64,000 bases of DNA, taken from the NCBI GenBank assembly GCA_905211265.1, contig CAJMAC010000004.1, forward strand, positions 41,976-105,975. Reading direction: 5' to 3'. Of the stretch, positions 1 to 64,000 are shown one piece after another. The position numbers and the translations under genes were made by a program. The DNA is from an uncultured Eubacteriales bacterium. GTDB taxonomy: Bacteria > Bacillota_I > Bacilli_A > RF39 > UBA660. Position 1 is the first letter of the stretch; every line of letters begins with the position of its first letter. The notes under the pieces were generated by a model. It was given only the letters and a program-made list of their open reading frames with translations, was not told where the DNA came from and ran no database searches.

Positions 1-2
1 AT

Positions 3-761
3 GAACTTGATAGAGAACTTGTTTTAAATGAAGTATTTAACGAGAAGTTAATTAATACAGAAGGTAGGTTTTTAGATTATATTATTACTTATTCTAATCA
101 TACTCCATTTTCTATAAATAAAGGAGTATGTAAGACATTAGTATATGAAGATGTTACTAAAGATTTAACTGAGGAAGAAATCAAAAATAAAGAATATGAA
201 ATACCTGAGTTAACCGAGGAAGATTGTGCAAGAAGACAAGCTAGTGAGACTGACTATATGATTGGTTTACTACTTGATTTACTCGAAGAAAAAGGTGTAA
301 TGAATGATACTGTTATTGTTTTATATGCTGATCATTATTTATATACTTTATCTGATTTAACTATATTAGATAAATATAAAGATACTAGTAATAACTTAAT
401 AAATCATACTCCTTTCTTTATATATAGTACTGATATTTCTAGAACTGATGTTAATGAAGTTACTTCACAATTAAATATATTACCTACTATTCTTAATTTA
501 TTTGGTATTAGTTATAATCCTAATTATTATATTGGTAGTGATGCCTTAAATCCTAGTTATAAGGGATATGTATTTTTTAGTGATTATTCTTGGTACGATG
601 GTAATGTTTATGTTAAGGATGGAGAAATTATTAATGGTAAATATATGAGTAGCGAGGAACTTGAAGAAAAGAATTATAATATAAATTATATAATTAAAAA
701 GAATGATTTAACTCTTAAATATAATTATTTTAAGATATTACATAATAAAGAAAAAGTCTAA
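3..761 (+). CDS. LTA-synthase-like sulfatase-family protein, C-terminal part (5' end outside the window)
   Basis: Frame 3 is open from base 3 (ELDRELVLNEVF..YIITYSNHTPFS..VIVLYADHY..) and continuous with tracked ORF 258..761. Sulfatase/LtaS-type extracellular-domain motifs are present. Confidence 0.7.
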   Translation, partial: ELDRELVLNEVFNEKLINTEGRFLDYIITYSNHTPFSINKGVCKTLVYEDVTKDLTEEEIKNKEYEIPELTEEDCARRQASETDYMIGLLLDLLEEKGVMNDTVIVLYADHYLYTLSDLTILDKYKDTSNNLINHTPFFIYSTDISRTDVNEVTSQLNILPTILNLFGISYNPNYYIGSDALNPSYKGYVFFSDYSWYDGNVYVKDGEIINGKYMSSEELEEKNYNINYIIKKNDLTLKYNYFKILHNKEKV

Positions 762-765
762 TTAC

Positions 766-3264
766 TTAGGCTTTTCTTTTGTTTCTTTTATCTATTACTA
801 TGATAACTGCAAAAGTTATAAATCCAATTATACTTAAAGCTATACCTATATTTAAGAATGGTGCTTTATAACTTATTTCAATGTTATGGTTACCTTTACT
901 TATTGGCAATCCAATAAATCCTTTATTTATATTTTTATATTCTACGACTTCATTATCTACTTTTATAGTATATCCTTTATCATATGGAATTGATGTTACT
1001 AAGTAAGAATTATCTTCGGTAATATTAATTGTACCTTTTATTGTATCATTTTCAAATGATGTTAAGTTAAGGGAAGTTAAATCATTTTTTCTTCCTTTAA
1101 TATTATCATAATCCAATGTATATGTTTCAATACTTTTAATATTATATGTACCTTTGGTTAATTCTATATTTAGTGTATGTATATTTTTATCTGAGATAAC
1201 AAATTTGAAATCATTATTTTTATTGGCATATGTCCATGTTTTACAGGTTAAAATATTTTTAACATTGTTTATGGTCATACTTATATTATCTCCGACACTA
1301 CATTTATTTTCTTTTAGTCCGTTTATGTTTATAAATAAGAATGTATTATTTAATTCTTTATTTAATGTTACTACTAAATGTCCTTTATCTTTTACTTTTA
1401 ATACATAATCATTATTTTCATCTTTTTCTATTACTACTCCATCATTTGAAGTTATTTGATATTCAATATTATCTTTATTAATTGTAGTTTTATTTTTATT
1501 GTAAGAATTGTCTTCAACAATTACATTTTTTAATAGTAATTCTGTTTGATATGGATAATCATAATTAGAGAATTCTTCAATATTCATTAAGTTATTACTT
1601 GCATATATTATTGGAAATACTTCTTCGTTTAGATAAGTATTATTATTGATTTTTGTATACCCTATTCCTAAATCATAATCTGAAAATGAATATTTAACTC
1701 CCATAAAGGTATTAAATAATATATTATTTGAAGCAGGTATTAAGAAATAATTATATTCAAGCATACTTGTTTTAAATGTATCTCTTAAAAATTCTAGATA
1801 ATATTCATTATATGTTGAAGAATATATTGTTGTGGTGTAATATCTTTGATTATATATTTTATTTACTGTTTTAGTGGGATATATTAAATTATTTGATCTA
1901 TAAAATGAATCATCATTATCTATTACATTGTTTATTTCTTCTTCAATGGTTTTATCAAATACTTTATTTAACATATCTCTACTTACGAATTCTTCGTTTT
2001 GTGCTTCATATCCAGCGATACCTAGTGCTACTAAAACAATATATAATGTCATAATATTTTTTATATATTTCTTTTTATCTATTAATAACAATAATGGAAT
2101 AAATCCTATAAAGAATAGATAACTTAGTTGTCTTTGATTATAATAATATATTGGTATTAATATTATAAGTAAGAATATAGCAAATTTTTTGGTATCTATT
2201 TTTTTATTATATAAATCATTTAAGAAAAGTGCAATCATATAACCAAATACTGGGATAAATGGTATAAAACATTTTTCTCTTAAATATAGTCCTCCGTTTA
2301 ATATATACATAAATATTGGCATAAATATTATGATACTACAAGAAGTTGCAAATACTATGTTACTTTTTTTCTTAGTATAGAATAAATATAATAATGAAAT
2401 AAAGCCAATCATAGATACTCCGATAGCATATGTACCATTAAATAATTTATATATTTTTAAATATGGTGTAAATAATTGTATTAAGCTAATTGTGGAAGTT
2501 GATTCTCCACGACCTTGAAGTAAGGTATATGCTGTAGGAAGTAATAATATTCCTGACATAAATATGCCTACAAATACTAAGAATACATATTTTAATCCAT
2601 CAAGTATTAATTCTTTAAAGGTAAATTTATTATTTATATCTATATATCTATATAAGTAATATAATGATACTACTATTATTCCACATACACTATAATAATA
2701 ACTTGTCATAATCATTAGGAATATTCCTAAGATTAAAGTTGTTTTATTTTTAGATTTTATGTATTTATCTACTCCCATTAATGACATAACTAAAAATGGC
2801 ATATAGTTTACAAACATCATGTGACGATGCATTTGGAATATTAATGGTGGTGCTAAAATAAATATTAAGGATGTTATTAAGGTTATATCATCATTATATC
2901 CATGTGATTTTATCCATTTATAGAATAATACTGATGTTATCATTAAGACTATTATATTGGATATTATGGTATATGTTTGCATACTTAAAAATGGTAATAA
3001 GTATGATGGTAATACTATTGGACTTAATAATCCATAATATGATAAATTAAAGATATTTTGTCCTCCACCATAATTAAATGCTAAGTTAGGTAATAATTTA
3101 CCTGTATTATAAAATGTTTGTCTAAAATAATCTGGTATTATGGTATGTTGATTTATCCAATCTGTGTCTGAACCAAATACATTAGAAAATTTAGTCGTTA
3201 GAAAAACTATCAAAATAATATTTAAAAATAATATTAGATAGTTTCTTATTTCTTTTTTATTCAT
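766..3264 (-). CDS. YfhO-family polytopic membrane glycosyltransferase
   Basis: 832 aa. The N-terminal ~400 aa are multi-TM and the C-terminal part is a large extracytoplasmic region ending in one TM, which is the YfhO architecture. Overlaps the upstream gtrA-like gene by 8 nt. Confidence 0.8.
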   Translation of the reverse strand: MNKKEIRNYLILFLNIILIVFLTTKFSNVFGSDTDWINQHTIIPDYFRQTFYNTGKLLPNLAFNYGGGQNIFNLSYYGLLSPIVLPSYLLPFLSMQTYTIISNIIVLMITSVLFYKWIKSHGYNDDITLITSLIFILAPPLIFQMHRHMMFVNYMPFLVMSLMGVDKYIKSKNKTTLILGIFLMIMTSYYYSVCGIIVVSLYYLYRYIDINNKFTFKELILDGLKYVFLVFVGIFMSGILLLPTAYTLLQGRGESTSTISLIQLFTPYLKIYKLFNGTYAIGVSMIGFISLLYLFYTKKKSNIVFATSCSIIIFMPIFMYILNGGLYLREKCFIPFIPVFGYMIALFLNDLYNKKIDTKKFAIFLLIILIPIYYYNQRQLSYLFFIGFIPLLLLIDKKKYIKNIMTLYIVLVALGIAGYEAQNEEFVSRDMLNKVFDKTIEEEINNVIDNDDSFYRSNNLIYPTKTVNKIYNQRYYTTTIYSSTYNEYYLEFLRDTFKTSMLEYNYFLIPASNNILFNTFMGVKYSFSDYDLGIGYTKINNNTYLNEEVFPIIYASNNLMNIEEFSNYDYPYQTELLLKNVIVEDNSYNKNKTTINKDNIEYQITSNDGVVIEKDENNDYVLKVKDKGHLVVTLNKELNNTFLFININGLKENKCSVGDNISMTINNVKNILTCKTWTYANKNNDFKFVISDKNIHTLNIELTKGTYNIKSIETYTLDYDNIKGRKNDLTSLNLTSFENDTIKGTINITEDNSYLVTSIPYDKGYTIKVDNEVVEYKNINKGFIGLPISKGNHNIEISYKAPFLNIGIALSIIGFITFAVIIVIDKRNKRKA

Positions 3265-3703
3265 TATTCTTCACCTTACTTTTAAAGACAAGGAATTTAC
3301 TTAAAACATAATTTAATACTATTACTACGAATTGTACAATTAATTTTATTATTTTATCATTAAATTTTAATCTTATTACAAATATTTGCATAAGTAACAT
3401 ATCTAAAAGTAATGTTGATAATCTAGATAAGTAAAATTTTGATGCTTCCTTTATATTCTTTTTTTCTTTTAGTTTAAATACATATTTTCTATTTGTAAAA
3501 TATGCAAATGTAACTGATACTATCCATGAGATAACATTAGTTATTTGTAATTGAATTGATACTTTTGGATCTAATACAGTAAATGTTAGGATGTAATATG
3601 TTGCTAAACTTACAACAGTAGTTAATACTCCGATTATTAAGTATCTTATTACTTCTTCATATTTTATTAATAATTCTTTTATTTTATTCATGTTTATCCA
3701 CAT
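3257..3703 (-). CDS. GtrA-family membrane protein (putative lipid-linked sugar flippase)
   Basis: 148 aa with 4 TM segments and a GtrA-like N-terminus (VIRYLIIGVLTTVVSLATYYIL). An alternative ATG at 3691 is possible. Overlaps the GT2 stop. Confidence 0.8.
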   Translation of the reverse strand: MWINMNKIKELLIKYEEVIRYLIIGVLTTVVSLATYYILTFTVLDPKVSIQLQITNVISWIVSVTFAYFTNRKYVFKLKEKKNIKEASKFYLSRLSTLLLDMLLMQIFVIRLKFNDKIIKLIVQFVVIVLNYVLSKFLVFKSKVKNNE

Positions 3704-4625
3704 TCGTTTCTTTTATTATATATACTGGTCTTTTTTTAGTTTCAGTATATGTTTTAGAGATGTATTCTCCATTTATTCCTGTACACATTAATTGTACTCC
3801 AGAGATAAAGAATGTAATACAAATTATAGTTAATAAACTAAGAGATGGATTAGTTAAAGTAATTGATTTTACTACAATTATTATTAATAATATGAATGCT
3901 GTTAAAAGAAATAATAAGCCCATTACTATTGAAATAACTAATGGCACAGTAGAGAATGCTACTATTCCTTCAATTGCATATTTAAACAATTTCCAAAATG
4001 ACCATTTTGTTTCTCCTGCTACTCTTTCAATATTTTCGTATTCTAACCATTTTGTATCATATCCTACAAATGAGAATAATCCTTTTGAATATCTATTATA
4101 TTCTTTTAATTCTAAAATTGAATTAACCATTTGCCTAGTCATTAAGCGATAGTCTCTTGCACCATCAACCATTTCTGTTTTAGACATTTTATTGATTATT
4201 TTATAGAACATTCTAGCGAAGAAACTTCTAATTGGAGGTTCTCCTTTTCTAGTTACTCTCCTTGTTCCTACACAATCGTAGTGTTCTTCTTCGATTAATC
4301 TAATCATTTCTGGTAATAATGCTGGTGGATCTTGTAAATCTGCATCCATTATAGCAACATAATCACCACTAGATAATTCTAGTCCTGCTAACATAGCAGC
4401 TTCTTTTCCAAAGTTTCTTGAAAAATGTATATATTTTACCCTCTTATCTTCTTTACTTAATTTTTTGACTACTTCTAATGTTTTGTCTTTCGAGCCATCG
4501 TTTACAAAAATAAATTCAAAATTAACATCTAAGTTTTTACTTACTTTATCTATTTCCTTATAGAATAATGGAATAGATTCTTCTTCATTATATGATGGCA
4601 CAATAATACTAACCTTTTTTTTCAT
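3684..4625 (-). CDS. Family-2 glycosyltransferase, CsbB/GtrB-like polyprenol-phosphate sugar transferase
   Basis: Motifs VSIIVPSYNEE and DADLQDPP, plus two C-terminal TM helices. The tracked ORF starts at a TTG (4649); the ATG at 4625 has RBS AAGGAAG upstream, so I use 4625. Confidence 0.85.
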   Translation of the reverse strand: MKKKVSIIVPSYNEEESIPLFYKEIDKVSKNLDVNFEFIFVNDGSKDKTLEVVKKLSKEDKRVKYIHFSRNFGKEAAMLAGLELSSGDYVAIMDADLQDPPALLPEMIRLIEEEHYDCVGTRRVTRKGEPPIRSFFARMFYKIINKMSKTEMVDGARDYRLMTRQMVNSILELKEYNRYSKGLFSFVGYDTKWLEYENIERVAGETKWSFWKLFKYAIEGIVAFSTVPLVISIVMGLLFLLTAFILLIIIVVKSITLTNPSLSLLTIICITFFISGVQLMCTGINGEYISKTYTETKKRPVYIIKETNVDKHE

Positions 4626-4718
4626 ACTTCTCTTCCTTTCATAAAACAATTTAAAAGTTATAAATTATGCCTATATTATACTATAAGTTATTTTTTTATT
4701 CAAGTTTTATAGTTCTAT

Positions 4719-4748
4719 TTGACAAATGTAGTATTTTTTTTGTAAAAT
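4719..4748 (+). promoter_or_regulatory. Sigma-A type promoter for tmcAL
   Basis: TTGACA (4719-4724), 18-nt spacer, TAAAAT (4743-4748) with TG immediately upstream. Lies 27 nt before the RBS and ATG at 4775. Confidence 0.5.
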
Positions 4749-4774
4749 AGTGTTAAGTTGAAAGGAGAAAAAAT

Positions 4775-5911
4775 ATGAATGTTATTGGTATTATTGCAGA
4801 ATATAATCCTTTTCATTTAGGGCATTTGTATCAGATTAATAAAATTAAAGAGATGTATAAGGATTCAATTATTATTGCTATTGTATCTTCATCATTTACC
4901 CAAAGGGGAGATGTTTCAATATTAAATAAATGGGATAAGGCAAGAATAGCTCTTGACAATGGTATAGATTTAGTTATTGAATTACCTTATTTTTATGCAG
5001 GACAGTCTTCGGATATATTTGCTAAGGGGGCTGTTACAATACTTAATTATTTAGGAATTGATACATTAGTATTTGGGATAGAAAGTGATGATATTAATAA
5101 TTTAAAGTTAATGGCAGATATTCAATTAAATGATAAAAATTATAATAATATTGTTAAAGAATATTTATCAAATGGTTATAACTACCCTACGGCATTATCT
5201 AAGGCAATTAAAGATATTCTTAATTTAGATATTTATCTTCCGAATGATTTACTTGCCTTGTCTTATATTAAACAAGTTAAATTAATAAATAATAATATTA
5301 ATGTTATTGGTATTAAACGCACTAATGATTATCATAGTAAAGAAATAACTAGTAATATTGTTAACGCTTCTTTAATTAGAGAACAATTTAAAAACAATTT
5401 AGATATTAGTAATTATATTCCTAGTTATGATACTAATAAATTATATAATGTTAGTGTTAATGATTTTTATCCTTTATTAAAATATCAAATATTAAATAAT
5501 ATTAACAATTTAGATAAGTTTTTAACTGTAGATGAAGGAATTGATAATAGAATTAAAAAATATATAAAGAATTCAAATAATTGGAACGAATTAGTTAATA
5601 ATATTAAAACTAAGAGATATACTTATAATAAGATTAATCGTATGCTTATGCATATATTATTTAATTTAACTAAGGATGAATCTAAGAATATAGTTATTGA
5701 TTATGTTAGAGTGCTTGGTTTTAATAGTAAAGGAAGAAGTTATTTAAATAAGATTAAAAAGAATAAAGAGATAAATATTGTTACTAATTATAAGGATGGT
5801 ATTAGTAAATTATTTGATTTAGAAAATAGAGTTAATAATATTTATGCTATTATTGTAGATAATAAATTAATATATGAAGAATATAGTCATAATCCTATAA
5901 TTATAGACTAG
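4775..5911 (+). CDS. tmcAL: tRNA(Met) cytidine acetate ligase (YlbM/UPF0348 nucleotidyltransferase)
   Basis: N-terminus VIGIIAEYNPFHLGHLYQI is the HxGH-type nucleotidyltransferase signature of the YlbM/TmcAL family. 378 aa. RBS GAAAGGAG. Confidence 0.8.
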   Translation: MNVIGIIAEYNPFHLGHLYQINKIKEMYKDSIIIAIVSSSFTQRGDVSILNKWDKARIALDNGIDLVIELPYFYAGQSSDIFAKGAVTILNYLGIDTLVFGIESDDINNLKLMADIQLNDKNYNNIVKEYLSNGYNYPTALSKAIKDILNLDIYLPNDLLALSYIKQVKLINNNINVIGIKRTNDYHSKEITSNIVNASLIREQFKNNLDISNYIPSYDTNKLYNVSVNDFYPLLKYQILNNINNLDKFLTVDEGIDNRIKKYIKNSNNWNELVNNIKTKRYTYNKINRMLMHILFNLTKDESKNIVIDYVRVLGFNSKGRSYLNKIKKNKEINIVTNYKDGISKLFDLENRVNNIYAIIVDNKLIYEEYSHNPIIID

Positions 5912-6351
5912 TTCTTTTTTATTTCTTCATAGATTATTTTTTCTATTTTTTTAGGGAATAAATTTAAAATAAGCTTATTAAATTCATTTATTGTTTCTAC
6001 TCTAAATGATAATGCTAATTTTATTAAGTTATCTACTTTATAGTTATTTTTATATTTTTTATAACAATTATCTAAATATAAATAAGTTGCTGAAGTATTA
6101 TTATTTACTTCTTTTTCTATGGTTATATTTTTAGAGTTTTCTACAAAGACATAAGCATTAAATCTATTTACATTATTGTTATCAAATATTTCTAATGTTA
6201 CATCACCATTTATTATTTTATATTGAGCGAAGATAAAATCATTTCTATCTAAATCATAGTTAAATACTATACTTATAAATTCATTTAGTAGTCCTGTATT
6301 CATTAATTTAATTAGTATTTGTCTAAATATTTCTTTTCTATCATGTGTCAT
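5908..6351 (-). CDS. Hypothetical protein
   Basis: Intact ORF. The ATG at 6351 is preceded by AGGTGA, whereas the tracked start at 6360 is a GTG. I recognise no family. Confidence 0.5.
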   Translation of the reverse strand: MTHDRKEIFRQILIKLMNTGLLNEFISIVFNYDLDRNDFIFAQYKIINGDVTLEIFDNNNVNRFNAYVFVENSKNITIEKEVNNNTSATYLYLDNCYKKYKNNYKVDNLIKLALSFRVETINEFNKLILNLFPKKIEKIIYEEIKKN

Positions 6352-6466
6352 GTTAATCACCTAAAATTAACTTAACATAAGAAAAAATATATGTCAAAGT
6401 ATTTATGGCATATATTGTGTTTTGTTGCATATTTGGCAACATAAAAACATGTAAAGGAGTGTAAAG

Positions 6467-7288
6467 TTATTTCTGACAATTAGGACAATAATAGGTTCCT
6501 CTTCCATTTACTTTTATTTTTACTATTGTTGTACCACAATTTTTACATGGTGTATTTTCTTTGGTATGGACTAATAATTCTTGTTGGAATAAGCCATGTA
6601 CTCCATTTACGGAGGTATAACTTCTTATGGTTGAGCCTCCTTTTTTTATTGCTTCGGATAATATTTGACGAGTATATTTTATTATATTACTTAATTCTTC
6701 ATCTGATAATAAACATGCTTTTTTTAAGGGATTTATTTTTGATAAAAATAATATTTCATCAGCATATATATTACCTATTCCTGTGATTATTGATTGGTCT
6801 AATAATACAGTTTTTATTGGTAGTTTTTTATTTTTATATTTTTCTTTTAGATAAGACATAGTTAAGTCTTCACTCCATGGTTCATATCCTAAATCTTTAA
6901 GTGGTCCAAGCTCTTTTATTTTATCTTTTTCAATTAATAACATTTTACCAAATTTTCTTACATCATGATATCTTAATTCTTCTTTGTTATCTAAAATAAA
7001 TACTACATGTTCATGCGGGGACAAAGATTCATTAGGCTTTTTAAAGAAATATTTTCCTTCCATTCTTAGATGAGATAATAAATAATAATCATCTAGGACA
7101 AGAATTAACCATTTTCCATATCTTGAAATATCATTTATTTTTTGATTTATTATTCTTTCTATAAATTCTTTTGGTGTTGGATAATCAATTATATTATCAT
7201 AATATATTTTTACATTAGTTATTGTTCTACCAATTAATTTTGGTTTTAGTGTATTTCTTACTGTTTCTACTTCAGGTAATTCTGGCAT
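6467..7288 (-). CDS. mutM: Formamidopyrimidine-DNA glycosylase
   Basis: N-terminal MPELPEVETV catalytic motif and a C-terminal zinc finger (CxxC..CPNCQ). 273 aa. Confidence 0.92.
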   Translation of the reverse strand: MPELPEVETVRNTLKPKLIGRTITNVKIYYDNIIDYPTPKEFIERIINQKINDISRYGKWLILVLDDYYLLSHLRMEGKYFFKKPNESLSPHEHVVFILDNKEELRYHDVRKFGKMLLIEKDKIKELGPLKDLGYEPWSEDLTMSYLKEKYKNKKLPIKTVLLDQSIITGIGNIYADEILFLSKINPLKKACLLSDEELSNIIKYTRQILSEAIKKGGSTIRSYTSVNGVHGLFQQELLVHTKENTPCKNCGTTIVKIKVNGRGTYYCPNCQK

Positions 7289-7303
7289 ATTATCAACTAC
7301 TTT

Positions 7304-9877
7304 CTATTTGGCTTCATACCAATCAGTTCCATACTCTATATCTACCACTAATGGTACTTCTAATTTATAGGTATTTTCCATTATTTGTTTTACTATTTGT
7401 TTTACTACATCAAGTTCATCATTTAAGACATTAAATATTAATTCATCGTGTACTTGTAATAGCATTTTACTTTTTAAATTTCTTTTTTCAAATTCGTTTT
7501 GTATTTCTATCATTGATTTTTTCAGAATATCTGCACTACTACCTTGAATTGGGGTATTTAAAGCCATTCTTTCTCCCATATTTTTAATTAGATAATTAGT
7601 GTTATTTAATTCTTCGATTACTCTTTTTCTATTCATTATTGTTTTTACATATCCTAATTCATGTGCTTTTTTTATTGTTTCGTTCATATAGTCTTTGATA
7701 CCAGGATATGTTTCAAAATAAGTATTAATAAATTCTTTTGCTTCTTTTGGAGATATTCCTAAATCTTCGGATAAGCCATAACTACTTATTCCATAAAGTA
7801 TTCCAAAGTTTACTGCTTTTGCTTGGCGACGCATAGACTTTGTTACTCCTTCTTCGGGAACATGAAATATATCCATCGCAGTTTTAGTATGTATATCCAT
7901 ATTATTATTGAAAGCATTTATTAAATCGGATACTTTTGACATATGGGCAAATACTCTTAATTCTATTTGTGAGTAATCTGATGATAAGATTACGGAATTA
8001 TCTTCGGGTACAAAAGCTTTTCTTATTTTTCTTCCATATTCATTTCTAATAGGTATATTTTGTAAATTAGGTTCAATCGAAGATAATCTTCCTGTTCTTG
8101 TTAATGTTTGAGTATAAATAGTATGTATTTTACCATCAGTACTTATAGTATTTAATATTCCATCAACATAGGTTGAAAGTAATTTAGTTAATGTTCTATA
8201 TTCTAATATTCTTTCTATTATGGGATATTGTATTCCTACTTTTAATAGAGTTTGTTCATCTGTAGAATAATTACCACTTTTTCCTTTTTTACCATGTGGT
8301 AAGTTTAATTTTTCAAATAGAATACTTCCTAATTGTTTTGGGGAAGATATATTAAATTCTTCGCCTGCATAGTTATATATATCTTTTGAAATTAAATCTA
8401 TTTTTATATTTAATTCTTCTTTCATATCAAGTAATACTTGTCTATTTACACGAATACCTTCGAGTTCCATTTTAGCTAGCACTATGGATAAAGGTAACTC
8501 TATATTGTTATATAAATCTATTACTTCTTCATTAATCATTTGATTAATTAATGTTTCTTTGGTGTTATAAATAAATTTTGCTTTATTGATACTTCTTTTT
8601 ATGAATTCTTCTTCGGTTAAGTTTTCTTTTTTATCATAAAATGGTAGATTATAACCTAGATTATTTGCTAGATATGCAATATCATCTTTTATATTATAAT
8701 TAAGTAAATAACTTGCTATCATGGCATCATATGATGGTTTATTTATAATTATATTATTTTTATATAATGCTGAATATAATCTTTTTATATCATAGGTTAA
8801 AATATTTATGTTATTTAAGAAATTACTATTTTTAATTAATGCTTCATAAGGAATATAACCATATATATCTTTGTTATAAATACTTAATCCTATTATATTA
8901 GCATTATGATAATTGTCACTGTCTAATTCTATATATACGGATGTATCTGTTGTTAATGTTAGGGAGGAAGTATCTGTAATTATATTTATTTTTAAGTCTT
9001 CTTCTTTTTTAGGTATTGATTGTTCTTTTTTGATAAATGAATAGAATTCTAATTCTTTATAGATATCTATTAATTTACTTGAATGATTATTTGTATATAC
9101 TAAATCATTTAGTGTTATATTTAATGGTACAGAGGTATAAATGGTAGCTAAACTTTTACTCATAAATGCATCATCTTTACCTTCTTCAATTTTTATTTTG
9201 GTAGCTCCTTTTAATTTATCTATGTTAACATATAAATTTTCTATTGAAGTATATTCTTGAAGTAATTTTAAAGCTGTTTTTTCTCCAATACCTTTTACTC
9301 CAGGGATATTATCTGAAGCATCACCCATTAAAGCTTTTAAATCAATCATTCTAATTGGTTCAATTCCATAATGTTCCATAAATACTTCTTTATTCATTCT
9401 TATATAGTCTTTTTGTTTTAATAATTTTACTTCAACATCTGGACTTATTAATTGTAATAAATCTTTATCACTACTTACTATTGTAGCAATATATTCATCA
9501 TTTTCATCAACCATTTTCGCTAATGTTCCAATTATATCATCTGCTTCATATCCAGGACATTCTAGATATTTAATTCCCATTGCATCCAATATTTCTTTTG
9601 CTTTAGGAAATTGTCTTTTTAAATCATCAGGTGTTTCTATTCTTCCACCTTTGTATTCGGTATAACTATCATGTCTAAATGTTTTTCCTACATCAAACGC
9701 TACTGCTATATATTTAGGGGATTCTTCTGCTATTATTTTATTCATCATATTTACAAAGCCAAATAAGGCATTAGTAGGAAATCCTTCTTTATTTTTCATA
9801 AGACTTCCAGAGTATGCTGTTGCATAATAACTACGAAACATTAAATTATTACCATCTACTAAAATTACTTTTTCCAT
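7304..9877 (-). CDS. polA: DNA polymerase I
   Basis: 857 aa. Has a 5'-nuclease N-terminus (VDGNNLMFRSYYA), a GVKGIGEKTA helix-hairpin-helix, and family-A polymerase motifs (SSDYSQIELRV, QVHDELIF). Confidence 0.95.
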   Translation of the reverse strand: MEKVILVDGNNLMFRSYYATAYSGSLMKNKEGFPTNALFGFVNMMNKIIAEESPKYIAVAFDVGKTFRHDSYTEYKGGRIETPDDLKRQFPKAKEILDAMGIKYLECPGYEADDIIGTLAKMVDENDEYIATIVSSDKDLLQLISPDVEVKLLKQKDYIRMNKEVFMEHYGIEPIRMIDLKALMGDASDNIPGVKGIGEKTALKLLQEYTSIENLYVNIDKLKGATKIKIEEGKDDAFMSKSLATIYTSVPLNITLNDLVYTNNHSSKLIDIYKELEFYSFIKKEQSIPKKEEDLKINIITDTSSLTLTTDTSVYIELDSDNYHNANIIGLSIYNKDIYGYIPYEALIKNSNFLNNINILTYDIKRLYSALYKNNIIINKPSYDAMIASYLLNYNIKDDIAYLANNLGYNLPFYDKKENLTEEEFIKRSINKAKFIYNTKETLINQMINEEVIDLYNNIELPLSIVLAKMELEGIRVNRQVLLDMKEELNIKIDLISKDIYNYAGEEFNISSPKQLGSILFEKLNLPHGKKGKSGNYSTDEQTLLKVGIQYPIIERILEYRTLTKLLSTYVDGILNTISTDGKIHTIYTQTLTRTGRLSSIEPNLQNIPIRNEYGRKIRKAFVPEDNSVILSSDYSQIELRVFAHMSKVSDLINAFNNNMDIHTKTAMDIFHVPEEGVTKSMRRQAKAVNFGILYGISSYGLSEDLGISPKEAKEFINTYFETYPGIKDYMNETIKKAHELGYVKTIMNRKRVIEELNNTNYLIKNMGERMALNTPIQGSSADILKKSMIEIQNEFEKRNLKSKMLLQVHDELIFNVLNDELDVVKQIVKQIMENTYKLEVPLVVDIEYGTDWYEAK

Positions 9878-9974
9878 GTAATCACATCCTTATAAATATT
9901 ATACATTATTTTTAGTTAAATTTATAGTTTATATGGGTAAATTTTGTAAAATAATCATACAAGAATAAATTAGT

Positions 9975-10016
9975 AAAAAAATGTGACTGCATTGTAATAT
10001 CAACACAACCACATTT
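9975..10016 (-). terminator. Putative intrinsic terminator after the DUF2207 gene
   Basis: On the minus strand, AAATGTG..(inner TTGT/ACAA)..CACATTT is followed by a 7-nt T run (plus-strand A run 9975-9981). Confidence 0.5.
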
Positions 10017-10029
10017 ATACTCTACTATT

Positions 10030-12411
10030 CTACCAAGAACCTCCACCGCCTCCGCCTGAGCCGCCGCCAGATGATCCCCCGCCAGAGAAACTTCCTCCTG
10101 ATGAACCACTACTTGAAGAACTTTGGGACATTGATTTTTGTGCAGATGCCATCGTTGAATTCATAAATGTTCCAAATGTCATTATATTAAAACTACTTGG
10201 ACTATCATACCAAGATGGTGCTTGTAATGAAATAGTTTCAAACTTTTTAATCCATTTATCTGATACTCCTAATACGTAAGTATAAGGTAATATATCATAG
10301 AAATAAGTTGGATTTTGCATAACCATTGCCTCTAATTTATCTTTTTCAGCTGTTTCTAAAAAGTTTTTAAAGCCTTTTAATTTCCCTAATATTTCATTGC
10401 CATATGGAGTTCTTTTAGGTAAATATTTTAAACAAATTGCTAATCCTAAAATGCATAACATTCCTATAATATAAATAACTAAATATATATAATCTTGTAA
10501 TAATGATGGTAAAACCATAAATTTCAATGACATTCCAACCCACATTCCTCCTACAAATAAACCAAATAACTTAGTTATAATTGATGAATATGTTGGCTTA
10601 CCATTTACATATATTGTTCTAGTTCCTCCTAATAACAATGTAAACATTATTGTAAATCCAATACCAGGAAACAATAAAGCAGCCCAAATAATTTCTAATT
10701 CGCCATATTGAATAAGTGGTGGTATTGATATTAAACAATAAATAATTATAGCCATTAATATTATAAATATCTTTTTATCAGAAGCACTTTTCTCTAATAT
10801 TTTATTTTTATTATCTTCACTATTTATATTTGTTAATATAGCATTCGTTGTAACATAAAAATTATCACGTAAGTCTGATGAAGTTACTTCATCTATTTTG
10901 TTATTATAGTAAACTTCATTATCAATTTCAAATATTGAATCTTCAGGTTTTTTTGTAAATAATCCCCTTAAGAACATTCGCTCATTTATATCATTGCCAT
11001 GATATTCTTTTAATTTAGTAATTTTAAATCCATGAGAAGTTGAAAACAAACTTTTTTCTTCGTAATCAGATATTTTTATATATCCTTTATTGGCTAAATA
11101 CACAAGTAGAGATGTTACATCTCGTTCTACTGCTTTTCCTTTGTATAAAAAACCAACATCTAAACTATTGCATCCTGATGGTGGATAAAACTCAACAGTT
11201 TCAACAACAATGTCATCTTTTCCATATTTTTTCCATATTAAATATCCTATTAATAGGAATAGTATTGGAATTACAATAGAAATAATCATCATTAAATCTA
11301 GATTATTACTTGCACCGACAAAATATCCTTCGGGTAATTCTAATCTTACAGTTAATGCTTCACCTGGATTTAAAGTTCCATTTAATTTGCCTATAATAAC
11401 ATTACCATCCAGATCATAATCTATATTTGAACTATTTGTTGAACCTATTTTACCACTTGAAAAACCAAGTTTTGATTTATCAAATTCCTTAGGCATAGTA
11501 ATAGTAAAAGTTATATTACTTATTTTAGTATCCCACTCATCCCCAATTAAATTAAAATATAATTCATCATATCCTTTTCCAGTATCTTTTCCTAAATTAT
11601 ATAAATAACTAATGGTATAATTTTTTTGCCCTGTTACTGTATAATCAGGATTTCCTATTTTAATTACTTTATATATACCTTCATTAGATAATGAATAATT
11701 GTCATTAACATTAATATTGCTAATTTTTACACGATTATTCGAAGTTGTTCCATCTAATCTTGTTACTTTGTTTTTTAAAGGAATTTTTCTAAAAATACCA
11801 TGTTTATAAGTATTAAAATAAGCACCGATTTTTTCAGTAATATTTAAAGTATTATTCTCATTTACAACAATGTCTATATTATATTTATTAATTACATAAT
11901 CATATGAACTATATTGATTATTTTGACTAAGATTTTCTTTAGTAAGAGGCTTTCCTTTTACTGTGTAATAATTTATCTTAAAATAAGCTATATCATCAAT
12001 TTTATAATTACCTAAGAAGTCATTGTCATAAAGGATTATATTCATCTGATAATTATCTTTAGCAAGCCTAGGAGATTCTGTTTTAGTTGACCTAGCAACT
12101 ATTTTATAGTTTGTATCATAATAATCTATTGTCATATAAGCAGATAAATAATATCCACTAGTATTTATCATTTTTCCAAATAAGACTCCATATGAAGTTA
12201 ATCCTCCAGTATTTAAAGTAGATTTGCTAAAATATACTTCTGATAAAGAAAAATCTTCACCAACATAATTATAAGATACATCATCTATTTTTATAAAATC
12301 ACTAGAATATTTTTCAGCATTTACAACATTAGGAAAAACAAATAATCCCAATATAATAAATGCAATAAATGAATACACTTTGTTAATAATTCTTTTCATT
12401 TCACTCTCCAT
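10030..12411 (-). CDS. DUF2207-family membrane protein with Gly/Ser-rich C-terminal tail
   Basis: 793 aa: signal/TM, a large extracytoplasmic domain, a multi-TM region, then the tail SSSSSGSSGGSFSGGGSSGGGSGGGGGGSW. Sits immediately downstream of lemA. An alternative start (MKRII) at 12399 has GGAG upstream. Confidence 0.8.
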   Translation of the reverse strand: MESEMKRIINKVYSFIAFIILGLFVFPNVVNAEKYSSDFIKIDDVSYNYVGEDFSLSEVYFSKSTLNTGGLTSYGVLFGKMINTSGYYLSAYMTIDYYDTNYKIVARSTKTESPRLAKDNYQMNIILYDNDFLGNYKIDDIAYFKINYYTVKGKPLTKENLSQNNQYSSYDYVINKYNIDIVVNENNTLNITEKIGAYFNTYKHGIFRKIPLKNKVTRLDGTTSNNRVKISNINVNDNYSLSNEGIYKVIKIGNPDYTVTGQKNYTISYLYNLGKDTGKGYDELYFNLIGDEWDTKISNITFTITMPKEFDKSKLGFSSGKIGSTNSSNIDYDLDGNVIIGKLNGTLNPGEALTVRLELPEGYFVGASNNLDLMMIISIVIPILFLLIGYLIWKKYGKDDIVVETVEFYPPSGCNSLDVGFLYKGKAVERDVTSLLVYLANKGYIKISDYEEKSLFSTSHGFKITKLKEYHGNDINERMFLRGLFTKKPEDSIFEIDNEVYYNNKIDEVTSSDLRDNFYVTTNAILTNINSEDNKNKILEKSASDKKIFIILMAIIIYCLISIPPLIQYGELEIIWAALLFPGIGFTIMFTLLLGGTRTIYVNGKPTYSSIITKLFGLFVGGMWVGMSLKFMVLPSLLQDYIYLVIYIIGMLCILGLAICLKYLPKRTPYGNEILGKLKGFKNFLETAEKDKLEAMVMQNPTYFYDILPYTYVLGVSDKWIKKFETISLQAPSWYDSPSSFNIMTFGTFMNSTMASAQKSMSQSSSSSGSSGGSFSGGGSSGGGSGGGGGGSW

Positions 12412-12413
12412 AA

Positions 12414-12962
12414 TTATAATTTAATTTTTACGTTTTTTCGCTCATTTTCAGTAGCTTCAAACATTTTTCTTGTTTTATATCCAAATATACTAGCTATTAT
12501 ATTACTTGGAAACATTTGAACTTTATTATTGAAAATTCTTACAGTACCATTATAATATTTTCTAGCATTGGCAATATCGTCTTCAACTTTTACTAATTGT
12601 GTACTTAAATCTTTAAAATTTTCATTTGCTTTAAGTTCTGGATAAGACTCTGCTACTGCCATTAATTTATTAATACCTTGTGATAATTTATTATTAACTT
12701 CTACTTTATCATTTGTATTCATTTTATCATAGGAATTACTCCTTAAATTAGTAATTTCTTCTAAAGTATTTTTTTCATGTTTAGCATATCCTTTTACTAC
12801 TTCAACAAGATTAGGAATTAAATCCCATCTCTTTTTTAAATAAATATCCATTGTAGAAAATGCTTCTTCTACTTTATTGTTTAATTTTATTAGACTATTA
12901 TAAGTTGTTAATACCAACAATAAAAGTATTACAACTACTGCTATAATTATATATAACCACAT
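12414..12962 (-). CDS. lemA: LemA-family protein
   Basis: 182 aa with an N-terminal TM. LemA-like core (YNSLIKLNNKVEEAFSTMDIYLKKRWDLIPNLVE..YPELKA..ARKYYN). Confidence 0.9.
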   Translation of the reverse strand: MWLYIIIAVVVILLLLVLTTYNSLIKLNNKVEEAFSTMDIYLKKRWDLIPNLVEVVKGYAKHEKNTLEEITNLRSNSYDKMNTNDKVEVNNKLSQGINKLMAVAESYPELKANENFKDLSTQLVKVEDDIANARKYYNGTVRIFNNKVQMFPSNIIASIFGYKTRKMFEATENERKNVKIKL

Positions 12963-12984
12963 TCTTTTACACTCCTTTAGTATA

Positions 12985-12993
12985 ATTATACCA
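12985..12993 (-). promoter_or_regulatory. Extended -10 promoter element for lemA
   Basis: The minus strand reads TGGTATAAT (TGnTATAAT) about 20 nt upstream of the lemA RBS AAAGGAG. Confidence 0.45.
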
Positions 12994-13041
12994 CACTTTT
13001 TTATTTTTTATAAATTATTATCAGAACTCAAAAAATATATT

Positions 13042-13126
13042 AGTTTTGAGATTACAAGCTCAAAACTTCTTTTTAATAACCTTGGGTATTAAAAAGCCTT
13101 GGAATAACTTTTAAGTTATGAAAAGG
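13042..13126 (-). repeat. Triple-hairpin intergenic element, copy A (18 nt after the valS stop)
   Basis: Three adjacent hairpins: AGTTTTGAG(13042-50)/CTCAAAACT(13059-67); CTTTTTAATA(13069-78)/TATTAAAAAG(13087-96); CCTT..ATAACT/AGTTAT..AAGG(13097-13126). Aligns end to end with 20204-20288 and 37336-37425. Confidence 0.85.
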
Positions 13127-13144
13127 AAAAAAGAAATAGACGCG

Positions 13145-15688
13145 CTATTTCAATTTATTTTTAATTATTTCTAATTGTTCTAATTCTTTTGATAAATCTT
13201 CTTTTTCTTTATTTACTATATTGATAGGAGCTTTTGATGTATAGTTTTCGTTTGATAGTAATTTTTTTCTTCGTTCAATTGAATTAGTTAATCTTGTTAA
13301 TTCTTGTTCTAAGCGAGTATGCTCTTCCTCAAGATTTTTAGTATTATCATATACTATTTCTAATGATAAATTATTATATTCTACTTTTACTGTATTAGAA
13401 GTATTTTCAGTAGTTAATTTATCTTTTATTTTTAATGAATTTAATATTAAGTCTAAGTTATCATTATTTTTAATATTATTTATTACTTTAAAATCTGAAC
13501 CTATATTTAATTCTAATTTTTTATTTCTAAATAATGTAATAAATTCAAGAATGTTGTCTATTTCTTTTTCTTCTTTATTAAATACATATTCTTTTTCATA
13601 TTTAGGATAAGTACTTATCATTATAGATTCTGAGTCTTTAATTGGTAACATTTGATATATTTCTTCGGTTACATATGGCATGAATGGATGTAACATTTTA
13701 ATAATTGAAGTTAATACTTTTAATAATACACTTTTAGTAGTATTGTTTTGATTAAATTTAGATAATTCAATATATTTATCACAGAAATCAGTCCATATGA
13801 AATTATATAATGTATTTCCTACGATATTAAAATCATATTTATCCATTGATTTAGTAATGCTTTCTATTGTTTTATTTAATTTTGTTAATATCCATTTATC
13901 ACTATTAGTAAGATTATCTAATGTATAGTCTTTGTCGTTAAAGTCTTCTAGATTCATAAGTACATATCTTGAAGCATTCCATATTTTATTTATGAAATTC
14001 CAAGTTGATTTTACTTTTTCTTCATCATATCTTAAATCTTGTCCTGGTGCACTATTGGTAGTTAGGAAGAACCTTAATGAATCACAACCATATGTATCTA
14101 TTACATCCATTGGGTCTACTCCATTACCTAATGATTTAGACATTTTTCTTCCTTCTTTATCACGAATTAATCCGTGAATTAAGCAATCTTTGAATGGTCT
14201 TTTTTCTGTAAATTCAAGTGATTGGAATACCATACGACATACCCAGAAGAATATTATATCATAACCTGTTACTAATACATCATTTGGGAAATATCTTTTG
14301 AAATCAGATGTTTCATTTGGCCATCCTAAGGTTGCAAATGGCCATAAAGCACTAGAGAACCAAGTATCTAATACATCTTCATCTTGTGTCCAACCATCTT
14401 CTTGCGGTGAATTTATTCCTACATATACTTCATCATTTTTATACCATGCTGGAATTCTATGTCCCCACCATAATTGACGAGATATACACCAATCATGGCA
14501 ATCTTCCATCCAATTAATTAATATTTTTTCAAATCTTTCTGGTACAAAGTTTACTTTGGTATCTTTATTTTTTTGATTATCTAATACTTGTTTAGATAAT
14601 TTTTTCATATCTACAAACCATTGCTTAGATAAGTAAGGTTCAACCATTACTCCGGTTCTTTCTGAATGTCCTACATTATGAGTAATTTTTTCTATACTTA
14701 TTAATAAGTCTTGTTCCTTTAAATCTTCGACTAATTTTTTTCTACATTCAAATCTATCTAATCCTTTATAGATACCAGCATTTTCATTCATTGTAGCATC
14801 ATCATTCATTACGATTATTCTTTCAAGGTTATGTCTATTACCTACTTCAAAGTCATTTGGATCATGAGCAGGTGTTATTTTAACTACACCAGTACCAAAG
14901 TCCATATCAGCATGATTATCTCCGATTATTGGAATTAGTTTATTTACTATTGGTAATACAACATTTTTTCCTATTAATTTATTATATCTTGTATCTTCTG
15001 GATTAACTGCTACGGCAGTATCTCCGAATAATGTTTCTGGTCTTGTTGTAGCAACTTCTAGAAAGTCATTTGTTCCTTCGATAAAATATTTTATGTGATA
15101 AAATGCTCCTTCGGTATCTTTATAGATAACTTCTTCATTTGATAAAGCTGTTTTAGCTTCAGGATCCCAGTTTATTATACGTTCTCCGCGATAAATTAAT
15201 CCTTCATTATATAGTTTACAAAATACTGTTTTTACTGCTAGTGTTAGGTTTTCATCTAGGGTAAATGCTTCTTTATTGTAATCTACTGATAAACCTAATT
15301 TTGCCCATTGTTTTCTTATGTTATCACTATATTCATGTGTCCAATTCCAACATTCTTCAAGAAATTTTTCTCTACCTAATATTGATTTATTTTTTCCTTG
15401 TTCTTTTATTCTTTTTACTACTTTTGCTTCAGTTGCTATTGCAGCATGGTCCATTCCTGGTAACCATAAGCAGTCATAACCTTGCATTCTTTTATATCTT
15501 ATAATTATATCTTGTAATGTTGTATCCCATGCATGTCCTAAATGTAATTTACCTGTTACATTTGGCGGAGGTATAACTATACAAAATGGTTCTTTGGTTA
15601 AATCACCAGAATTAAAATATCCTTTTTCTTTCCATTTATTGTATTTGTCTTTTTCTACTTCGATATGATTATATTTCTTGTCTAACAT
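13145..15688 (-). CDS. valS: Valine--tRNA ligase
   Basis: 847 aa. Class I HIGH ([12 protein letters not shown]) and KMSKS motifs, plus the C-terminal coiled coil typical of ValRS. Confidence 0.95.
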
Positions 15689-16442
15689 TTAAATCGCCTA
15701 TCTTTCTTTCTGTATACATATTTAATATTTTTTGAATTGCTGTAAAGAATTTTTTTATTTCATCATCACTAAAATTTAATGATTCAATTAATTTATTTAT
15801 ATAATTATTTTCTCTTAATATATAGTAACTATATCTTGAAGATAAAGAGAATACATTTGATAATACTAATAATACTTCATCTGAATTATTTTCTGTTAAT
15901 TTATTTGGAATGGTTTTAAATTTTTTAAATTCATCATATACCATTGCTGTAGGATAAGATTCTATTCTAGTATCAATATATGGATAATTTATTGCTAGTC
16001 TAAATGTATCTAATTTATGGGCATCTTTTAATACATCACAAAAGTATACTATTTTTTGATCTAGGTTACTAGGGTATCCTTCTTTATTTAGAGAATATAT
16101 AGCAAATTTAATTATTCCATCATATTTTGTTTCGGGAGTTATTTTTCTTATCATTCCATTTGTAAATAATAATTCTAAGGTTTTATTTGTATAATCTTCA
16201 TTATTATCATTTATTATATGAAATTCTGGATTTTTATCAAAGCTTCCTATTTCATGAAATAATCCAATTAATTCACAGACGGTTATTTCTTCTTCGGTAA
16301 AGACTCCTAAGTTAGTGGCTATATCTTTTGCTAACTCCATTGTTTTTAAACTATGAAAATATTTTACTTTAATATTAGCATTATTCATATCAAAATTTTT
16401 CATGTATTGTTCAAAAATTCTCATTATTCTACTACTTCTCAT
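15669..16442 (-). CDS. HD-superfamily domain protein of unknown function
   Basis: 257 aa. His at KYFHSLK, then [11 protein letters not shown] (HE instead of canonical HD), then KDAHKLD. Strong RBS AAGGAGG. The stop overlaps the valS start by 20 nt. Confidence 0.65.
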
Positions 16443-16461
16443 AAATCCTCCTTAAAATTTT

Positions 16462-16660
16462 AAAAAAAGATAATTCTATCCAAAGGACGAATTATCGTGG
16501 TACCACCTTAATTTATACTTATTACTGATAACGCAAGCGAATGCGGTAATTCAACTCACAAGCAACCTTCAATTAAATTAATCTAGAAACTTTCACCATA
16601 TTTTCCTCGCTATAAGATTATTAGATAATTTACTCCTCTTGTTCTTCGTCTTTTAATATA
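16462..16660 (-). promoter_or_regulatory. T-box riboswitch leader, Val (GUU) specifier
   Basis: The minus strand carries the T-box sequence AAGGTGGTACCACG (plus 16496-16509). The terminator is GATAATTC/GAATTATC (16469-16496) followed by T7. Stem I elements include AGCGA and GGTGAAAG. The specifier loop reads GAAG-GTT-G just before the closing stem CTTGT. Confidence 0.85.
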
Positions 16661-16665
16661 AGATA

Positions 16666-16694
16666 ATTATATAATGTATTTTTAAATTTTACAA
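16666..16694 (-). promoter_or_regulatory. Sigma-A promoter of the T-box/HD/valS operon
   Basis: Minus strand: TTGTAA (16689-16694), 17 nt, TATAAT (16666-16671). Confidence 0.6.
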
Positions 16695-16765
16695 GTAATT
16701 TATTAATTTTTTCTTTATTTTTTATTATATTTATTATATAATTGTTATAGTAAGAGGTGTTAAAT

Positions 16766-17464
16766 ATGGATAGTCCTATTAAATATCAAGAAGATGATTA
16801 TGGAATTATATATAGTTATTTAGATTCTTATATATCTGTTCCTAATGGTATACAAAATAATATTAAGTTATGTTTGTCTTTTGAAAAGAATCAAACTGAT
16901 TTAGTTAATTCGATGAATAAATATAGAACTGAAGGAAATATATTATTTTTAACTATTACGAATAATATACCTGAGGTTGATTATATTTATGAACTTTCTA
17001 GAATTAAAAGACTTGTTAATCAGGTATATAATTTAGTTTTAAAAGAAAAAAATTTATCTAGAGATAAATTTATTAGAAAAATAGAAATATTAAATAATGG
17101 TAATAATAAAGAATTTGTTAATTGGTTATGTGAACATTATTCAAATAAATTTTATAAAAGTGGAATGCAAGTAGATAATGTATTTAAAAATAATGATGTT
17201 ATTTTTAATACTCCAAAAACAGATACTGTAAATAATGTTCCTGTGGTTAATTCTAGTTATACTCCAACTGATGAGAAACTATCTATTGGAGAAATAGATC
17301 CTGTTTATAAAACATTACCTAATCCTAATACACAAGTTAATAATGGTGGTTTTTATAGATCTTCAAATAATAATGCTGCATTTATAAAATTACCTATGAT
17401 AATATTAGTATTACTTTTATCTACAATTATTGGGGTTGGTATATCTATATTTATGCTAAAATAA
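16766..17464 (+). CDS. Hypothetical tail-anchored membrane protein
   Basis: The ATG at 16766 follows RBS AAGAGGTG (the tracked start 16757 is a GTG). A single C-terminal TM (LPMIILVLLLSTIIGVGISIFML). No recognisable family. Confidence 0.6.
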   Translation: MDSPIKYQEDDYGIIYSYLDSYISVPNGIQNNIKLCLSFEKNQTDLVNSMNKYRTEGNILFLTITNNIPEVDYIYELSRIKRLVNQVYNLVLKEKNLSRDKFIRKIEILNNGNNKEFVNWLCEHYSNKFYKSGMQVDNVFKNNDVIFNTPKTDTVNNVPVVNSSYTPTDEKLSIGEIDPVYKTLPNPNTQVNNGGFYRSSNNNAAFIKLPMIILVLLLSTIIGVGISIFMLK

Positions 17465-17471
17465 ACATTAA

Positions 17472-17497
17472 AAAAGTCAGATTAATTTCTGGCTTTT
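17472..17497. terminator. Bidirectional hairpin between convergent genes
   Basis: AAAAGTCAGA / TCTGGCTTTT form a 10-bp stem (one G-T pair) with a 6-nt loop. A/T runs flank both sides. The hairpin overlaps the stop codon of the minus-strand gene. Confidence 0.6.
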
Positions 17498-17750
17498 ATC
17501 TTTCATAAGACTCTTTTACTAATCTATTAAATAATGGTATTATTTCTTGAAGTACTTCTGGGTTATCTTCCATACAAAGTGAACCATTTGGATTTACTCT
17601 AAGTATGAAATAATTATCTAAGGTATCTGTTTCATCTTCGTTTACATCATCTGCATATATGTATGTTGTATTATTATATACTAATTTTTCTAGAATAATT
17701 ATTTTTCTTCCATTATTTAGTTTTAAGATATTTAATTTTTCAAATTGCAT
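17496..17750 (-). CDS. Small acidic hypothetical protein (possibly DUF1292/UPF0473-like)
   Basis: 84 aa with RBS AGAGGTG. The layout, with an acidic central stretch DDVNEDETDTLDN, resembles DUF1292 proteins. The assignment is tentative. Confidence 0.5.
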   Translation of the reverse strand: MQFEKLNILKLNNGRKIIILEKLVYNNTTYIYADDVNEDETDTLDNYFILRVNPNGSLCMEDNPEVLQEIIPLFNRLVKESYER

Positions 17751-17761
17751 AAAACACCTCT

Positions 17762-19171
17762 TTATCTTGCTTTTATTTTATTATATTGTGCGGTAACATT
17801 ATCTGATAATTGATCACTTATATTTTCTAATTCTGCAATATTTTGATAATATGAATCATATCTTTGGTGAGTTTTATCATTTCTTGCTTGATTTAATTTT
17901 AAGTAAACTCTTGATAAGTTGGCTTTTATTTTTTCAGTTTCTTCTTCAGATAAATTATCTTTATTTTCTTCGAGTAATTGCTTTGCTACTTCAATGTTTT
18001 CTCTTGCTTTATCTACTATTTTACTTTCTGGTGTTTTAACTATTCCACCAATTAAATTACTGATTGTATCTCCAATGTTTGTATTCTTTTTTTCTGCTTT
18101 TGCTTTTATTTCAAGTAATTTTTGTGCTGTTATATTTTTTAATCCTAAGATTATTCTTAGTCCTTTTTTTAGTTTTAGTTTTGTTTCTAATAAGAAGTTA
18201 GAATGAGTTTCTACTAAGGTTAAATCATCTGAAGTAGGTACTGTTAATTCTTGAGATGTATTTTTTGGTTGCTCTTGTAATTTTTCTACTTCTATATTAT
18301 TTGGAGTATCTTCTTTAATTTCTTCTATTTCAAAACTAATTGGTTTATTGTTTTGTAATGGTTTATCATCAACTTTATTTTCTTGTTTTACAGGAAATGG
18401 TATGTCTATTTTTTTAGTTTGTTCCTCTGTTACTATAGGTTCCACATCTACTGTTTGTATTTTTTCACTTAATTTATCTTCAATACTATTTAATGAACTA
18501 TTTATATTTTTTACTTTTTTAAGAAATTCATTATCTTGTTGTTCTTCATTATCTTTTTTATCTTCTTGTTTTATTAAATTATCTTCTTTTTCTATTTGTT
18601 TAATATCACTATATAGTCCTTTTTCATTTAGAATTAGTTGTTTTCTAGTTTCTAATTCGTTTACTTGTTTTATATTTTTATTAATTATTTCTCTTATTAC
18701 TCTTTGTTCTTCTTTTTCTAATGAACCTTCGTTTAATATTTTTAATCTACGATCGATTCCTGATTGTAATTTTTCTATTTGTTTATCTATATTGTTTATT
18801 TCAGGTATTCTTGATAATACGTATTCTTTTCTTTCTTTTAGTTTAATACGCATATTATCTATTCTTTGATTTTCTATAATTTGTTCATTATTTTTGTCTA
18901 TTATTTTTCTTTTAATATCTTCAATTTCACTAAGTATTTTTTCTTTATCTTTTAAATTATTAATTTCTACTTCTTCAGATAGAATTGTTAATCTTAGTGG
19001 TAAGTTTTTAGGATTATATTTATCTAAATTACTTGGTAAGATATTATTTAAAGAATTTTCTTTGATTAGTTTAAACAATGGTAATAATAAGTCATTTCTT
19101 TCTTGATTTTTTGAAGATAATCTTTTTTCTAATTTTTCTATTTCTTGTTTTATTTCGATATAACTATTCAT
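17762..19171 (-). CDS. Lys/Glu-rich coiled-coil protein of unknown function
   Basis: 469 aa. Long heptad-like charged segments at both ends flank a low-complexity centre. No TM and no enzymatic motif. Confidence 0.6.
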   Translation of the reverse strand: MNSYIEIKQEIEKLEKRLSSKNQERNDLLLPLFKLIKENSLNNILPSNLDKYNPKNLPLRLTILSEEVEINNLKDKEKILSEIEDIKRKIIDKNNEQIIENQRIDNMRIKLKERKEYVLSRIPEINNIDKQIEKLQSGIDRRLKILNEGSLEKEEQRVIREIINKNIKQVNELETRKQLILNEKGLYSDIKQIEKEDNLIKQEDKKDNEEQQDNEFLKKVKNINSSLNSIEDKLSEKIQTVDVEPIVTEEQTKKIDIPFPVKQENKVDDKPLQNNKPISFEIEEIKEDTPNNIEVEKLQEQPKNTSQELTVPTSDDLTLVETHSNFLLETKLKLKKGLRIILGLKNITAQKLLEIKAKAEKKNTNIGDTISNLIGGIVKTPESKIVDKARENIEVAKQLLEENKDNLSEEETEKIKANLSRVYLKLNQARNDKTHQRYDSYYQNIAELENISDQLSDNVTAQYNKIKAR

Positions 19172-19193
19172 ACTAGCTCACCATTACTTTCTA

Positions 19194-20129
19194 TTAGTCT
19201 TTTGTTATAACAGTTCCTGTTTGTCCTTTTAAGGCTTGAATTGCTTTGTCTAATGATGTTATTATTGCTTTTCCTTGTGGGAAGTTTTCTACAAAGTTTA
19301 GACATGCTTCAACTTTTGGTAGCATACTTCCTTTAGCAAATTCTCCTTGGCCAATATATTTTCTTGCCTCAATATCTGTTAAGGTATCTAAGGCTTGTTC
19401 GTTTTCTTTATTAAAGTTTATATATACTTTTTCTACTGCAGTTAAAATAAGTAAAATATCAGCATTTAATTGAGTAGCTAATTTGGCACTTGATAAATCT
19501 TTATCTATTACGGCATCTACTCCTTTATAACCTTCTTCTGTTTTGATTACAGGAATTCCTCCTCCTCCAACAGAAATTACTACTGTATTTGAATCTACTA
19601 ATTTTTTAATAGTATTTAATTCTATAATGTTGATTGGTTTTGGAGAAGGTACTACTCTACGATAACCTCTTCCTGCATCTTCAACAAAAGTATATCCTTT
19701 TTCTTTTACTATTTTGTCTGCTTCTTCTTTGGAGTAGAACATTCCTACTGGTTTAGTTGGATTATTAAATGCTTTATCTGAACTTGATACTTCAACTTGG
19801 GTTACTATGGTTACACAATCTTCTTTTATGTTACTCTTTCTTAATTCTTCACTTATTGATTGTTGTAAATGATATCCTATATAACCTTGACTCATTGCAC
19901 CACATTCTGCGAACGGCATACTAGGAGTTCCTGCATTACCGGCATGAGCAAAATCCATTGCTAGATTAATCATTCCTACTTGTGGACCATTACCATGCGC
20001 TATTATTACTTGATGTCCTTCTTTTACTATTTCTACAATGCTTTTAGCAGTTTCTTTTACTAATTTTAATTGTTCTTCTGGAGTTTTACCTAAGGCATTA
20101 CCTCCAAGTGCTATTACTATTTTACTCAT
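19194..20129 (-). CDS. arcC: Carbamate kinase
   Basis: 311 aa. Motifs [11 protein letters not shown] and [10 protein letters not shown]; amino-acid-kinase fold typical of ArcC. Confidence 0.9.
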
Positions 20130-20203
20130 TTTATCATACCTTTCATAGTAATTATATCATTTTAACTAGTTTTAGTAAATAATTTTATTAAAATTTATAA
20201 TTT

Positions 20204-20288
20204 AATTTTGAAACTTTAAGTTCAAAATTACTTTTTAATAACCTTAGGTATTAAAAAACCTTGGAATAGCTTTTTAGTTATGGAAAGG
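20204..20288 (-). repeat. Triple-hairpin intergenic element, copy B (13 nt after the PFOR stop)
   Basis: AATTTTGAA(20204-12)/TTCAAAATT(20221-29); CTTTTTAATA(20231-40)/TATTAAAAAA(20249-58); CCTT..AAGG(20259-88). Hairpin 1 differs from copies A and C by two compensatory pair changes. Confidence 0.85.
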
Positions 20289-20301
20289 AAAAAAGAAAGA
20301 A

Positions 20302-23300
20302 TTAATCTTCTTTCCTATTATCTTGAACTTTATAATAATTATATCTAGATATTGCCCATTCTTTTTGATTATCTAGTATTTTGTCACAATCTTTTGGATT
20401 TATTTGTTTAAGATTTGCATATCTATTTTCAGTCATTAAAAACTCATCATATTTATCAAAGTTTGGTTTGGAATCCATAGTTAATTCTTTAATATCAGGA
20501 TTATATCTAAATGTTATAAAGTAACCACATTCTGTTGCTAAATAAGCATTTGTTTGGCTATGTTCCATTCCTTGTTTTATACCATGCTCAATACATGGAG
20601 AGTATGCAATTATTAATGATGGTCCATTGTGGTTTGTTGCTTCTTTTAATACTTTTAGGTATTGTTCTTGATTATAACCTATATTAGTTTGTGCTACATA
20701 AACATTTGGATAACACATAGCCATTCTTGCTAAGTCTTTTTTATAATTCTTTTTACCATTGGAAGTAAATGATGCAATTGAGCCTAAATTACTTGATTTT
20801 GATGATTGTCCTCCGGTATTAGAGTATACTTCGGTATCTAGTACTAAGATATTTATATTTTCATTGGTAGATAATACATGGTCTAATCCACCGAATCCTA
20901 TATCATAAGCAAATCCATCTCCACCGATTATCCACATTGATTTTGGTACAATATAGTCTTTTAATTTTTCTAGATATGGATGAGAATTATAATCTATTTT
21001 ATCTTTTACTTCTTTACATATTTCATAATTATCCATATTATTTATCCATTTTTTAAATAATGGTGTCATATTATCTTCCATATATTTTTTTATTTTATTT
21101 CTTTTTACATTTATTCCTGTTTTAATACCTAATCCATACTCAGAATTATCTTCGAATAAACTACTTGCCCAAGGTATATTATATGCGATTGATGGCATAC
21201 TTGCACTATATATGGAAGAACATCCTGTAGCATTAGCAATTATTATGTTATCTGAAAACATTCTTGTAAGATTAGTTAAATATGGTGTTTCTCCACAACC
21301 TGCACATGCTCCAGAAAACTCAAATTTTGGTTCTTTCATGCTTATGCTTTTTACATTTAATGTAGGTAATGCTTTTTCACTATTTAAGTTGTTTTTTACT
21401 AAGTAATCAAATTCTTGATTAGTAAATTCTTCTTTATTATATGGTTTCATAGTTAAGGCTTTTTTACCTAATTTACCAGGACAAGCATTTACACATACTC
21501 CACATCCTGTACAATCTTTATATGAAACTGATACTACATAGTTTGTATCCTTTGGTAAGATACTTGGTATAGAATCAACAGCATTATTATTTTTATCTAT
21601 AACATATGGTCTTATTACGCCATGAGGACATGCAAAGGCACATTTTCCACATTGAATACAATTTTCTTTTATCCAACAAGGTACATTTTCTGCAATTTCT
21701 CTTTTTTCTTTATCTGTTGTATGTTTAACTATTCCTTGCTTTTTATCTAGAAATGCACTTACTGGTAAGTTATCTCCATGTAATTTATTTATTGTTTCAT
21801 AGAAATCTAATTCTTCGTTTGGTATTTTTAATTTTGACCAAGTACTATCTACTTCGATTTCATTAATATATTTATCTGATACTTCGACTATTTTATTATT
21901 GATATCTACTATTTTTTGTCCTTTATGTTTAAATCTAGTTTCATTAGTTTCTTTCATTATTTGTTTTACTTTATTAATTGGCATAATACCTATTATTTTA
22001 AAGATACATACTTCCATACAGGTACTTATTTTATTTTTAAGTCCTAATTCATTTGCTATTTTATAGGCGTCTATGGTAAATAATTTTAAGTTTTTATCAG
22101 ATATTATTTTCTTTATTTTATTAGGTAATGAGGTAATTAATTCATTACTATTTAGATTGGTATTTAAAAGTACTATGCCATTATCTTTGATATTATCTAA
22201 GACATCATATTTATAAATGTAGGTATCTTTGGAGATTACTACTAAGGATGGATTTTCTACATAATAAGATGACATTATTGTATTTTTACTTATTCTTAAG
22301 TGACTTCTGGTTACTCCACCAGACTTTTTAGAATCATATTGGAAGTATCCTTGGACATAGTTTTTAGTATGATTTCCTATTATTTTTATTATATCTTTGG
22401 ATGTTGATACCATTCCGTCTGAACCAAAACCATAGAATAAGTATTCTATATTTCCTGTATCTATTTTAAAGTTATTATCTACTTTTAAACTTAATTTTGT
22501 TACATCATCATTTATACTTATAGTAAAGTTGTTTTTATTTTTTTCTTTTAAATTTGTGTATACTGCCATAATATCTCTTGGGGTAGTATTTTTAGAAGAT
22601 AGTCCGTAGCGTCCTCCAATAATTTTTATTTCTTTATCTTTAAGAGCATTTACGATATCTAAATATAGTGGTTCTCCAATTGAACCTGGTTCTTTTGTTC
22701 TATCTAATACTGCAATATTTGTTACTGTTTTAGGTAAAACTTTTTGTAAATATGTGGAAGAAAATGGTCTATATAGATGTACTTCGATTAATCCTAAATC
22801 TTGGTCATTTAGATAATTAAGTAATTCTTTTATGGTATTACATACACTTCCCATTGCTACAATTACATATTTTGCTTTTTTAGAACCATAGTAATTAAAT
22901 GGTTTATAGTCTGTTTTTTCTAATTTATTTATTTTTTCCATATAGTCTGATACGATATCTGGTACATTTAGATAGTCTGTATTTCTTGACTCTGTATGTT
23001 GAAAATAGATATCTTCATTTTCTGCAGTTCCTCTTGTGTTGGGATTTTCATTATTCATTTGTCTATTTCTAAAGTTATCAAGGGCTTTTTTATCTATCAT
23101 TTTTTCTATTCTGTTATAATCCATTAATTTTATTTTATTTATTTCATGACTTGTTCTAAAACCATCGAAGAAATGTACAAATGGTAATGATGATGATATT
23201 GCTGAAAGGTGTGCTACTGCAGATAAATGGTATGCTTCAGTGGGATTAGAAGACGCTAACATACATACTCCAGTTTGTCTTACGGCATATACATCTTGAT

Positions 23301-23676
23301 GGTCTCCGAATATTGATAAAGCATGAGTAGATAAACTTCTTGCTGCTACATGAAGGACTCCTGGTAACATTTCTCCTGCCATTTTATATAATGATGGTAT
23401 CATAAGTAATAATCCTTGGCTTGCTGTAAATGTTGTTGCTAAAACTCCTGAATTTAAGGCACCATGCACTAAAGCTACTGCACCTTGTTCTGATTGCATT
23501 TCTATTACTTTTGTTTTATTATTAAAGAAATTTAATTCTTCGGTATTACTAATTAAATCTACTTTTTCTGCCATTGGGGAAGCTGGTGTTATGGGATATA
23601 TTCCGCATACTTCACTAAATTTATATGCTACATTTGCTACTGCTTCATTGGCATCCATTGTTTTAAATTTATTCAT
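20302..23676 (-). CDS. nifJ: Pyruvate:ferredoxin (flavodoxin) oxidoreductase
   Basis: 1124 aa single-chain PFOR. N-terminal MDANEAVANVAYKFSEV, two 4Fe-4S ferredoxin motifs (CIQCGKCAFACP, CTGCGVCVNACP), and a TPP-binding region GGDGFAYDIG. Confidence 0.95.
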   Translation of the reverse strand: MNKFKTMDANEAVANVAYKFSEVCGIYPITPASPMAEKVDLISNTEELNFFNNKTKVIEMQSEQGAVALVHGALNSGVLATTFTASQGLLLMIPSLYKMAGEMLPGVLHVAARSLSTHALSIFGDHQDVYAVRQTGVCMLASSNPTEAYHLSAVAHLSAISSSLPFVHFFDGFRTSHEINKIKLMDYNRIEKMIDKKALDNFRNRQMNNENPNTRGTAENEDIYFQHTESRNTDYLNVPDIVSDYMEKINKLEKTDYKPFNYYGSKKAKYVIVAMGSVCNTIKELLNYLNDQDLGLIEVHLYRPFSSTYLQKVLPKTVTNIAVLDRTKEPGSIGEPLYLDIVNALKDKEIKIIGGRYGLSSKNTTPRDIMAVYTNLKEKNKNNFTISINDDVTKLSLKVDNNFKIDTGNIEYLFYGFGSDGMVSTSKDIIKIIGNHTKNYVQGYFQYDSKKSGGVTRSHLRISKNTIMSSYYVENPSLVVISKDTYIYKYDVLDNIKDNGIVLLNTNLNSNELITSLPNKIKKIISDKNLKLFTIDAYKIANELGLKNKISTCMEVCIFKIIGIMPINKVKQIMKETNETRFKHKGQKIVDINNKIVEVSDKYINEIEVDSTWSKLKIPNEELDFYETINKLHGDNLPVSAFLDKKQGIVKHTTDKEKREIAENVPCWIKENCIQCGKCAFACPHGVIRPYVIDKNNNAVDSIPSILPKDTNYVVSVSYKDCTGCGVCVNACPGKLGKKALTMKPYNKEEFTNQEFDYLVKNNLNSEKALPTLNVKSISMKEPKFEFSGACAGCGETPYLTNLTRMFSDNIIIANATGCSSIYSASMPSIAYNIPWASSLFEDNSEYGLGIKTGINVKRNKIKKYMEDNMTPLFKKWINNMDNYEICKEVKDKIDYNSHPYLEKLKDYIVPKSMWIIGGDGFAYDIGFGGLDHVLSTNENINILVLDTEVYSNTGGQSSKSSNLGSIASFTSNGKKNYKKDLARMAMCYPNVYVAQTNIGYNQEQYLKVLKEATNHNGPSLIIAYSPCIEHGIKQGMEHSQTNAYLATECGYFITFRYNPDIKELTMDSKPNFDKYDEFLMTENRYANLKQINPKDCDKILDNQKEWAISRYNYYKVQDNRKED

Positions 23677-23796
23677 ATAATCACATCCTTTTTTCTATTA
23701 TAATTATATAATAAAGATATGATTATTACAAGCAAATTATTTAAAAAGGATAATTTTTATTGGTTAGTAAATTTTATTTTATTTATTTGAAATTAT

Positions 23797-23830
23797 ATAA
23801 AAAGGCTTAACTTTCTTTACAAGTTAAGCC
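23797..23830 (-). terminator. Intrinsic terminator of the lipoprotein gene
   Basis: GGCTTAACTT(23804-13)/AAGTTAAGCC(23821-30) form a 10-bp stem with a 7-nt loop, followed on the minus strand by a T-rich tract (TTTTTAT; plus 23797-23803). The stop codon lies inside the stem. Confidence 0.7.
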
Positions 23831-24367
23831 TTGATTTGAATAAGTATCTTTTATTTTGGTATAACTTCTATCAACATTAAATCTTTTTATGTCAGTATCA
23901 TTAATTGTAGTTAAATCTAGGTCGTACATTACTTTATAACTATTATTGGTATTATCTTCTATTTTTGAGGTAAAACCTTTAATGTTAGTATTATTTATTT
24001 GGTTTGTATGTCTATCTTTTATACCAGAAAGATCTAATATTGTATTATAAACTCCACCGATAATATCATCTACTGTGTCTCCGACTACACCATCTACTAT
24101 ACCATTATTATCAGTATTTGTGGTGTTATCACTAGTTGTACCATCAGTACCTGTATTAACTCCATCGGTATATTCTTTTTGGTTATAATTATAGGTAATA
24201 GTTACATGGGTTACGGTGTCATTTTTATAGGTTACTTTATATTCTGTACCACTAGTTAGTCCGTTATATGTATTTTCTCTTGTACAAGTCATTACTTTTT
24301 CATCATTACAACCTGTTAAAAGTAATAGTAAACTTATACTTAATATTAGATATGTTGTTTTTTTCAT
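23807..24367 (-). CDS. Putative lipoprotein
   Basis: The true start is MKKTTYLILSISLLLLLTGC (lipobox LLTGC) at 24367, behind RBS AAAGGAG. The tracked N-terminal extension to 24439 overlaps asnS and is not credible. Confidence 0.75.
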   Translation of the reverse strand: MKKTTYLILSISLLLLLTGCNDEKVMTCTRENTYNGLTSGTEYKVTYKNDTVTHVTITYNYNQKEYTDGVNTGTDGTTSDNTTNTDNNGIVDGVVGDTVDDIIGGVYNTILDLSGIKDRHTNQINNTNIKGFTSKIEDNTNNSYKVMYDLDLTTINDTDIKRFNVDRSYTKIKDTYSNQGLTCKES

Positions 24368-24428
24368 AATTACTCCTTTCATATATAGTATGGAGTAAAT
24401 TTTTAGAAAAATACATTTTTTTATTTTT

Positions 24429-25799
24429 TTAAAATTCACAGTTATTTGGAGTTCTTGGATATGGTATTACATCTCTTATATTTTCTACGCCAGTTAGATA
24501 GATTAATAATCTTTCAAATCCCATACCAAATCCTGAATGGACACATCCTCCAAATTTTCTTAAATTTAAGTACCAATCCATTCCTTCTTCTGGCATATTT
24601 AATTCTTTCATTCTTTGAATTAATTTTTCGTAATTCTCTTCTCTTTGAGAACCTCCCATTAATTCTCCTGCACCTGGAACTTCTAAGTCTACTGCTGCAA
24701 CAGTTTTTCCATCTGGATTTTGTTTCATGTAAAATGCTTTAATATCTTTTGGCCAATCTGTTATAAATACTGGGCCGTTAAAGTGTTCTGTAATATATTT
24801 TTCATGTTCTTTGGCTATGTCTTCACCATATTCAGGAGCAAACTCCCAATCTACTTTTGCTTCTTTTAATATTGTGATTACATCGTGATGTTTTATTCTT
24901 GTAAAGTGACTATTTACTAATTTTGTTAATTTTTCTATTAATCCTTTTTCTACAAATTTATCAAAGAATTCCATTTCTGTTGGACAATTATCTAATACAT
25001 ATTTTACTACATATTTTAGCATTCCTTCCATAACATCCATGTCACCATTTAAGTCACAAAATGCTATTTCTGGTTCAATCATCCAAAATTCTGAAGCGTG
25101 TGTTTTTGTATTTGAATTTTCTGCTCTAAAAGTTGGACCAAAGGTATAGATTTTCTTGTATGCCATTGCAAATGTTTCTCCTTGTAGTTGTCCTGATACT
25201 GTTAGGGCAGTTGGTTTTCCAAAGAAATCTTTTGAATAATCTACTTTTCCTGTTTCAGCAATTTTGTTTAAATCTAATGTTGTTACTTGGAACATTTCTC
25301 CTGCTCCTTCACAATCTGATGCTGTAATTAATGGTGTATGTACATATACATAGTTATTTTCTTGGAAATATTTATGTATTGCATATGCTGCTACACTTCT
25401 TACTTTAAATACTGCTTGAAATAAGTTTGTTCTTGGTCTAAGGTACGCTATTTCTCTTAGGTATTCTCTTGTTGGTCTACCTTTAGCTTGTAATGGATAA
25501 TCATCTGGACAATCTCCTTCAAGAGTTAATTCTTCAAGTGTTAGTTCAAATTTTTGCCCTTCTTTTGGGGAAGTAATAAGTGTTCCTTTAACAGTTACTG
25601 CACTTCCTAATTTTATTTTTGTTATGTCTTCGAAGGTTGGTAAATTATCTTCATATACTACTTGTAAGCCATTAAAAGTTGTACCATCATGTAAGTCAAT
25701 AAAACCAAAATGTGCTTGTTTTCTATGACTTCTTACCCATCCTTGCACTGTGATTTTCTCTCCAATATGATCACTAACATATAATTCTTTAATATCCAT
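24429..25799 (-). CDS. asnS: Asparagine--tRNA ligase
   Basis: 456 aa class IIb enzyme. Has an OB-fold N-terminus and the AsnRS signature FRAENSNTKTHASEFWMIEPE. C-terminal motif 3 is GFGMGFERL. Confidence 0.93.
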   Translation of the reverse strand: MDIKELYVSDHIGEKITVQGWVRSHRKQAHFGFIDLHDGTTFNGLQVVYEDNLPTFEDITKIKLGSAVTVKGTLITSPKEGQKFELTLEELTLEGDCPDDYPLQAKGRPTREYLREIAYLRPRTNLFQAVFKVRSVAAYAIHKYFQENNYVYVHTPLITASDCEGAGEMFQVTTLDLNKIAETGKVDYSKDFFGKPTALTVSGQLQGETFAMAYKKIYTFGPTFRAENSNTKTHASEFWMIEPEIAFCDLNGDMDVMEGMLKYVVKYVLDNCPTEMEFFDKFVEKGLIEKLTKLVNSHFTRIKHHDVITILKEAKVDWEFAPEYGEDIAKEHEKYITEHFNGPVFITDWPKDIKAFYMKQNPDGKTVAAVDLEVPGAGELMGGSQREENYEKLIQRMKELNMPEEGMDWYLNLRKFGGCVHSGFGMGFERLLIYLTGVENIRDVIPYPRTPNNCEF

Positions 25800-25809
25800 A
25801 ATTTTCCTC

Positions 25810-26166
25810 CTAGTTCATCATTTTTTTGTTTATTAAGTTTACATATCTTTTGGTATCTGTAGTTAATTTTGTGTATAGATTACTATAATGTCTTAATTCC
25901 ATAATTAAGTTTATGTCATCTTGTGATATGGAACCAACAAATTCTCTAGAATTAGTACTTCTAATTAAAGCTTCTCTTCCTAGTAAGTAATCAGTTGATG
26001 TACCAAATAATTCAGCCATCATTTCAAATGTTTCTAGACTTGGTAATCTTGTTCCACTTTCATAACCACATACTGATACTTTTGTTACTCCGATGATTTC
26101 TCCAAGTTGTTGTTGTGATAACCCTTTTTTAATTCTTTGTTCTTTAATCCTTTTACTAATTAACAT
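25810..26166 (-). CDS. XRE-family helix-turn-helix transcriptional regulator
   Basis: HTH_3 motif (LSQQQLGEIIGVTKVSVCGYESG). The ATG at 26166 has better RBS spacing than 26175. The stop lies 10 nt before the asnS start. Confidence 0.8.
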   Translation of the reverse strand: MLISKRIKEQRIKKGLSQQQLGEIIGVTKVSVCGYESGTRLPSLETFEMMAELFGTSTDYLLGREALIRSTNSREFVGSISQDDINLIMELRHYSNLYTKLTTDTKRYVNLINKKMMN

Positions 26167-26310
26167 TAAAATCATTCCTTTAAAGTGTTTAAAACAAAAA
26201 GTTATCTTCCTGTTAATTAATATTGTACAATAATTTTTTAAAAATGTATACTATTTATGGATATTTTTTTAATATTTATTGTAATTTTTGATAGAACTTA
26301 ATAATATTAC

Positions 26311-26664
26311 TCATTCTTTTTCTTCTTCATCATCGTTTCTTTTTTTAGCAGAGGTTAAAAATGTTACTTTTTCTGCAACTATTTCTGTTTTCTTTTTCTT
26401 TGTGCCGTCGTCTGATTCAATCATGCGAGTTTGTACTCTACCTTTTACTCCAAGCATATCACCAGTTTTACAATATTCAGTGGTGTTTTCTGCAATAGTA
26501 GTCCATAGTGTGCATTCTAAGAAGTCTGTGTCATATTCACCATTAATATTTTTGTAATTTCTTGGTACTGCTAATGTTATTGTAGTTGTAGATTTGCCAT
26601 TTTCTGTTACTCTTAATTCGGGTGTCTTTGCTAATCTTCCAACTAAAATTATTTGATTAACCAT
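26311..26664 (-). CDS. ssb: Single-stranded DNA-binding protein, short form (117 aa)
   Basis: The true start MVNQIILVGRLAKTPELR is at 26664, behind RBS AAAGGAGGG. OB-fold SSB core. The tail is DDEEEKE, without a DDDIPF-type tip. The tracked upstream extension is spurious. Confidence 0.85.
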   Translation of the reverse strand: MVNQIILVGRLAKTPELRVTENGKSTTTITLAVPRNYKNINGEYDTDFLECTLWTTIAENTTEYCKTGDMLGVKGRVQTRMIESDDGTKKKKTEIVAEKVTFLTSAKKRNDDEEEKE

Positions 26665-26685
26665 AATATCCCTCCTTTCAAGTGC

Positions 26686-26714
26686 AGTGTAACAAATTGA
26701 CATATTTTTTGCAA
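26686..26714 (-). promoter_or_regulatory. Sigma-A promoter for ssb
   Basis: Minus strand: TTGCAA (26709-14), 17 nt, TACACT (26686-91). Confidence 0.55.
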
Positions 26715-26740
26715 ATAGGTGAAAAAGTTTTTTAGACATA

Positions 26741-26776
26741 AAAAAACGCCCAAAAGAAGTTTTTCTCCTTAAGGGC
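26741..26776 (-). terminator. Putative intrinsic terminator after the amidase gene
   Basis: The minus strand reads GCCCTTAAGGAG-AAAAA-CTTCTTTTGGGC. This is a stem with a 2-nt internal mismatch, followed by GTTTTTTT. Confidence 0.5.
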
Positions 26777-26861
26777 AAAATCCCTTTTTATTATAACATG
26801 TATGTTATAATTTGCGGTTTAAAAAGGTTTTTTGGGTATTTTTATTAATTTTACATAAATT

Positions 26862-28181
26862 TTACACTTTTTTTAATAATATATCATTTATGGTATCAGA
26901 TATTGCACTTATATACTTATCTTTTTCCTGGTCTAATATTTCCATATCTTTTGAATTTGATAGATAACACATTTCAAGTAGGTATGCTTCTGCTCCTATG
27001 TTAGAGTTATAATAATCGTTACCTTCTTGTTCTTCGTTTCTATCATCAACATATGCACCAGTCATTATTCCGCCAGTTTCTCTAATCATATATAAATAAC
27101 TAGATAATGTGGTTATATCATAAGGTGTACGATTTTTATTTCTTGCTTCTTCGGCAGATGCTTCGATTTCTTTCTCGGTAAAGTTATGGGTATATACTCC
27201 ACTGAATACTCTATATGTTGATTTATTTGAATATGTAAGAGTAGTATTTTCAGTTATTTTTTTAACTAATTCTTTAGCAAAGTTATAATTAATCTTACTT
27301 GGAGTATATACTTCTACTCCATGAACTGATGGTGCACTACTATTTAGATGTAATGAAAATACATATTTGGCATATACTTCGTGAGATATTTGTGCTCTTC
27401 CACCTTTACCATAATAGTTAATTACTTTATTATTTGTTATGGTATTTTCATCCCATGTTAATTTTACTTTTAATCCTAACTTTTCTAAACTTTCTTTTAA
27501 AGATAAAGCCATATCCATAGTATAATCAGTTTCTTTTTTACCATTTACTACTGCTCCGGGATCCATTCCTCCATGTCCTGGATCTATTACTACATCATAT
27601 ATTTCAGCATCTTTATTTTCTGTTACATCAAACATTAGTGTTTGATAATCATTATTTGAATTAATTGATATTTTATTATTATATTTGCTTAATGTATAAT
27701 ATGTTGTCTCAGGATATGTTGTTTTATTATCTAATGAATAGTATTTATATGATATTTCTTCTTCATTTTTATCATTTGTAGTTTTATGTGTTGTTCTAAT
27801 AAATAGATAATATTTACCTGGGGTTATGTCATCAAGATATAATCCTTCGTTAATAAGGTCTGATAACTTAAATGATACTGTATTAATTTCTTTATCAGTA
27901 GTTATTTTTATAGTCGTAAATCTTTTTTCTGGTGATTCTTTTTTTTCTAATTTTAAGTCTTTGTTGTATAGTACTAGGTCAATATCATCATATTCTAGAT
28001 TATCTACGGTTAGAGAACCTTCGATATTTAGATGTGTACCATATACTATATATTTTGCTATTTCTGCTTTTGTTACTTCTGGGGTTAATGGTGGTGTTTT
28101 ATCTTTGGTTAATTCTACATATGCTACATAACCTCCAAATCCTAGAAATATTAAAATAATTATTATTATAAATTTTTTCAT
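26862..28181 (-). CDS. N-acetylmuramoyl-L-alanine amidase (Amidase_3), membrane-anchored
   Basis: N-terminal TM. The C-terminal catalytic domain has VVIDPGHGGMDPGAV and SLHLNS motifs. The start abuts the sufB stop. Confidence 0.85.
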   Translation of the reverse strand: MKKFIIIIILIFLGFGGYVAYVELTKDKTPPLTPEVTKAEIAKYIVYGTHLNIEGSLTVDNLEYDDIDLVLYNKDLKLEKKESPEKRFTTIKITTDKEINTVSFKLSDLINEGLYLDDITPGKYYLFIRTTHKTTNDKNEEEISYKYYSLDNKTTYPETTYYTLSKYNNKISINSNNDYQTLMFDVTENKDAEIYDVVIDPGHGGMDPGAVVNGKKETDYTMDMALSLKESLEKLGLKVKLTWDENTITNNKVINYYGKGGRAQISHEVYAKYVFSLHLNSSAPSVHGVEVYTPSKINYNFAKELVKKITENTTLTYSNKSTYRVFSGVYTHNFTEKEIEASAEEARNKNRTPYDITTLSSYLYMIRETGGIMTGAYVDDRNEEQEGNDYYNSNIGAEAYLLEMCYLSNSKDMEILDQEKDKYISAISDTINDILLKKV

Positions 28182-29492
28182 CTATGCACCTCCTATATTT
28201 AATGATAATAATCTATTTAATTCTACTGCATACTCCATAGGTAATTCTTCTCTAAATACATTTACAAATCCTAATACTAATAATTCTTTGGCAGCTTCTT
28301 CGTTTATTCCTCTTGCCATTAGATAGAATAATTCTTCATCTTTTATTTTAGATACTGTTGCTTCGTGTTCCAGAACTGATGTTTTATTATCAACAGTATT
28401 TGTAGGGATTGTATCACTTTTTGATTTGCCATCTAGGATTATTGTATCACATTTAATGGATGCTACTGAATGATGAGCTTGTGCTGTTATTTTAGCAGTT
28501 CCTCTATAATTTGCAGTTCCTCCATTGGATGCTATTGATTTACTTACAATATTACTTTTTGTATATGGTGCTAAGTGTATCATTTTGGCACCTGTATCTT
28601 GAATTTGATTTAATCCTGCGGATGCTACTGTTATACAGTTTCCTCTTGCATAAGGTCCTTTTAAAATGCAACTAGGATACTTCATATTTACTTTACTTCC
28701 AATATTTCCGTCAATCCATTCCATTAAGCCATTTGTGTCTACTACTGCTCTTTTAGTTACTAAGTTATAAACATCACTTGACCAGTTTTGAATTGTGGTA
28801 TAACGACATTTAGCATTTTTACCAACATATATTTCTACTACGGCAGCATGAAGTGCATCTTCAGTGTATGTTCTTGCAGTACATCCTTCGATATAGTTTA
28901 GTTCACTATTATCATCTACAATTATTAATGTTCTTTCAAATTGTCCCATATTTTTTGAATTAATTCTAAAATAACTTTGAAGTGGTCTATCTAATTTAGT
29001 ATTTTTAGGAATATAAATAAATGTTCCTCCACTCCATACTGCACCATTTAAGGCAGTAAATTTATTTTCATCATATTTTACTAAGTTGTTAAAATATTTT
29101 TTAAATAATTCAGGATACATTTTATATGCACTGTCAGTATCTAGAAAGATTACATTTTTTTGTTTTAATTCTTCAATCATATTATGATAAATTACTTCAC
29201 TATCATATTGTGCTCCAATTCCATCTAAATATTTCTTTTCTGCACTAATTACTCCAAGTTCATCGAATTCTTGTTTAATTGGACATGATATTTTATTCCA
29301 ATCATCTGTTAGTTCATTACTTCTTTCTTTATAGTAAGTAATTGTATCAAAATCAATATTTATTTCTGGTCCAAAGTTTGGTAAATCTAATTCGTTAAAT
29401 TTTTCTAAACTTTTTAATCTAAAATTAGTCATAAACTCATCTTCGTTTTTAATTTTAGATATATTTTTTACTACTTCTGTTGTTAATTTCAT
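28182..29492 (-). CDS. sufB: Fe-S cluster assembly scaffold protein SufB
   Basis: Clear SufB core (GGTFIYIPKN.., NYIEGCTA.., TIQNWS.., EHEATVSKI.., LFYLMARGI). The ATG at 29492 has RBS AAAGGTGA; the tracked start is a TTG. Confidence 0.9.
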   Translation of the reverse strand: MKLTTEVVKNISKIKNEDEFMTNFRLKSLEKFNELDLPNFGPEINIDFDTITYYKERSNELTDDWNKISCPIKQEFDELGVISAEKKYLDGIGAQYDSEVIYHNMIEELKQKNVIFLDTDSAYKMYPELFKKYFNNLVKYDENKFTALNGAVWSGGTFIYIPKNTKLDRPLQSYFRINSKNMGQFERTLIIVDDNSELNYIEGCTARTYTEDALHAAVVEIYVGKNAKCRYTTIQNWSSDVYNLVTKRAVVDTNGLMEWIDGNIGSKVNMKYPSCILKGPYARGNCITVASAGLNQIQDTGAKMIHLAPYTKSNIVSKSIASNGGTANYRGTAKITAQAHHSVASIKCDTIILDGKSKSDTIPTNTVDNKTSVLEHEATVSKIKDEELFYLMARGINEEAAKELLVLGFVNVFREELPMEYAVELNRLLSLNIGGA

Positions 29493-29521
29493 GTTATCAC
29501 CTTTTTCCAATTTATAACTAT

Positions 29522-29549
29522 ATTATACAGCAGAATAAGGGTTTTACAA
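29522..29549 (-). promoter_or_regulatory. Candidate promoter for sufB
   Basis: Minus strand: TTGTAA (29544-49), 16 nt, TATAAT (29522-27). Confidence 0.45.
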
Positions 29550-29631
29550 AGAAATATTATAATATTTTTATATTTTTACAAAATTTTACAAGTTATTACT
29601 ATTTTTTAATATAATTTACTAGGGTGAAATT

Positions 29632-30153
29632 ATGAATTTAAAGAAAATTAAGGCTATCGCAGTTATTGGTATTTTTATTATATCTTTTGCTATTCATTTT
29701 ATGTATGAATGGTTTCCTAATGTATTAATAAGTATTTTATGTCCTGTTAATGAAAGTATTTGGGAACATATGAAAATACTTTATAGTGCTACTACTTTTT
29801 ATGGTATTATTGATTATATTTTATTAAGAAAGTATAAGGTTAAATATAATAATTTTATGTTTCAGTTATTTTTTACGGGATTTAGCTCTATAGTTATATA
29901 CTTAATTATTTATATACCTATATATAATTTAATTGGAGAACATTTAATTATATCAATTAGTCTTATGTTAATTGTTTATATTATTTGTCAGATAATTAGT
30001 TATAAAATACTTAAAGGTAAGGAATATAAATATATTAATAAGGTAAGTATTTTATTAATTATATTGATGTATGGTATGTTTGGATATTTAACTTATAAAC
30101 CATTAAATAACTATATATTTGTAGATAATTACGTAAAAGAAAAATCTAGATAA
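29632..30153 (+). CDS. Hypothetical polytopic membrane protein
   Basis: 173 aa with about 5 TM segments and a conserved-looking NESIWEHMK motif after TM1. The family is not confidently recognised. Confidence 0.6.
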   Translation: MNLKKIKAIAVIGIFIISFAIHFMYEWFPNVLISILCPVNESIWEHMKILYSATTFYGIIDYILLRKYKVKYNNFMFQLFFTGFSSIVIYLIIYIPIYNLIGEHLIISISLMLIVYIICQIISYKILKGKEYKYINKVSILLIILMYGMFGYLTYKPLNNYIFVDNYVKEKSR

Positions 30154-30162
30154 CTAGATTTT
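30141..30162. terminator. Hairpin shared by two convergent genes, containing both stop codons
   Basis: AAAATCTAG(30141-49)-ATAA-CTAGATTTT(30154-62) is a perfect 9-bp stem. The plus-gene TAA (30151-53) sits in the loop. The ftsX TAG (30154-56 on minus) forms the first stem bases. Confidence 0.55.
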
Positions 30163-31053
30163 AAGATATTTTCTTACTGCTCTATAACTACCAATCATAC
30201 CTACTACTATTCCTATTGCTAATAGTACTAAGGAAATATAGTACATGAATGGTGTTGGTGGTACTAATTTAGCTAATGAAGAACCAAATAGTTTTCCTTT
30301 AAAGAAATTATATAATGATGTATAACCATATACACTTAATATTATTGGTATTATTGAACCTAACATACCTATAAATAATCCTTCGATTACAAATGGAACT
30401 TTAATTGATACATTTGATGCTCCGACCAATCTCATTATTTCTATTTCTCTTTTTCTTGAGAATATTGCTAATTTTATGGTATTTCCTATTAGGAATGCTG
30501 TAACTACTACAAGTGCTACTACTATAAATATTGATGCTTTTTCTACTACTTTGAAGACTGTTATTAATTGATCTATCATATCTTCACCATAGTTAACTGT
30601 TTTTACTCCATTAATATTTTTAATAACATTTACTGTTGTTTTTATATCATCTATATTTTTTACTTTTAACATAAAACTATCTAGTAATGGATTTGTTTTA
30701 TCAGTCCATGTTTCTATTATTCCTTTGAATGTGTCATTATCTTTTAGGCTTTCTGCTGTTTTTTCTTTTGATACAAATGTTAATTCTTCAACATTTTTTG
30801 TTGCTCTTATTTCTTTTTCTATTTCATTTCTTTTTGTTTCTGTTGTATCTGAGTTTAGAAATATTACTACTGTTACATCTTTTCTAATTGATTCGGCAAA
30901 ATTTTCTACATTGTATGATAATATTGCAGAAAATGCTACTACTATTAAAGTTATAGTAATACATGAAATTGATGCAAGTGATAAAGAGAAGTTCCTCATT
31001 ACACTTTTTCTAGCATCTCTAAAATATCTATTTATATTTCTAAAAAATTTCAT
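30154..31053 (-). CDS. ftsX: Cell-division ABC transporter permease FtsX
   Basis: 299 aa. TM1, then a large extracytoplasmic loop, then 3 TM segments. Lies directly downstream of ftsE. Confidence 0.9.
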   Translation of the reverse strand: MKFFRNINRYFRDARKSVMRNFSLSLASISCITITLIVVAFSAILSYNVENFAESIRKDVTVVIFLNSDTTETKRNEIEKEIRATKNVEELTFVSKEKTAESLKDNDTFKGIIETWTDKTNPLLDSFMLKVKNIDDIKTTVNVIKNINGVKTVNYGEDMIDQLITVFKVVEKASIFIVVALVVVTAFLIGNTIKLAIFSRKREIEIMRLVGASNVSIKVPFVIEGLFIGMLGSIIPIILSVYGYTSLYNFFKGKLFGSSLAKLVPPTPFMYYISLVLLAIGIVVGMIGSYRAVRKYLKI

Positions 31054-31067
31054 AAGTTACTTCCTTT

Positions 31068-31763
31068 CTAAAATCCTTCGTTATGGTATTTCCCTTTTTC
31101 ATAGTCTTTAACTAAACGACCTTCTTCGATAACTATAACTCTTTCGTTCATTTTTCTTACTATTTCTAAATCATGTGTTGCCATTATTATTGTGGTACCC
31201 ATATCATTTATTTGTTTTAATACTTTCATTATTTCCATGGAAGTTATTGGGTCTAGGTTTCCTGTTGGTTCATCACATATAAGTAATTTAGGATTATTTA
31301 CTATTGCTCTTGCTATTACTACTCTTTGTTGTTCTCCTCCGGATAATTGATCTGGATATTGTCTTACTTTATTTTTTAATCCTACTAAGTCTAATACTTC
31401 CATTACTCTTTTATATATTTGTTTTTTATCATAGGCAAATACTTCCATAGCAAATGCTACATTTTCATATACTGTTAATTTAGGCAACAATTTAAAATCT
31501 TGAAAGACTACTCCTAATTTTCTTCTTAAAATATATACTTTTCTATTTTTTAATTTTGCTACATTTATTCCACCTATAATTATTGAACCACGATCTGGTT
31601 TTTCTTCACGATATAGCATTTTTATTAATGTACTTTTTCCTGAACCTGAGGCTCCAATTACAAAAACAAATTCCCCTTTGGAGATACTTAGATTAAAATT
31701 ATATAATGCTACTGTTCCTGTTTTATATGTTTTTTGGACATCAGTTATTCTTATTAAATCCAT
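31068..31763 (-). CDS. ftsE: Cell-division ABC transporter ATP-binding protein FtsE
   Basis: Walker A GASGSGKST, signature LSGGEQQR, Walker B LLICDEPTGNLD. 231 aa. Confidence 0.92.
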   Translation of the reverse strand: MDLIRITDVQKTYKTGTVALYNFNLSISKGEFVFVIGASGSGKSTLIKMLYREEKPDRGSIIIGGINVAKLKNRKVYILRRKLGVVFQDFKLLPKLTVYENVAFAMEVFAYDKKQIYKRVMEVLDLVGLKNKVRQYPDQLSGGEQQRVVIARAIVNNPKLLICDEPTGNLDPITSMEIMKVLKQINDMGTTIIMATHDLEIVRKMNERVIVIEEGRLVKDYEKGKYHNEGF

Positions 31764-31785
31764 ATTATCACACCTTTTACAACTT

Positions 31786-31794
31786 ATTATAACA
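31786..31794 (-). promoter_or_regulatory. Extended -10 element upstream of ftsE
   Basis: The minus strand reads TGTTATAAT (TGnTATAAT) about 20 nt before the ftsE start. Confidence 0.4.
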
Positions 31795-31847
31795 TTTTAT
31801 TTTAATATTTTAAATAAAATTTATATAATTTACATAATTTAACATAT

Positions 31848-32732
31848 TTATATTGCTCCTGATACTTCATAAGAATCAGTTATTAAAAAGAAAGCATTTT
31901 TATCTATAGTTAATACTACTTCTTTTAATACAAAGTATTCACTTGTAGGTATTACACAAAGTAGCATTTTCTTTTTATTTTTTGAGTAGCCTCCTTTGGC
32001 ATCTATTACAGTTACCCCGTGGTTTAATTTTTCTACAATATATTGTTTTACTTCTTGTTCTTTATCCGTTACTATATAGAATGACTTTGTTCTTGAAGTA
32101 CCTAATAATACTTTATCTGTTATTACTGTTGATAAGTATAAAGCAATTACAGCATATATAGCCATTGGTACTCCAAATACTATTGCACCAAATATTATGA
32201 TTAAACTATTAATTATTAGACTTGACTTTCCTATTGATATTTTAAGATATTTATTAGCTATTTGATATAGTATATTAAATCCTCCAGCAGTAAATTTTGT
32301 TTTCATCATTATACCTGAAGCAAATCCTGATAATATTCCTGCATAAAGTGCTATTAAAAGTAGGCTGTCTGTTTCTACATTGAAATATACTACTAGGTAT
32401 GATGTTATTTTTATAAATAATGGATACAATAATGTTCCTATTGTATTTCTTAATGTTTGTTTAAATCCTAGAGTAAAGAAACATAGTACTAATAAAGCTA
32501 AGGAAACGTATAGAACAAATTTACTTTCATCAAATCCTGTTAAATATTTTATTATTATTGATAATCCTGCACTTCCTCCAGTTACAATATTAAATTTTGC
32601 ATAGAAAACATTAAATACTAATGCTGAAAAGAACATACTAAAAATAAATATGCAATATCTTTGGGGGGTATCTTTTCTTTTTATATCTTTTAAAATATCT
32701 TCAAAATCAAATGTTTCTTTTAATTTACTCAT
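31848..32732 (-). CDS. YitT-family membrane protein (DUF2179 C-terminal domain), paralog 2
   Basis: 294 aa with 5-6 TM segments plus a soluble C-terminal domain (FYIVTDKEQE..VTVIDAKGGYS..). Paralogous to the upstream gene. Confidence 0.85.
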   Translation of the reverse strand: MSKLKETFDFEDILKDIKRKDTPQRYCIFIFSMFFSALVFNVFYAKFNIVTGGSAGLSIIIKYLTGFDESKFVLYVSLALLVLCFFTLGFKQTLRNTIGTLLYPLFIKITSYLVVYFNVETDSLLLIALYAGILSGFASGIMMKTKFTAGGFNILYQIANKYLKISIGKSSLIINSLIIIFGAIVFGVPMAIYAVIALYLSTVITDKVLLGTSRTKSFYIVTDKEQEVKQYIVEKLNHGVTVIDAKGGYSKNKKKMLLCVIPTSEYFVLKEVVLTIDKNAFFLITDSYEVSGAI

Positions 32733-33621
32733 CTATTGTTCCTTCTTTCTGGCATACTTCATATGCATCACATACTAGAAAGAAGATATTGTTGTCTATT
32801 TTCTTTAATCCTTCTTTTACTATGAAATAATTTCTTGTTGGTACTACTGCTAAAAGAAGCAAGTGTTTATCGTTAGTGTATCCTCCTTTGGCTTTTAAAT
32901 ATGTTACTCCGCTGTCATTTACTTTAAGTAAAAATTCTTTTATTTCTTCTTCTTTATCTGTTACTATATAAAAAGCTTTACTTTGTGATATTCCTAATAT
33001 TACTTTATCTGTTAAACTACTTATAATATATAAGATAATATATCCATATAATACTGTTTCCCAACTATAAACAAGCTTTGCAGATAATACTACTAATCCA
33101 TCAATCATAACAATGGCAGTACCTGTACTTACTTTGGTATATTTTGTTACTATTTGATTTATTATATCTGTTCCTCCACCGGTAAAGCCATTTTTAAATA
33201 TTAATCCATAACCAAATCCTGTTAATACTCCTCCTAGGATGGCTATTACTATTGGTTCAAGGCCATCTAAGTTAAAATATGGTACTAATGGTTTAGTTAA
33301 TGATACTAATACTGGTATTATTATTGCACCTATTATGGAATTTTTTGTTTTTTCTTTTCCCAAGATTATAAAACTTAGAATAATTAATACTATATTAATA
33401 ATTAATATTAATTTTGATGGCTCCATATATTTTTGTAATACAATAGATAATCCTGTTATACCAATACAAACTAGATTATATTGTAAAAAGAATACATTAA
33501 AGGCAAATGCTACGATAAAGCATCCTACTAATAACCAAAAATATCTACTTACAATATTCTTTTTGTCTACTTGGCGTATTATTTTATTTAATTTTCTATC
33601 CCTTAATTCTTTTAAAAACAT
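32725..33621 (-). CDS. YitT-family membrane protein (DUF2179 C-terminal domain), paralog 1
   Basis: 298 aa with the same architecture (FYIVTDKEEE..VTYLKAKGGYT..). The stop overlaps the next gene's start by 8 nt. Confidence 0.85.
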   Translation of the reverse strand: MFLKELRDRKLNKIIRQVDKKNIVSRYFWLLVGCFIVAFAFNVFFLQYNLVCIGITGLSIVLQKYMEPSKLILIINIVLIILSFIILGKEKTKNSIIGAIIIPVLVSLTKPLVPYFNLDGLEPIVIAILGGVLTGFGYGLIFKNGFTGGGTDIINQIVTKYTKVSTGTAIVMIDGLVVLSAKLVYSWETVLYGYIILYIISSLTDKVILGISQSKAFYIVTDKEEEIKEFLLKVNDSGVTYLKAKGGYTNDKHLLLLAVVPTRNYFIVKEGLKKIDNNIFFLVCDAYEVCQKEGTIDE

Positions 33622-33625
33622 ATTC

Positions 33626-34715
33626 TTAACTCCTTATTCCATGATATATAAATTCATCAATTGCACCATCTAATACTTTGTTTACATCACTTGTTTCATA
33701 TCCACTTTCATTATCTTTAACTAAGGTATATGGACACATTACATAACTTCTTTTACCATTACCCCATCCTATTGAACTTGAATCTTTAAAACTATTTATT
33801 TCATTATTTTGTTTTTCTATTTCTAGATTTTTTAATTTACTTTTTAAGATATTTAATGCTAATTCTTTATTTTTAATTTGACTTCTTTCATTTTGACATG
33901 TTACTACTATTTTAGTAGGTAAATGAGTTATTCTAACTGCAGAATCTGTGGTATTTACTCCTTGACCTCCTGGGCCACTACTACGATAGATATCTATTTT
34001 TAAGTCTTTTTCATCAATATTTATATTTATATCATTATCAATTTCAGGTATTATTTCTACTGAAGCAAATGAGGTATGTCTTCTTTTATTGGAATCAAAT
34101 GGACTAATTCTTACTAGGCGATGTATTCCTTGTTCATGGTGTAAATATCCATAAGCATTTTTACCTTTTACTAATACTGATATACTTTTTATTCCTACTT
34201 CTTCACCATACTGTGTATCTAATATATCTAAAATATAATTATTTCTTGATAAATATCTTGAATACATTCTATAAAGCATTTCGGCCCAATCACAGGCTTC
34301 AGTTCCTCCTGCACCTGAATGTATTTCTAAAATACAATTACATGAATCATATTTTCCATTTAGATATGTTTCTGTTTTTAATAATTCTATATCCTTAGTT
34401 AATTTATCTAAATCCTTATTTAATAATTCTAATATTTCAGGATCTTCTTCATCTTTTAATATTTCTAATGTTTCCATATTTGTATCTAGATTATTTTTTA
34501 TTATTGTTATTTTTTCTATTGTAGACTTTATATTTGAAGCTTCTTTAATTACTTCATCTGCTTTTTCTTTATCATTCCAAAAATTTATATCATTCATTTG
34601 TTCAAGTAATTGTTTATGTCTTATTATTTTATTATCTAAGTCAAAGTGACCTCCATATACTATTTAATTCATTACTTAAATTATCATAACTTGTTTTTAT
34701 TTCTTTATAGTCCAT
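33626..34715 (-). CDS. prfB: Peptide chain release factor 2, expressed via programmed +1 frameshift
   Basis: ORF0 (34715..34641) encodes MDYKEIKTSYDNLSNELNSIWRSL-TGA. Shifting +1 at CTT-TGA-C continues DLDNKIIRHKQLLEQMNDINFW.. into the tracked 323-aa ORF, which carries the SPF and GGQ (SGPGGQGVN) motifs. Confidence 0.9.
34640..34654 (-). other. RF2 autoregulatory +1 frameshift site
   Basis: The minus strand reads GGAGG-TCA-CTT-TGA-C. An internal Shine-Dalgarno-like GGAGG lies 3 nt before the CUU UGA C slippery/stop context, the same layout as the E. coli prfB site. Confidence 0.85.
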
Positions 34716-34793
34716 ATATATAACCTCACTGTATATATATTATAGCAAAAAATATTAAAAAAATCTATTTTATTTTAGAAAATTATAAATATT

Positions 34794-34839
34794 ATTTGAC
34801 ATTTTTATAAATATTTAAAAAATGTGTAAAATGTCAAAT
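34794..34839. repeat. Perfect 12-bp inverted repeat in the divergent prfB / 34903 intergenic region
   Basis: ATTTGACATTTT (34794-34805) and AAAATGTCAAAT (34828-34839) are separated by 22 nt. Each arm contains a TTGACA hexamer. Confidence 0.7.
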
Positions 34840-34902
34840 TATGTTGTTAAAAATTTTATATTTCATGATATAATATTAGTTAAGAAGTAAAGGATGATGT
34901 AG

Positions 34903-36225
34903 ATGAAAAAAAGAAAGTTAAGTTTTCAAAAAATATTTAATTTTGTTAGTCTTATTTTTTTAATTACTTGCTGTTTATTTTACGGTGGTAGATTTGTAAA
35001 GTTATATTTAGAAAACAAGAAACAAGTTGTGGAAGAAACTAATACGCTAGGTAAAAGTTTAAAGGATAATAATAGCGAGACATTAAAGAATATCAATGGT
35101 GAATATTATTTTACTGGGGAAGTTGATAATAACTATGTATTATATTCTGGTATTATGTTTAGAGTTATAAAGATAGGAAATAATAATGTTATTACAATGA
35201 TTAGTGATAATAGTATTACTTCACTTGCTTTTGGAGAAGTTGAAAAATATACTGATTCAATGGTTAATACTTGGTTAAATAAAACTGATAAGGAAGGTTC
35301 TGGTATATTAGAAAAGAATCTAAATAGTATGATTAGTTATTTAAAAAGTGCTAATATATGTACTGATAAGATAGATGATGTTAGTAAGAGTAATTGTACT
35401 AATTATGATAATGAATATTATTTATCTAGTTTATCTATAAGTGATTATATTAATACTGGTGCAAGTAGTGGTTTTATTAATACTAAAGAAAACTTTTATT
35501 TGGATGGAATGACTTCGAATAATGAAGTATGGTATGTTACTAGTGAAGGAAAAATTAATAAAAATAAAGGTAATGAAATATATGGTATTAAGCCTGTACT
35601 TATTTTAAAAGAAAATATGGAATTAATTGGTGGTACTGGTACAAAGGATGACCCTTATACAATTGAAAGTGTACTTGGTACATTTGGTAGTTATGTTAAA
35701 TTAGGCGAAGATACATGGAGAGTTATTGATGTTAATGATAATAATGTTAAATTAATGTTAGATGATTATTTAAAGAGTGGTAATGATACTGTTTCATATA
35801 AATATTCACAATATACTTCATATCATGATGATACAAAATATGGAACTTTAGCATATTATTTAAAGAATACTTATTTAAAAGGTTTAAGTTATAAAGATTT
35901 AGTTATTGAAACTAACTATGCTAATGGATATTATGGTAAAGATAATAATTTTGATTATACTGATACTTTAAAGAAAACTGTTAATACAAAAGTTGCTTCA
36001 ATTAGTATTGGAGATATTATATTAAATCATGAATTAAATAATTATTTTACAATGACCAGTAGTACTAAATCTAATAAGTATGTATACACTATTCAAAGTG
36101 ATAATACTCCTTATTCAAAAATAGTATCTAGTACTTCAAAGGTTGTTCCTGTTATTACTATAAGTAAAGATAAATTAACTAGTGGTACGGGAAGTAAAAA
36201 TGACCCTTTAAAGGTTGGTGAGTAA
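34903..36225 (+). CDS. Membrane-anchored extracellular protein with two tandem homologous modules
   Basis: N-terminal TM. Two ~180-aa modules each end in a similar motif (KPVLILK..GGTGTKDDPYTIE and VPVITISK..SGTGSKNDPLKV). No catalytic motif recognised. Confidence 0.6.
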   Translation: MKKRKLSFQKIFNFVSLIFLITCCLFYGGRFVKLYLENKKQVVEETNTLGKSLKDNNSETLKNINGEYYFTGEVDNNYVLYSGIMFRVIKIGNNNVITMISDNSITSLAFGEVEKYTDSMVNTWLNKTDKEGSGILEKNLNSMISYLKSANICTDKIDDVSKSNCTNYDNEYYLSSLSISDYINTGASSGFINTKENFYLDGMTSNNEVWYVTSEGKINKNKGNEIYGIKPVLILKENMELIGGTGTKDDPYTIESVLGTFGSYVKLGEDTWRVIDVNDNNVKLMLDDYLKSGNDTVSYKYSQYTSYHDDTKYGTLAYYLKNTYLKGLSYKDLVIETNYANGYYGKDNNFDYTDTLKKTVNTKVASISIGDIILNHELNNYFTMTSSTKSNKYVYTIQSDNTPYSKIVSSTSKVVPVITISKDKLTSGTGSKNDPLKVGE

Positions 36226-36226
36226 A

Positions 36227-37252
36227 ATGGAAAGAAATAAGAAAAAATGTAAGATTAAAAAATCTACAATTGTATTTATTATATTAGATATACTTGCAAT
36301 TACTGGATTTATTATAACTTATGGTCCTTGGCCTACTTTAAGAAATTTATATGTTAATACTGCGATGAATACAATGGATCATCAGTATTTTGCAAGAATA
36401 TTTTATAGTGAAGAAAGAATTAATGAAATAATGAACAGTAACTATTTTGTAACTATTGATGATGATGTTAATTTGGATGATATTGTTATTGATACTTCGA
36501 TTAAAACTACTTTTAAAGATGAGTATGAAAAAGAATTATTAACTAGAGATAATGAAGATGATTTATATAAACTTATTAATTTAAAGGTAGGAAGTGCAAA
36601 TGCATATTTAGTAGCAATATATGACCCTACAAAAGTACATTTGATTTCTAAGGAAAAATTAGGTACTGAACATGGTGAAAGAATTATTACAATGTGTGAA
36701 AGATATGGTGGTAGCGTTTGTATTAATGGTGGTGGATTTGTAGACTATGGATATGGCTCTGGTATTCCTATTGGAAGCGTTATTGAAAATGGTGAAATCA
36801 AATGGGCTGATGGTGATATAAATACTACTACTAACAATATTATTGGTATGACAAAAGATGGTAAATTAAAATTAATGAGTAATGCTACTGCTACTGAAGC
36901 TCTTGAAGCAGGTGTTACTGATGGTATGGTATTTGGACCATTCTTAATAGTTAATGGTAAACCACTTGAAATTGTTGGTGACCCTTGGGGAAGAAGTCCA
37001 AGAGTAGCAATTGCTCAAAGAAAAGATGGCGTTATGATGTTTTTAGTAATTGATGGTGAAAACTATATTAATGGTGCTTCTTTATCTGATGTTGTTGAAA
37101 CATTACAAAGATATGGTGCATATAATGCTGCTAATCTTGATGGTGGTACTTCTTCAACACTAATTATAAATAATAAGTTAATTAATAATCCTCCAAAGGC
37201 TAAAGCTACTAATGGTAGATATGTTGTTACAGGATGGGGATTAATTCCATAA
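36227..37252 (+). CDS. Phosphodiester glycosidase family protein (DUF2233/NAGPA-like), membrane-anchored
   Basis: The ATG at 36227 follows GGTGAG, 1 nt after the upstream stop. N-terminal TM. C-terminal motifs INGGGF, RVAIAQRKDG and NAANLDGGTSSTL. Confidence 0.8.
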   Translation: MERNKKKCKIKKSTIVFIILDILAITGFIITYGPWPTLRNLYVNTAMNTMDHQYFARIFYSEERINEIMNSNYFVTIDDDVNLDDIVIDTSIKTTFKDEYEKELLTRDNEDDLYKLINLKVGSANAYLVAIYDPTKVHLISKEKLGTEHGERIITMCERYGGSVCINGGGFVDYGYGSGIPIGSVIENGEIKWADGDINTTTNNIIGMTKDGKLKLMSNATATEALEAGVTDGMVFGPFLIVNGKPLEIVGDPWGRSPRVAIAQRKDGVMMFLVIDGENYINGASLSDVVETLQRYGAYNAANLDGGTSSTLIINNKLINNPPKAKATNGRYVVTGWGLIP

Positions 37253-37254
37253 TA

Positions 37255-37294
37255 AAAAGACTAAAGTAGAAATCACTTCTATTTTTAGTCTTTT
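37255..37294 (+). terminator. Intrinsic terminator of the 34903-37252 operon
   Basis: AAAAGACTAAA(37255-65)/TTTAGTCTTTT(37284-94) form an 11-bp stem, with an inner TAGAA/TTCTA pairing. A T-rich stretch follows. Confidence 0.7.
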
Positions 37295-37335
37295 ACTTTA
37301 TTTATAGATTAATTATTAGAATATAAAATATACTA

Positions 37336-37425
37336 AGTTTTGAGATTAAAAGCTCAAAACTATTTTTAATAACTTATTTATAAGGTATTAAAAATCCTTG
37401 GAATAACTTTTAAGTTATGGAAAGG
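37336..37425 (-). repeat. Triple-hairpin intergenic element, copy C (11 nt after the ABC-F stop)
   Basis: AGTTTTGAG(37336-44)/CTCAAAACT(37353-61); ATTTTTAATA..TATTAAAAAT(37362-95) with a 6-nt insertion that lengthens the stem (CTTA/TAAG); CCTT..AAGG(37396-37425). Confidence 0.85.
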
Positions 37426-37436
37426 CATAAATAATT

Positions 37437-39305
37437 TTACTCAACTTTATTTGCTAAACTTTCCCATTCATTAGTTTTTTCTTCAATTTTATTAGTTATA
37501 TTTAATATTTCTTGTTCTATTTCTTTAGCTTTTGCTACATTCATATAAACTTCTTTTTCTAATAATTTATTGTTAAATTTTTTTAAATCATTATCTAATA
37601 ACTCAATTTCTTTCATTATTTTATTTAACTTACTTGTATTATCCACAGAACTGTTGATAACTTTAGTTTTCTTATTTTTAGTGTCTTCTTTTAAGATAGG
37701 TATGTCTACTTTTCTTTTTTCTAAATATTCTTTATATCCATAGTTATATAATTTAGCTTCTTTATTTTCAAACACTAATAATTTATTACAAACATTATTT
37801 ATTAAATATCTATCATGACTTACCATAATTATTGTTCCATTATAATTAGTTAATATTTTTTCTATTGTATCTTTGCTTATTATATCTAAGTGATTTGTTG
37901 GTTCATCTAGAATAAGTAAATTAGGCTTATTATTTAGTATTTTACATAAACTTAATTTTACTTTTTCTCCCCCAGATAAATCATTTATTTTTTTAAATAC
38001 ATCTTCCCCCGTAAATTCAAAACTACCTAATAGAGTTCTTATTTCATTTGGAGTCATACTGGGATATGCTTTATCTATTTCCTCATATACTGTATTGTTG
38101 TTATCTAGATTTTCAAAATTTTGAGAGAAATACCCTATACTTACTCTATCTCCATAAATATATTTACCACTTAACGGATGAATTAAACCTGTCAATGTTT
38201 TTATCAAGGTACTTTTACCTATGCCATTTTCTCCGATAATACCTAATTTATCTTGTCTTTCTAAGTTAAATGATAATTTACATAATTCTTTATCATATCC
38301 TATACTTAGATTTTTTACTTTTAATACATCTCTATAACTATTTTCTTCAGTTTTAAGATTTATTTTAAATGTTTTGGTATTAGATTTATTTGGTTTATCT
38401 ATTTTTATCATTTTTTCTATTTGTTTTAATTTAGACATAGCCATTTTTGCTTTAGTTGGTTTATATCTAAACCTATCTGCGATATATTGTAGTCTTTTTA
38501 TTTCTTTTTGTTGATACTCATAATCCTTTAATTGTTTTTCATAATCTTGTTCTTTTTGTTTAACAAACGAACTATAATTTCCTACATATCTTTTTAATTC
38601 TCCATACTCTATATCATATATTATATTACAAATATTATCTAAAAACATCCTGTCATGACTTACTAAGATAATACTTTTTTTATAATTTTTTAGGTAATTT
38701 TCTAACCATTCTATACTATTTATATCTAAATGATTGGTAGGTTCATCTAATATCAATAAATCAGGTTTAGATAATAACAATCTTATTAATGATAATTTAG
38801 TTAACTGTCCTCCGGAGAATTCATTTAATAATTTTTCTTTATCTATATCAGTAAACCAAAATTTTTTTAATGCTATTTCATATTCTTTTTTATAGGTATT
38901 TCCCCCTTTATAAATGTATTCATTTTGTAAATCATTATATTTTGTTAAAATTTGTTCACTATATGAACTACTTAGTTTTTGTTCTAGGGAGTTTAATTTA
39001 TTTTCTATTTCTAAGATATCACTATTAGATTCTTTGATATAGTCAATCATTTTCATATTTAGATTATCTGTAATATTTTGTTTTACATATCCTATTTTAA
39101 AGTCGTTACTACTTTCTATTTTTAAATCATCATAACCATCTGATAAGGTATATTCATTAGTTATTGCTTTAAGCAAAGTTGTTTTTCCACAGCCATTTCT
39201 TCCTACAATACCTATTTTATCATTATCCTTTACATAAAAATTTATATCTTCTAGAATGGTATTTGCTCCAAGGGTTACACTACCATTACTTATTTTATAA
39301 TACAT
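37437..39305 (-). CDS. ABC-F family ATPase (two ABC domains, no TM, C-terminal coiled coil; Uup/YfmR-like translation factor)
   Basis: Two Walker A motifs (GRNGCGKTT, GENGIGKST), two signatures (FSGGQLTKL, LSGGEKVKL), and an inter-domain linker. The ATG at 39305 follows GGTGA; the tracked start is a TTG. Confidence 0.9.
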   Translation of the reverse strand: MYYKISNGSVTLGANTILEDINFYVKDNDKIGIVGRNGCGKTTLLKAITNEYTLSDGYDDLKIESSNDFKIGYVKQNITDNLNMKMIDYIKESNSDILEIENKLNSLEQKLSSSYSEQILTKYNDLQNEYIYKGGNTYKKEYEIALKKFWFTDIDKEKLLNEFSGGQLTKLSLIRLLLSKPDLLILDEPTNHLDINSIEWLENYLKNYKKSIILVSHDRMFLDNICNIIYDIEYGELKRYVGNYSSFVKQKEQDYEKQLKDYEYQQKEIKRLQYIADRFRYKPTKAKMAMSKLKQIEKMIKIDKPNKSNTKTFKINLKTEENSYRDVLKVKNLSIGYDKELCKLSFNLERQDKLGIIGENGIGKSTLIKTLTGLIHPLSGKYIYGDRVSIGYFSQNFENLDNNNTVYEEIDKAYPSMTPNEIRTLLGSFEFTGEDVFKKINDLSGGEKVKLSLCKILNNKPNLLILDEPTNHLDIISKDTIEKILTNYNGTIIMVSHDRYLINNVCNKLLVFENKEAKLYNYGYKEYLEKRKVDIPILKEDTKNKKTKVINSSVDNTSKLNKIMKEIELLDNDLKKFNNKLLEKEVYMNVAKAKEIEQEILNITNKIEEKTNEWESLANKVE

Positions 39306-39362
39306 ATTTATCACCAACAATTATATTTTACCATAAATAAAGAAAAAGTACTAATAAAAGTA

Positions 39363-40634
39363 CTATATTGTTTCTTTTACATACATGGTATTATCTAGTC
39401 GTTGTACTACTTCTTTATATGTTTCATATACTTTTTTATAATTAGGTAAGTATTTTGCTATTTCAGGATTACTAAATGGGATTACTAGGAATCCACGCCA
39501 TGTACTTTGATTATAATAATTATATATTAGTTCATTTTCTACATTGGTAATTTTTATTTCTTTTTTATTTCCTTTGACTGTCTTTTCTATTTTAAAGTTT
39601 GTCATTAGTCCTACGGTACATTTATAATTTGAACAAGTTCCTTGATTTTGATATTGGGCAGATATAAAGTTACCTAAGGAATATATTACTAATGTATCCT
39701 CTATCCATGTTACTGGTTGTATTACATGGGGATGTGTTCCTATTATTACATCAACATTTAATGATGCTAGGTATGACGCCATATCTTTTTCATATTCAGT
39801 TGGATTGTGAGTATACTCTACTCCCCAGTGCATTGCTACGATTAGGACATCTACTTTATCTCTTACTGCTTCGATATCCTTTTTTACTTGTTCTTTATAT
39901 GCTTGATATTTAGTATCTGTTTCAGGATTATTAATTCTATCAGTATCTGTTGGCCATACATTAACTAAATAGTTATCTGATACAGGCATACCATTTGTAC
40001 CATAAGTATAATTTAACATAGTATAAGTTATATTATTTTTTTCTGCTATTTTTATTTCATTTCTTTCTTCTAAAGAACAATAACTTCCTGCGGTTAAGAC
40101 ATTAGTTTGTTTATTCCAATATTCACAAGAATTTAATACTGCTTTTTTACCTTTATCCATTGTATGGTTTGTTGCTAAACTTACTAAGTTAAATCCAGCA
40201 TCTAGCATATCATCACCAGTTTCTTGTGGGGAATTAAATGTTGGATAATCAGATAATCCTAAGGAAGTACCTCCTAGAATTGTTTCTTGATTATAATACG
40301 CTATGTCATAGTCTGATACTATTTCTTTTATATATTTAATCATTGGTTTAAAATCAAACTTATCAGTTCCATATCCATTACCCCCGGCATGTCTATTGGC
40401 ATCTCTATATACTGAACCATGTATTAAGTTATCTCCTACGGCAATTACTGATGCTTCATAATGTTTTTCTACTTCAGTTGGAGATGGTGTTACTGTATTT
40501 GGTTTATCATTATTATTATTTTTTAAATATTTATTATATGCTTTATAACCTACAAATGATGTAATACCAAGTAATATTATTACTACTAGTATTACTACCC
40601 ATGACTTTAATTTTCTTTTTCTTCTTTTTTTCAT
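39363..40634 (-). CDS. CapA-family (PGA_cap) metallophosphatase-like protein, membrane-anchored
   Basis: N-terminal TM. AVGDNLIHG, ATNHTMD, MHWGVEY and GTHPHV motifs, typical of the CapA/PgsA family. Confidence 0.85.
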   Translation of the reverse strand: MKKRRKRKLKSWVVILVVIILLGITSFVGYKAYNKYLKNNNNDKPNTVTPSPTEVEKHYEASVIAVGDNLIHGSVYRDANRHAGGNGYGTDKFDFKPMIKYIKEIVSDYDIAYYNQETILGGTSLGLSDYPTFNSPQETGDDMLDAGFNLVSLATNHTMDKGKKAVLNSCEYWNKQTNVLTAGSYCSLEERNEIKIAEKNNITYTMLNYTYGTNGMPVSDNYLVNVWPTDTDRINNPETDTKYQAYKEQVKKDIEAVRDKVDVLIVAMHWGVEYTHNPTEYEKDMASYLASLNVDVIIGTHPHVIQPVTWIEDTLVIYSLGNFISAQYQNQGTCSNYKCTVGLMTNFKIEKTVKGNKKEIKITNVENELIYNYYNQSTWRGFLVIPFSNPEIAKYLPNYKKVYETYKEVVQRLDNTMYVKETI

Positions 40635-40688
40635 TTTACCACCTTACTACTAAGATAATTATAACAAATGAATTATTTTTTGTAAATG

Positions 40689-42995
40689 TTAAATACTAAT
40701 TTTTTCTAACTCTTTTATTTTTATTTCTGCTTTATTTTCTATAATTGCATCAATAATATTATTTTCTATTTTATTACTTATTATTTTATCTATTCTTCTT
40801 GCTCCAAAGATATTATAATTAGATTCTGTTACAATATCATTTATTACTTTATTAGATATTAATACTTTTATTTTATCTTTATATTTATTCTTAGTATTAT
40901 TAATTTTATTTTTTATTATTTTAGATATTATTTCTTCTGATAAATTATTAAATATAATGATATCATCAATTCTATTAATAAAGGATACTGATAATTCATT
41001 TTTTAAACTATTAATAATATTGTTTTTATTTAGTTCATTAAATCCTACTTTATTTTCATTGTAACCAATATTTGAAGTCATAATTATAATATTATTATCA
41101 AATCTTATTATATTTCCTTTGCTATCTTTTATTTTTCCATAGTCTAATATTTGATATAAAAGATTTATTACTAAAGGATGTGCTTTTTCTATTTCATCTA
41201 GTAATATTATAGCATTTGGTTTATTACGAATTTCTTCGAGGATATTTTTATTATCATCATAACCTACATATCCTGGAGAAGAACCCATTATTTTATTTAT
41301 TGAGGTTGCATCTGAATATTCACTCATATCTAATCTTATAAAATTATCTAATCCTACGGTATAGTTAGCAAATAGTTTTGATAACATTGTTTTTCCTACT
41401 CCAGAAGATCCTACGAATAAAAGAGAATTTACTTTATTATCTTTATATCCTAGTTTTATTTTTTTTGTTATTTTCATTAATTTATCTATTGCTTCATCTT
41501 GTCCAATAATTTCTTTTTTTAAGTTATCTTCGATAGTTTTTATTGTTTTAGAATTATCTCCTAGTATTTCATAGATAGGAATATTTGTTTTGTTATTTAT
41601 TACTATTGCTATATCTTCCATTGTTACTTCTTTCACATCTAATTTATAATTAGTTTCTAATTCATTTAATGTTGAAGTTAAATTAGTTTCTTCTTTTCTA
41701 TATTGATATGCTTTTTCTATATTATTTTCTATTATTAAACTATTCTTTTCTTTATTTATTTTCTTTAATGTTTCTTTTATTTTCTTTATATCTTTTGTTT
41801 GTTTATTTTCTTTTATACTTACTTTGGAACATACTTCATCTAGAATATCTATACATTTATCTGGTCTTGACCTATCATAGATATATTTTTCTGATAAGTC
41901 TATTATAGATTCTACTATTTTATTATCTATTTTTACGTGATGATATTTTTCATATATTGGTTTTAATTTTAATAAAATATCTTTTGTTTCTGATAATGAT
42001 GGCTCATTTACGGTTATTTTTTGAAATCTACGGTCTAGGGCGGAATCTTTTTCTATAAATTTTTTATATTCATCATATGTCGTTGCACCAATACATCTTA
42101 TTTTACCTCTTGCTAAAGCTGGTTTTAATATATTGGAAGCATCTATGGCTCCTTCTGCTCCACCTGCCCCTACTAAGGTATGTATTTCATCTATAAAAAG
42201 TATTATGTCATCATTATCTTCTAGTTCTTTAATTATTTTTTTCATTCTTTCTTCAAATTCTCCACGATATTTAGTTCCTGATACTGCACTGGCCATATCT
42301 AAAGATATAATTTTTTTATTACTTATTTTATTTGGTACTTGTTCTTTTTCAATTAGTCTTGCTAATTCTTCGACTATAGCTGTTTTACCTACTCCGGCTT
42401 TTCCTATTAGTATAGGATTATTTTTAGTTCTTCGACATAATATTTCTATTAGTCTGTTTACTATATTTTCTCTATCAATTACAGGGTCTAATTCATTATT
42501 TTTAGCTTTTTCTGTTAAGTTTGTACCTAAGTCTTCGACTAATAATTTTTTATTTCTTCGATTATTTTTCTTTATTAGTCTACTATTAAATTCATCATAT
42601 AATTCTTCGACATCTATTCCCATACCTATTAATATTCTTATGGCTATTCCTTCGCCTTCTTCTAATAAGGAAGAAAATAAATGTTCTGTTGTTACTTCTC
42701 CATTATTATTATCTTTGCTATTTACTATTGCATTTTCTATTACTTTTTTAAATAATGGTGTATATAAAAAACATTCACTCTTTTTGCTACCTGTACCTAC
42801 TACTTTTATTATTTCTTTTTTAAATTTATCATAGGTTAATTCATAGTTTTTTAATCTACTTGATAAGTTTGTTTTACTTTTTAGTATTGATAATACTAAG
42901 TGTTCTGTTCCTACATAAGGATGATTTAGTTCTTGCATTTCTTCTTTGGCTTTTACTAAAATTCTTTGTGCTTCTTCGTTAAAGTTTCCTATCAT
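40689..42995 (-). CDS. clpC: ClpC-like Clp/Hsp100 AAA+ chaperone ATPase
   Basis: 768 aa. Clp_N repeat (HPYVGTEHLVLSIL), AAA-1 Walker A GKAGVGKTA, AAA-2 Walker A GSSGVGKT. Short middle region. Confidence 0.85.
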   Translation of the reverse strand: MIGNFNEEAQRILVKAKEEMQELNHPYVGTEHLVLSILKSKTNLSSRLKNYELTYDKFKKEIIKVVGTGSKKSECFLYTPLFKKVIENAIVNSKDNNNGEVTTEHLFSSLLEEGEGIAIRILIGMGIDVEELYDEFNSRLIKKNNRRNKKLLVEDLGTNLTEKAKNNELDPVIDRENIVNRLIEILCRRTKNNPILIGKAGVGKTAIVEELARLIEKEQVPNKISNKKIISLDMASAVSGTKYRGEFEERMKKIIKELEDNDDIILFIDEIHTLVGAGGAEGAIDASNILKPALARGKIRCIGATTYDEYKKFIEKDSALDRRFQKITVNEPSLSETKDILLKLKPIYEKYHHVKIDNKIVESIIDLSEKYIYDRSRPDKCIDILDEVCSKVSIKENKQTKDIKKIKETLKKINKEKNSLIIENNIEKAYQYRKEETNLTSTLNELETNYKLDVKEVTMEDIAIVINNKTNIPIYEILGDNSKTIKTIEDNLKKEIIGQDEAIDKLMKITKKIKLGYKDNKVNSLLFVGSSGVGKTMLSKLFANYTVGLDNFIRLDMSEYSDATSINKIMGSSPGYVGYDDNKNILEEIRNKPNAIILLDEIEKAHPLVINLLYQILDYGKIKDSKGNIIRFDNNIIIMTSNIGYNENKVGFNELNKNNIINSLKNELSVSFINRIDDIIIFNNLSEEIISKIIKNKINNTKNKYKDKIKVLISNKVINDIVTESNYNIFGARRIDKIISNKIENNIIDAIIENKAEIKIKELEKISI

Positions 42996-43053
42996 ATAAT
43001 CACCTTTCTAATGTATTCTATGATATTATGTTCTTATTTTTCTTTTTTTAAAC

Positions 43054-43082
43054 AGAAAAAAAGCAACATTTTTAGTTGCTTT
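43054..43082 (-). terminator. Intrinsic terminator after the arc operon carrier gene
   Basis: The minus strand reads AAAGCAAC-TAAAAAT-GTTGCTTT followed by a T run. It starts 5 nt after the stop at 43087. Confidence 0.65.
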
Positions 43083-43086
43083 AATT

Positions 43087-44526
43087 TTATAATATACACA
43101 TAAAGAATGTTAATACTATAATTGACATTAGTGCTAGGCATAATACAATTTTGAATGCCCATTTGAACCAAGTAGTATATTCTACTTTTGCTAACTCTAA
43201 TCCTCCCATGATTGCTCCACATGTTGGAGTGAATAAGTTTACTAATCCGTTTGCTGCTACTAATATCATAATATTTGTTTCAACACTGAATCCTAATGCT
43301 TGAGTAAGTGGTGCCATAATTGGTGTAGACAATGCGGCAATTCCTGATGATGATGGAACTAGTATTGATAATACAATGTGTAATACATAGTTTAATGGTG
43401 CATATAGTATTGCAGGCATACCTTTTAGTAATTCTGCAGCATTATAGATAATATAATTATCTAAGTGAGTTGTACTCATTAAAACTGATGCTCCACGAGC
43501 TATTGCTATGATTAAGATAACTCCAATCATATCATCTGCTCCATCAACAAATATATCAACAAATCCTTTTTCTCCGAAATTGTTTACTATTGCTATTAAT
43601 ATTGCTATTAATAAGAACCACAATGCTGAATCATAGAAGTACCAATCTCCTAATGGAGCACCTGTTAATATTGCAGTAAATGATGGCATTGTAACTCCAA
43701 ATGATCCCCATGGAATAAATCCAATAATCATTACTACGAATGCTGAAGCAAATAACCATAGAGTTGCTTTTTGTTTTCCTGTTAATTTTACTTCTTTAGT
43801 TAAATCTTCTTCTTTAAGATATTTCTTTTCCATTTGTTTTTGTTCTCTTAAAGATAAGAATGTTGAACCTTTATCTGCTTTAACTTTTCTAGCATATTTC
43901 ATTACAAAATATACAGCAATTAAGTATGCTAATATCCAAAGGATTGCTCCAATACCAATGATTAGTCCTTGGTTAACATGCATACCTTCTGGTAATGATG
44001 ATACTGCTGCTCCAACTGCAAATGGGTTTACAGTAGAACCAAGTACACCGACACCAGCACCAAGTAATATTGTTGCAGATGCTACTAATGTATCCATACC
44101 TGCCATTACCATTGTTGCGGATAGTAATGCATAGAAACCAACTGTTTCTTCAAGCATACCATATGTTGTTCCTGCGATTGAGAATATGAACATTAATATT
44201 GGTATTAAAACTAATTCTTTGCCTTTTAATTTTTTTACTAATACTTCTATTCCTGTTTCAAAAGCTTTAGTTTTGTCAACAACCTTTAATAATCCCCCTA
44301 GAATCATTACGAATATTGCTACATCTACTGCATCTTCAAATCCTAGGAATGGTGACATTAATATATCTGATAATTTTGCACCTACTACACCGCTACCATT
44401 AACAATTTCATCATTAATGAATGTTGCTTCTGGTAATAAGTGAGATACAATTCCTAAAACAAAGATAATTATTAAAATTATAGAGAAAGATGTAAGCATT
44501 ACCTTTTTTCTTTGCTTTTTAGCCAT
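43087..44526 (-). CDS. YfcC/ArcD-family carrier (TC 2.A.118-type), putative arginine/ornithine antiporter
   Basis: 479 aa with ~12 TM segments and a YfcC-like N-terminus. It is the last gene of the arcA-arcB-arcA-arcB cluster. The substrate is inferred from context only. Confidence 0.75.
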   Translation of the reverse strand: MAKKQRKKVMLTSFSIILIIIFVLGIVSHLLPEATFINDEIVNGSGVVGAKLSDILMSPFLGFEDAVDVAIFVMILGGLLKVVDKTKAFETGIEVLVKKLKGKELVLIPILMFIFSIAGTTYGMLEETVGFYALLSATMVMAGMDTLVASATILLGAGVGVLGSTVNPFAVGAAVSSLPEGMHVNQGLIIGIGAILWILAYLIAVYFVMKYARKVKADKGSTFLSLREQKQMEKKYLKEEDLTKEVKLTGKQKATLWLFASAFVVMIIGFIPWGSFGVTMPSFTAILTGAPLGDWYFYDSALWFLLIAILIAIVNNFGEKGFVDIFVDGADDMIGVILIIAIARGASVLMSTTHLDNYIIYNAAELLKGMPAILYAPLNYVLHIVLSILVPSSSGIAALSTPIMAPLTQALGFSVETNIMILVAANGLVNLFTPTCGAIMGGLELAKVEYTTWFKWAFKIVLCLALMSIIVLTFFMCIL

Positions 44527-44597
44527 GTTTCCTCCTTATTATTTTGTGTTCTACACAAACACATTTATTTCAAAAAACTAGTTATCTAGTTAATTGA

Positions 44598-45608
44598 CTA
44601 ATTTAGTTCATCTAATTTTTTATCACTTAGTGTAGCAAACATTACTGCTTTTATTGTATGCATTCTGTTTTCTGCTTCTTCGAATACTCTTGATTGTTTT
44701 CCTTCGAATACACTATTTGCTACTTCCATTTCAGGTAATCCAAATTTTTCATAGATGTCTTTTCCTATTTTTGTATTTGTATCGTGGAATGATGGAAGAC
44801 AATGTAAGAATATTGCATTTGGATTTGCATTTTCCATTACTTTATCATTTACTTGATAGTCTTTTAATAATGCAATTCTTTCTTTCCATTTTTCTTCTGG
44901 TTCTCCCATTGATACCCATACATCTGTGTATAATACATCAGCATTTGCTGTACCTTCTTTTACATTTTCAGTTAATGTTATTGTTGAGCCATGTTCTTTA
45001 GCTAATTCTTTACATGTATCTACTAATTCTTCAGTTGGCCATAATTCTTTTGGTGCTACGCATGTAAAGTTCATTCCTAATTTGGAACATACTACCATTA
45101 AGGAATTACCAACATTGTTTCTAGCATCTCCCATGAATACTAAGTTTATTCCTTTTAGGTATCCAAAATGTTCTTCAACTGTCATAACATCTGCTAACAT
45201 TTGTGTTGGATGAAATTCATTAGTTAATCCATTCCATACTGGTACATTTGAATATTTTGCTATATCTTCTACTATTGATTGATCAAATCCTCTATATTCA
45301 ATTCCATCATAGATTTTAGATAATACTCTTGCAGTATCTGCAATACTTTCTTTTTTTCCCATTTGACTTCCAGTTGGTCCTAGATATGTACAATGCATAC
45401 CTAAATCATAACTAGCTACTTCAAATGAACATCTTGTTCTAGTGGAATCTTTCTCAAATAGTAAAGCTACATTTTTTCCTTTTAAATATTCATGTGGAAT
45501 ACCTGCATGTTTTAATTTCTTAAACATTTTTGCTAAATATAAAAGGTATTCTATTTCTTCAGTTGAATAATCTAAAAGTTTTAGAAAATCTCTATTATAT
45601 AAATTCAT
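44598..45608 (-). CDS. arcB: Ornithine carbamoyltransferase (catabolic), copy 2
   Basis: 336 aa. Motifs STRTR, HPTQ and HCLPSFHD. Its start lies 1 nt after the arcA stop. Confidence 0.92.
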
Positions 45609-45609
45609 A

Positions 45610-46830
45610 TTAGTCCTCTCTTTCTAGTGCCATGCTCATACAATGTGGACCTCCACGACCACGTGATAGTTCACAACTCGGTATTTCAATTACTTTTACA
45701 CCATGTTTTCTTAATGTTTCATTTGTAACATAGTTTCTATCATATACTATTACTACTCCTGGTCTTACACATAAAGTATTAACACCATCACTCCATTGTT
45801 CACGTTCTGCGGCGATTCTTGCACCATTTCCACATTTAATTAATTCTACTTTTTTGATTTTTAAGTATTTTTCTAATACTTTATCAAGTGGACTATTAAT
45901 TTCTTTAATTTTAATATCTCCATTTTTGTTTTGTGTTATTTCATATATTGTTGAGATATTCATTACATGAGAATGTACTGCAAATTTAGTATAGTCTACT
46001 CTTGTCATAACTGTATCTAAGTGCATGAAACTTCTTTCATCTGGGATATCTATTGCAAGTATTGTTTTAAAGTTATTATTTTTATCTTTAAAGATTTCTC
46101 TTGCTAAGTTAGCAATTGCATCAGGTTCTGTTCTTTCTGAGATACCTATTGCTATTACTTTATCACTTAATACTTGAATATCTCCTCCTTCAATACTATA
46201 TGATTCATATCTATTATAATATAATTTAGTATTTTTATATTTTGGATGATATTTAAATATGTATTCTCCAAAGATTGTTTCACGACATCTTGTTATAGAA
46301 AACATTTTGTGTAATGATACTCCTGAACCAATTGTAGCAAATGGGTCTCTTGGGGCATATAGGTTTGGTAATGGGTCTAGTATCATTTTTCCAATATCTC
46401 TTGTAGCATAGAATCCAGTACTTTCTCTTAATTTTTTTAATTCTGTTATATCTATTCCTTCGATACATTTACTTACTAATTCTTTATTATCTTTGATATT
46501 ATTTAAAAATTCATAAACTATATCAAATACTTTTTTACTAGTTACTCCACCTTCAGTAATGAATTGTTTTATAAATTCTTTTCTTACTTTAACTGAAGTA
46601 TCTAGAGCTTCTGCAGCAAGGTCTACTAGATAAACTACTTCTACTCCTTCATTTCTTAGAGCTTCAGCAAATTTGTCATGTTCTTCTTGTGCTATTTTTA
46701 AGTACGGTATATCATCAAATAATAATCTTTGTAATGTGTTTGGTGTTAGATTTTCGAATTCTTTTCCTGGTCTATGTAATAACACTGTTTTTAATGGTGC
46801 TATTTCACTATAATTATTTATACTCTTCAT
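45610..46830 (-). CDS. arcA: Arginine deiminase, copy 2
   Basis: 406 aa. LLHRPGKE.., [22 protein letters not shown], and the C-terminal catalytic Cys context [10 protein letters not shown]. Confidence 0.92.
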
Positions 46831-46841
46831 TATTCACCTCT

Positions 46842-47837
46842 TTATTCTTCATCACATAATGTTGCATACATTACTGCTTTTATTGTATGCATTCTATTAC
46901 CTGCTTCCTCGAAGACAACTGAATGTTTACTTTCAAAAACTTCATTTGTTACTTCCATTTCAGGTATTCCATATTTTTCATAAATATCTTTGGCAATTGT
47001 GGTATTTGTATCATGGAATGATGGTAAGGCATGCATAAATATTACATCTTCTTTGGCACTTTTAATTATATCCATATTTACTTGATATGGCTTTAATAAA
47101 TTAATTCTTTTCTCCCATAGTTCTTCTGGTTCTCCCATTGATACCCATACATCAGCATATATGGCATCACTTGATTTTACTCCTTCTTTGATATCATCAG
47201 TTAGAGTTATTGTTGAACCATTTTCTTTGGCAATTAATTTACAAGTGTTAACTAAATCTTCATTTGGCCATAATTCTTTTGGACCACATGCTACAAAGTT
47301 AACTCCTAATTTTGCACTTGCTACCATTAATGAATTTCCAGCATTATTTCTTGCATCTCCCACAAAGGTTAATGTTAATCCATTTAAATGTCCAAATACT
47401 TCTTCCATTGTTAAAAAGTCTGCTAACATTTGTGTTGGATGAAATTCATCTGTTAATCCATTCCATACTGGTACATCAGAATATTTTGCTATTTCTTCAA
47501 CTATTTGTTGACTAAATCCTCTATATTCGATTCCATCATATATTTTTGATAATACTCTTGCAGTATCTGCAATACTTTCTTTCTTTCCCATTTGACTGCC
47601 AGTAGGACCTAGATATGTGCAATGCATACCTAAGTCATAGCTAGCTACTTCAAATGAGCATCTTGTTCTAGTAGAATCTTTTTCAAATAATAATGCTACA
47701 TTTTTGCCTTTTAAATATTCGTGAGGTATTCCTTTTTTCTTCATATCTTTAAAATTTCTTGATAGGTCTAGTAAATATCTTATTTCTTCACTGGAAAAAT
47801 CTAGTAATTTCAAAAAGTCTCTACCTTGTAAATTCAT
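46842..47837 (-). CDS. arcB: Ornithine carbamoyltransferase (catabolic), copy 1
   Basis: 331 aa. Motifs STRTR, HPTQ and HALPSFHD. Its start lies 1 nt after the arcA stop. Confidence 0.92.
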
Positions 47838-47838
47838 A

Positions 47839-49065
47839 TTAGTCCTCTCTTATAAGTGGCATACTCATACATCTTGGACCACCACGGCCACGAGATAATT
47901 CAGCACTATTCATTTCATATACTTTTATGCCATATGCTCTTAATATTTCGTTAGTAATATTATTTCTATTGTATACTACTACTACTCCTGGAGCAATACA
48001 TAGAGTATTTGTACCATCATTCCATTGTTCACGTTCAGATGCTATTTTATCTCCTCCAGCACATGGGATTAATGTTACATCTATTTTTAAATACTCTTCA
48101 AGTATTTTTTCTAGACTTCCTCTTTTTTGTTTTACTTTAACATCATCTTCGTTTTCTCCTCTTGTTATTTCATATACTTCAAGAGAATTCATTATTCCTG
48201 GATGATATGTAAATTTGTCAACATCTATTTGAGTAAATACTGTGTCTAAATGCATAAATGCACGACATTCTGGTATTTTGAATGCAAGTATTGTATCAAT
48301 CTTACAATTTTCTGATTTGAACATGTTTTTAGCAAGTAAATCTATTGCTTCTGCACTTGTTCTTTGAGAAATACCAATTGCTAGTAAATGCTCATTTAAG
48401 TTTAGAACATCTCCACCTTCGATTGAGAATGGGTTTTCTCTACTATAAAATTTTTCTACTTTATCAATATATTTTGGATGGTAGTTAAATATATATTCTG
48501 CATAAATTGTTTCTCTACTTCTTGTTACAGAATACATTTTATTTAATACTACTCCATCTCCTACTGATGCAAATGGGTCACGAGTAAAGTAAAGGTTAGG
48601 CATTGGTTCTGCTAAGAATTTTCCTTCCTCACTTACTAAATCGACTAAAGAATTTTCAATATCTTTTTTTCTTCTTCCTAATTCTTTTACTTTGATTCCT
48701 TCCATTGTTTTTAGTACTAATTCTAAATTATCTGTAAAACTATTTAGATAATCAAATAATAAATCCTTATACATTGGAGTTCTTACTCCTGCTTCATAAA
48801 TAAATTGTCTTATGAAACTTGGTCTAATTTGTGGATTTGCATCTAATGTTTCAGCCATTAGGTTTTCTAGATATACTACTTTTATTCCATTATCTCTAAG
48901 TATTTGAACAAATTCATCATGTTCTGCTTGAGCATCTTTTAGATATGGAATATCATCAAATAATAATCTTCCTAATGTATCTGGTGTTAGATTCAATAAT
49001 TCCTTTCCTGGTCTATGTACTAAGACCTCTTTTAATGGTTTAATTTCACTTGTTACGTGTATCAC
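47839..49065 (-). CDS. arcA: Arginine deiminase, copy 1
   Basis: 408 aa with a GTG start behind GGAGGAGG. Same motif set as copy 2 ([10 protein letters not shown]). Confidence 0.92.
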
Positions 49066-49089
49066 ACTTATCCTCCTCCTATTATATTA

Positions 49090-49118
49090 ATTATATAATT
49101 TTTTTGATTTTATTTCAA
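49090..49118 (-). promoter_or_regulatory. Sigma-A promoter of the arc operon
   Basis: Minus strand: TTGAAA (49113-18), 17 nt, TATAAT (49090-95). Confidence 0.55.
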
Positions 49119-49131
49119 TACATATTTTAAT

Positions 49132-49857
49132 TTATTTTGTTTTTATTAAAAAATCTTTTATGTCTTGATTATCTTTATTATTGAAAAACTCTTCTTTTGG
49201 TCCATCAAATATGATTTTACCCTCTTTTATGAATAATATTCTTGTTGCCACTTCCTTTACAAAGTTTAACTCATGACTAACTATCATCATATTCATACCG
49301 GTAGTAGCTATTTTTTTAATTAATTCTAATACTTCTCTTGTCATTTGTGGATCTAATGAACTTGTTGGTTCATCAAATAGTAATAATTTTGGTTCCATCA
49401 TTAATGCTCTTACAATGGCAACCCTTTGTTGTTCTCCCCCTGATAAATTTATTGGTTTTTCATTTTCTTTAGTTAATAGTCCTATATCATTTAATAATTT
49501 TTCTCCTTTTTTATAGGCTTTTTCTTTGGTTAATAATCCTAGTTTTATAGGTACTAAGGTTATATTTTCAATTACTGTTAAATGAGAAAAAAGATTAAAT
49601 TGTTGAAATACCATACCAACATTCATTCTATATTTATTTATATCTATATTTTTTTTCATTATGTTGTATTTATCATATTTGATTATTCCAGATGTTGGTG
49701 GATCAATCATATTTATACATCTAAGCAGTGTTGATTTACCACTACCTGAGGGGCCTACGATTGCTATTATTTCCTTATCATGTACTTCAAAAGAAATATT
49801 TTTTAACACTTCTTTTTTCCCAAATTTTTTATTTATATTTTCTAACTTTAATAACAT
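49132..49857 (-). CDS. Polar amino-acid ABC transporter ATP-binding protein
   Basis: Walker A GPSGSGKST, LSGGEQQRVAI, LLLFDEPTSSLDP. 241 aa; GlnQ/ArtP-like. Confidence 0.9.
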   Translation of the reverse strand: MLLKLENINKKFGKKEVLKNISFEVHDKEIIAIVGPSGSGKSTLLRCINMIDPPTSGIIKYDKYNIMKKNIDINKYRMNVGMVFQQFNLFSHLTVIENITLVPIKLGLLTKEKAYKKGEKLLNDIGLLTKENEKPINLSGGEQQRVAIVRALMMEPKLLLFDEPTSSLDPQMTREVLELIKKIATTGMNMMIVSHELNFVKEVATRILFIKEGKIIFDGPKEEFFNNKDNQDIKDFLIKTK

Positions 49858-49858
49858 G

Positions 49859-50566
49859 TTATAACTTCCTTTCCATTAATTTTACTAACTTTGAAAGTCC
49901 TAATGTCATTATTAGATATATTATTGCTACAATTATTAATGGTACAAAATATTCATATGTACGAGAAGCAATAATATCTGATGCTTTAGTTAAATCCATT
50001 ATTCCAATATAACCTGCAACAGAAGTTTCTTTTAGCAACGTTATGAATTCATTACCCAATGCTGGTAATATATTTTTTATTGCTTGAGGCATAATTACAT
50101 AAATCATACTTTTTGAATAATTAAATCCTAATGAACGAGAAGCTTCCATTTGACCTTTACCTATTGAATTTATTCCAGACTTTATTATTTCTGATACATA
50201 TGCTGCAGAATTTAATCCAAATGCTATTATTCCTATGATAATACCATTTACTTCTACACTTTTAAATATTACATAATAGATTATCATTAATTGTAATAAA
50301 GCTGGTGTTCCTCTTATTATGCTTACATAAGTTTTACAAAGAAAATTTAAAACAGGTAGTTTTTTATTTTTTTCATAATTATCTTCTACTACGGCGATTA
50401 ATATACCTAATATAGTTCCTATAATTGTAGCAAAGAATGCCATTATTATAGTACTTTTTAATCCTTCAAGAATATATTTATATCTATCTTGGTATATTAA
50501 TGAATTATATAAACTATCTTTTATGCTATATAAACTATCTTTTATGCTATATAAGATATTATCCAT
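49859..50566 (-). CDS. Polar amino-acid ABC transporter permease (HisMQ/GlnP family)
   Basis: 235 aa with the EAS-loop region (EASRSLGFN). The N-terminus carries a duplicated heptapeptide. Confidence 0.88.
   Translation of the reverse strand: MDNILYSIKDSLYSIKDSLYNSLIYQDRYKYILEGLKSTIIMAFFATIIGTILGILIAVVEDNYEKNKKLPVLNFLCKTYVSIIRGTPALLQLMIIYYVIFKSVEVNGIIIGIIAFGLNSAAYVSEIIKSGINSIGKGQMEASRSLGFNYSKSMIYVIMPQAIKNILPALGNEFITLLKETSVAGYIGIMDLTKASDIIASRTYEYFVPLIIVAIIYLIMTLGLSKLVKLMERKL
50507..50554 (-). repeat. Perfect 21-bp tandem duplication inside the permease gene
   Basis: ATATAAACTATCTTTTATGCT occurs at 50507-50527 and again at 50528-50548, followed by a 6-nt partial third unit. It is in frame and encodes LYSIKDS-LYSIKDS. 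Confidence 0.9.
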
Positions 50567-50578
50567 GTTATACTCCTT

Positions 50579-51307
50579 TTATTTTGAGTATTTTACTATA
50601 TACTCATCTATTTTATTTTCACTCATTAACTTATTTAAAACATTATTTATAGTACTTAATAATTCTGTATTTCCTTTTTTTACTGCAATTCCATAAGAAT
50701 CTTCAGAGATAGAACCTTCTAATATTTTTAATTCATTACTACTTGCTACTATTTGTTCAGCTGGTAATTTATCCATAACTATTAAATCTATTTTATCTGA
50801 TTTTAAGTCCTCAACCATTGATAGGTATTTCTTTTGCCTTACTAATTCAGTGTTTGGATAGTTTTCTGATAGATATAAGTCTGCTACGCTTCCTAATTGT
50901 ACTGCTATTTTTTTATCATAAATATTATTTATTGAATTAATACTACTATTTTTCTTTACTATTACTACTTGTCTTGATGTTGTGTATTGTATTGAAAAGT
51001 CTACTTCTTTTAATCTTTCTTCGGTTATTGACATTCCTGCTAAAGCAAAATCTGCTTTTCCACTTTTTAATTCATTAATTATGGAATCAAAGGCAATATC
51101 TTTTACTATTAGTTTTTTACCTAAAGCATTTGCTATTTCATTTGCTATTTCTATGTCTACTCCTACTATTTCTCCATTTTCATAATACTCATATGGAGCA
51201 AATCCAGCTTCTGTTGCCATAACTATTTCGTTATCATTTTTCTTGCTACATCCTGTTAATGCTAATGTTGTAATTAATAATGCTATTACTATTATTGTTT
51301 TCTTCAT
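50579..51307 (-). CDS. Polar amino-acid ABC transporter substrate-binding lipoprotein
   Basis: Lipobox LALTGC. SBP_bac_3-type fold motifs (GFAPYEY.., DFALAGMSIT). Confidence 0.88.
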   Translation of the reverse strand: MKKTIIVIALLITTLALTGCSKKNDNEIVMATEAGFAPYEYYENGEIVGVDIEIANEIANALGKKLIVKDIAFDSIINELKSGKADFALAGMSITEERLKEVDFSIQYTTSRQVVIVKKNSSINSINNIYDKKIAVQLGSVADLYLSENYPNTELVRQKKYLSMVEDLKSDKIDLIVMDKLPAEQIVASSNELKILEGSISEDSYGIAVKKGNTELLSTINNVLNKLMSENKIDEYIVKYSK

Positions 51308-51331
51308 TTCATATCCTCTACTTTCTATTTA

Positions 51332-51360
51332 ATTTTATCATAAAATGTTAAGTCATGCAA
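51332..51360 (-). promoter_or_regulatory. Sigma-A promoter of the amino-acid ABC operon
   Basis: Minus strand: TTGCAT (51355-60), 17 nt, TAAAAT (51332-37). Confidence 0.55.
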
Positions 51361-51371
51361 TAAGATACGAG

Positions 51372-51402
51372 AAAAAAAGCCAAGAAATAAATCAAGGCTT
51401 TT
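51372..51402 (-). terminator. Putative intrinsic terminator after the second YfcC gene
   Basis: AAAAGCC(51375-81)/GGCTTTT(51396-402) form the stem. On the minus strand the T run continues past the stem. Confidence 0.5.
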
Positions 51403-51406
51403 GTTA

Positions 51407-52837
51407 CTATATTAATGCAATTATTAATACAACTGCAATTATTAGTATAAATAATGCTAAAATAAATCTCCAAATGTATTTTAACCATGTAGTATATGGA
51501 ACATCTAAATAAGATAATGCAAATATTAACATTAAACTTGTTGGTCCAACAATACTGATTAATCCATATAATGATTGGAATGATAAGGCAAGTGGAGCTA
51601 GCATAGTTTCATCTGATACTGCTTTTAATACTGGAGTAAATACTCCTGCTACTGCGTAGTATAAATCAACATGAAGTAGGCTACCAAACATATTAATTAA
51701 TGTTGCTACTGCAAAGTTAATATCGCCATTTTTACTAGCATTAGTAATTAATGTTTCAATGAAACCATTATTATATGTACATACTAATACTGTAAATGCT
51801 ACCATAAGTAACATTGCTGTTGGTAGCATTTTCTTTGCACCTTCAACCATGCCATCTAGCATATCATCAAATTTAACTTTATAAACAAATTTGATAATTA
51901 ATAATGCTATTAACATAATTACCATAAGCATCATATAACTTCCTAATTCTCCCCAAGAACCAAATGCTGGGAATATACTTGAAATTATATTTGTGAATAT
52001 TGTGAAGTCCTTAATATTTAATCCTGTTACACTTTCATGGAATTTAGTAAATACTTCAATTTTAAATAGTGAATTCCATGGTACTAATCCTAATACTAAT
52101 AGTACAAATAATACTGATAGTACTGTAACAAGTGGCCATGTTTTAATATCTTTATAATTACCTTTTACTTCTGTAATTAAGATATCTCCACTATTATCAT
52201 TTAATTCATATTTTACTTTTTTAGCTTCTACATTATCAATATGTTTTTTAACAAACATAATTAATAATCCTATTCCTAAAAGAAGTATTAATAAGTGTGG
52301 TAATAGATTAGTAAAATCATCTATTCCTACGAATCTTTCAAATGTTGTTAATGTATAAGAATATGCATTTGGATCTCTGAATGTTACAAATAATCCTCCA
52401 ACAAATCCTACTAATATTGCTACAACAGTTGAAGATATTGCTACTAGTTTATCATAACCTAATAGTAATATAATTGATATTACAAATGGTACGAATACCA
52501 AAAGTGGTAATGTTAAACCAGTTAATGATGCTACTACTGCAAATACTATTATTGTAGTAAAGATAAATTTTTTACTTGCAGGTTTTGCTTTTTTAACTAT
52601 ACTATCTAATAGTTTTTTATAAGCACCTGTTTTATTTAGTACTCCATAGAATGCACCAATAATAATCATAAATACTACTGTATCAAAGAAATAGTAATAT
52701 GATTGAATGTAATTAGTTATAATATCACCAAATGGTAAATAACTAACTGCTCCTGCTCTTGCTGGGATAAAGTATGTTAATACTAATACTAATAATAATA
52801 CAATTCCCATTGTTTTAAGTAAACTGTGTTTTTTCAT
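51407..52837 (-). CDS. YfcC/ArcD-family carrier, second paralog
   Basis: 476 aa with ~12 TM segments. Same family architecture as 43087-44526 but clearly diverged. Confidence 0.75.
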   Translation of the reverse strand: MKKHSLLKTMGIVLLLVLVLTYFIPARAGAVSYLPFGDIITNYIQSYYYFFDTVVFMIIIGAFYGVLNKTGAYKKLLDSIVKKAKPASKKFIFTTIIVFAVVASLTGLTLPLLVFVPFVISIILLLGYDKLVAISSTVVAILVGFVGGLFVTFRDPNAYSYTLTTFERFVGIDDFTNLLPHLLILLLGIGLLIMFVKKHIDNVEAKKVKYELNDNSGDILITEVKGNYKDIKTWPLVTVLSVLFVLLVLGLVPWNSLFKIEVFTKFHESVTGLNIKDFTIFTNIISSIFPAFGSWGELGSYMMLMVIMLIALLIIKFVYKVKFDDMLDGMVEGAKKMLPTAMLLMVAFTVLVCTYNNGFIETLITNASKNGDINFAVATLINMFGSLLHVDLYYAVAGVFTPVLKAVSDETMLAPLALSFQSLYGLISIVGPTSLMLIFALSYLDVPYTTWLKYIWRFILALFILIIAVVLIIALI

Positions 52838-52856
52838 TTTATGACCTCCTACTAAT

Positions 52857-52865
52857 GATTATACC
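52857..52865 (-). promoter_or_regulatory. Extended -10 element upstream of the second YfcC gene
   Basis: The minus strand reads TGGTATAAT about 20 nt upstream of RBS AGGAGG. Confidence 0.4.
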
Positions 52866-52920
52866 ACAAAATATGGTAATTTCACTATTATTTACTTGTT
52901 GTTAACTTTTTTAGATGTTT

Positions 52921-54825
52921 TTAATATAATTTTGCTCCTGCTGGAATATGTTCATCAACCATAATAAGATGAAGTTCTTCTTCTTCTGAGTCTTTAAGAT
53001 TATTTACTGCTGAAAGTAACATACCACATGAGTCAATTCCCATCATTGGTCGTGGTGGAAGGTTGGTAATTGCAATAAGTGTCTTTCCAACAAGTTCTTC
53101 TGGTTCATAGTATGCATGAATACCAGAAAGTATTATTCTATCAACTCCTGTTCCATCATCAAGAGTAAATTGTAAAAGTTTTTTGCTTTTTGGTACTGCA
53201 ATACATTCTTTTACTTTTACTGCTCTAAAATCTGACTTTGAAAATGTATCAAAATCAACTGTTTCTTCAAATAAAGGTTCAATCTTAACATTTGAAAAAT
53301 CTATTTTTTTAGTTATTGGTTGTTCATAGTTTTCGTAAGTATTACTACCAAAATCTCTTTTTTGTTTATTTTTCATTTGTGGGAATAAAACTACATCTCT
53401 TATTGATGGTTGATTATATATTATCATCATTAATCTATCTATTCCAAATCCTAATCCTGAAATTGGTGGCATACCTTGTTCCATCGCTTGTAAGAAACTT
53501 TCATCTAATTCCATAGTTTCATCGTCACCTTGTGCTTTTGCTTTTAATTGATCTTCAAAATTAGATCTTTGGATAAATGGATTTACTAACTCTGAATATG
53601 CCTTACATAATTCAGTTCCACATACTAATACTTGGAATACATCAATTAATCTATTATCTTTATCATTTCTTCTGGCAAGTGGTATTAATACTGCTGGATA
53701 ATTATATATAATTGTAGGTTCTATAATATGTTCTCTTATTAATTTTTTGTATGAGAAATCAATTATTTGACTAAGTGATTTATAATCTGTTAAATCTTCA
53801 TAAGTAAATAAATGTTTTTCTACTATTTTATCTTTTAATTCTTGTGGATCATTTATACTTAAAAAGTCAAATCCTAATACTTTTGTTAATTCTTCAACAT
53901 AGTTAATTCTATTCCAATTTTCTTTGCCAAAGTCAATTACATTTCCTTGATATTCAATAACTGTTGTACCTTTTAATTCTATAAGTAGACTTTTAATAAA
54001 ATTTTGATAGAATCTTATATTATCTTCAAAATTCCAATATGAAGCATACCATTCTACTTGAGTAAATTCTTGTAAATGTTCTGTATCCATTCCTTCATTT
54101 CTAAAACATTTTGCTACTTCATATACTCTATCAAATCCTCCGGCAATACATTGTTTTAAGTATGTTTCTGGTGCTATTCTTAAATTACAATCCATATCTA
54201 GGGCATTATGATGTGTATAGAATGGTTTTGCACTTGCACCACATACAGCATTTTGTAATATTGGTGTTTCTACTTCAAGGAATCCGTTTTCTCCTAAAAA
54301 TTTATGAATAAAAGCATATAATTTGCTTCTTCCTACGAATACTTCTCTTGACTCGGCATTCATAATTAAATCTACATATCTTTGACGATATTTTAATTCT
54401 GTATCTGTTAATCCATGAAATTTTTCAGGAAGTGGTCTTAATGCTTTTCCTAAGAATTCAAAACATGATACTCTTAGAGTTTTTTCGCCTGTTTGAGTAG
54501 TAAATATTTCTCCTTCTGCGCCAATGAAATCACCAGTATCTATCTGTTTTTTAAAGAATTCATAATTACTTTCTCCAACCATATCTATTTTAATTTCTAA
54601 TTGCATATCTGCTTCTATATCTCTAATACGAACAAAACTTAATTTACCCATTTTACGCATAAATACTATTCTTCCTGCAATTCTTACATCTTTTGTACCA
54701 TCTTCAAGTAATCTTGCTTCTTTTAGTCTATGTGTTCTTTCATATTTTTCTGGATATGGATTACATGTTTCTCTTATTTTATCTAACTTTTCTATTCTTA
54801 CTAATTCTTGTTCTGTTCTTTCCAT
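52921..54825 (-). CDS. lysS: Lysine--tRNA ligase (class II) fused to a C-terminal Trbp111/CsaA/MetRS-C-type tRNA-binding OB domain
   Basis: Residues 1-~480 show the LysRS layout: an OB anticodon-binding domain, motif 2 FRNEGMD..EFTQVEWY, and motif 3 GLGFGIDRLMM. The last ~110 aa read FRAVKVKECIAVPKSKKLLQFTLDDGTG..LSGI..YEPEELVGKTLIAITNLPPRPMMGIDSCGMLLSA, a tRNA_bind signature. Confidence 0.85.
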   Translation of the reverse strand: MERTEQELVRIEKLDKIRETCNPYPEKYERTHRLKEARLLEDGTKDVRIAGRIVFMRKMGKLSFVRIRDIEADMQLEIKIDMVGESNYEFFKKQIDTGDFIGAEGEIFTTQTGEKTLRVSCFEFLGKALRPLPEKFHGLTDTELKYRQRYVDLIMNAESREVFVGRSKLYAFIHKFLGENGFLEVETPILQNAVCGASAKPFYTHHNALDMDCNLRIAPETYLKQCIAGGFDRVYEVAKCFRNEGMDTEHLQEFTQVEWYASYWNFEDNIRFYQNFIKSLLIELKGTTVIEYQGNVIDFGKENWNRINYVEELTKVLGFDFLSINDPQELKDKIVEKHLFTYEDLTDYKSLSQIIDFSYKKLIREHIIEPTIIYNYPAVLIPLARRNDKDNRLIDVFQVLVCGTELCKAYSELVNPFIQRSNFEDQLKAKAQGDDETMELDESFLQAMEQGMPPISGLGFGIDRLMMIIYNQPSIRDVVLFPQMKNKQKRDFGSNTYENYEQPITKKIDFSNVKIEPLFEETVDFDTFSKSDFRAVKVKECIAVPKSKKLLQFTLDDGTGVDRIILSGIHAYYEPEELVGKTLIAITNLPPRPMMGIDSCGMLLSAVNNLKDSEEEELHLIMVDEHIPAGAKLY

Positions 54826-54826
54826 T

Positions 54827-55417
54827 CTAATTACCTCTTTCTTCTAATACTTCTGTGTGTGCTATTATGTCATGTAGTCCTAATTTATCTTTTCTATATA
54901 GTACAAATAATGCTGAAACAAATATAAACATTGTTTCTATCATTTGAACAATACTATATCCTAAATAGTAAGTATTCTGTTTTAATACAAATATAAAGAT
55001 TATTCCAATTAATCCACTAAAAATACTATCTATTAAAATACTTCTTATTATCATTGATTTTAGACTAGGGTCTTTGCCATTTTCTACTACTTTTATTTTA
55101 AGTAATTTTTTACCTAATGTTTGTCCTTTATTTAAATATTGAAATACTATAAAATATGCTATTGATAGGCCAACATTTATTCCTGTTACCAATACACTTG
55201 ATTTATTCATAGTATACATTAATGGGGAAATATCATCTAAATATTCTCCTATCGTGATTTCTTGTGCCATATATTTTTCATTTAATTCTAAATATTTATT
55301 GTAGGCATCATCATATTCTTTGGAAGTCATACCTGTTGTTGTTATTGCTACTATTATTGTTAAAAATATTGTATCAAGTAAGTATGCTCCAAGTCGTTTG
55401 AAAAAACTTGCTTTCAT
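54827..55417 (-). CDS. RDD-family membrane protein
   Basis: 196 aa. N-terminus FFKRLGAYLLDTIFL and C-terminus LGLHDIIAHT are typical RDD features. Confidence 0.8.
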   Translation of the reverse strand: MKASFFKRLGAYLLDTIFLTIIVAITTTGMTSKEYDDAYNKYLELNEKYMAQEITIGEYLDDISPLMYTMNKSSVLVTGINVGLSIAYFIVFQYLNKGQTLGKKLLKIKVVENGKDPSLKSMIIRSILIDSIFSGLIGIIFIFVLKQNTYYLGYSIVQMIETMFIFVSALFVLYRKDKLGLHDIIAHTEVLEERGN

Positions 55418-55446
55418 TTTATTCCTTCTTTCTTTATAATATATTA

Positions 55447-56430
55447 TTATATAATATTTTTTAATTCTTTTAAATAGTTATTTAGTATTTTTTCTAATTC
55501 TTTTATTGTGGTTGCTTTAAAGCATTGATTTTTTACTTCTGTGGAGTTTGGTAATCCTTTTAAATACCATGCTATATGACTACGAAGTTCTAAGACTGAT
55601 ACTTTTTCATTTTTTATTTTCCTTAGATATTCTAAGTGGTGAAAACACATATTTATTCTTTCTTCATATGTTGGTTTAGAAATCACTATTCCTTTATCTA
55701 AGTATTCTACTATTTCTTTTATTAACCATGGATTACCTAGACAACCTCTTCCTATCATAATAGCATCACATTTAGTATATTCTAACATATGTTTTGCACT
55801 TTCTATATCTACTATGTCACCATTACCTATTACTGGTATAGATACTGCTTCTTTTACTTTTTTTATTATGTCTAAGTCTGCTTTACCTGTATAACCTTGA
55901 CTTCTAGTTCTAGGATGTACAGTTATTGCTTTGGCTCCTGACTCTTCAATTATTTTAGCTACTTCAACGGCATTAATACTTTTGGAATCCCAACCACTTC
56001 TTATTTTTACTGTAACTGGTATTGGTACAGCATTAACAACTGATGTTACTATTTCTCTTATTTTCTCAGGATTTTTTAATAAGGCTGAACCTGCTTGTGA
56101 TTTAACTGCTACTTTTGGTACAGGGCAGCCCATATTTATATCAATTATATCTGGTTTCATTACTTCATATACTGTTTTAGCAGCTTCTACAAAAGTATCT
56201 ACATCACTTCCAAATATCTGTTGGGCAATTGGTCGTTCTTCTTCTTCAAAATAAAGCATATCATAAGTTTTTTTACTATTATATACTAATGCTTTATCAC
56301 TTACCATTTCAGCATATATTAGTCCACAACCCATTTCTTTAATTATTTTTCTAAATGCACTATTACATACTCCTGCCATGGGAGCTAATACTACATTATT
56401 TTTTAATTCTATATTTCCTATTTTAAACAT
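55447..56430 (-). CDS. dusB: tRNA-dihydrouridine synthase
   Basis: VVLAPMAGVCNSAFR, INMGCP, and a TIM-barrel FMN enzyme of 327 aa. Confidence 0.9.
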   Translation of the reverse strand: MFKIGNIELKNNVVLAPMAGVCNSAFRKIIKEMGCGLIYAEMVSDKALVYNSKKTYDMLYFEEEERPIAQQIFGSDVDTFVEAAKTVYEVMKPDIIDINMGCPVPKVAVKSQAGSALLKNPEKIREIVTSVVNAVPIPVTVKIRSGWDSKSINAVEVAKIIEESGAKAITVHPRTRSQGYTGKADLDIIKKVKEAVSIPVIGNGDIVDIESAKHMLEYTKCDAIMIGRGCLGNPWLIKEIVEYLDKGIVISKPTYEERINMCFHHLEYLRKIKNEKVSVLELRSHIAWYLKGLPNSTEVKNQCFKATTIKELEKILNNYLKELKNII

Positions 56431-56436
56431 AATTAC

Positions 56437-57288
56437 CTACCTATAAAACTCTTCTGGCGTTTTAGCACTTATTGTTAATAATTTATTAGTTCTAGGGTCA
56501 ATTAATTCTAACTTACTTGCATGTAACATCATTCTATTAGATTTTACTTTTGAACCATATTTTTTATCTCCAATTATGGGATTACCATTTTCACTAAAAT
56601 GTACTCTTATTTGATTTCTTCTTCCTGTTAAGATATTTACTTCTACTAGGGTTTTATCTTTAAATTTCTTTAATACTTTATATAATGTAATTGCTTCTTT
56701 TCCTGTTTTATCTTTACTTGAATATACTTTTCCTAATTTGTTCTCTTTTAAATATGTATGAAATTTACCTTCATTAGGTATGGTACCTTCTACTTGAGCT
56801 AGATATATTCTTTTTTTAACTATATCATTCCAATTATCTTGAAATAATTTTTTAGTTTTTTCATTTTTAGCAAACATTAATACTCCAGATGTTTCTTCAT
56901 CCAAGCGATGTATTACAAATAAATATACTTTAGGATTAAGACTTCTTACATATTCACGAACTAATTTAAATGCTGTTAGTTCTTTTTCTTTAGAATTGGA
57001 AATTGATAATAATCCACAGGGTTTGTTGATAACTATAATGTCTTTATCCTCATATAAAATATCTATATTTACATCATCAATTAATCTTCTTTTATAATAT
57101 ATTGTTACTATATCTTTATTTTTTAATTCATAGTTAGAGTTTGTTACTACTTTATTATTTACTTCGACCATATTATATTTTATGTATTGTTTTATCTTTT
57201 TTTTAGATAAATCTTGTTTGTTTAATGAAATAAAATCTAATAATGTAATATTATTTTTAACTATTAATTTTTCACAATTTTCATTCAT
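56437..57288 (-). CDS. RluA-family pseudouridine synthase with N-terminal S4 domain
   Basis: Catalytic motif HRLDEETSGVLMFAK and GRRNQIRVH. 283 aa. Confidence 0.88.
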   Translation of the reverse strand: MNENCEKLIVKNNITLLDFISLNKQDLSKKKIKQYIKYNMVEVNNKVVTNSNYELKNKDIVTIYYKRRLIDDVNIDILYEDKDIIVINKPCGLLSISNSKEKELTAFKLVREYVRSLNPKVYLFVIHRLDEETSGVLMFAKNEKTKKLFQDNWNDIVKKRIYLAQVEGTIPNEGKFHTYLKENKLGKVYSSKDKTGKEAITLYKVLKKFKDKTLVEVNILTGRRNQIRVHFSENGNPIIGDKKYGSKVKSNRMMLHASKLELIDPRTNKLLTISAKTPEEFYR

Positions 57289-57358
57289 AATATTCCTTCT
57301 TTTCTTTTTAGTATTTTATCATATATTTAGATATTTTTAAAGATTTTTATGTAAATTA

Positions 57359-57393
57359 GAAAAAATAATTGTATTTTATTTTATACAATTATT
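57359..57393 (-). terminator. Intrinsic terminator of rlmH
   Basis: AATAATTGTAT(57364-74)/ATACAATTATT(57383-93) form an 11-bp stem with an 8-nt loop, followed on the minus strand by TTTTT. The stop codon lies inside the stem. Confidence 0.65.
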
Positions 57394-57823
57394 TATGATA
57401 GGATTCATTATTTAATATTTTAAAACTGCGATATATTTGTTCTAATAATATCAGTCTAAATAAACCATGTGGAAATGTCATTTTGGAAAATGATAAGCTA
57501 TAATTACTTAGATTTTTTATTTCTTGATGTAATCCTTCAGAACCTCCAATTATAAAGGTAATGTTAGGATTAGTTATAAATATTTTATCTAATTTATTGG
57601 CTAATTCTACGGAAGATATATTATTTCCTTCGATATCTAATGTTATTATGTAATCTTTTGGATTAATCTTTTTAAGAATTAATTCTTTTTCATTTGATAT
57701 ATTTGAATCAGGTAATTCAATTAGTTCTAATTTATGATATTTATTTATTCTATTTAGATAATCATTTATACCTTCTTTTAGATAATATTCTTTTAATTTT
57801 CCTATGCAAATTATTTTTATCAT
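57389..57823 (-). CDS. rlmH: 23S rRNA (pseudouridine1915-N3)-methyltransferase
   Basis: 144 aa SPOUT protein (MIKIICIGKLKE.., FIIGGSEG, LSFSKMTFPH). Confidence 0.9.
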   Translation of the reverse strand: MIKIICIGKLKEYYLKEGINDYLNRINKYHKLELIELPDSNISNEKELILKKINPKDYIITLDIEGNNISSVELANKLDKIFITNPNITFIIGGSEGLHQEIKNLSNYSLSFSKMTFPHGLFRLILLEQIYRSFKILNNESYHK

Positions 57824-58578
57824 ATTTCTATCAAACTCGTTTCTACATTTTGTGAGGTAACAATTATGTTATCTACATGTTTGTTTTCATTATTTAGTCT
57901 ATCTATTAATGTATTATATGCTAAGTCGCTTGTGTTATTTTCTTCGGATAAATGTGCTAATAAAATATATTTAGTTTTATCTCCGATAAATTCAGATAAG
58001 TACTTAGCAGAATCATAGTTTGATAAGTGCCCTTTATCAGATAATATTCTTTTTCTTAGACTAAATGAATACCTACTATTATTTAACATTTCTATATCAT
58101 GATTACTTTCAAAAATATACAAGTCTCTATTTTTTAAAATGTCATGATACTTTACATTTATGTATCCTGTATCTGTTACATACACTACTGATTTACTATT
58201 GTTTGATAAGATAAATCCTCTTGAATCTGGGGCATCGTGTGATGTTTTTATCATGTCAACTGTTATATCTTTTATTGTAAAGTTACTTTCGTCAATTAAT
58301 GTATAATTTTCGACAAATGGTAAATCTGGTTGCATTTTTGGGGTCATATATACTTTAGTATTAAATTTGTGTAAAAATACTTTTAATCCATTTATATGAT
58401 CTGCATGAGTATGACTAATTAATATGCCATCAATTTCTTTTGGATCTATATCTATTTCCTTTAATTTTTCACAAATATATTTGCAAGTATTTCCACAGTC
58501 AAGTAGTAGTTTGGTATTTTCTGTTTCTACAAAAGTTGTATTTCCTTTACTACCACTAGATAATACTTCTACTTTCAT
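57820..58578 (-). CDS. MBL-fold metallo-hydrolase, YycJ/WalJ-like
   Basis: SSGSKGN and HTHADH motifs. 252 aa. Sits next to rlmH as in other Bacillota. Confidence 0.85.
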   Translation of the reverse strand: MKVEVLSSGSKGNTTFVETENTKLLLDCGNTCKYICEKLKEIDIDPKEIDGILISHTHADHINGLKVFLHKFNTKVYMTPKMQPDLPFVENYTLIDESNFTIKDITVDMIKTSHDAPDSRGFILSNNSKSVVYVTDTGYINVKYHDILKNRDLYIFESNHDIEMLNNSRYSFSLRKRILSDKGHLSNYDSAKYLSEFIGDKTKYILLAHLSEENNTSDLAYNTLIDRLNNENKHVDNIIVTSQNVETSLIEI

Positions 58579-60095
58579 TAGTATAGATTATATGGGTTAA
58601 TTGTATAACCACCGGCATATGGTGTTCCTATATATACTCCAAAGTGTAAGTGAGTTCCACCATAAGGGTTATAACTATTTGGTACTGGATATACATTTCC
58701 GGTATTTCCCATTGTTCCTATTTTTTGACCTCTTGCAACTGTTTGTCCCTCTTTTACATAGATATCTTTCATGTGCATATAGATTGTATGATATCCTCTG
58801 ATGTTATGATTAATTATTAAATAATTTCCTTGTGTTTGATTACACCTTAAATTTCCTGGGTAACATCCTAATCCTACTTTTGTTACTACTCCATTATTAG
58901 CAGCATATATTGCTGAACCATAACCTGGTCCTGATATATCTAAGGCATTATGGAATGCTCCCCATCTCCACGCATAACCACTAGTTATTGAATAAGGTCT
59001 ATCTGTTGGCCAAGCCCAATATGAAAGATCTGCGACTGATGGAGCATACTTTTTACCTCTTACTATTACTCTATTTATAGCAGGTTTTAATTCTGTTGAA
59101 CTAACATTGGTTGTATCAATTAATTGTCCATTCATATATTGTTTTTTTCTTGTTACACGATATAGTCCATTTTCTCCTTCGGTTACTACTCTATCATCTG
59201 TACCTGCATAGATAGTTTCATCATATTGAATTTCGGTATCATATTTTTTTTCTTCATCTGATACTTCATGATAATCTACTACTACATTTATTATAGGTTC
59301 AATTAATCCTACATATACTTCTTGTGATTCATATAGCAAGTTATTTACACTTGTGAAGTCAGGGTTAGCAATCAAAAATTCTTGAACATTAAGTTTATTC
59401 TTTTCTGCAACTGTTTCTATTGTATCTCCTGCTTGAACAGTATATGTTTGTTGACTTTCTGTTGTACCATATAATAAATATTTAGCTAGTTCATCAACGT
59501 CAGTGTATATTTTTTCTTTACTTGATATTAGTGTTTCTTTATATGTTACTTCTTGTCCTAAGTCAATGTTTTCTATTAGACTTCCTGTATCTACTATTTC
59601 TTTTTGAGTACCATTTATATAATTATTATATTCTTCAACATTTACAAAAGCTTTTATTGTATTAGTTATGGCTTCATCAAATATTTCTTTTGATAAAACA
59701 TTTAATGTTGTTGTTTTATCATCATCCTTTATGTTTATTTCTACTCCTTTTATAGTAAAATCTTTCTTTTTTATAATTTTATTATATATTTCTTCGTTTG
59801 TACTTATTTTTGGTTTATAAGTTATTTCTTCTTTTATTTCTACACCATTTGGAGTATAAACATTCTCTACTTTATATTTATTTTTAATAACTTCTTCTTT
59901 GGCATTTATAAATTCTTTGAATGAATCTTTTGACTCTATTGTACCAATTAAACTACCATCTAAATAGACGTTGTATACTTCTTGAGGTATGCCTTTATCT
60001 TTCGATTTAAATCCTAGTAGAAAAATTGATAATGTTGTTATTAAAAGAAATACTATTAGTGATACTGAATATTTATTTTTCATTTGTTCCACCAT
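58578..60095 (-). CDS. M23-family metallopeptidase with LysM and G5-like domains, membrane-anchored
   Basis: N-terminal TM, a LysM domain (YTVQAGDTIETVAEKNKL), and a G5-like segment. The C-terminal M23 motifs are HNALDISG and GTHLHFGVY. An alternative start at 60083 is possible. Confidence 0.85.
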   Translation of the reverse strand: MVEQMKNKYSVSLIVFLLITTLSIFLLGFKSKDKGIPQEVYNVYLDGSLIGTIESKDSFKEFINAKEEVIKNKYKVENVYTPNGVEIKEEITYKPKISTNEEIYNKIIKKKDFTIKGVEINIKDDDKTTTLNVLSKEIFDEAITNTIKAFVNVEEYNNYINGTQKEIVDTGSLIENIDLGQEVTYKETLISSKEKIYTDVDELAKYLLYGTTESQQTYTVQAGDTIETVAEKNKLNVQEFLIANPDFTSVNNLLYESQEVYVGLIEPIINVVVDYHEVSDEEKKYDTEIQYDETIYAGTDDRVVTEGENGLYRVTRKKQYMNGQLIDTTNVSSTELKPAINRVIVRGKKYAPSVADLSYWAWPTDRPYSITSGYAWRWGAFHNALDISGPGYGSAIYAANNGVVTKVGLGCYPGNLRCNQTQGNYLIINHNIRGYHTIYMHMKDIYVKEGQTVARGQKIGTMGNTGNVYPVPNSYNPYGGTHLHFGVYIGTPYAGGYTINPYNLY

Positions 60096-61416
60096 CTTTT
60101 TTTATTGATAAGAAAGTTGATGTTCTTTTCTTGAATAGTAAATCTATTGTTCCTGTTGGACCATTTCTGTGTTTTAGTATTATTAATTGAATTGGAGTTG
60201 GTACTTCATCCCCTTCTGGTATTTCAACATCTGGTGCATGAAGTGCTGCAACTATGTCGGCATCTTGTTCTATTGCTCCTGATTCTCTTAGGTCACTTAA
60301 TACTGGTTTTTTATCTTCTCTTTTTTCAACACTTCTAGATAATTGGGATAATGCTATTACAGGAACTTCTAATTCTAGTGCTAACATTTTTAGGTTTCTT
60401 GATATTTCGGAAATTTCTTGTTGTCTATTTCCTGCATATTTTGCAGATGAATCAATTAATTGTAAATAGTCTATTATAACAAGTCCTAATCCTTCACCTT
60501 GTGTTGCAAGTCTACGACATTTTGCTTTTATTTCACTTGATGTTACTCCTCCAGCATCATGAAAATATATATTAGTATTTCCTAATTGACTTAGTGCTTC
60601 ATCAAATCTTCGCCAATCTTCATTTTCCATGTTACCTGTTTTTAATTTTGAGTTATCTATTTGTCCTACGGAACTAATCATTCTTAGTATTAATTGCTCT
60701 GCGGGCATTTCCAAACTAAATATAGCAATATTTTTTTTGGTATTTCTTGCTGCTGATGTTGCTATGTTTAGTGCAAAGGCAGTTTTACCTACGGCAGGAC
60801 GCGCTGCAATTATTATTAATTGAGTGGGATGTAATCCTTCGGTTAATTTATCTAAGTCATATAATCCTGTTGTTAATCCTGTAACTCTTCCATGATTTTC
60901 TACTAAATGTTGTAAATCTTGTTGAGCTTTTGTTAATACATCTTGTACTTTTCTAAATTCACTTGTTTTTCTTGATTTTGCTACGTTAAGTATATTTTTT
61001 TCTGCACTTTCTACTAATAGTGATACATCAATATCTGGTGTATTAGCATTAGTTATTATTTTAGTAGCTTCTTCAATCATTTTTCTTAATGTAAATTTTT
61101 CTAATACTAAGTTTATATAATAATCTATATTGGCTCCGGTAGCAACGCTATCAATTATTTCATTTAGATATTCTACTCCACCTATTTTATCTAGCAATTT
61201 TTTTGTTACTAATTCTGCAGTTAATGTATTCATATCTACTGGTTTTTTATTATCATATAATTCTTTTATTACTTCAAAAATAGTACCATTACTATCTAAA
61301 TAAAAGGCTTCTTTATCCATTTCCTCACATGCTTTTTGTAAGGCAGCATATGACCAGAAAACGGAACCTAATAATGATTTCTCTGCTTCTATATTGTTAG
61401 GTAGTCCTTTATCCAT
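60073..61416 (-). CDS. dnaB: Replicative DNA helicase (DnaB family; called DnaC in Bacillus)
   Basis: LPNNIEAEKSLLGS N-terminus, Walker A ARPAVGKTAF, IIDYLQL. 447 aa. Confidence 0.93.
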   Translation of the reverse strand: MDKGLPNNIEAEKSLLGSVFWSYAALQKACEEMDKEAFYLDSNGTIFEVIKELYDNKKPVDMNTLTAELVTKKLLDKIGGVEYLNEIIDSVATGANIDYYINLVLEKFTLRKMIEEATKIITNANTPDIDVSLLVESAEKNILNVAKSRKTSEFRKVQDVLTKAQQDLQHLVENHGRVTGLTTGLYDLDKLTEGLHPTQLIIIAARPAVGKTAFALNIATSAARNTKKNIAIFSLEMPAEQLILRMISSVGQIDNSKLKTGNMENEDWRRFDEALSQLGNTNIYFHDAGGVTSSEIKAKCRRLATQGEGLGLVIIDYLQLIDSSAKYAGNRQQEISEISRNLKMLALELEVPVIALSQLSRSVEKREDKKPVLSDLRESGAIEQDADIVAALHAPDVEIPEGDEVPTPIQLIILKHRNGPTGTIDLLFKKRTSTFLSIKKDGGTNEK

Positions 61417-61424
61417 TGTATCAC

Positions 61425-61868
61425 CTACTTACTCATTAATTCTATATTTAATTTAGCTTTTACTTTTTTATGTAATTCTACTTCGACAAAATGATTACCT
61501 AATACATTTAATGGTAAATCAATTATTATTTTTTTCTTGTCTATATCATAACCTTTTTCTTTTAATTCATCTGATATTTGTTTTGTAGAAATATTACCAA
61601 ATACTTTATCATTTGATCCTGTTTTAACATTAAATTGTATTTTTAATTTTTCTATTTCTTTTTTGGTTTGTTCTGCTAACGCTATTGCTTTTTCTTCTTC
61701 TATTCTATTTGTTTCTAGATCATTATTTAATCTATCTAGACTCCCTTTAGTATATTTTACTGCATAGCCATTCTTTATTAAATAGTTTGTAGCATAGCCA
61801 TCACTTACTTCTTTTATTTCATTTACTTTTCCTTGCTTTTTTAAATCTTTTATAAAAATTACTTTCAT
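61425..61868 (-). CDS. rplI: 50S ribosomal protein L9
   Basis: MKVIFIKDLKKQGKVNEIKEVSDGYATNYLI.. is the canonical L9 N-terminus. 147 aa. Confidence 0.93.
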   Translation of the reverse strand: MKVIFIKDLKKQGKVNEIKEVSDGYATNYLIKNGYAVKYTKGSLDRLNNDLETNRIEEEKAIALAEQTKKEIEKLKIQFNVKTGSNDKVFGNISTKQISDELKEKGYDIDKKKIIIDLPLNVLGNHFVEVELHKKVKAKLNIELMSK

Positions 61869-61929
61869 TTTATCCCCACCTTCTTAGTTAATATTATACC
61901 ATAAATTATTAATTTTGAAACAATTTTGC

Positions 61930-61964
61930 AAAAAAAAAGATAGATAAGTGATGATTATCTATCT
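61930..61964 (-). terminator. Intrinsic terminator of the rhodanese gene
   Basis: AGATAGATAA(61938-47)/TTATCTATCT(61955-64) form a perfect 10-bp stem with a 7-nt loop, followed on the minus strand by T8. Confidence 0.7.
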
Positions 61965-61973
61965 TAGAAATTA

Positions 61974-62264
61974 TTAATAATATTTATGATTTAAGTATTC
62001 TTCATATCCCCCAACAATATTCGTAGTATTATATCCAAATAAATTTAATCTATTGCTAATTTCAGAACTTTGTTTTCCATTATCACAATATAAATAATAT
62101 TTTTCGCTTTTATTTAGGTAATGAGAAAAATTATTTAATAGGTTATAATATGGAATATTTATTGCATTTTTTATATGTCCTAGGTTATATGTATAATTAT
62201 CTCTTATATCAATTATTTTGGGATTATACATATTTAATACTTCATTTATACTAACATTTTGCAT
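61974..62264 (-). CDS. Single-domain rhodanese-like protein
   Basis: 96 aa from the ATG behind AGAGGTG. The active-site loop is YCDNGKQS. Confidence 0.8.
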   Translation of the reverse strand: MQNVSINEVLNMYNPKIIDIRDNYTYNLGHIKNAINIPYYNLLNNFSHYLNKSEKYYLYCDNGKQSSEISNRLNLFGYNTTNIVGGYEEYLNHKYY

Positions 62265-62322
62265 TAACACCACCTCTAATATAATTTATTGAATTATAAA
62301 ATTGATGGTAAGTTAATAAGCC

Positions 62323-62347
62323 AAAAAAAAGGATGAAATTAATCATC
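62323..62347 (-). terminator. Weak terminator-like hairpin at the end of the coupling-protein gene
   Basis: The minus strand reads GATGA-TTAATT-TCATC followed by C then T8. The stem is only 5 bp. Confidence 0.4.
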
Positions 62348-64000
62348 TGAAAAGAAATCATCAAAGAAGGCATCGTCACTAACTTTATTTTCCTCTTTCT
62401 TAGGAACTTCTGGTTTTTCTTCAATTATTGCTTCTTTTATTGGTTCATTATTATTAATTAAGTCATTTAAGTTTGGATCAACCATATTATCATTTTGTTT
62501 CTTCTCTTGTTGTTCTTTTCTTTCTTCTTCTTCAAGTTCTGCAATTTTAGCATCAATCTTTTTAACCAAGTCTTCAACATTGAATGTTGATTCTTCTTTC
62601 ATATCATCTGATGAATTAAGTGATGTTGTTTGATTAGACATTGGCATTTGTCCTATTGCAAACGGATTTACCATTGGACTTGATCCTCCGAATGGATTAG
62701 CACCAAATGGGTTAGCACTAAACGGATTATTTCCATTTGGCATCCCCATTCCACTCATCATTTCGTTCATTTTTTCTTTTTTTAGATTTTTGACAAATTC
62801 TTTTAAATCAAATAATTTAACTTCTTCTTTTTCTCTATGTGGATATGTTGCTCTTTCATATTTTTTACCCCAATCCATTTTATAATTTGGTGTTAATTTT
62901 GTTTTGAAAGGCATTGATCTTAATCTTAATGAAATTACTTCAAATTTAGATAATCTTTGTAAATCACTTACTGTAACAAGTGGAGTCGAAGCAGTTTTAT
63001 CTTTTTCCTTTGATTTTACTTCTCCACACATTTTACTAATTTCTTCGAGTGCTTGTAATTCACTACTTATTAAGTACATTGTGTTACAGTTACCTTTAAT
63101 AGTTTCTGCATCTTCTTTACCATATACTTGATTTAATTGTGCATAGTTTTGAATAATGAAGTTAAATCTGATTAATCTACTTCTTGCTGCGGTTACCATT
63201 GTTGTAACATCTTTAAGTGGTGGCATATTAGCAAACTCATCTAGAATAAAGTTTGTTCTATTAGGTAATTTTCCGCCACATTCTTGTGCAACATCAATTA
63301 ATGTTTCATATACTTGTTTAATGAATATTGTTGCTAATGGGTGTAATGTTTTCTTTTCATCTTGTACTATCATAAATACTGCTGTTTTTTGTCTTCCGAT
63401 ATCTTTCATGTCAAAGTCACTATGTGATAACATTTCTGATAAATTATCACGTGATGAAAATAGTTTTATTTTTTGTTTAAATGTTGATAAAATTCCACCT
63501 TTAGTTTCTTCTGGTGAATATACTGTACCAGAAGCATTTATATAGGCTGGTCTTGATGGATCTTTAGAATTAAAATATTCTTTTATATAATTATTGTTTG
63601 GTGCTCCAAATCTTTCTTCACCAATTGTAGCCATTAGGTTAACACTATTTATATTTATTTCTTTTTCATCGGCATCTTCAAATAATCCTAATGTTAATCC
63701 TGTAAAATAATCTGCTGATGTTTTTTCCCAAAACGGATCATTTGCTTTACCATCATATAATATATTTAAGGCTAAGTCATCTAGCAATTCTATTGCTTTA
63801 TCAGTGTCGCCTTCTTTGTATAATTTATATGGTAAAGTCATTGGGTTCCAAGCATTACCATTTTGTGGATTTCTGAAGTTTAATAAAACAATATTATATC
63901 CTCTTTCTTTTAACATATTAGCGGTATTTTCGTAAATTTCACCCTTAGGGTCTGTTATTATCATTGATTCATCGTGTTTTGCTAAGTTATAAACAAGTGG
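62339..64000 (-). CDS. VirD4/TraG-type type IV coupling protein (T4CP), N-terminus outside the window
   Basis: The frame stays open to base 64000 (..PLVYNLAKHDESMIITDPKGE..). TraG/TraD-family core (TAVFMIVQDE.., NFILDEFANMPPL, RSRLIRFNFIIQNYAQL). This is followed by a ~190-aa low-complexity tail with NPF repeats, ending DDAFFDDFFSDD. Confidence 0.8.
   Translation of the reverse strand, partial: PLVYNLAKHDESMIITDPKGEIYENTANMLKERGYNIVLLNFRNPQNGNAWNPMTLPYKLYKEGDTDKAIELLDDLALNILYDGKANDPFWEKTSADYFTGLTLGLFEDADEKEININSVNLMATIGEERFGAPNNNYIKEYFNSKDPSRPAYINASGTVYSPEETKGGILSTFKQKIKLFSSRDNLSEMLSHSDFDMKDIGRQKTAVFMIVQDEKKTLHPLATIFIKQVYETLIDVAQECGGKLPNRTNFILDEFANMPPLKDVTTMVTAARSRLIRFNFIIQNYAQLNQVYGKEDAETIKGNCNTMYLISSELQALEEISKMCGEVKSKEKDKTASTPLVTVSDLQRLSKFEVISLRLRSMPFKTKLTPNYKMDWGKKYERATYPHREKEEVKLFDLKEFVKNLKKEKMNEMMSGMGMPNGNNPFSANPFGANPFGGSSPMVNPFAIGQMPMSNQTTSLNSSDDMKEESTFNVEDLVKKIDAKIAELEEEERKEQQEKKQNDNMVDPNLNDLINNNEPIKEAIIEEKPEVPKKEENKVSDDAFFDDFFSDD

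Follow-up and report, generated by a model that had tools for sequence, protein, structure and literature searches.

Within the 64,000-nucleotide stretch of DNA analysed here (the window), we identify three copies of a previously undescribed short repeat of an uncultured human-gut bacterium. The repeat belongs to a family of 81-96-bp units, each composed of three consecutive stem-loops in fixed order, and is best read as a lineage-restricted, REP/BOX-like interspersed repeat anchored at the T-tracts of terminators. An initial annotation, made from the sequence alone, had listed a REP/BOX-like family among several candidate roles, and that option held up: the family is real, non-coding and lineage-specific, with copies in metagenome contigs. 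In model bacteria, small interspersed repeats have been catalogued well; in uncultured, very AT-rich gut Bacilli they have, to our knowledge, hardly been catalogued at all. For one prevalent species of the human gut, the family offers a clean marker together with a covariance model, and its recognition bears on annotation, where such elements can pass for sRNAs or 3′-UTR motifs.

A family of three-hairpin repeats

The co-oriented copies in the window lie on the minus strand: copy A at 13041-13126 (86 nt), copy B at 20203-20288 (86 nt) and copy C, between convergent genes, at 37335-37425 (91 nt), with model E-values of 1e-16 to 1e-19. Run over the whole window with filters off, the covariance model returned exactly these three, all on the minus strand, at 104.8 (E 4.5e-19), 93 and 95 bits, respectively, against 24 bits for the next best match. 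Conserved core patterns likewise matched only at the three copies, with 0-0.02 matches expected by chance across the window. Copy A is further supported by its fold and by pair counts, copy B by strain variants. The coordinates, copy number and common orientation first reported are therefore correct, as are the distances of 18, 13 and 11 nt from the stop codons of the upstream genes (ORF ends 13145, 20302 and 37437), which Pfam annotation of identical genes names, as proposed, valS, PFOR and ABC-F. The absence of coding potential also stands; small ORFs within the element were rejected because the peptides that follow an ATG in the hairpin-3 complement (5-22 aa) are unrelated among the copies. 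The 17 kb of flanking sequence beyond the window contain zero further copies.

We number the hairpins along the plus strand of the window, so that a transcript from the upstream gene meets hairpin 3, then 2, then 1. In copy A (plus-strand coordinates), hairpin 1 spans 13042-13067; hairpin 2, with the short apical form CC-CAA-GG and a bulged base, spans 13069-13096; and hairpin 3, which is weak in the family, spans 13097-13126, with an outer stem CCTT/AAGG, a 3x3 internal loop and an inner stem ATAACTT/AAGTTAT. Copy B has hairpin 1 at 20203-20230, an A/T stem variant (ATTTTGAA/TTCAAAAT), hairpin 2 at 20232-20257 and hairpin 3 at 20259-20288, where a single A.C mismatch on the minus strand is a G.U pair on the plus strand. 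The corresponding hairpins of copy C lie at 37336-37361, 37362-37395 and 37396-37425, the second in a long apical form, CTTAT-aaa-ATAAG. Two stretches, CCTTGGAATA and GTATTAAAAA, that were initially described as conserved single-stranded linkers turn out to be paired: the first is a stem arm of hairpin 3 and the second a stem arm of hairpin 2. Compensatory changes support all three hairpins: pairing is kept in 97.4% of cells over the full element, and both sides have changed in 5 pairs. For hairpin 2, both sides have changed in 9 of 12 pairs when three divergent variants are included, a count that is inflated because these variants came from pairing-aware searches (two from the covariance model, the third from a search requiring complementary arms). 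The apical GCCTAAGGTC of hairpin 2 is conserved.

Beyond the window, approximately 35 further copies occur at about 17 more loci, all intergenic, in gut-metagenome contigs from the same or a closely related 25%-GC 'Bacilli bacterium' of the human gut. Across the family, housekeeping genes, including valS, ileS, pheT, pnp, topA and PFOR, lie upstream of copies. The element had been described as always following a stop codon in one orientation, which is true inside the window and fails outside it: relative to the genes, 16 of 20 loci share the same orientation, with the element 8-58 nt past the stop codon, and four are inverted, the element being opposed to both neighbouring genes. At the inverted loci it is the hairpin-1 side that follows a stop codon, by 0-37 nt, and no further terminator-like hairpin was noticed in between. 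The preference in orientation and position is strong (16:4) without being absolute. At most loci the element runs with the local majority of genes, and at three of the four inverted loci it runs against them; third-codon-position GC and TA skews, taken as a guide to replication orientation, were too noisy on contigs of 5-15 kb.

Copy C is identical in 8 strains with an identical ABC-F protein, and copy B has strain variants in L033, L035, L038 and L063. The copies are mosaic, combining short or long hairpin 2 with G-C or A-T hairpin 1 in all four ways, and orthologous copies can diverge far beyond their flanks. Between two strains, for example, the element is 89.5% identical and its flanks 99%, the differences being exchanges of entire hairpin tips that keep the pairing intact. 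A longer composite repeat unit was rejected, as flank-against-flank BLAST gave short extensions only; the shared flank stretches are a 49-nt promoter-and-leader common to two divergent copies and 64 nt common to two inverted copies. A search for ValS homologues returned only 98-100% identical proteins, all from the same species, and LemA homologues at 79-86% identity occupy other gene contexts, with no copy in their 103 kb.

A check against Rfam yielded no matching RNA family, in line with the initial description of the element as unannotated. Across the window and 8 loci, the gathering-threshold matches in Rfam 15 were T-box leaders elsewhere only, and permissive scans with copy A and one divergent copy stayed at chance level (E of at least 0.58 and at most 18 bits, against thresholds of at least 46 bits). 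BLAST against plasmids and phages gave zero matches to the element, and four matches in viral contigs were set aside as unrelated coding sequence. An exact scan for a 19-base core in 185,579 species genomes produced 29 single, scattered chance matches only. ARAGORN found zero tRNA or tmRNA genes in the window, and the element is not tRNA- or tmRNA-like. The first 200 of the 408 supplementary files of a human-microbiome survey of structured RNAs (PMC8040213) hold no sequence match, and the literature on such repeats offered general background only.

Terminators and promoters around the element

At copies A and B, a separate hairpin and T6 terminator, which the initial annotation had missed, is built from the last codons and the 13-18 nt that separate the stop codon from the element. 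The intrinsic terminator of valS (13127-13151, minus strand), called from sequence and fold, is locus-specific and not part of the repeat. It reads GAAATAG-cgcgt-CTATTTC followed by TTTTTT on the minus strand, with the valS TAG stop inside the hairpin and the T-tract abutting copy A directly; the 45 nt upstream of the element fold at -4.7 kcal/mol with a T6 run. The locus-specific terminator of the PFOR gene (20289-20314, minus strand), called on the same evidence, reads GAAAGAA-gattaa-TTCTTTC followed by TTTTTT, with the TAA stop in the loop, a T-tract that abuts copy B and a fold of -7.8 kcal/mol with a T6 run. Copy C has zero separate terminators between the ABC-F stop codon and the element. 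Approximately 40 nt beyond copy C, and noted here for context only, lies a terminator hairpin (AAAAGACTAAA ... TTTAGTCTTTT; 37255-37294, plus strand) of the convergent gene 36215-37252, read from the sequence and flanked by A- and T-runs.

Across the family, at least 13 of the 16 same-orientation loci carry a stable, locus-specific hairpin of unrelated sequence plus a T-run between the stop codon and the element; a hairpin directly before the T-run occurs in 0 of the 4 inverted loci. A T-run of at least 5 lies within 12 nt 5′ of the element at 13 of 20 loci versus 10% of random intergenic positions, for which a binomial estimate gives ~4e-9. Hairpin 3 begins 0-3 nt past the T-run, and in most loci this T-run is the upstream gene's own terminator T-tract. 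The T-run/element junctions read TTTT-CC, TATG-CC, TTTG-CC, TGTT-CC, TGTA-CC, TATT-CC and TTAA-CC. Because the nucleotides between T-run and element vary (none, G, ATG, GTT, GTA or ATT, with ATG tied to one subfamily), there is no fixed 4-5-nt target of the IS200/IS605 kind. On the other side, the 3′ flank at about 20 loci is YTWA, then unrelated sequence.

Promoter-like sites of the next gene, with a -35 and an extended -10, lie 13-36 nt past hairpin 1 in a consensus scan. The site of lemA, downstream of copy A (12985-13014, minus strand), comprises TTTATA, an 18-nt spacer and TG-TATAAT, 27 nt after the copy; it has 10 of 12 consensus matches and an extended -10, in a scan that finds no more such sites here than in shuffled sequence. 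The lemA promoter-like region is invariant among strains L031-L038. For the amino-acid-kinase gene downstream of copy B, the site (20151-20179, minus strand) is a consensus match only, with TTTACT, a 17-nt spacer and TG-TATAAT 24 nt after the copy. Both sites serve as context only.

With a terminator ahead of the element in at least 13 of 16 same-orientation loci and the next promoter beyond it, most transcripts should end before the element, and we infer from this arrangement that it lies mostly outside mRNA, in what would be a normally untranscribed spacer between transcription units. This bears directly on several roles suggested in the initial annotation, in which the element would be a 3′-UTR RNA module: the tail of the upstream mRNA, acting as a stabiliser against 3′ exonucleases, a processing site or the source of a 3′-derived small RNA. 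A position 8-58 nt past the stop codon in 16 of 20 loci is what such a module predicts, and locus C, with no other terminator in the gap, would be its best example; compensatory changes maintain the hairpins, and G.U pairs are slightly commoner in the sense orientation (about 4 cells, versus about 2 in the opposite one). All these ideas assume, however, that the element lies within the upstream mRNA, and they are weakened by the terminator before it and the promoter after it. The element is moreover opposed to both neighbouring genes at four loci, its three hairpins form on either strand with the same fold z-scores (-1.2 to -4.3), and an independent sRNA would need a promoter, of which no conserved one is found. 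We consider a 3′-UTR module very unlikely. An independent sRNA gene on the plus strand was rejected on the same promoter ground.

Modelled on gyrase or IHF binding at enterobacterial BIMEs, a further reading would make the element a DNA-level binding platform for a chromosomal protein at transcription-unit ends, where hairpin or cruciform extrusion might relieve transcription-driven supercoiling. Its placement in non-transcribed spacers behind housekeeping genes would suit such a platform, as would the CC(N)AAGG motifs that recur in hairpins 3 and 2 and the hairpin-2 apical loop conserved across divergent variants. Nevertheless, the stems covary rather than being conserved, which would be surprising in a double-stranded operator; hairpin 2 in its long form is without the CC(N)AAGG tip; and no candidate protein is known. 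We hold this platform to be most improbable. Restriction-site avoidance of CCWWGG was also considered and was not seen.

Facing terminator-like halves: a possible insulator or mobile element

We propose tentatively, and with a little less than even confidence, that this lineage-restricted, T-run-anchored repeat may act as a bidirectional insulator rather than as part of an mRNA. All 31 aligned family-1 copies carry N-TTTTT-AATA after hairpin 3 and N(1-2)-T5-6-AATAA after the hairpin-1 complement, a T-tract constancy that is partly built in because the hairpin-2 arms were part of the pattern by which the census contigs were chosen. In the window, the T-run after the hairpin-1 complement lies on the plus strand at approximately 13068-13078, 20231-20240 and 37362-37371. 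Median energies in family 1 are -4.6 kcal/mol for hairpin 3 and -9.0 kcal/mol for the hairpin-1 complement. Predicted stable hairpins with a T-rich tract within 0-2 nt, the form of an intrinsic terminator, are thus present in both directions, and a consensus scan found hairpin 1, the furthest from the stop codon, to be terminator-like on both strands in copies A and C. The initial view that the element is not a canonical intrinsic terminator, reached because the last hairpin in transcript orientation is not directly followed by a U tract, is half right: the outer hairpins of family-1 copies are each followed by T5-6 AATA, towards the centre of the element.

With TTTTTAATA and TATTAAAAA as the arms of the central hairpin, a polymerase arriving from either side would first transcribe an outer hairpin and then a U5-6 AAUA tract. 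For a polymerase coming from upstream this outer hairpin would be hairpin 3 (about -4.6 kcal/mol), and for one coming from downstream the hairpin-1 complement (about -9 kcal/mol). The element would consist of two face-to-face terminator-like units, which would reinforce the native terminator and, with greater effect, block antisense or read-in transcription that arrives from the downstream side. Recombination or gene conversion between T-run-anchored copies, rather than cut-and-paste transposition, may account for spread and persistence. As a candidate natural bidirectional insulator, the element could serve as a compact genetic part for AT-rich hosts. Several observations count against this proposal. 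Hairpin 3, interrupted by its 3x3 internal loop, is weak. Native terminators already precede most copies, so that an extra terminator in the sense direction seems redundant, and the conserved apical loop of hairpin 2 is not needed by a plain terminator. In addition, terminator-likeness is not conserved across the wider family, since the divergent variant L045:9205-9282 keeps the hairpin-2 apical loop without the T-rich hairpin-2 arms. Abutment to T-runs is explained equally well by a targeting mobile element without host function.

Such a purely selfish, non-autonomous mobile element is a real possibility, although we lean against it. Its hairpins would be recognised by a trans-acting enzyme of single-stranded or hairpin DNA, candidates being an IS200/IS605-type Y1 transposase, a RAYT or possibly an Rpn-family PD-(D/E)XK 'putative transposase', and strand-specific insertion just 3′ of T-runs would leave the copies behind terminators. 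This account would fit the lack of terminal inverted repeats and target duplications, the asymmetric hairpins whose bulged base and apical loop are conserved while the stems covary, and the T-runs that copies of both orientation classes strictly abut. Nearly identical copies also occur at loci that are unrelated, such as gltX and trmH, which points the same way, as does neighbouring gene content that differs between related contigs, mostly on the hairpin-1 side. Repeat copies may also break metagenome assemblies, and several related contigs carry different genes beside the element. Standing against a selfish origin, zero empty sites were found among approximately 20 strains at loci A, B and C, the end hairpins are mutually unrelated, and no Y1 transposase was noticed among the annotated neighbours in about 0.6 Mb of the species, a partial genome.

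The Rpn family enters through location. Both Rpn-family gene loci in the ~0.6 Mb of species contigs searched adjoin copies, and in L066 one such gene lies between an inverted pair of copies. These two copies, however, differ in hairpins 2 and 3, and upstream of the corresponding gene in the related contig L068 there is no copy. With no matching arrangement in L068, and with the two L066 copies not identical, we rejected the reading of the copies as transposon ends of the Rpn-family gene. A more specific scenario, to which we assign a low probability, is that of a structured cis-site that homes to the 3′ edge of terminator T-tracts with no target duplication and whose central-hairpin tip, GCCUAAGGUC, is recognised by a dedicated protein, for example of the Rpn family. 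If true, this would provide the first defined DNA substrate for the Rpn family and a class of terminator-targeting mobile DNA distinct from group IIC introns; the element is a possible cis-partner for this orphan nuclease/'transposase' family. Rpn-family PD-(D/E)XK 'putative transposases' are poorly understood.

Comparison with known repeats and terminators

The initial annotation had seen neither terminal inverted repeats nor target duplications, and both absences are borne out: the alignment shows no inverted-repeat relation between the ends CCTTTYCATAAC and CTCAAAACT, and the flanks of about 20 loci show no direct repeat. Inverted-repeat searches recovered only whole copies facing each other. 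A MITE was rejected on both counts, and an integron attC site because the ATAAC...GTTAT of hairpin 3 misfits the core consensus and the neighbours are housekeeping genes with no integrase.

REP and BIME elements of Enterobacteria and Pseudomonas are mobilised by RAYTs, with reported effects in transcription attenuation and mRNA stabilisation. Like them, the element is short, non-coding, hairpin-forming, extragenic and situated at gene 3′ ends, without terminal inverted repeats or target duplications and with mosaic, concerted evolution. A REP, however, consists of one imperfect palindrome, 20-40 nt long, whose 5′ GTAG-type tetranucleotide is conserved, and REPs often form inverted doublets, whereas the element has three different hairpins, no conserved GTAG and no sequence similarity to REP. 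It is also extremely AT-rich and follows the terminator, which REP precedes, and no RAYT gene was seen in the ~0.6 Mb of partial genome. With the BOX elements of Streptococcus pneumoniae, whose function is debated, it shares an intergenic, modular stem-loop design in a low-GC Gram-positive bacterium, with sub-modules in varied combinations. BOX consists of boxA, boxB and boxC modules with variable boxB copy number, while the element always has three hairpins, and the two have no sequence similarity. We know of no BOX elements that abut terminator T-tracts.

The IS200/IS605-derived PATEs resemble the element in their lack of terminal inverted repeats and target duplication, in (sub)terminal hairpins with extrahelical bases and in strand-specific placement beside a short flanking sequence. 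The element differs in having no constant 4-5 nt target, in left and right hairpins that are unrelated and in the absence of any TnpA found, and it points against the local gene majority at three of its four inverted loci. Correia elements of Neisseria, ERIC and RUP are likewise small intergenic repeats, about 100 bp in length, which can have terminator or promoter activity and can mark sites of genome rearrangement, but their terminal inverted repeats and their target-site duplications, such as TA, have no counterpart in the element. Group IIC introns show orientation-specific placement just downstream of intrinsic-terminator hairpins. The element has no ribozyme domains and no Rfam intron match and measures only 85-95 nt, making this a targeting analogy at most.

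Intrinsic terminators share with family 1 a hairpin and U-tract in both reading directions, and the stem energies of the element are comparable to those of the native terminators of the genome (-4.7 to -11.7 kcal/mol). A normal bidirectional terminator has one hairpin between an A-tract and a T-tract. The element, by contrast, sets two dissimilar hairpins opposite one another around a palindromic T5AATA/TATTA5 centre, and the whole is a repeated unit with conserved loops that usually stands behind another terminator. This architecture, with facing terminator-like hairpins across a palindromic T/A core that is mostly docked on a pre-existing terminator T-tract, is unusual.

A three-hairpin repeat restricted to one lineage

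We identify a real, previously undescribed, lineage-restricted repeat family, represented in the window by copies A (13041-13126), B (20203-20288) and C (37335-37425), which score 104.8, 93 and 95 bits with R1, a covariance model built from copies of the element. Run across all 64 kb with filters off, R1 finds exactly these three, all on the minus strand, with the next best match at 24 bits, in agreement with the three co-oriented copies of the initial annotation. They can be aligned end to end at a mean column identity of 80%, and core patterns of the element match them alone, where chance predicts 0-0.02 matches in the window. The flanking open reading frames end at 13145 (valS), 20302 (PFOR) and 37437 (ABC-F), which reproduces the reported stop-codon gaps of 18, 13 and 11 nt, and the reported gene identities (ValRS, PFOR, ABC-F) are confirmed by Pfam, which annotates identical genes in public contigs accordingly.

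Hairpins are numbered 1 to 3 along the window's plus strand and their sequences given on the minus strand, the sense strand of the upstream genes, whose transcripts meet hairpin 3 first. Hairpin 3 reads CCTTTYC-ATAACTT-aa-AAGTTAT-TCC-AAGG, with a 4-bp outer stem, a 3x3 internal loop and a 6-7-bp inner stem. Hairpin 2 encloses an apical part between TTTTTAATA and TATTAAAAA, and its tip is CC-YAA-GG with a bulged T in the short form and CTTAT-nnn-ATAAG in the longer, extended one. The 9-11-bp stem of hairpin 1 is AGTTTTGAG...CTCAAAACT or an A/T form, ATTTTGAA...TTCAAAAT. Segments first described as conserved single-stranded linkers are stem arms in this fold. The three-hairpin folds are minimum-energy structures on both strands (z-scores -1.2 to -4.3). 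In a covariation count over 31 distinct copies, pairing holds in 97.4% of cells, versus 36-62% with the partners slid. In these copies five pairs show changes on both sides, two of them hairpin 1 pairs that swap G-C and A-U, in 17 and 14 sequences. With the divergent variants included, 9 of the 12 hairpin 2 pairs have changed on both sides, a count somewhat inflated because two variants came from the pairing-aware covariance model and the third from a search requiring complementary arms. Strand-informative cells, about 4 G.U versus about 2 A.C, do not decide which strand is the important one.

The divergent copies lie after ileS (L079:3772-3850), recO (L069:4660-4719) and pnp (L045:9205-9282), L-numbers denoting related gut-metagenome contigs. 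They retain the order of three hairpins, the 5'-side T-run and the hairpin 2 tip GCCTAAGGTC, with stems (TTTCTAGTG/CACTAGAAA, CAAGTAAG/CTTTCTTG, TTTCTAATG/CATTAAAAA) very unlike those of family 1, the group of 31 aligned copies. About 50 nt beyond the ileS and recO copies are common to L079:3851-3925 and L069:4720-4800, with unrelated genes downstream; in this stretch lie a promoter (TTGACA/extended -10) and a leader, ATAAATCACTWAAAAAAGGGRGA, which appear to be repeated as a module along with the variant.

Of the 45 loci that a gapped-pattern scan of metagenome contigs brought up, about 35 are true copies. A covariance-model search, the check proposed in the initial annotation, confirmed these and added two divergent copies. 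Contigs that overlap the window match it at 96-98% identity, which places most copies in the window's own species or its very close relatives, and exact-protein look-ups indicate that the window's organism (window GC 22-30%) is prevalent in the human gut, including Hadza and other gut metagenomes. A collection of 185,579 species genomes, which apparently lacks the source genome, does not contain the exact 19-base core beyond 29 single chance matches. No further copies occur in the 17 kb flanking the window or in 103 kb of sister taxa (LemA 79-86% identical), plasmid and phage collections contain nothing similar, and the element receives no tRNA-like call. A sister taxon (LemA 82% identical) that lacks the element carries an IS110-family transposase gene directly upstream of lemA (L103:8648-9721; L104:2829-3902).

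The element shares its general kind with REP/BIME, BOX and PATE, small extragenic stem-loop repeats, and the earlier suggestion of a lineage-specific, REP/BOX-like repeat fits at that level. It is set apart by its fixed order of three hairpins, its face-to-face terminator geometry and its docking at terminator T-tracts. It does not qualify for any of the named families, as it lacks the GTAG palindrome of REP, the terminal inverted repeats and target duplications of MITEs and the constant target of IS200/IS605-derived elements. The Rfam comparison suggested at the outset found no model that matches it.

Native terminators and a putative two-way stop

Copies A and B start right behind the T-tract of a native terminator that the initial annotation overlooked. 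At copy A the last valS codons and the gap to the element read GAAATAG-cgcgt-CTATTTC-TTTTTT, and the equivalent stretch at copy B reads GAAAGAA-gattaa-TTCTTTC-TTTTTT; judged by sequence, each is an ordinary intrinsic terminator whose stem is specific to its locus. Copy C, flanked by convergent genes, has no separate terminator ahead of it. In a census of about 20 distinct loci every copy is intergenic, none lies between divergent genes, and terminal inverted repeats and target duplications are absent, as first noted. The claim of a single orientation after a stop codon holds for 16 loci, where the element lies 8-58 nt past the stop codon of valS, PFOR, ABC-F, ileS, recO, pnp, pheT, topA, rluB, hsp20 and others, and fails for four, where it is inverted relative to both neighbours. 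The gene whose stop codon lies 0-37 nt before the hairpin-1 side of an inverted copy is mostly an accessory one; the opposite side, with hairpin 3, points toward the promoter region of gltX, a trmH-like gene, an rnfC-like gene or a UPF0297 gene, all of them core genes.

In both orientation classes the 12 nt that flank hairpin 3 on its 5' side are rich in T; 13 of 20 loci have a T-run of at least 5 there, versus 10% of random intergenic positions (about 4e-9 by our own binomial estimate from these two figures). Of the 16 same-orientation loci, at least 13 have a stable hairpin of unrelated sequence (-4.7 to -11.7 kcal/mol) ahead of that T-run, the two together forming a predicted native terminator. 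None of the four inverted loci has one, and we noted no other hairpin of terminator type in their 0-37-nt gaps between stop codon and element. Between T-run and element the nucleotides vary (none, G, ATG, GTT, GTA, ATT), ATG belonging to one subfamily. Native terminator hairpins at several loci (L044:~11528-11560; L086:~1915-1940; also ahead of the element in L044/L078) carry a common motif, (TA)GTAGATTTA...TCTAC(TA), and native terminators may themselves form a loose sequence family. Promoter-like sites with an extended -10 lie 27 nt (lemA) and 24 nt (amino-acid kinase gene) past hairpin 1; these are consensus matches, which show no excess over shuffled sequence in the region. Since terminators precede the element and inverted loci exist, a 3'-UTR RNA module, one of the roles initially put forward, is improbable. 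We consider a BIME-like DNA site, with putative protein binding, very unlikely.

In family 1 the hairpin 2 arms are T5AATA and TATTA5, so a polymerase from either side would transcribe an outer hairpin and then a U-tract. Entry from upstream meets hairpin 3 (median -4.6 kcal/mol) and then N-UUUUU-AAUA; entry from downstream meets the complement of hairpin 1 (median -9.0 kcal/mol) and then N(1-2)-U5-6-AAUAA. A consensus scan flags hairpin 1 of copies A and C as terminator-like on both strands, which partly qualifies the initial view that the element is not a canonical intrinsic terminator. We propose that the element consists of two terminator-like units placed face to face and docked at the T-tract of a resident terminator. 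From this geometry we infer a two-way stop, which would back up the resident terminator against read-through and, more strongly, would halt transcription coming in from the downstream side. Counting against a terminator role, the pnp-locus variant lacks T-rich arms, the conserved hairpin 2 tip is superfluous for a terminator, and the constancy of the T-tract is partly imposed by the search pattern.

Proposed exchange between copies and the mobile-element alternative

The element is present in all of about 20 strains at loci A, B or C, with the sole exception of L090, in which a 3.3-kb deletion that begins within the T-run bordering copy A on its 5' side removed the element, lemA and a DUF2207 gene. 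This deletion (L090:7780-7960; window ~9990-13135) ends just past the DUF2207 terminator, and the L090 valS stop codon is mutated, giving an 866-aa ValS. Copy B and its counterpart in L063 are 89.5% identical within flanks of 99%, and L057 and L086 are 93.8% identical within flanks of 100% and 99.3%; differences between orthologous copies consist of whole hairpin tips replaced with pairing kept. At other loci the element is better conserved than its flanks. Both hairpin 2 forms combine with both hairpin 1 forms, making the copies mosaic. Mosaicism and uneven divergence between element and flanks fit exchange by gene conversion, rather than steady purifying selection or recent transposition.

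A selfish mobile element, recognised through its hairpins and targeting T-runs, is a possible but doubtful alternative. It would explain why copies abut T-runs, why inverted repeats and target duplications are missing and why the loop is conserved. A lead comes from genes for Rpn-family proteins (TIGR01784; PF12784), recombination-promoting nucleases or 'putative transposases'; both loci of these genes (L066:6242-7183, L068:6538-7494, L084:130-1086, L045:2728-3708), the only two in the contigs searched, adjoin copies. An inverted pair of copies flanks one such gene in L066, an arrangement not reproduced in L068; moreover, loci A, B and C show no empty sites in about 20 strains, and the element has neither a constant target nor an identified enzyme. 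L065 carries an Rpn-family paralogue with an internal deletion.

Neighbouring genes and genome context

Genes beside the element often differ between related contigs, mostly on the hairpin-1 side (L044 vs L078, L053 vs L066, L066 vs L068, L069 vs L080). On that side of two different copies lie genes for ~200-aa proteins (L050:8886-9485; L079:7459-8076) that look homologous by eye, the L050 protein having a CdiA_C toxin domain (Pfam); other accessory genes there encode a NOV_C-domain protein and DnaJ-domain paralogues. L087:5580-6102 matches copy C in element and downstream flank, with an unrelated upstream flank encoding an atypical protein; the contig may have been joined wrongly at the repeat during assembly, as a chimera, or may reflect a rearrangement. 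Some strains (L030:7129-9850; L088:12540-15260) carry an extra cassette, a T-box leader with an 811-aa LeuRS-like gene, between valS and its terminator plus element (window ~13148, the valS 3' end). A direct repeat of ~21 bp (AATAATTAAAAATAAATTGAA) flanks it, so that the inserted gene ends with a second copy of the last valS codons; the ValS of these strains has 848 or 853 aa, versus 847.

The sole Rfam match in the window is a T-box leader at 16480-16655 (minus strand, 102 bits), upstream of an HD-domain gene and the valS operon. Third-position skews, taken over the whole window and L056, L058, L067 and L078, differ strongly between minority- and majority-strand genes (GC3 about +0.5 vs about -0.1; TA3 about +0.25 vs about -0.2), implying enrichment of C and A at third codon positions of the putative leading strand. 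A block of conjugation genes that lies upstream of rplI-dnaB, just outside the window on its right-hand side (L100:1-9100), encodes a TraC-like protein, a TraG/VirD4-type coupling protein, a P-loop TraG and an M23 peptidase, which suggests that an integrative conjugative element adjoins the window.

Follow-up and report, generated by a model that had tools for sequence, protein, structure and literature searches.

The REP/BIME (REPIN) elements of Enterobacteria and Pseudomonas are RAYT (Y1)-mobilised repeats with reported effects on termination and on mRNA 3' ends (PMC3337134; bioRxiv 10.64898/2026.03.23.713779). The element analysed here, three copies of which (A, B and C) lie in a 64,000-nt stretch of DNA from an uncultured, low-GC gut member of the Bacilli, resembles them in being built of short imperfect palindromes, in occurring in tens of extragenic copies that typically lie just 3' of genes, and in being lineage-specific, present in both orientations and a substrate of recombination. 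It differs from them in that its alignment contains no GTAG-type 5' tetranucleotide and its genome no RAYT/Y1 gene, its inverted partners stand 1-3 kb apart around genes rather than in short-spaced doublets, its unit comprises three different hairpins instead of one hairpin or an inverted doublet, its stems are A+T-rich, and its host is a member of the Bacilli.

A second group of described repeats comprises BOX and RUP of the pneumococcus and bcr1-bcr18 of Bacillus cereus, which are modular intergenic repeats of ~100-150 nt that are predicted to form stable stem-loops. Compensatory changes in some of the bcr groups have been argued to reflect a conserved RNA fold, and the mobilising agent of such repeats is often unknown. 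RUP and bcr1 end in terminal inverted repeats and are flanked by target duplications, whereas the present element shows neither terminal inverted repeats nor a clear target duplication, and its likeness to BOX, RUP and bcr is one of description. To our knowledge, these families offer no counterpart of the hairpin-tip motif with a conserved C.T mismatch that is common to hairpins of our element. A MITE is equally unlike it in that the ends of the element are not complementary (5' end CCTTTTCATAAC, 3' end CTCAAAACT).

Two functional classes also bear comparison. As in an intrinsic terminator, the last hairpin of the element (Hc) has a T-rich tract behind it, and in copies A and C the two score as terminator-like whichever strand is read; a terminator-like hairpin with its T-run is also always found next to the element. 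Unlike an intrinsic terminator, the element has three hairpins, conserved mismatches and a repeated sequence, the Hc of copy B fails the terminator scan, and in a congener the terminators native to these genes do without it. Integron attC sites share with it imperfect hairpins, a structure conserved more than the sequence, conserved unpaired bases and a location at the boundaries of variable genes, but the copies that bracket variable genes here are inverted, not direct, and most copies follow housekeeping genes.

Anatomy and placement of the repeat

The stretch analysed, called the window throughout, corresponds to G000:C4:41976-105975 of a genome bin (G000) of 1.35 Mb with 24% G+C, which comprises 37 contigs (cited as C with a number) and is 89.5% complete. 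BLAST together with two rounds of nhmmer found 22 copies of the element in this bin, and a covariance model built from the nhmmer copies found 23-26. All of them are intergenic, none lying within a long ORF, and two contigs (C20 and C1) end inside a copy. When metagenome contigs were scanned with a pattern, 34 stretches came up, all of them from human-gut assemblies. The covariance model matched 34 times in 30 sources (metagenome stretches together with strain contig L024), and the metagenomes added 26 distinct variants, bringing the total to 48 distinct sequences. The housekeeping stretch L057:1-8466 (ULNY01013494.1) carries ileS, a SpoIVB-like peptidase gene and a ZIP transporter gene along with two copies of the element; it has no DNA similarity to the genome bin and is probably part of the ~10% of the genome that the bin lacks.

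The element is ~100 nt long and forms three hairpins. On the sense strand the order is a terminator-like hairpin with its T-run (H0, outside the repeat), then Ha, Hb and Hc, and then the promoter of the next gene. Ha is composed of CCTT, an internal loop TTC, ATAAC, a loop, GTTAT, an internal loop TCC and AAGG, while Hb reads CTTTTTAATA, C, C, loop, G, T, TATTAAAAAG and Hc reads AGTTTTGAG, loop, CTCAAAACT. Variants of the three hairpins are combined as a mosaic among the copies. The tip of Ha is hypervariable yet always paired down to loops of 0-4 nt, one copy (C19_15552) carrying a perfect 14-nt palindrome (ATAACAATTGTTAT) at this place, and the extensions found in Hb are themselves palindromic inserts. 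A gathering search of the window against Rfam 15 matched no family to the element, and a permissive search with copy A gave best scores of 13.7-15.5 bits (E 4.4-6.5), none of which reached threshold. Of the curated RNA families, just one turned up in the window, a T-box leader at 16480-16655 on the minus strand, whose 102.4 bits exceed the Rfam threshold.

Copies A, B and C lie just 3' of three minus-strand genes, valS, the pyruvate:ferredoxin oxidoreductase (PFOR) gene and an ABC-F gene, respectively, and the gene-sense strand of all three is the minus strand of the window (Table 1). In copies of sense orientation the element begins right after the T-run of H0, a gene-specific hairpin that often overlaps the stop codon. 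Orientation is biased, with 17 of the 22 copies co-oriented with the upstream gene and five inverted. The first-pass annotation, made on the window alone, had proposed to probe the structure on a valS or PFOR 3'-UTR transcript; because the element directly follows the T-run of a terminator, and because the five inverted copies run against the upstream gene, the label of a 3'-UTR is doubtful. On its other side, copy B is followed by the promoter-like site of a carbamate-kinase-like gene, whose -10/RBS block is conserved in congener G002, which is without the element. A T-run followed by CCTTT was considered as a target motif and rejected, since this word is common inside the genes of so A+T-rich a genome.

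A consensus scan classed the Hc of copies A and C as terminator-like on both strands and did not flag that of copy B. In the reversed copies on C8, C12 and C19, the stop codon is followed at once by Hc' and its T-run, and no further terminator is present; at C19:14020-14058, an Hc' on its own closes one gene.

Table 1. Positions in the window of the three copies, of the hairpins of copy B and of neighbouring signals
Feature	Position	Strand	Details
Copy B, three-hairpin element	20198..20295	-	covariance model R1, G000:C4:62173-62270, 88 bits; nhmmer
Hc of copy B (hairpin 1)	20204..20229	-	AATTTTGAA / TTCAAAATT; pairs 79-108 and 86-101 A-U, against G-C in A and C
Hb of copy B (hairpin 2)	20231..20258	-	conserved C.T mismatch; tip ACC-TAA-GGTT; basal U.G on sense strand
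Ha of copy B	20259..20288	-	outer stem CCTT/AAGG; 3x3 pyrimidine loop TCC/TCC; inner stem ATAAC/GCTAT; one A.C mismatch
H0 and T-run of PFOR gene	20289..20315	-	GGAAAGAAgattaaTTCTTTC + TTTTTT; stop TAA 20302-20304 in loop; outside repeat
Promoter-like site of carbamate-kinase-like gene	20151..20179	-	TTTACT-17-TG-TATAAT; downstream of copy B
Copy A, behind valS	13036..13133	-	R1, C4:55011-55108, 106.6 bits; Hc at 13042-13067
Promoter-like site of lemA	12985..13014	-	downstream of copy A; conserved in G002
Copy C, behind ABC-F gene	37330..37432	-	R1, C4:79305-79407, 96.1 bits; Hb lengthened by palindromic insert

Compensatory change and conserved irregularities

On the plus strand of the window, the Hc of copy B is formed by AATTTTGAA (20204-20212) and TTCAAAATT (20221-20229), while the Hc of copy A and that of copy C (37336-37361) are formed by AGTTTTGAG and CTCAAAACT. 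Relative to A and C, two G-C pairs have become A-T in copy B, all nine pairs are retained (9/9), and one G-C pair remains. At the base of Hb (20231/20258 in copy B), copy A has a C-G pair and copy C an A-T pair, while copy B has C.A, which on the gene-sense strand is a U.G wobble. A rereading of the three copies thus bore out the arm sequences, the preserved 9-bp stem and the three states of the basal pair as first described. The double substitutions had also been taken as changes that befell copy B, and here only the retained pairing stands: among the 20 copies complete at Hc, A-U is found at pair 79-108 in eight and at pair 86-101 in 11, copy B being a carrier of both, and its Hc type is shared with the copies at C4:22264 and C5:27885. 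The two A-T pairs are inherited subfamily characters, and the subfamily of B differs from that of A and C. Copy B has the least stable fold of the family, at -10.1 kcal/mol and z = -0.46 where the family averages z = -3.8, and the structure of lowest energy predicted for it fails to recover Ha and Hb. Three of its pairs are not Watson-Crick (an A.C in Ha, and U.G at 42-75 and 88-99), while all three are Watson-Crick in the orthologous copy of strain L045; the C.A basal pair of Hb is polymorphic, being C-G in L045.

Covariation was assessed on the 22 genome copies (alignment A2) with the three-hairpin structure of 34 pairs and 500 shuffles. Paired cells made up 96.3% of the pair cells, against 86.8 +/- 0.6 in shuffles; change on both sides was found at 21 of 34 pairs, against 8.5 +/- 1.7, and in 71 cells, against 21; and the covariation score was 0.266, against 0.117. 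On all five measures, none of the 500 shuffles attained the observed value. When the 3' partners were slid by 1-3 columns as a control, pairing dropped to 33-56% and the score to 0.025-0.071. RNAalifold independently found Hb and Hc, and the covariation persists on the 48 distinct copies. The pairs that switch include 51-66 (A-U in 12 copies, G-C in 9), 79-108 (G-C 11, A-U 8), 86-101 (A-U 11, G-C 8), 88-99 (U-A 9, C-G 8) and 47-70 (U-A 16, A-U 6). The covariation test on more copies that the first-pass annotation had suggested was therefore strongly positive, and since the signal stands far above both shuffled and slid controls, the hairpin potential is actively kept by compensatory change.

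When events were counted by approximate parsimony on a tree built from all 48 sequences, ~30 double changes were found to preserve a pair, 13 single changes to pass via wobble, 31 changes to break a pair and six to repair one. Stem-disrupting changes are thus about as frequent as compensatory ones (31 against ~30), an equality that had been named at the outset as speaking against a selected fold; yet the covariation is supported, the breaks are clustered in a few decaying copies and in Ha, and the double changes still lie far above what site-independent change leads one to expect. Change of this kind is also visible between strains at orthologous loci. Where the flanks are 95-100% identical, pair 22-29 has gone from T-A to C-G behind three different genes, and pair 81-106 has gone from A-T to T-A in a further copy. 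In the diverged ortholog of copy A in L024, ATAAAC/GTTTAT replaces ATAAC/GTTAT. Single-sided changes between strains are mostly wobble intermediates, and some orthologous loci, such as C14 versus L055 and copy B versus L045, differ by clusters of multi-site changes.

The best conserved columns of the alignment are not paired ones. The C.T mismatches, at columns 52/65 in Hb and 87/100 in Hc, are conserved at 94.6%, against 89.7% for the internal loop of Ha, 89.3% for paired columns and 75-78% for the loop tips, and the Hb mismatch columns are conserved in 45-46 of the 48 copies. The mismatch sits one pair below the tip in both hairpins, and on the antisense strand it becomes G.A. Hb and most Hc follow a common design, in which a stem is followed by R, a C.T mismatch or bulged T, C-G and the loop. 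A scan for this tip design found 60 hairpins in the genome bin and 10-18 in shuffles. The tip word GCCTAAGGTC (RCC-loop-GTY) occurs 12 times in the bin and 0-2 times in each of 60 relatives, while its reversed control occurs 0 times in the bin. These irregularities show that a particular shape is kept, beyond a mere palindrome, and point towards recognition of a defined structure.

Among the hits of the tip-design scan are further families of small repeats, at C7 (three copies), C2, C10, C3 and C33. In the C7 family (27620-27760, 38144-38284 and 40900-41040, outside the window), a terminator-like hairpin and its T-run precede the hairpins ACTCTAAGCCTAAGGTCTTAGAGT and AGATTAAGCCTTTATAAAAGTCTTAATCT, whose tips are GCC...GTC as in Hb and Hc. 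Related units of the C7 type lie at C2:104000-104130, C10:15630-15770, C3:115270-115380 and C33:4090-4200.

Three approaches to the strand and the molecule were tried and set aside. Wobble counts over the 48 copies gave 19 G.U on the sense strand and 11 A.C, which are wobbles on the other strand, but many of these are inherited and the counts are not independent. Folding energy does not discriminate either, since the two strands are alike in it (mean z -3.8 and -3.6), and orientation relative to replication is uninformative because GC skew and gene strand are confounded and reversed copies are reversed for both. The present data would fit a fold that acts as RNA or as DNA, and on either strand; covariation itself cannot separate RNA, single-stranded DNA and selection on the element's own spread.

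Distribution among species and strains

Neither the 100 other genera of the family nor two congeners (76% and 74% complete) gave a match to the covariance model. BLAST over 40 relatives found nothing outside the species, an exact-pattern scan of a species-genome collection gave 0 matches, and phage and plasmid collections contained no match to the element. In congener G002, valS and the PFOR gene have terminators of their own that are directly followed by the conserved -10/RBS of the next gene, with no element between; compared with G002, the element is extra DNA between terminator and promoter in this species.

Within the species, the copies behind valS, the PFOR gene and hsp20 do not change position among the strain contigs inspected (7, 8 and 10 listed, respectively), are present in all of them and are nearly invariant, and no clean pair of a filled and an empty site for a solo copy was found among those contigs. 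With its copies fixed and nearly invariant and no clean empty site, the family is therefore not visibly mobile now. A whole-genome search for a Y1/RAYT transposase (PF01797) gave a best score of 13.3 bits (E = 0.07), below the cut-off, in a bin that is 89.5% complete; the same search was positive in 7 of 14 reference genomes used as a control. Comparisons with G002, of L085 with L076, and of C6 with L047 revealed no clear target duplication, the sites being too diverged or carrying extra DNA. One strain contig of the valS locus, L024:1-1314, comes from a diverged strain of a Hadza sample; its valS product was called as 811 aa, not 847, and its intergenic DNA 3' of the element is unlike that of all other strains.

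Strain comparisons identified the copies as homology patches where strains differ by gain, loss or rearrangement of variable genes. Where copies surround such genes, the reversed ones tend to stand to the right, as partners of a copy in sense orientation. On C19, two DnaJ-like paralogs lie between a sense and a reversed copy, with a lone Hc' between both genes. These are tandem DnaJ-domain paralogs of ~470-490 aa (C19:12390-15641), and the lone Hc with its T-run stands between them as a terminator. In L032:900-3030, two inverted copies bracket a gene for 491 aa, while the corresponding region of the bin (C6:32900-33110) has only a fused Ha hairpin, CCTTTTCATAACTTAAAAGTTATAAAAAGG (C6:32981-33023), which a deletion between the 16-nt palindromic Ha cores of two copies can explain. 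Copies bracket PDDEXK_2 (Rpn-like) genes in L058 and L048, and rearranged junctions were found at copies in L047, L033, L058 and L048. A locus between peptidase U32 and holin-like genes (L076-L085, 3000-4500; G000 C1:98351-98426) has four strain alleles, namely an empty one, one with a DUF3800 gene, one with two small genes, and one with a terminator, the element and a PDDEXK_2 gene; L076 carries the empty allele and L085 a non-empty one. The L076-L085 loci have a second variable slot, before cysS.

We considered PDDEXK_2 proteins as the mobilising enzyme, since their genes adjoin copies at five loci of other strains, but rejected them because the neighbouring copies belong to different subfamilies and the genes are multi-copy in genomes of three other genera of the family where the model search found no copy; they are kept here as neighbours only. 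The genome bin encodes a 297-aa PD-(D/E)XK protein (C6:86978-87871, minus strand) with a weak match to PDDEXK_2 and the repeat GIEQGIEQGIE near its C-terminus. It has four to five paralogs, two of them with in-frame stops, and resembles the Rpn (YhgA-like) nucleases, which current work regards as toxic, antiphage proteins whose four-residue repeats vary (PMC10400941).

Readings of the hairpins

We read the element as a REP-like structured repeat private to its species. Copy B would be a member of a young, species-confined three-hairpin family whose fold serves as a recognition structure, most likely in the form of DNA hairpins, a reading to which we give even weight for and against. A repeat of ~100 nt would have spread into the gap that separates the intrinsic terminator of one gene from the promoter of the next, and its fold would be recognised by a putative trans-acting factor of the lineage, most likely one that acts on hairpins of DNA, either single-stranded or extruded, like those of REP/BIME-type elements. 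The covariation would then mainly record selection among propagated copies, that is, the founders of subfamilies. As side effects for the host, Hc and the T-rich arm of Hb, which from the opposite side resemble an intrinsic terminator, may form a two-way stop with the upstream terminator, and the copies may act as recombination patches. The number of copies, the ~30 independent double changes, the shape-specific conservation, the lineage restriction, the presence of both orientations, the mosaic subfamilies and the structural variation between strains at copies speak for the repeat family. Against it stands that no mobilising enzyme, terminal inverted repeats, clear target duplication or clean empty site within the species was found; and the orientation bias and the fixed site just behind terminators would suit a role in the host no less well. 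The early claim that the fold itself is what is conserved holds for the pairing, which is kept with covariation far above the controls, while the selection behind it may be on the element's propagation.

A host-selected RNA element is possible, though we are inclined to doubt it. Transcribed by read-through or from the other side, the element would act as a back-up or two-way terminator and insulator between neighbouring transcription units, or as a block to exonucleases at 3' ends, and its covariation would stem from selection at the RNA level. Hc with the T-rich arm of Hb was scored as a terminator on both strands in copies A and C. The constant site, directly after a terminator T-run and before the next promoter, the predominance of copies co-oriented with the upstream gene (17/22), the reversed copies on C8, C12 and C19 whose Hc' and T-run follow a stop codon, the lone Hc' at C19:14020-14058, the wobble intermediates that prevail among single-sided strain changes, and the fixation and near invariance of copies across strains are all consistent with such a role. 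However, the orthologous spacers of G002 have terminator and promoter and no element, no known RNA family matches, and no wobble asymmetry names a transcribed strand (19 versus 11, not independent). A terminator role also leaves the C.T mismatches, the pyrimidine loop and the need for three hairpins unexplained, and copy B, short of most G-C pairs and folding like shuffled sequence (z = -0.46), is nevertheless fixed in the species.

The common tip admits a wider reading, which we regard as unlikely. The free stem, the RCC-loop-GTY cap and the obligatory C.T mismatch or bulged T would together make a private 'hairpin word', the cis-site of a hairpin-directed recombination or mobility system that would need neither a Y1 transposase nor an integron integrase. 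This word would be used by the three-hairpin element and by at least three smaller families, and would mark terminator-proximal boundaries where variable genes are exchanged, including Rpn-like PD-(D/E)XK defence genes.

A mutational origin, by intrastrand template switching or by gene conversion between copies, in which one arm is rewritten from its partner or whole hairpins are exchanged, would keep the palindromes perfect without any selection on the fold, and is in our view quite unlikely. The process is documented: a single template-switching event can create and maintain a perfect stem, and with it substitutions that look compensatory (PMC8794818, PMC5453318). The first-pass statement that double compensatory substitutions are not expected without selection was accordingly too strong, as template switching during replication makes them in one step (PMC8794818). 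The hypervariable Ha tip that always pairs, with loops of 0-4 nt and the palindrome ATAACAATTGTTAT of C19_15552, the palindromic extensions of Hb and the clustered differences between C14 and L055 and between copy B and L045 would fit such events, and the mosaic of Ha, Hb and Hc suggests conversion between copies. Template switching would, however, erase mismatches in stems, while the C.T mismatches and the 3x3 loop of Ha are best conserved across all subfamilies, and these irregularities argue against pure homogenisation of palindromes. Single wobble intermediates are seen, as stepwise compensation predicts, and conversion accounts for the spread of variants, not for their origin. Double-stranded sites for a dimeric DNA-binding protein, such as a nucleoid-associated factor or a regulator, whose fit to both half-sites would make the arms co-vary, are very unlikely, for although conserved words stand at fixed places (CCAAGG and the RCC...GGTY tips) and the copies lie in intergenic DNA beside promoters, the stems differ freely among subfamilies and among the three hairpins with pairing kept, which indicates a fold and not half-sites, conserved mismatches are meaningless in duplex DNA, and no candidate protein was found.

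Returning to the reading as a species-confined repeat family, we find that a bacterium represented only in gut metagenomes has a structured repeat family of its own with real covariation. The covariation proves that the hairpins are kept; neither action as RNA nor service to the host follows from it. As practical markers the copies are of direct use, because they break assemblies and sit at the junctions of strain-variable genes. Finally, the conserved mismatches and the common tip offer a handle for finding the factor that reads the hairpins.
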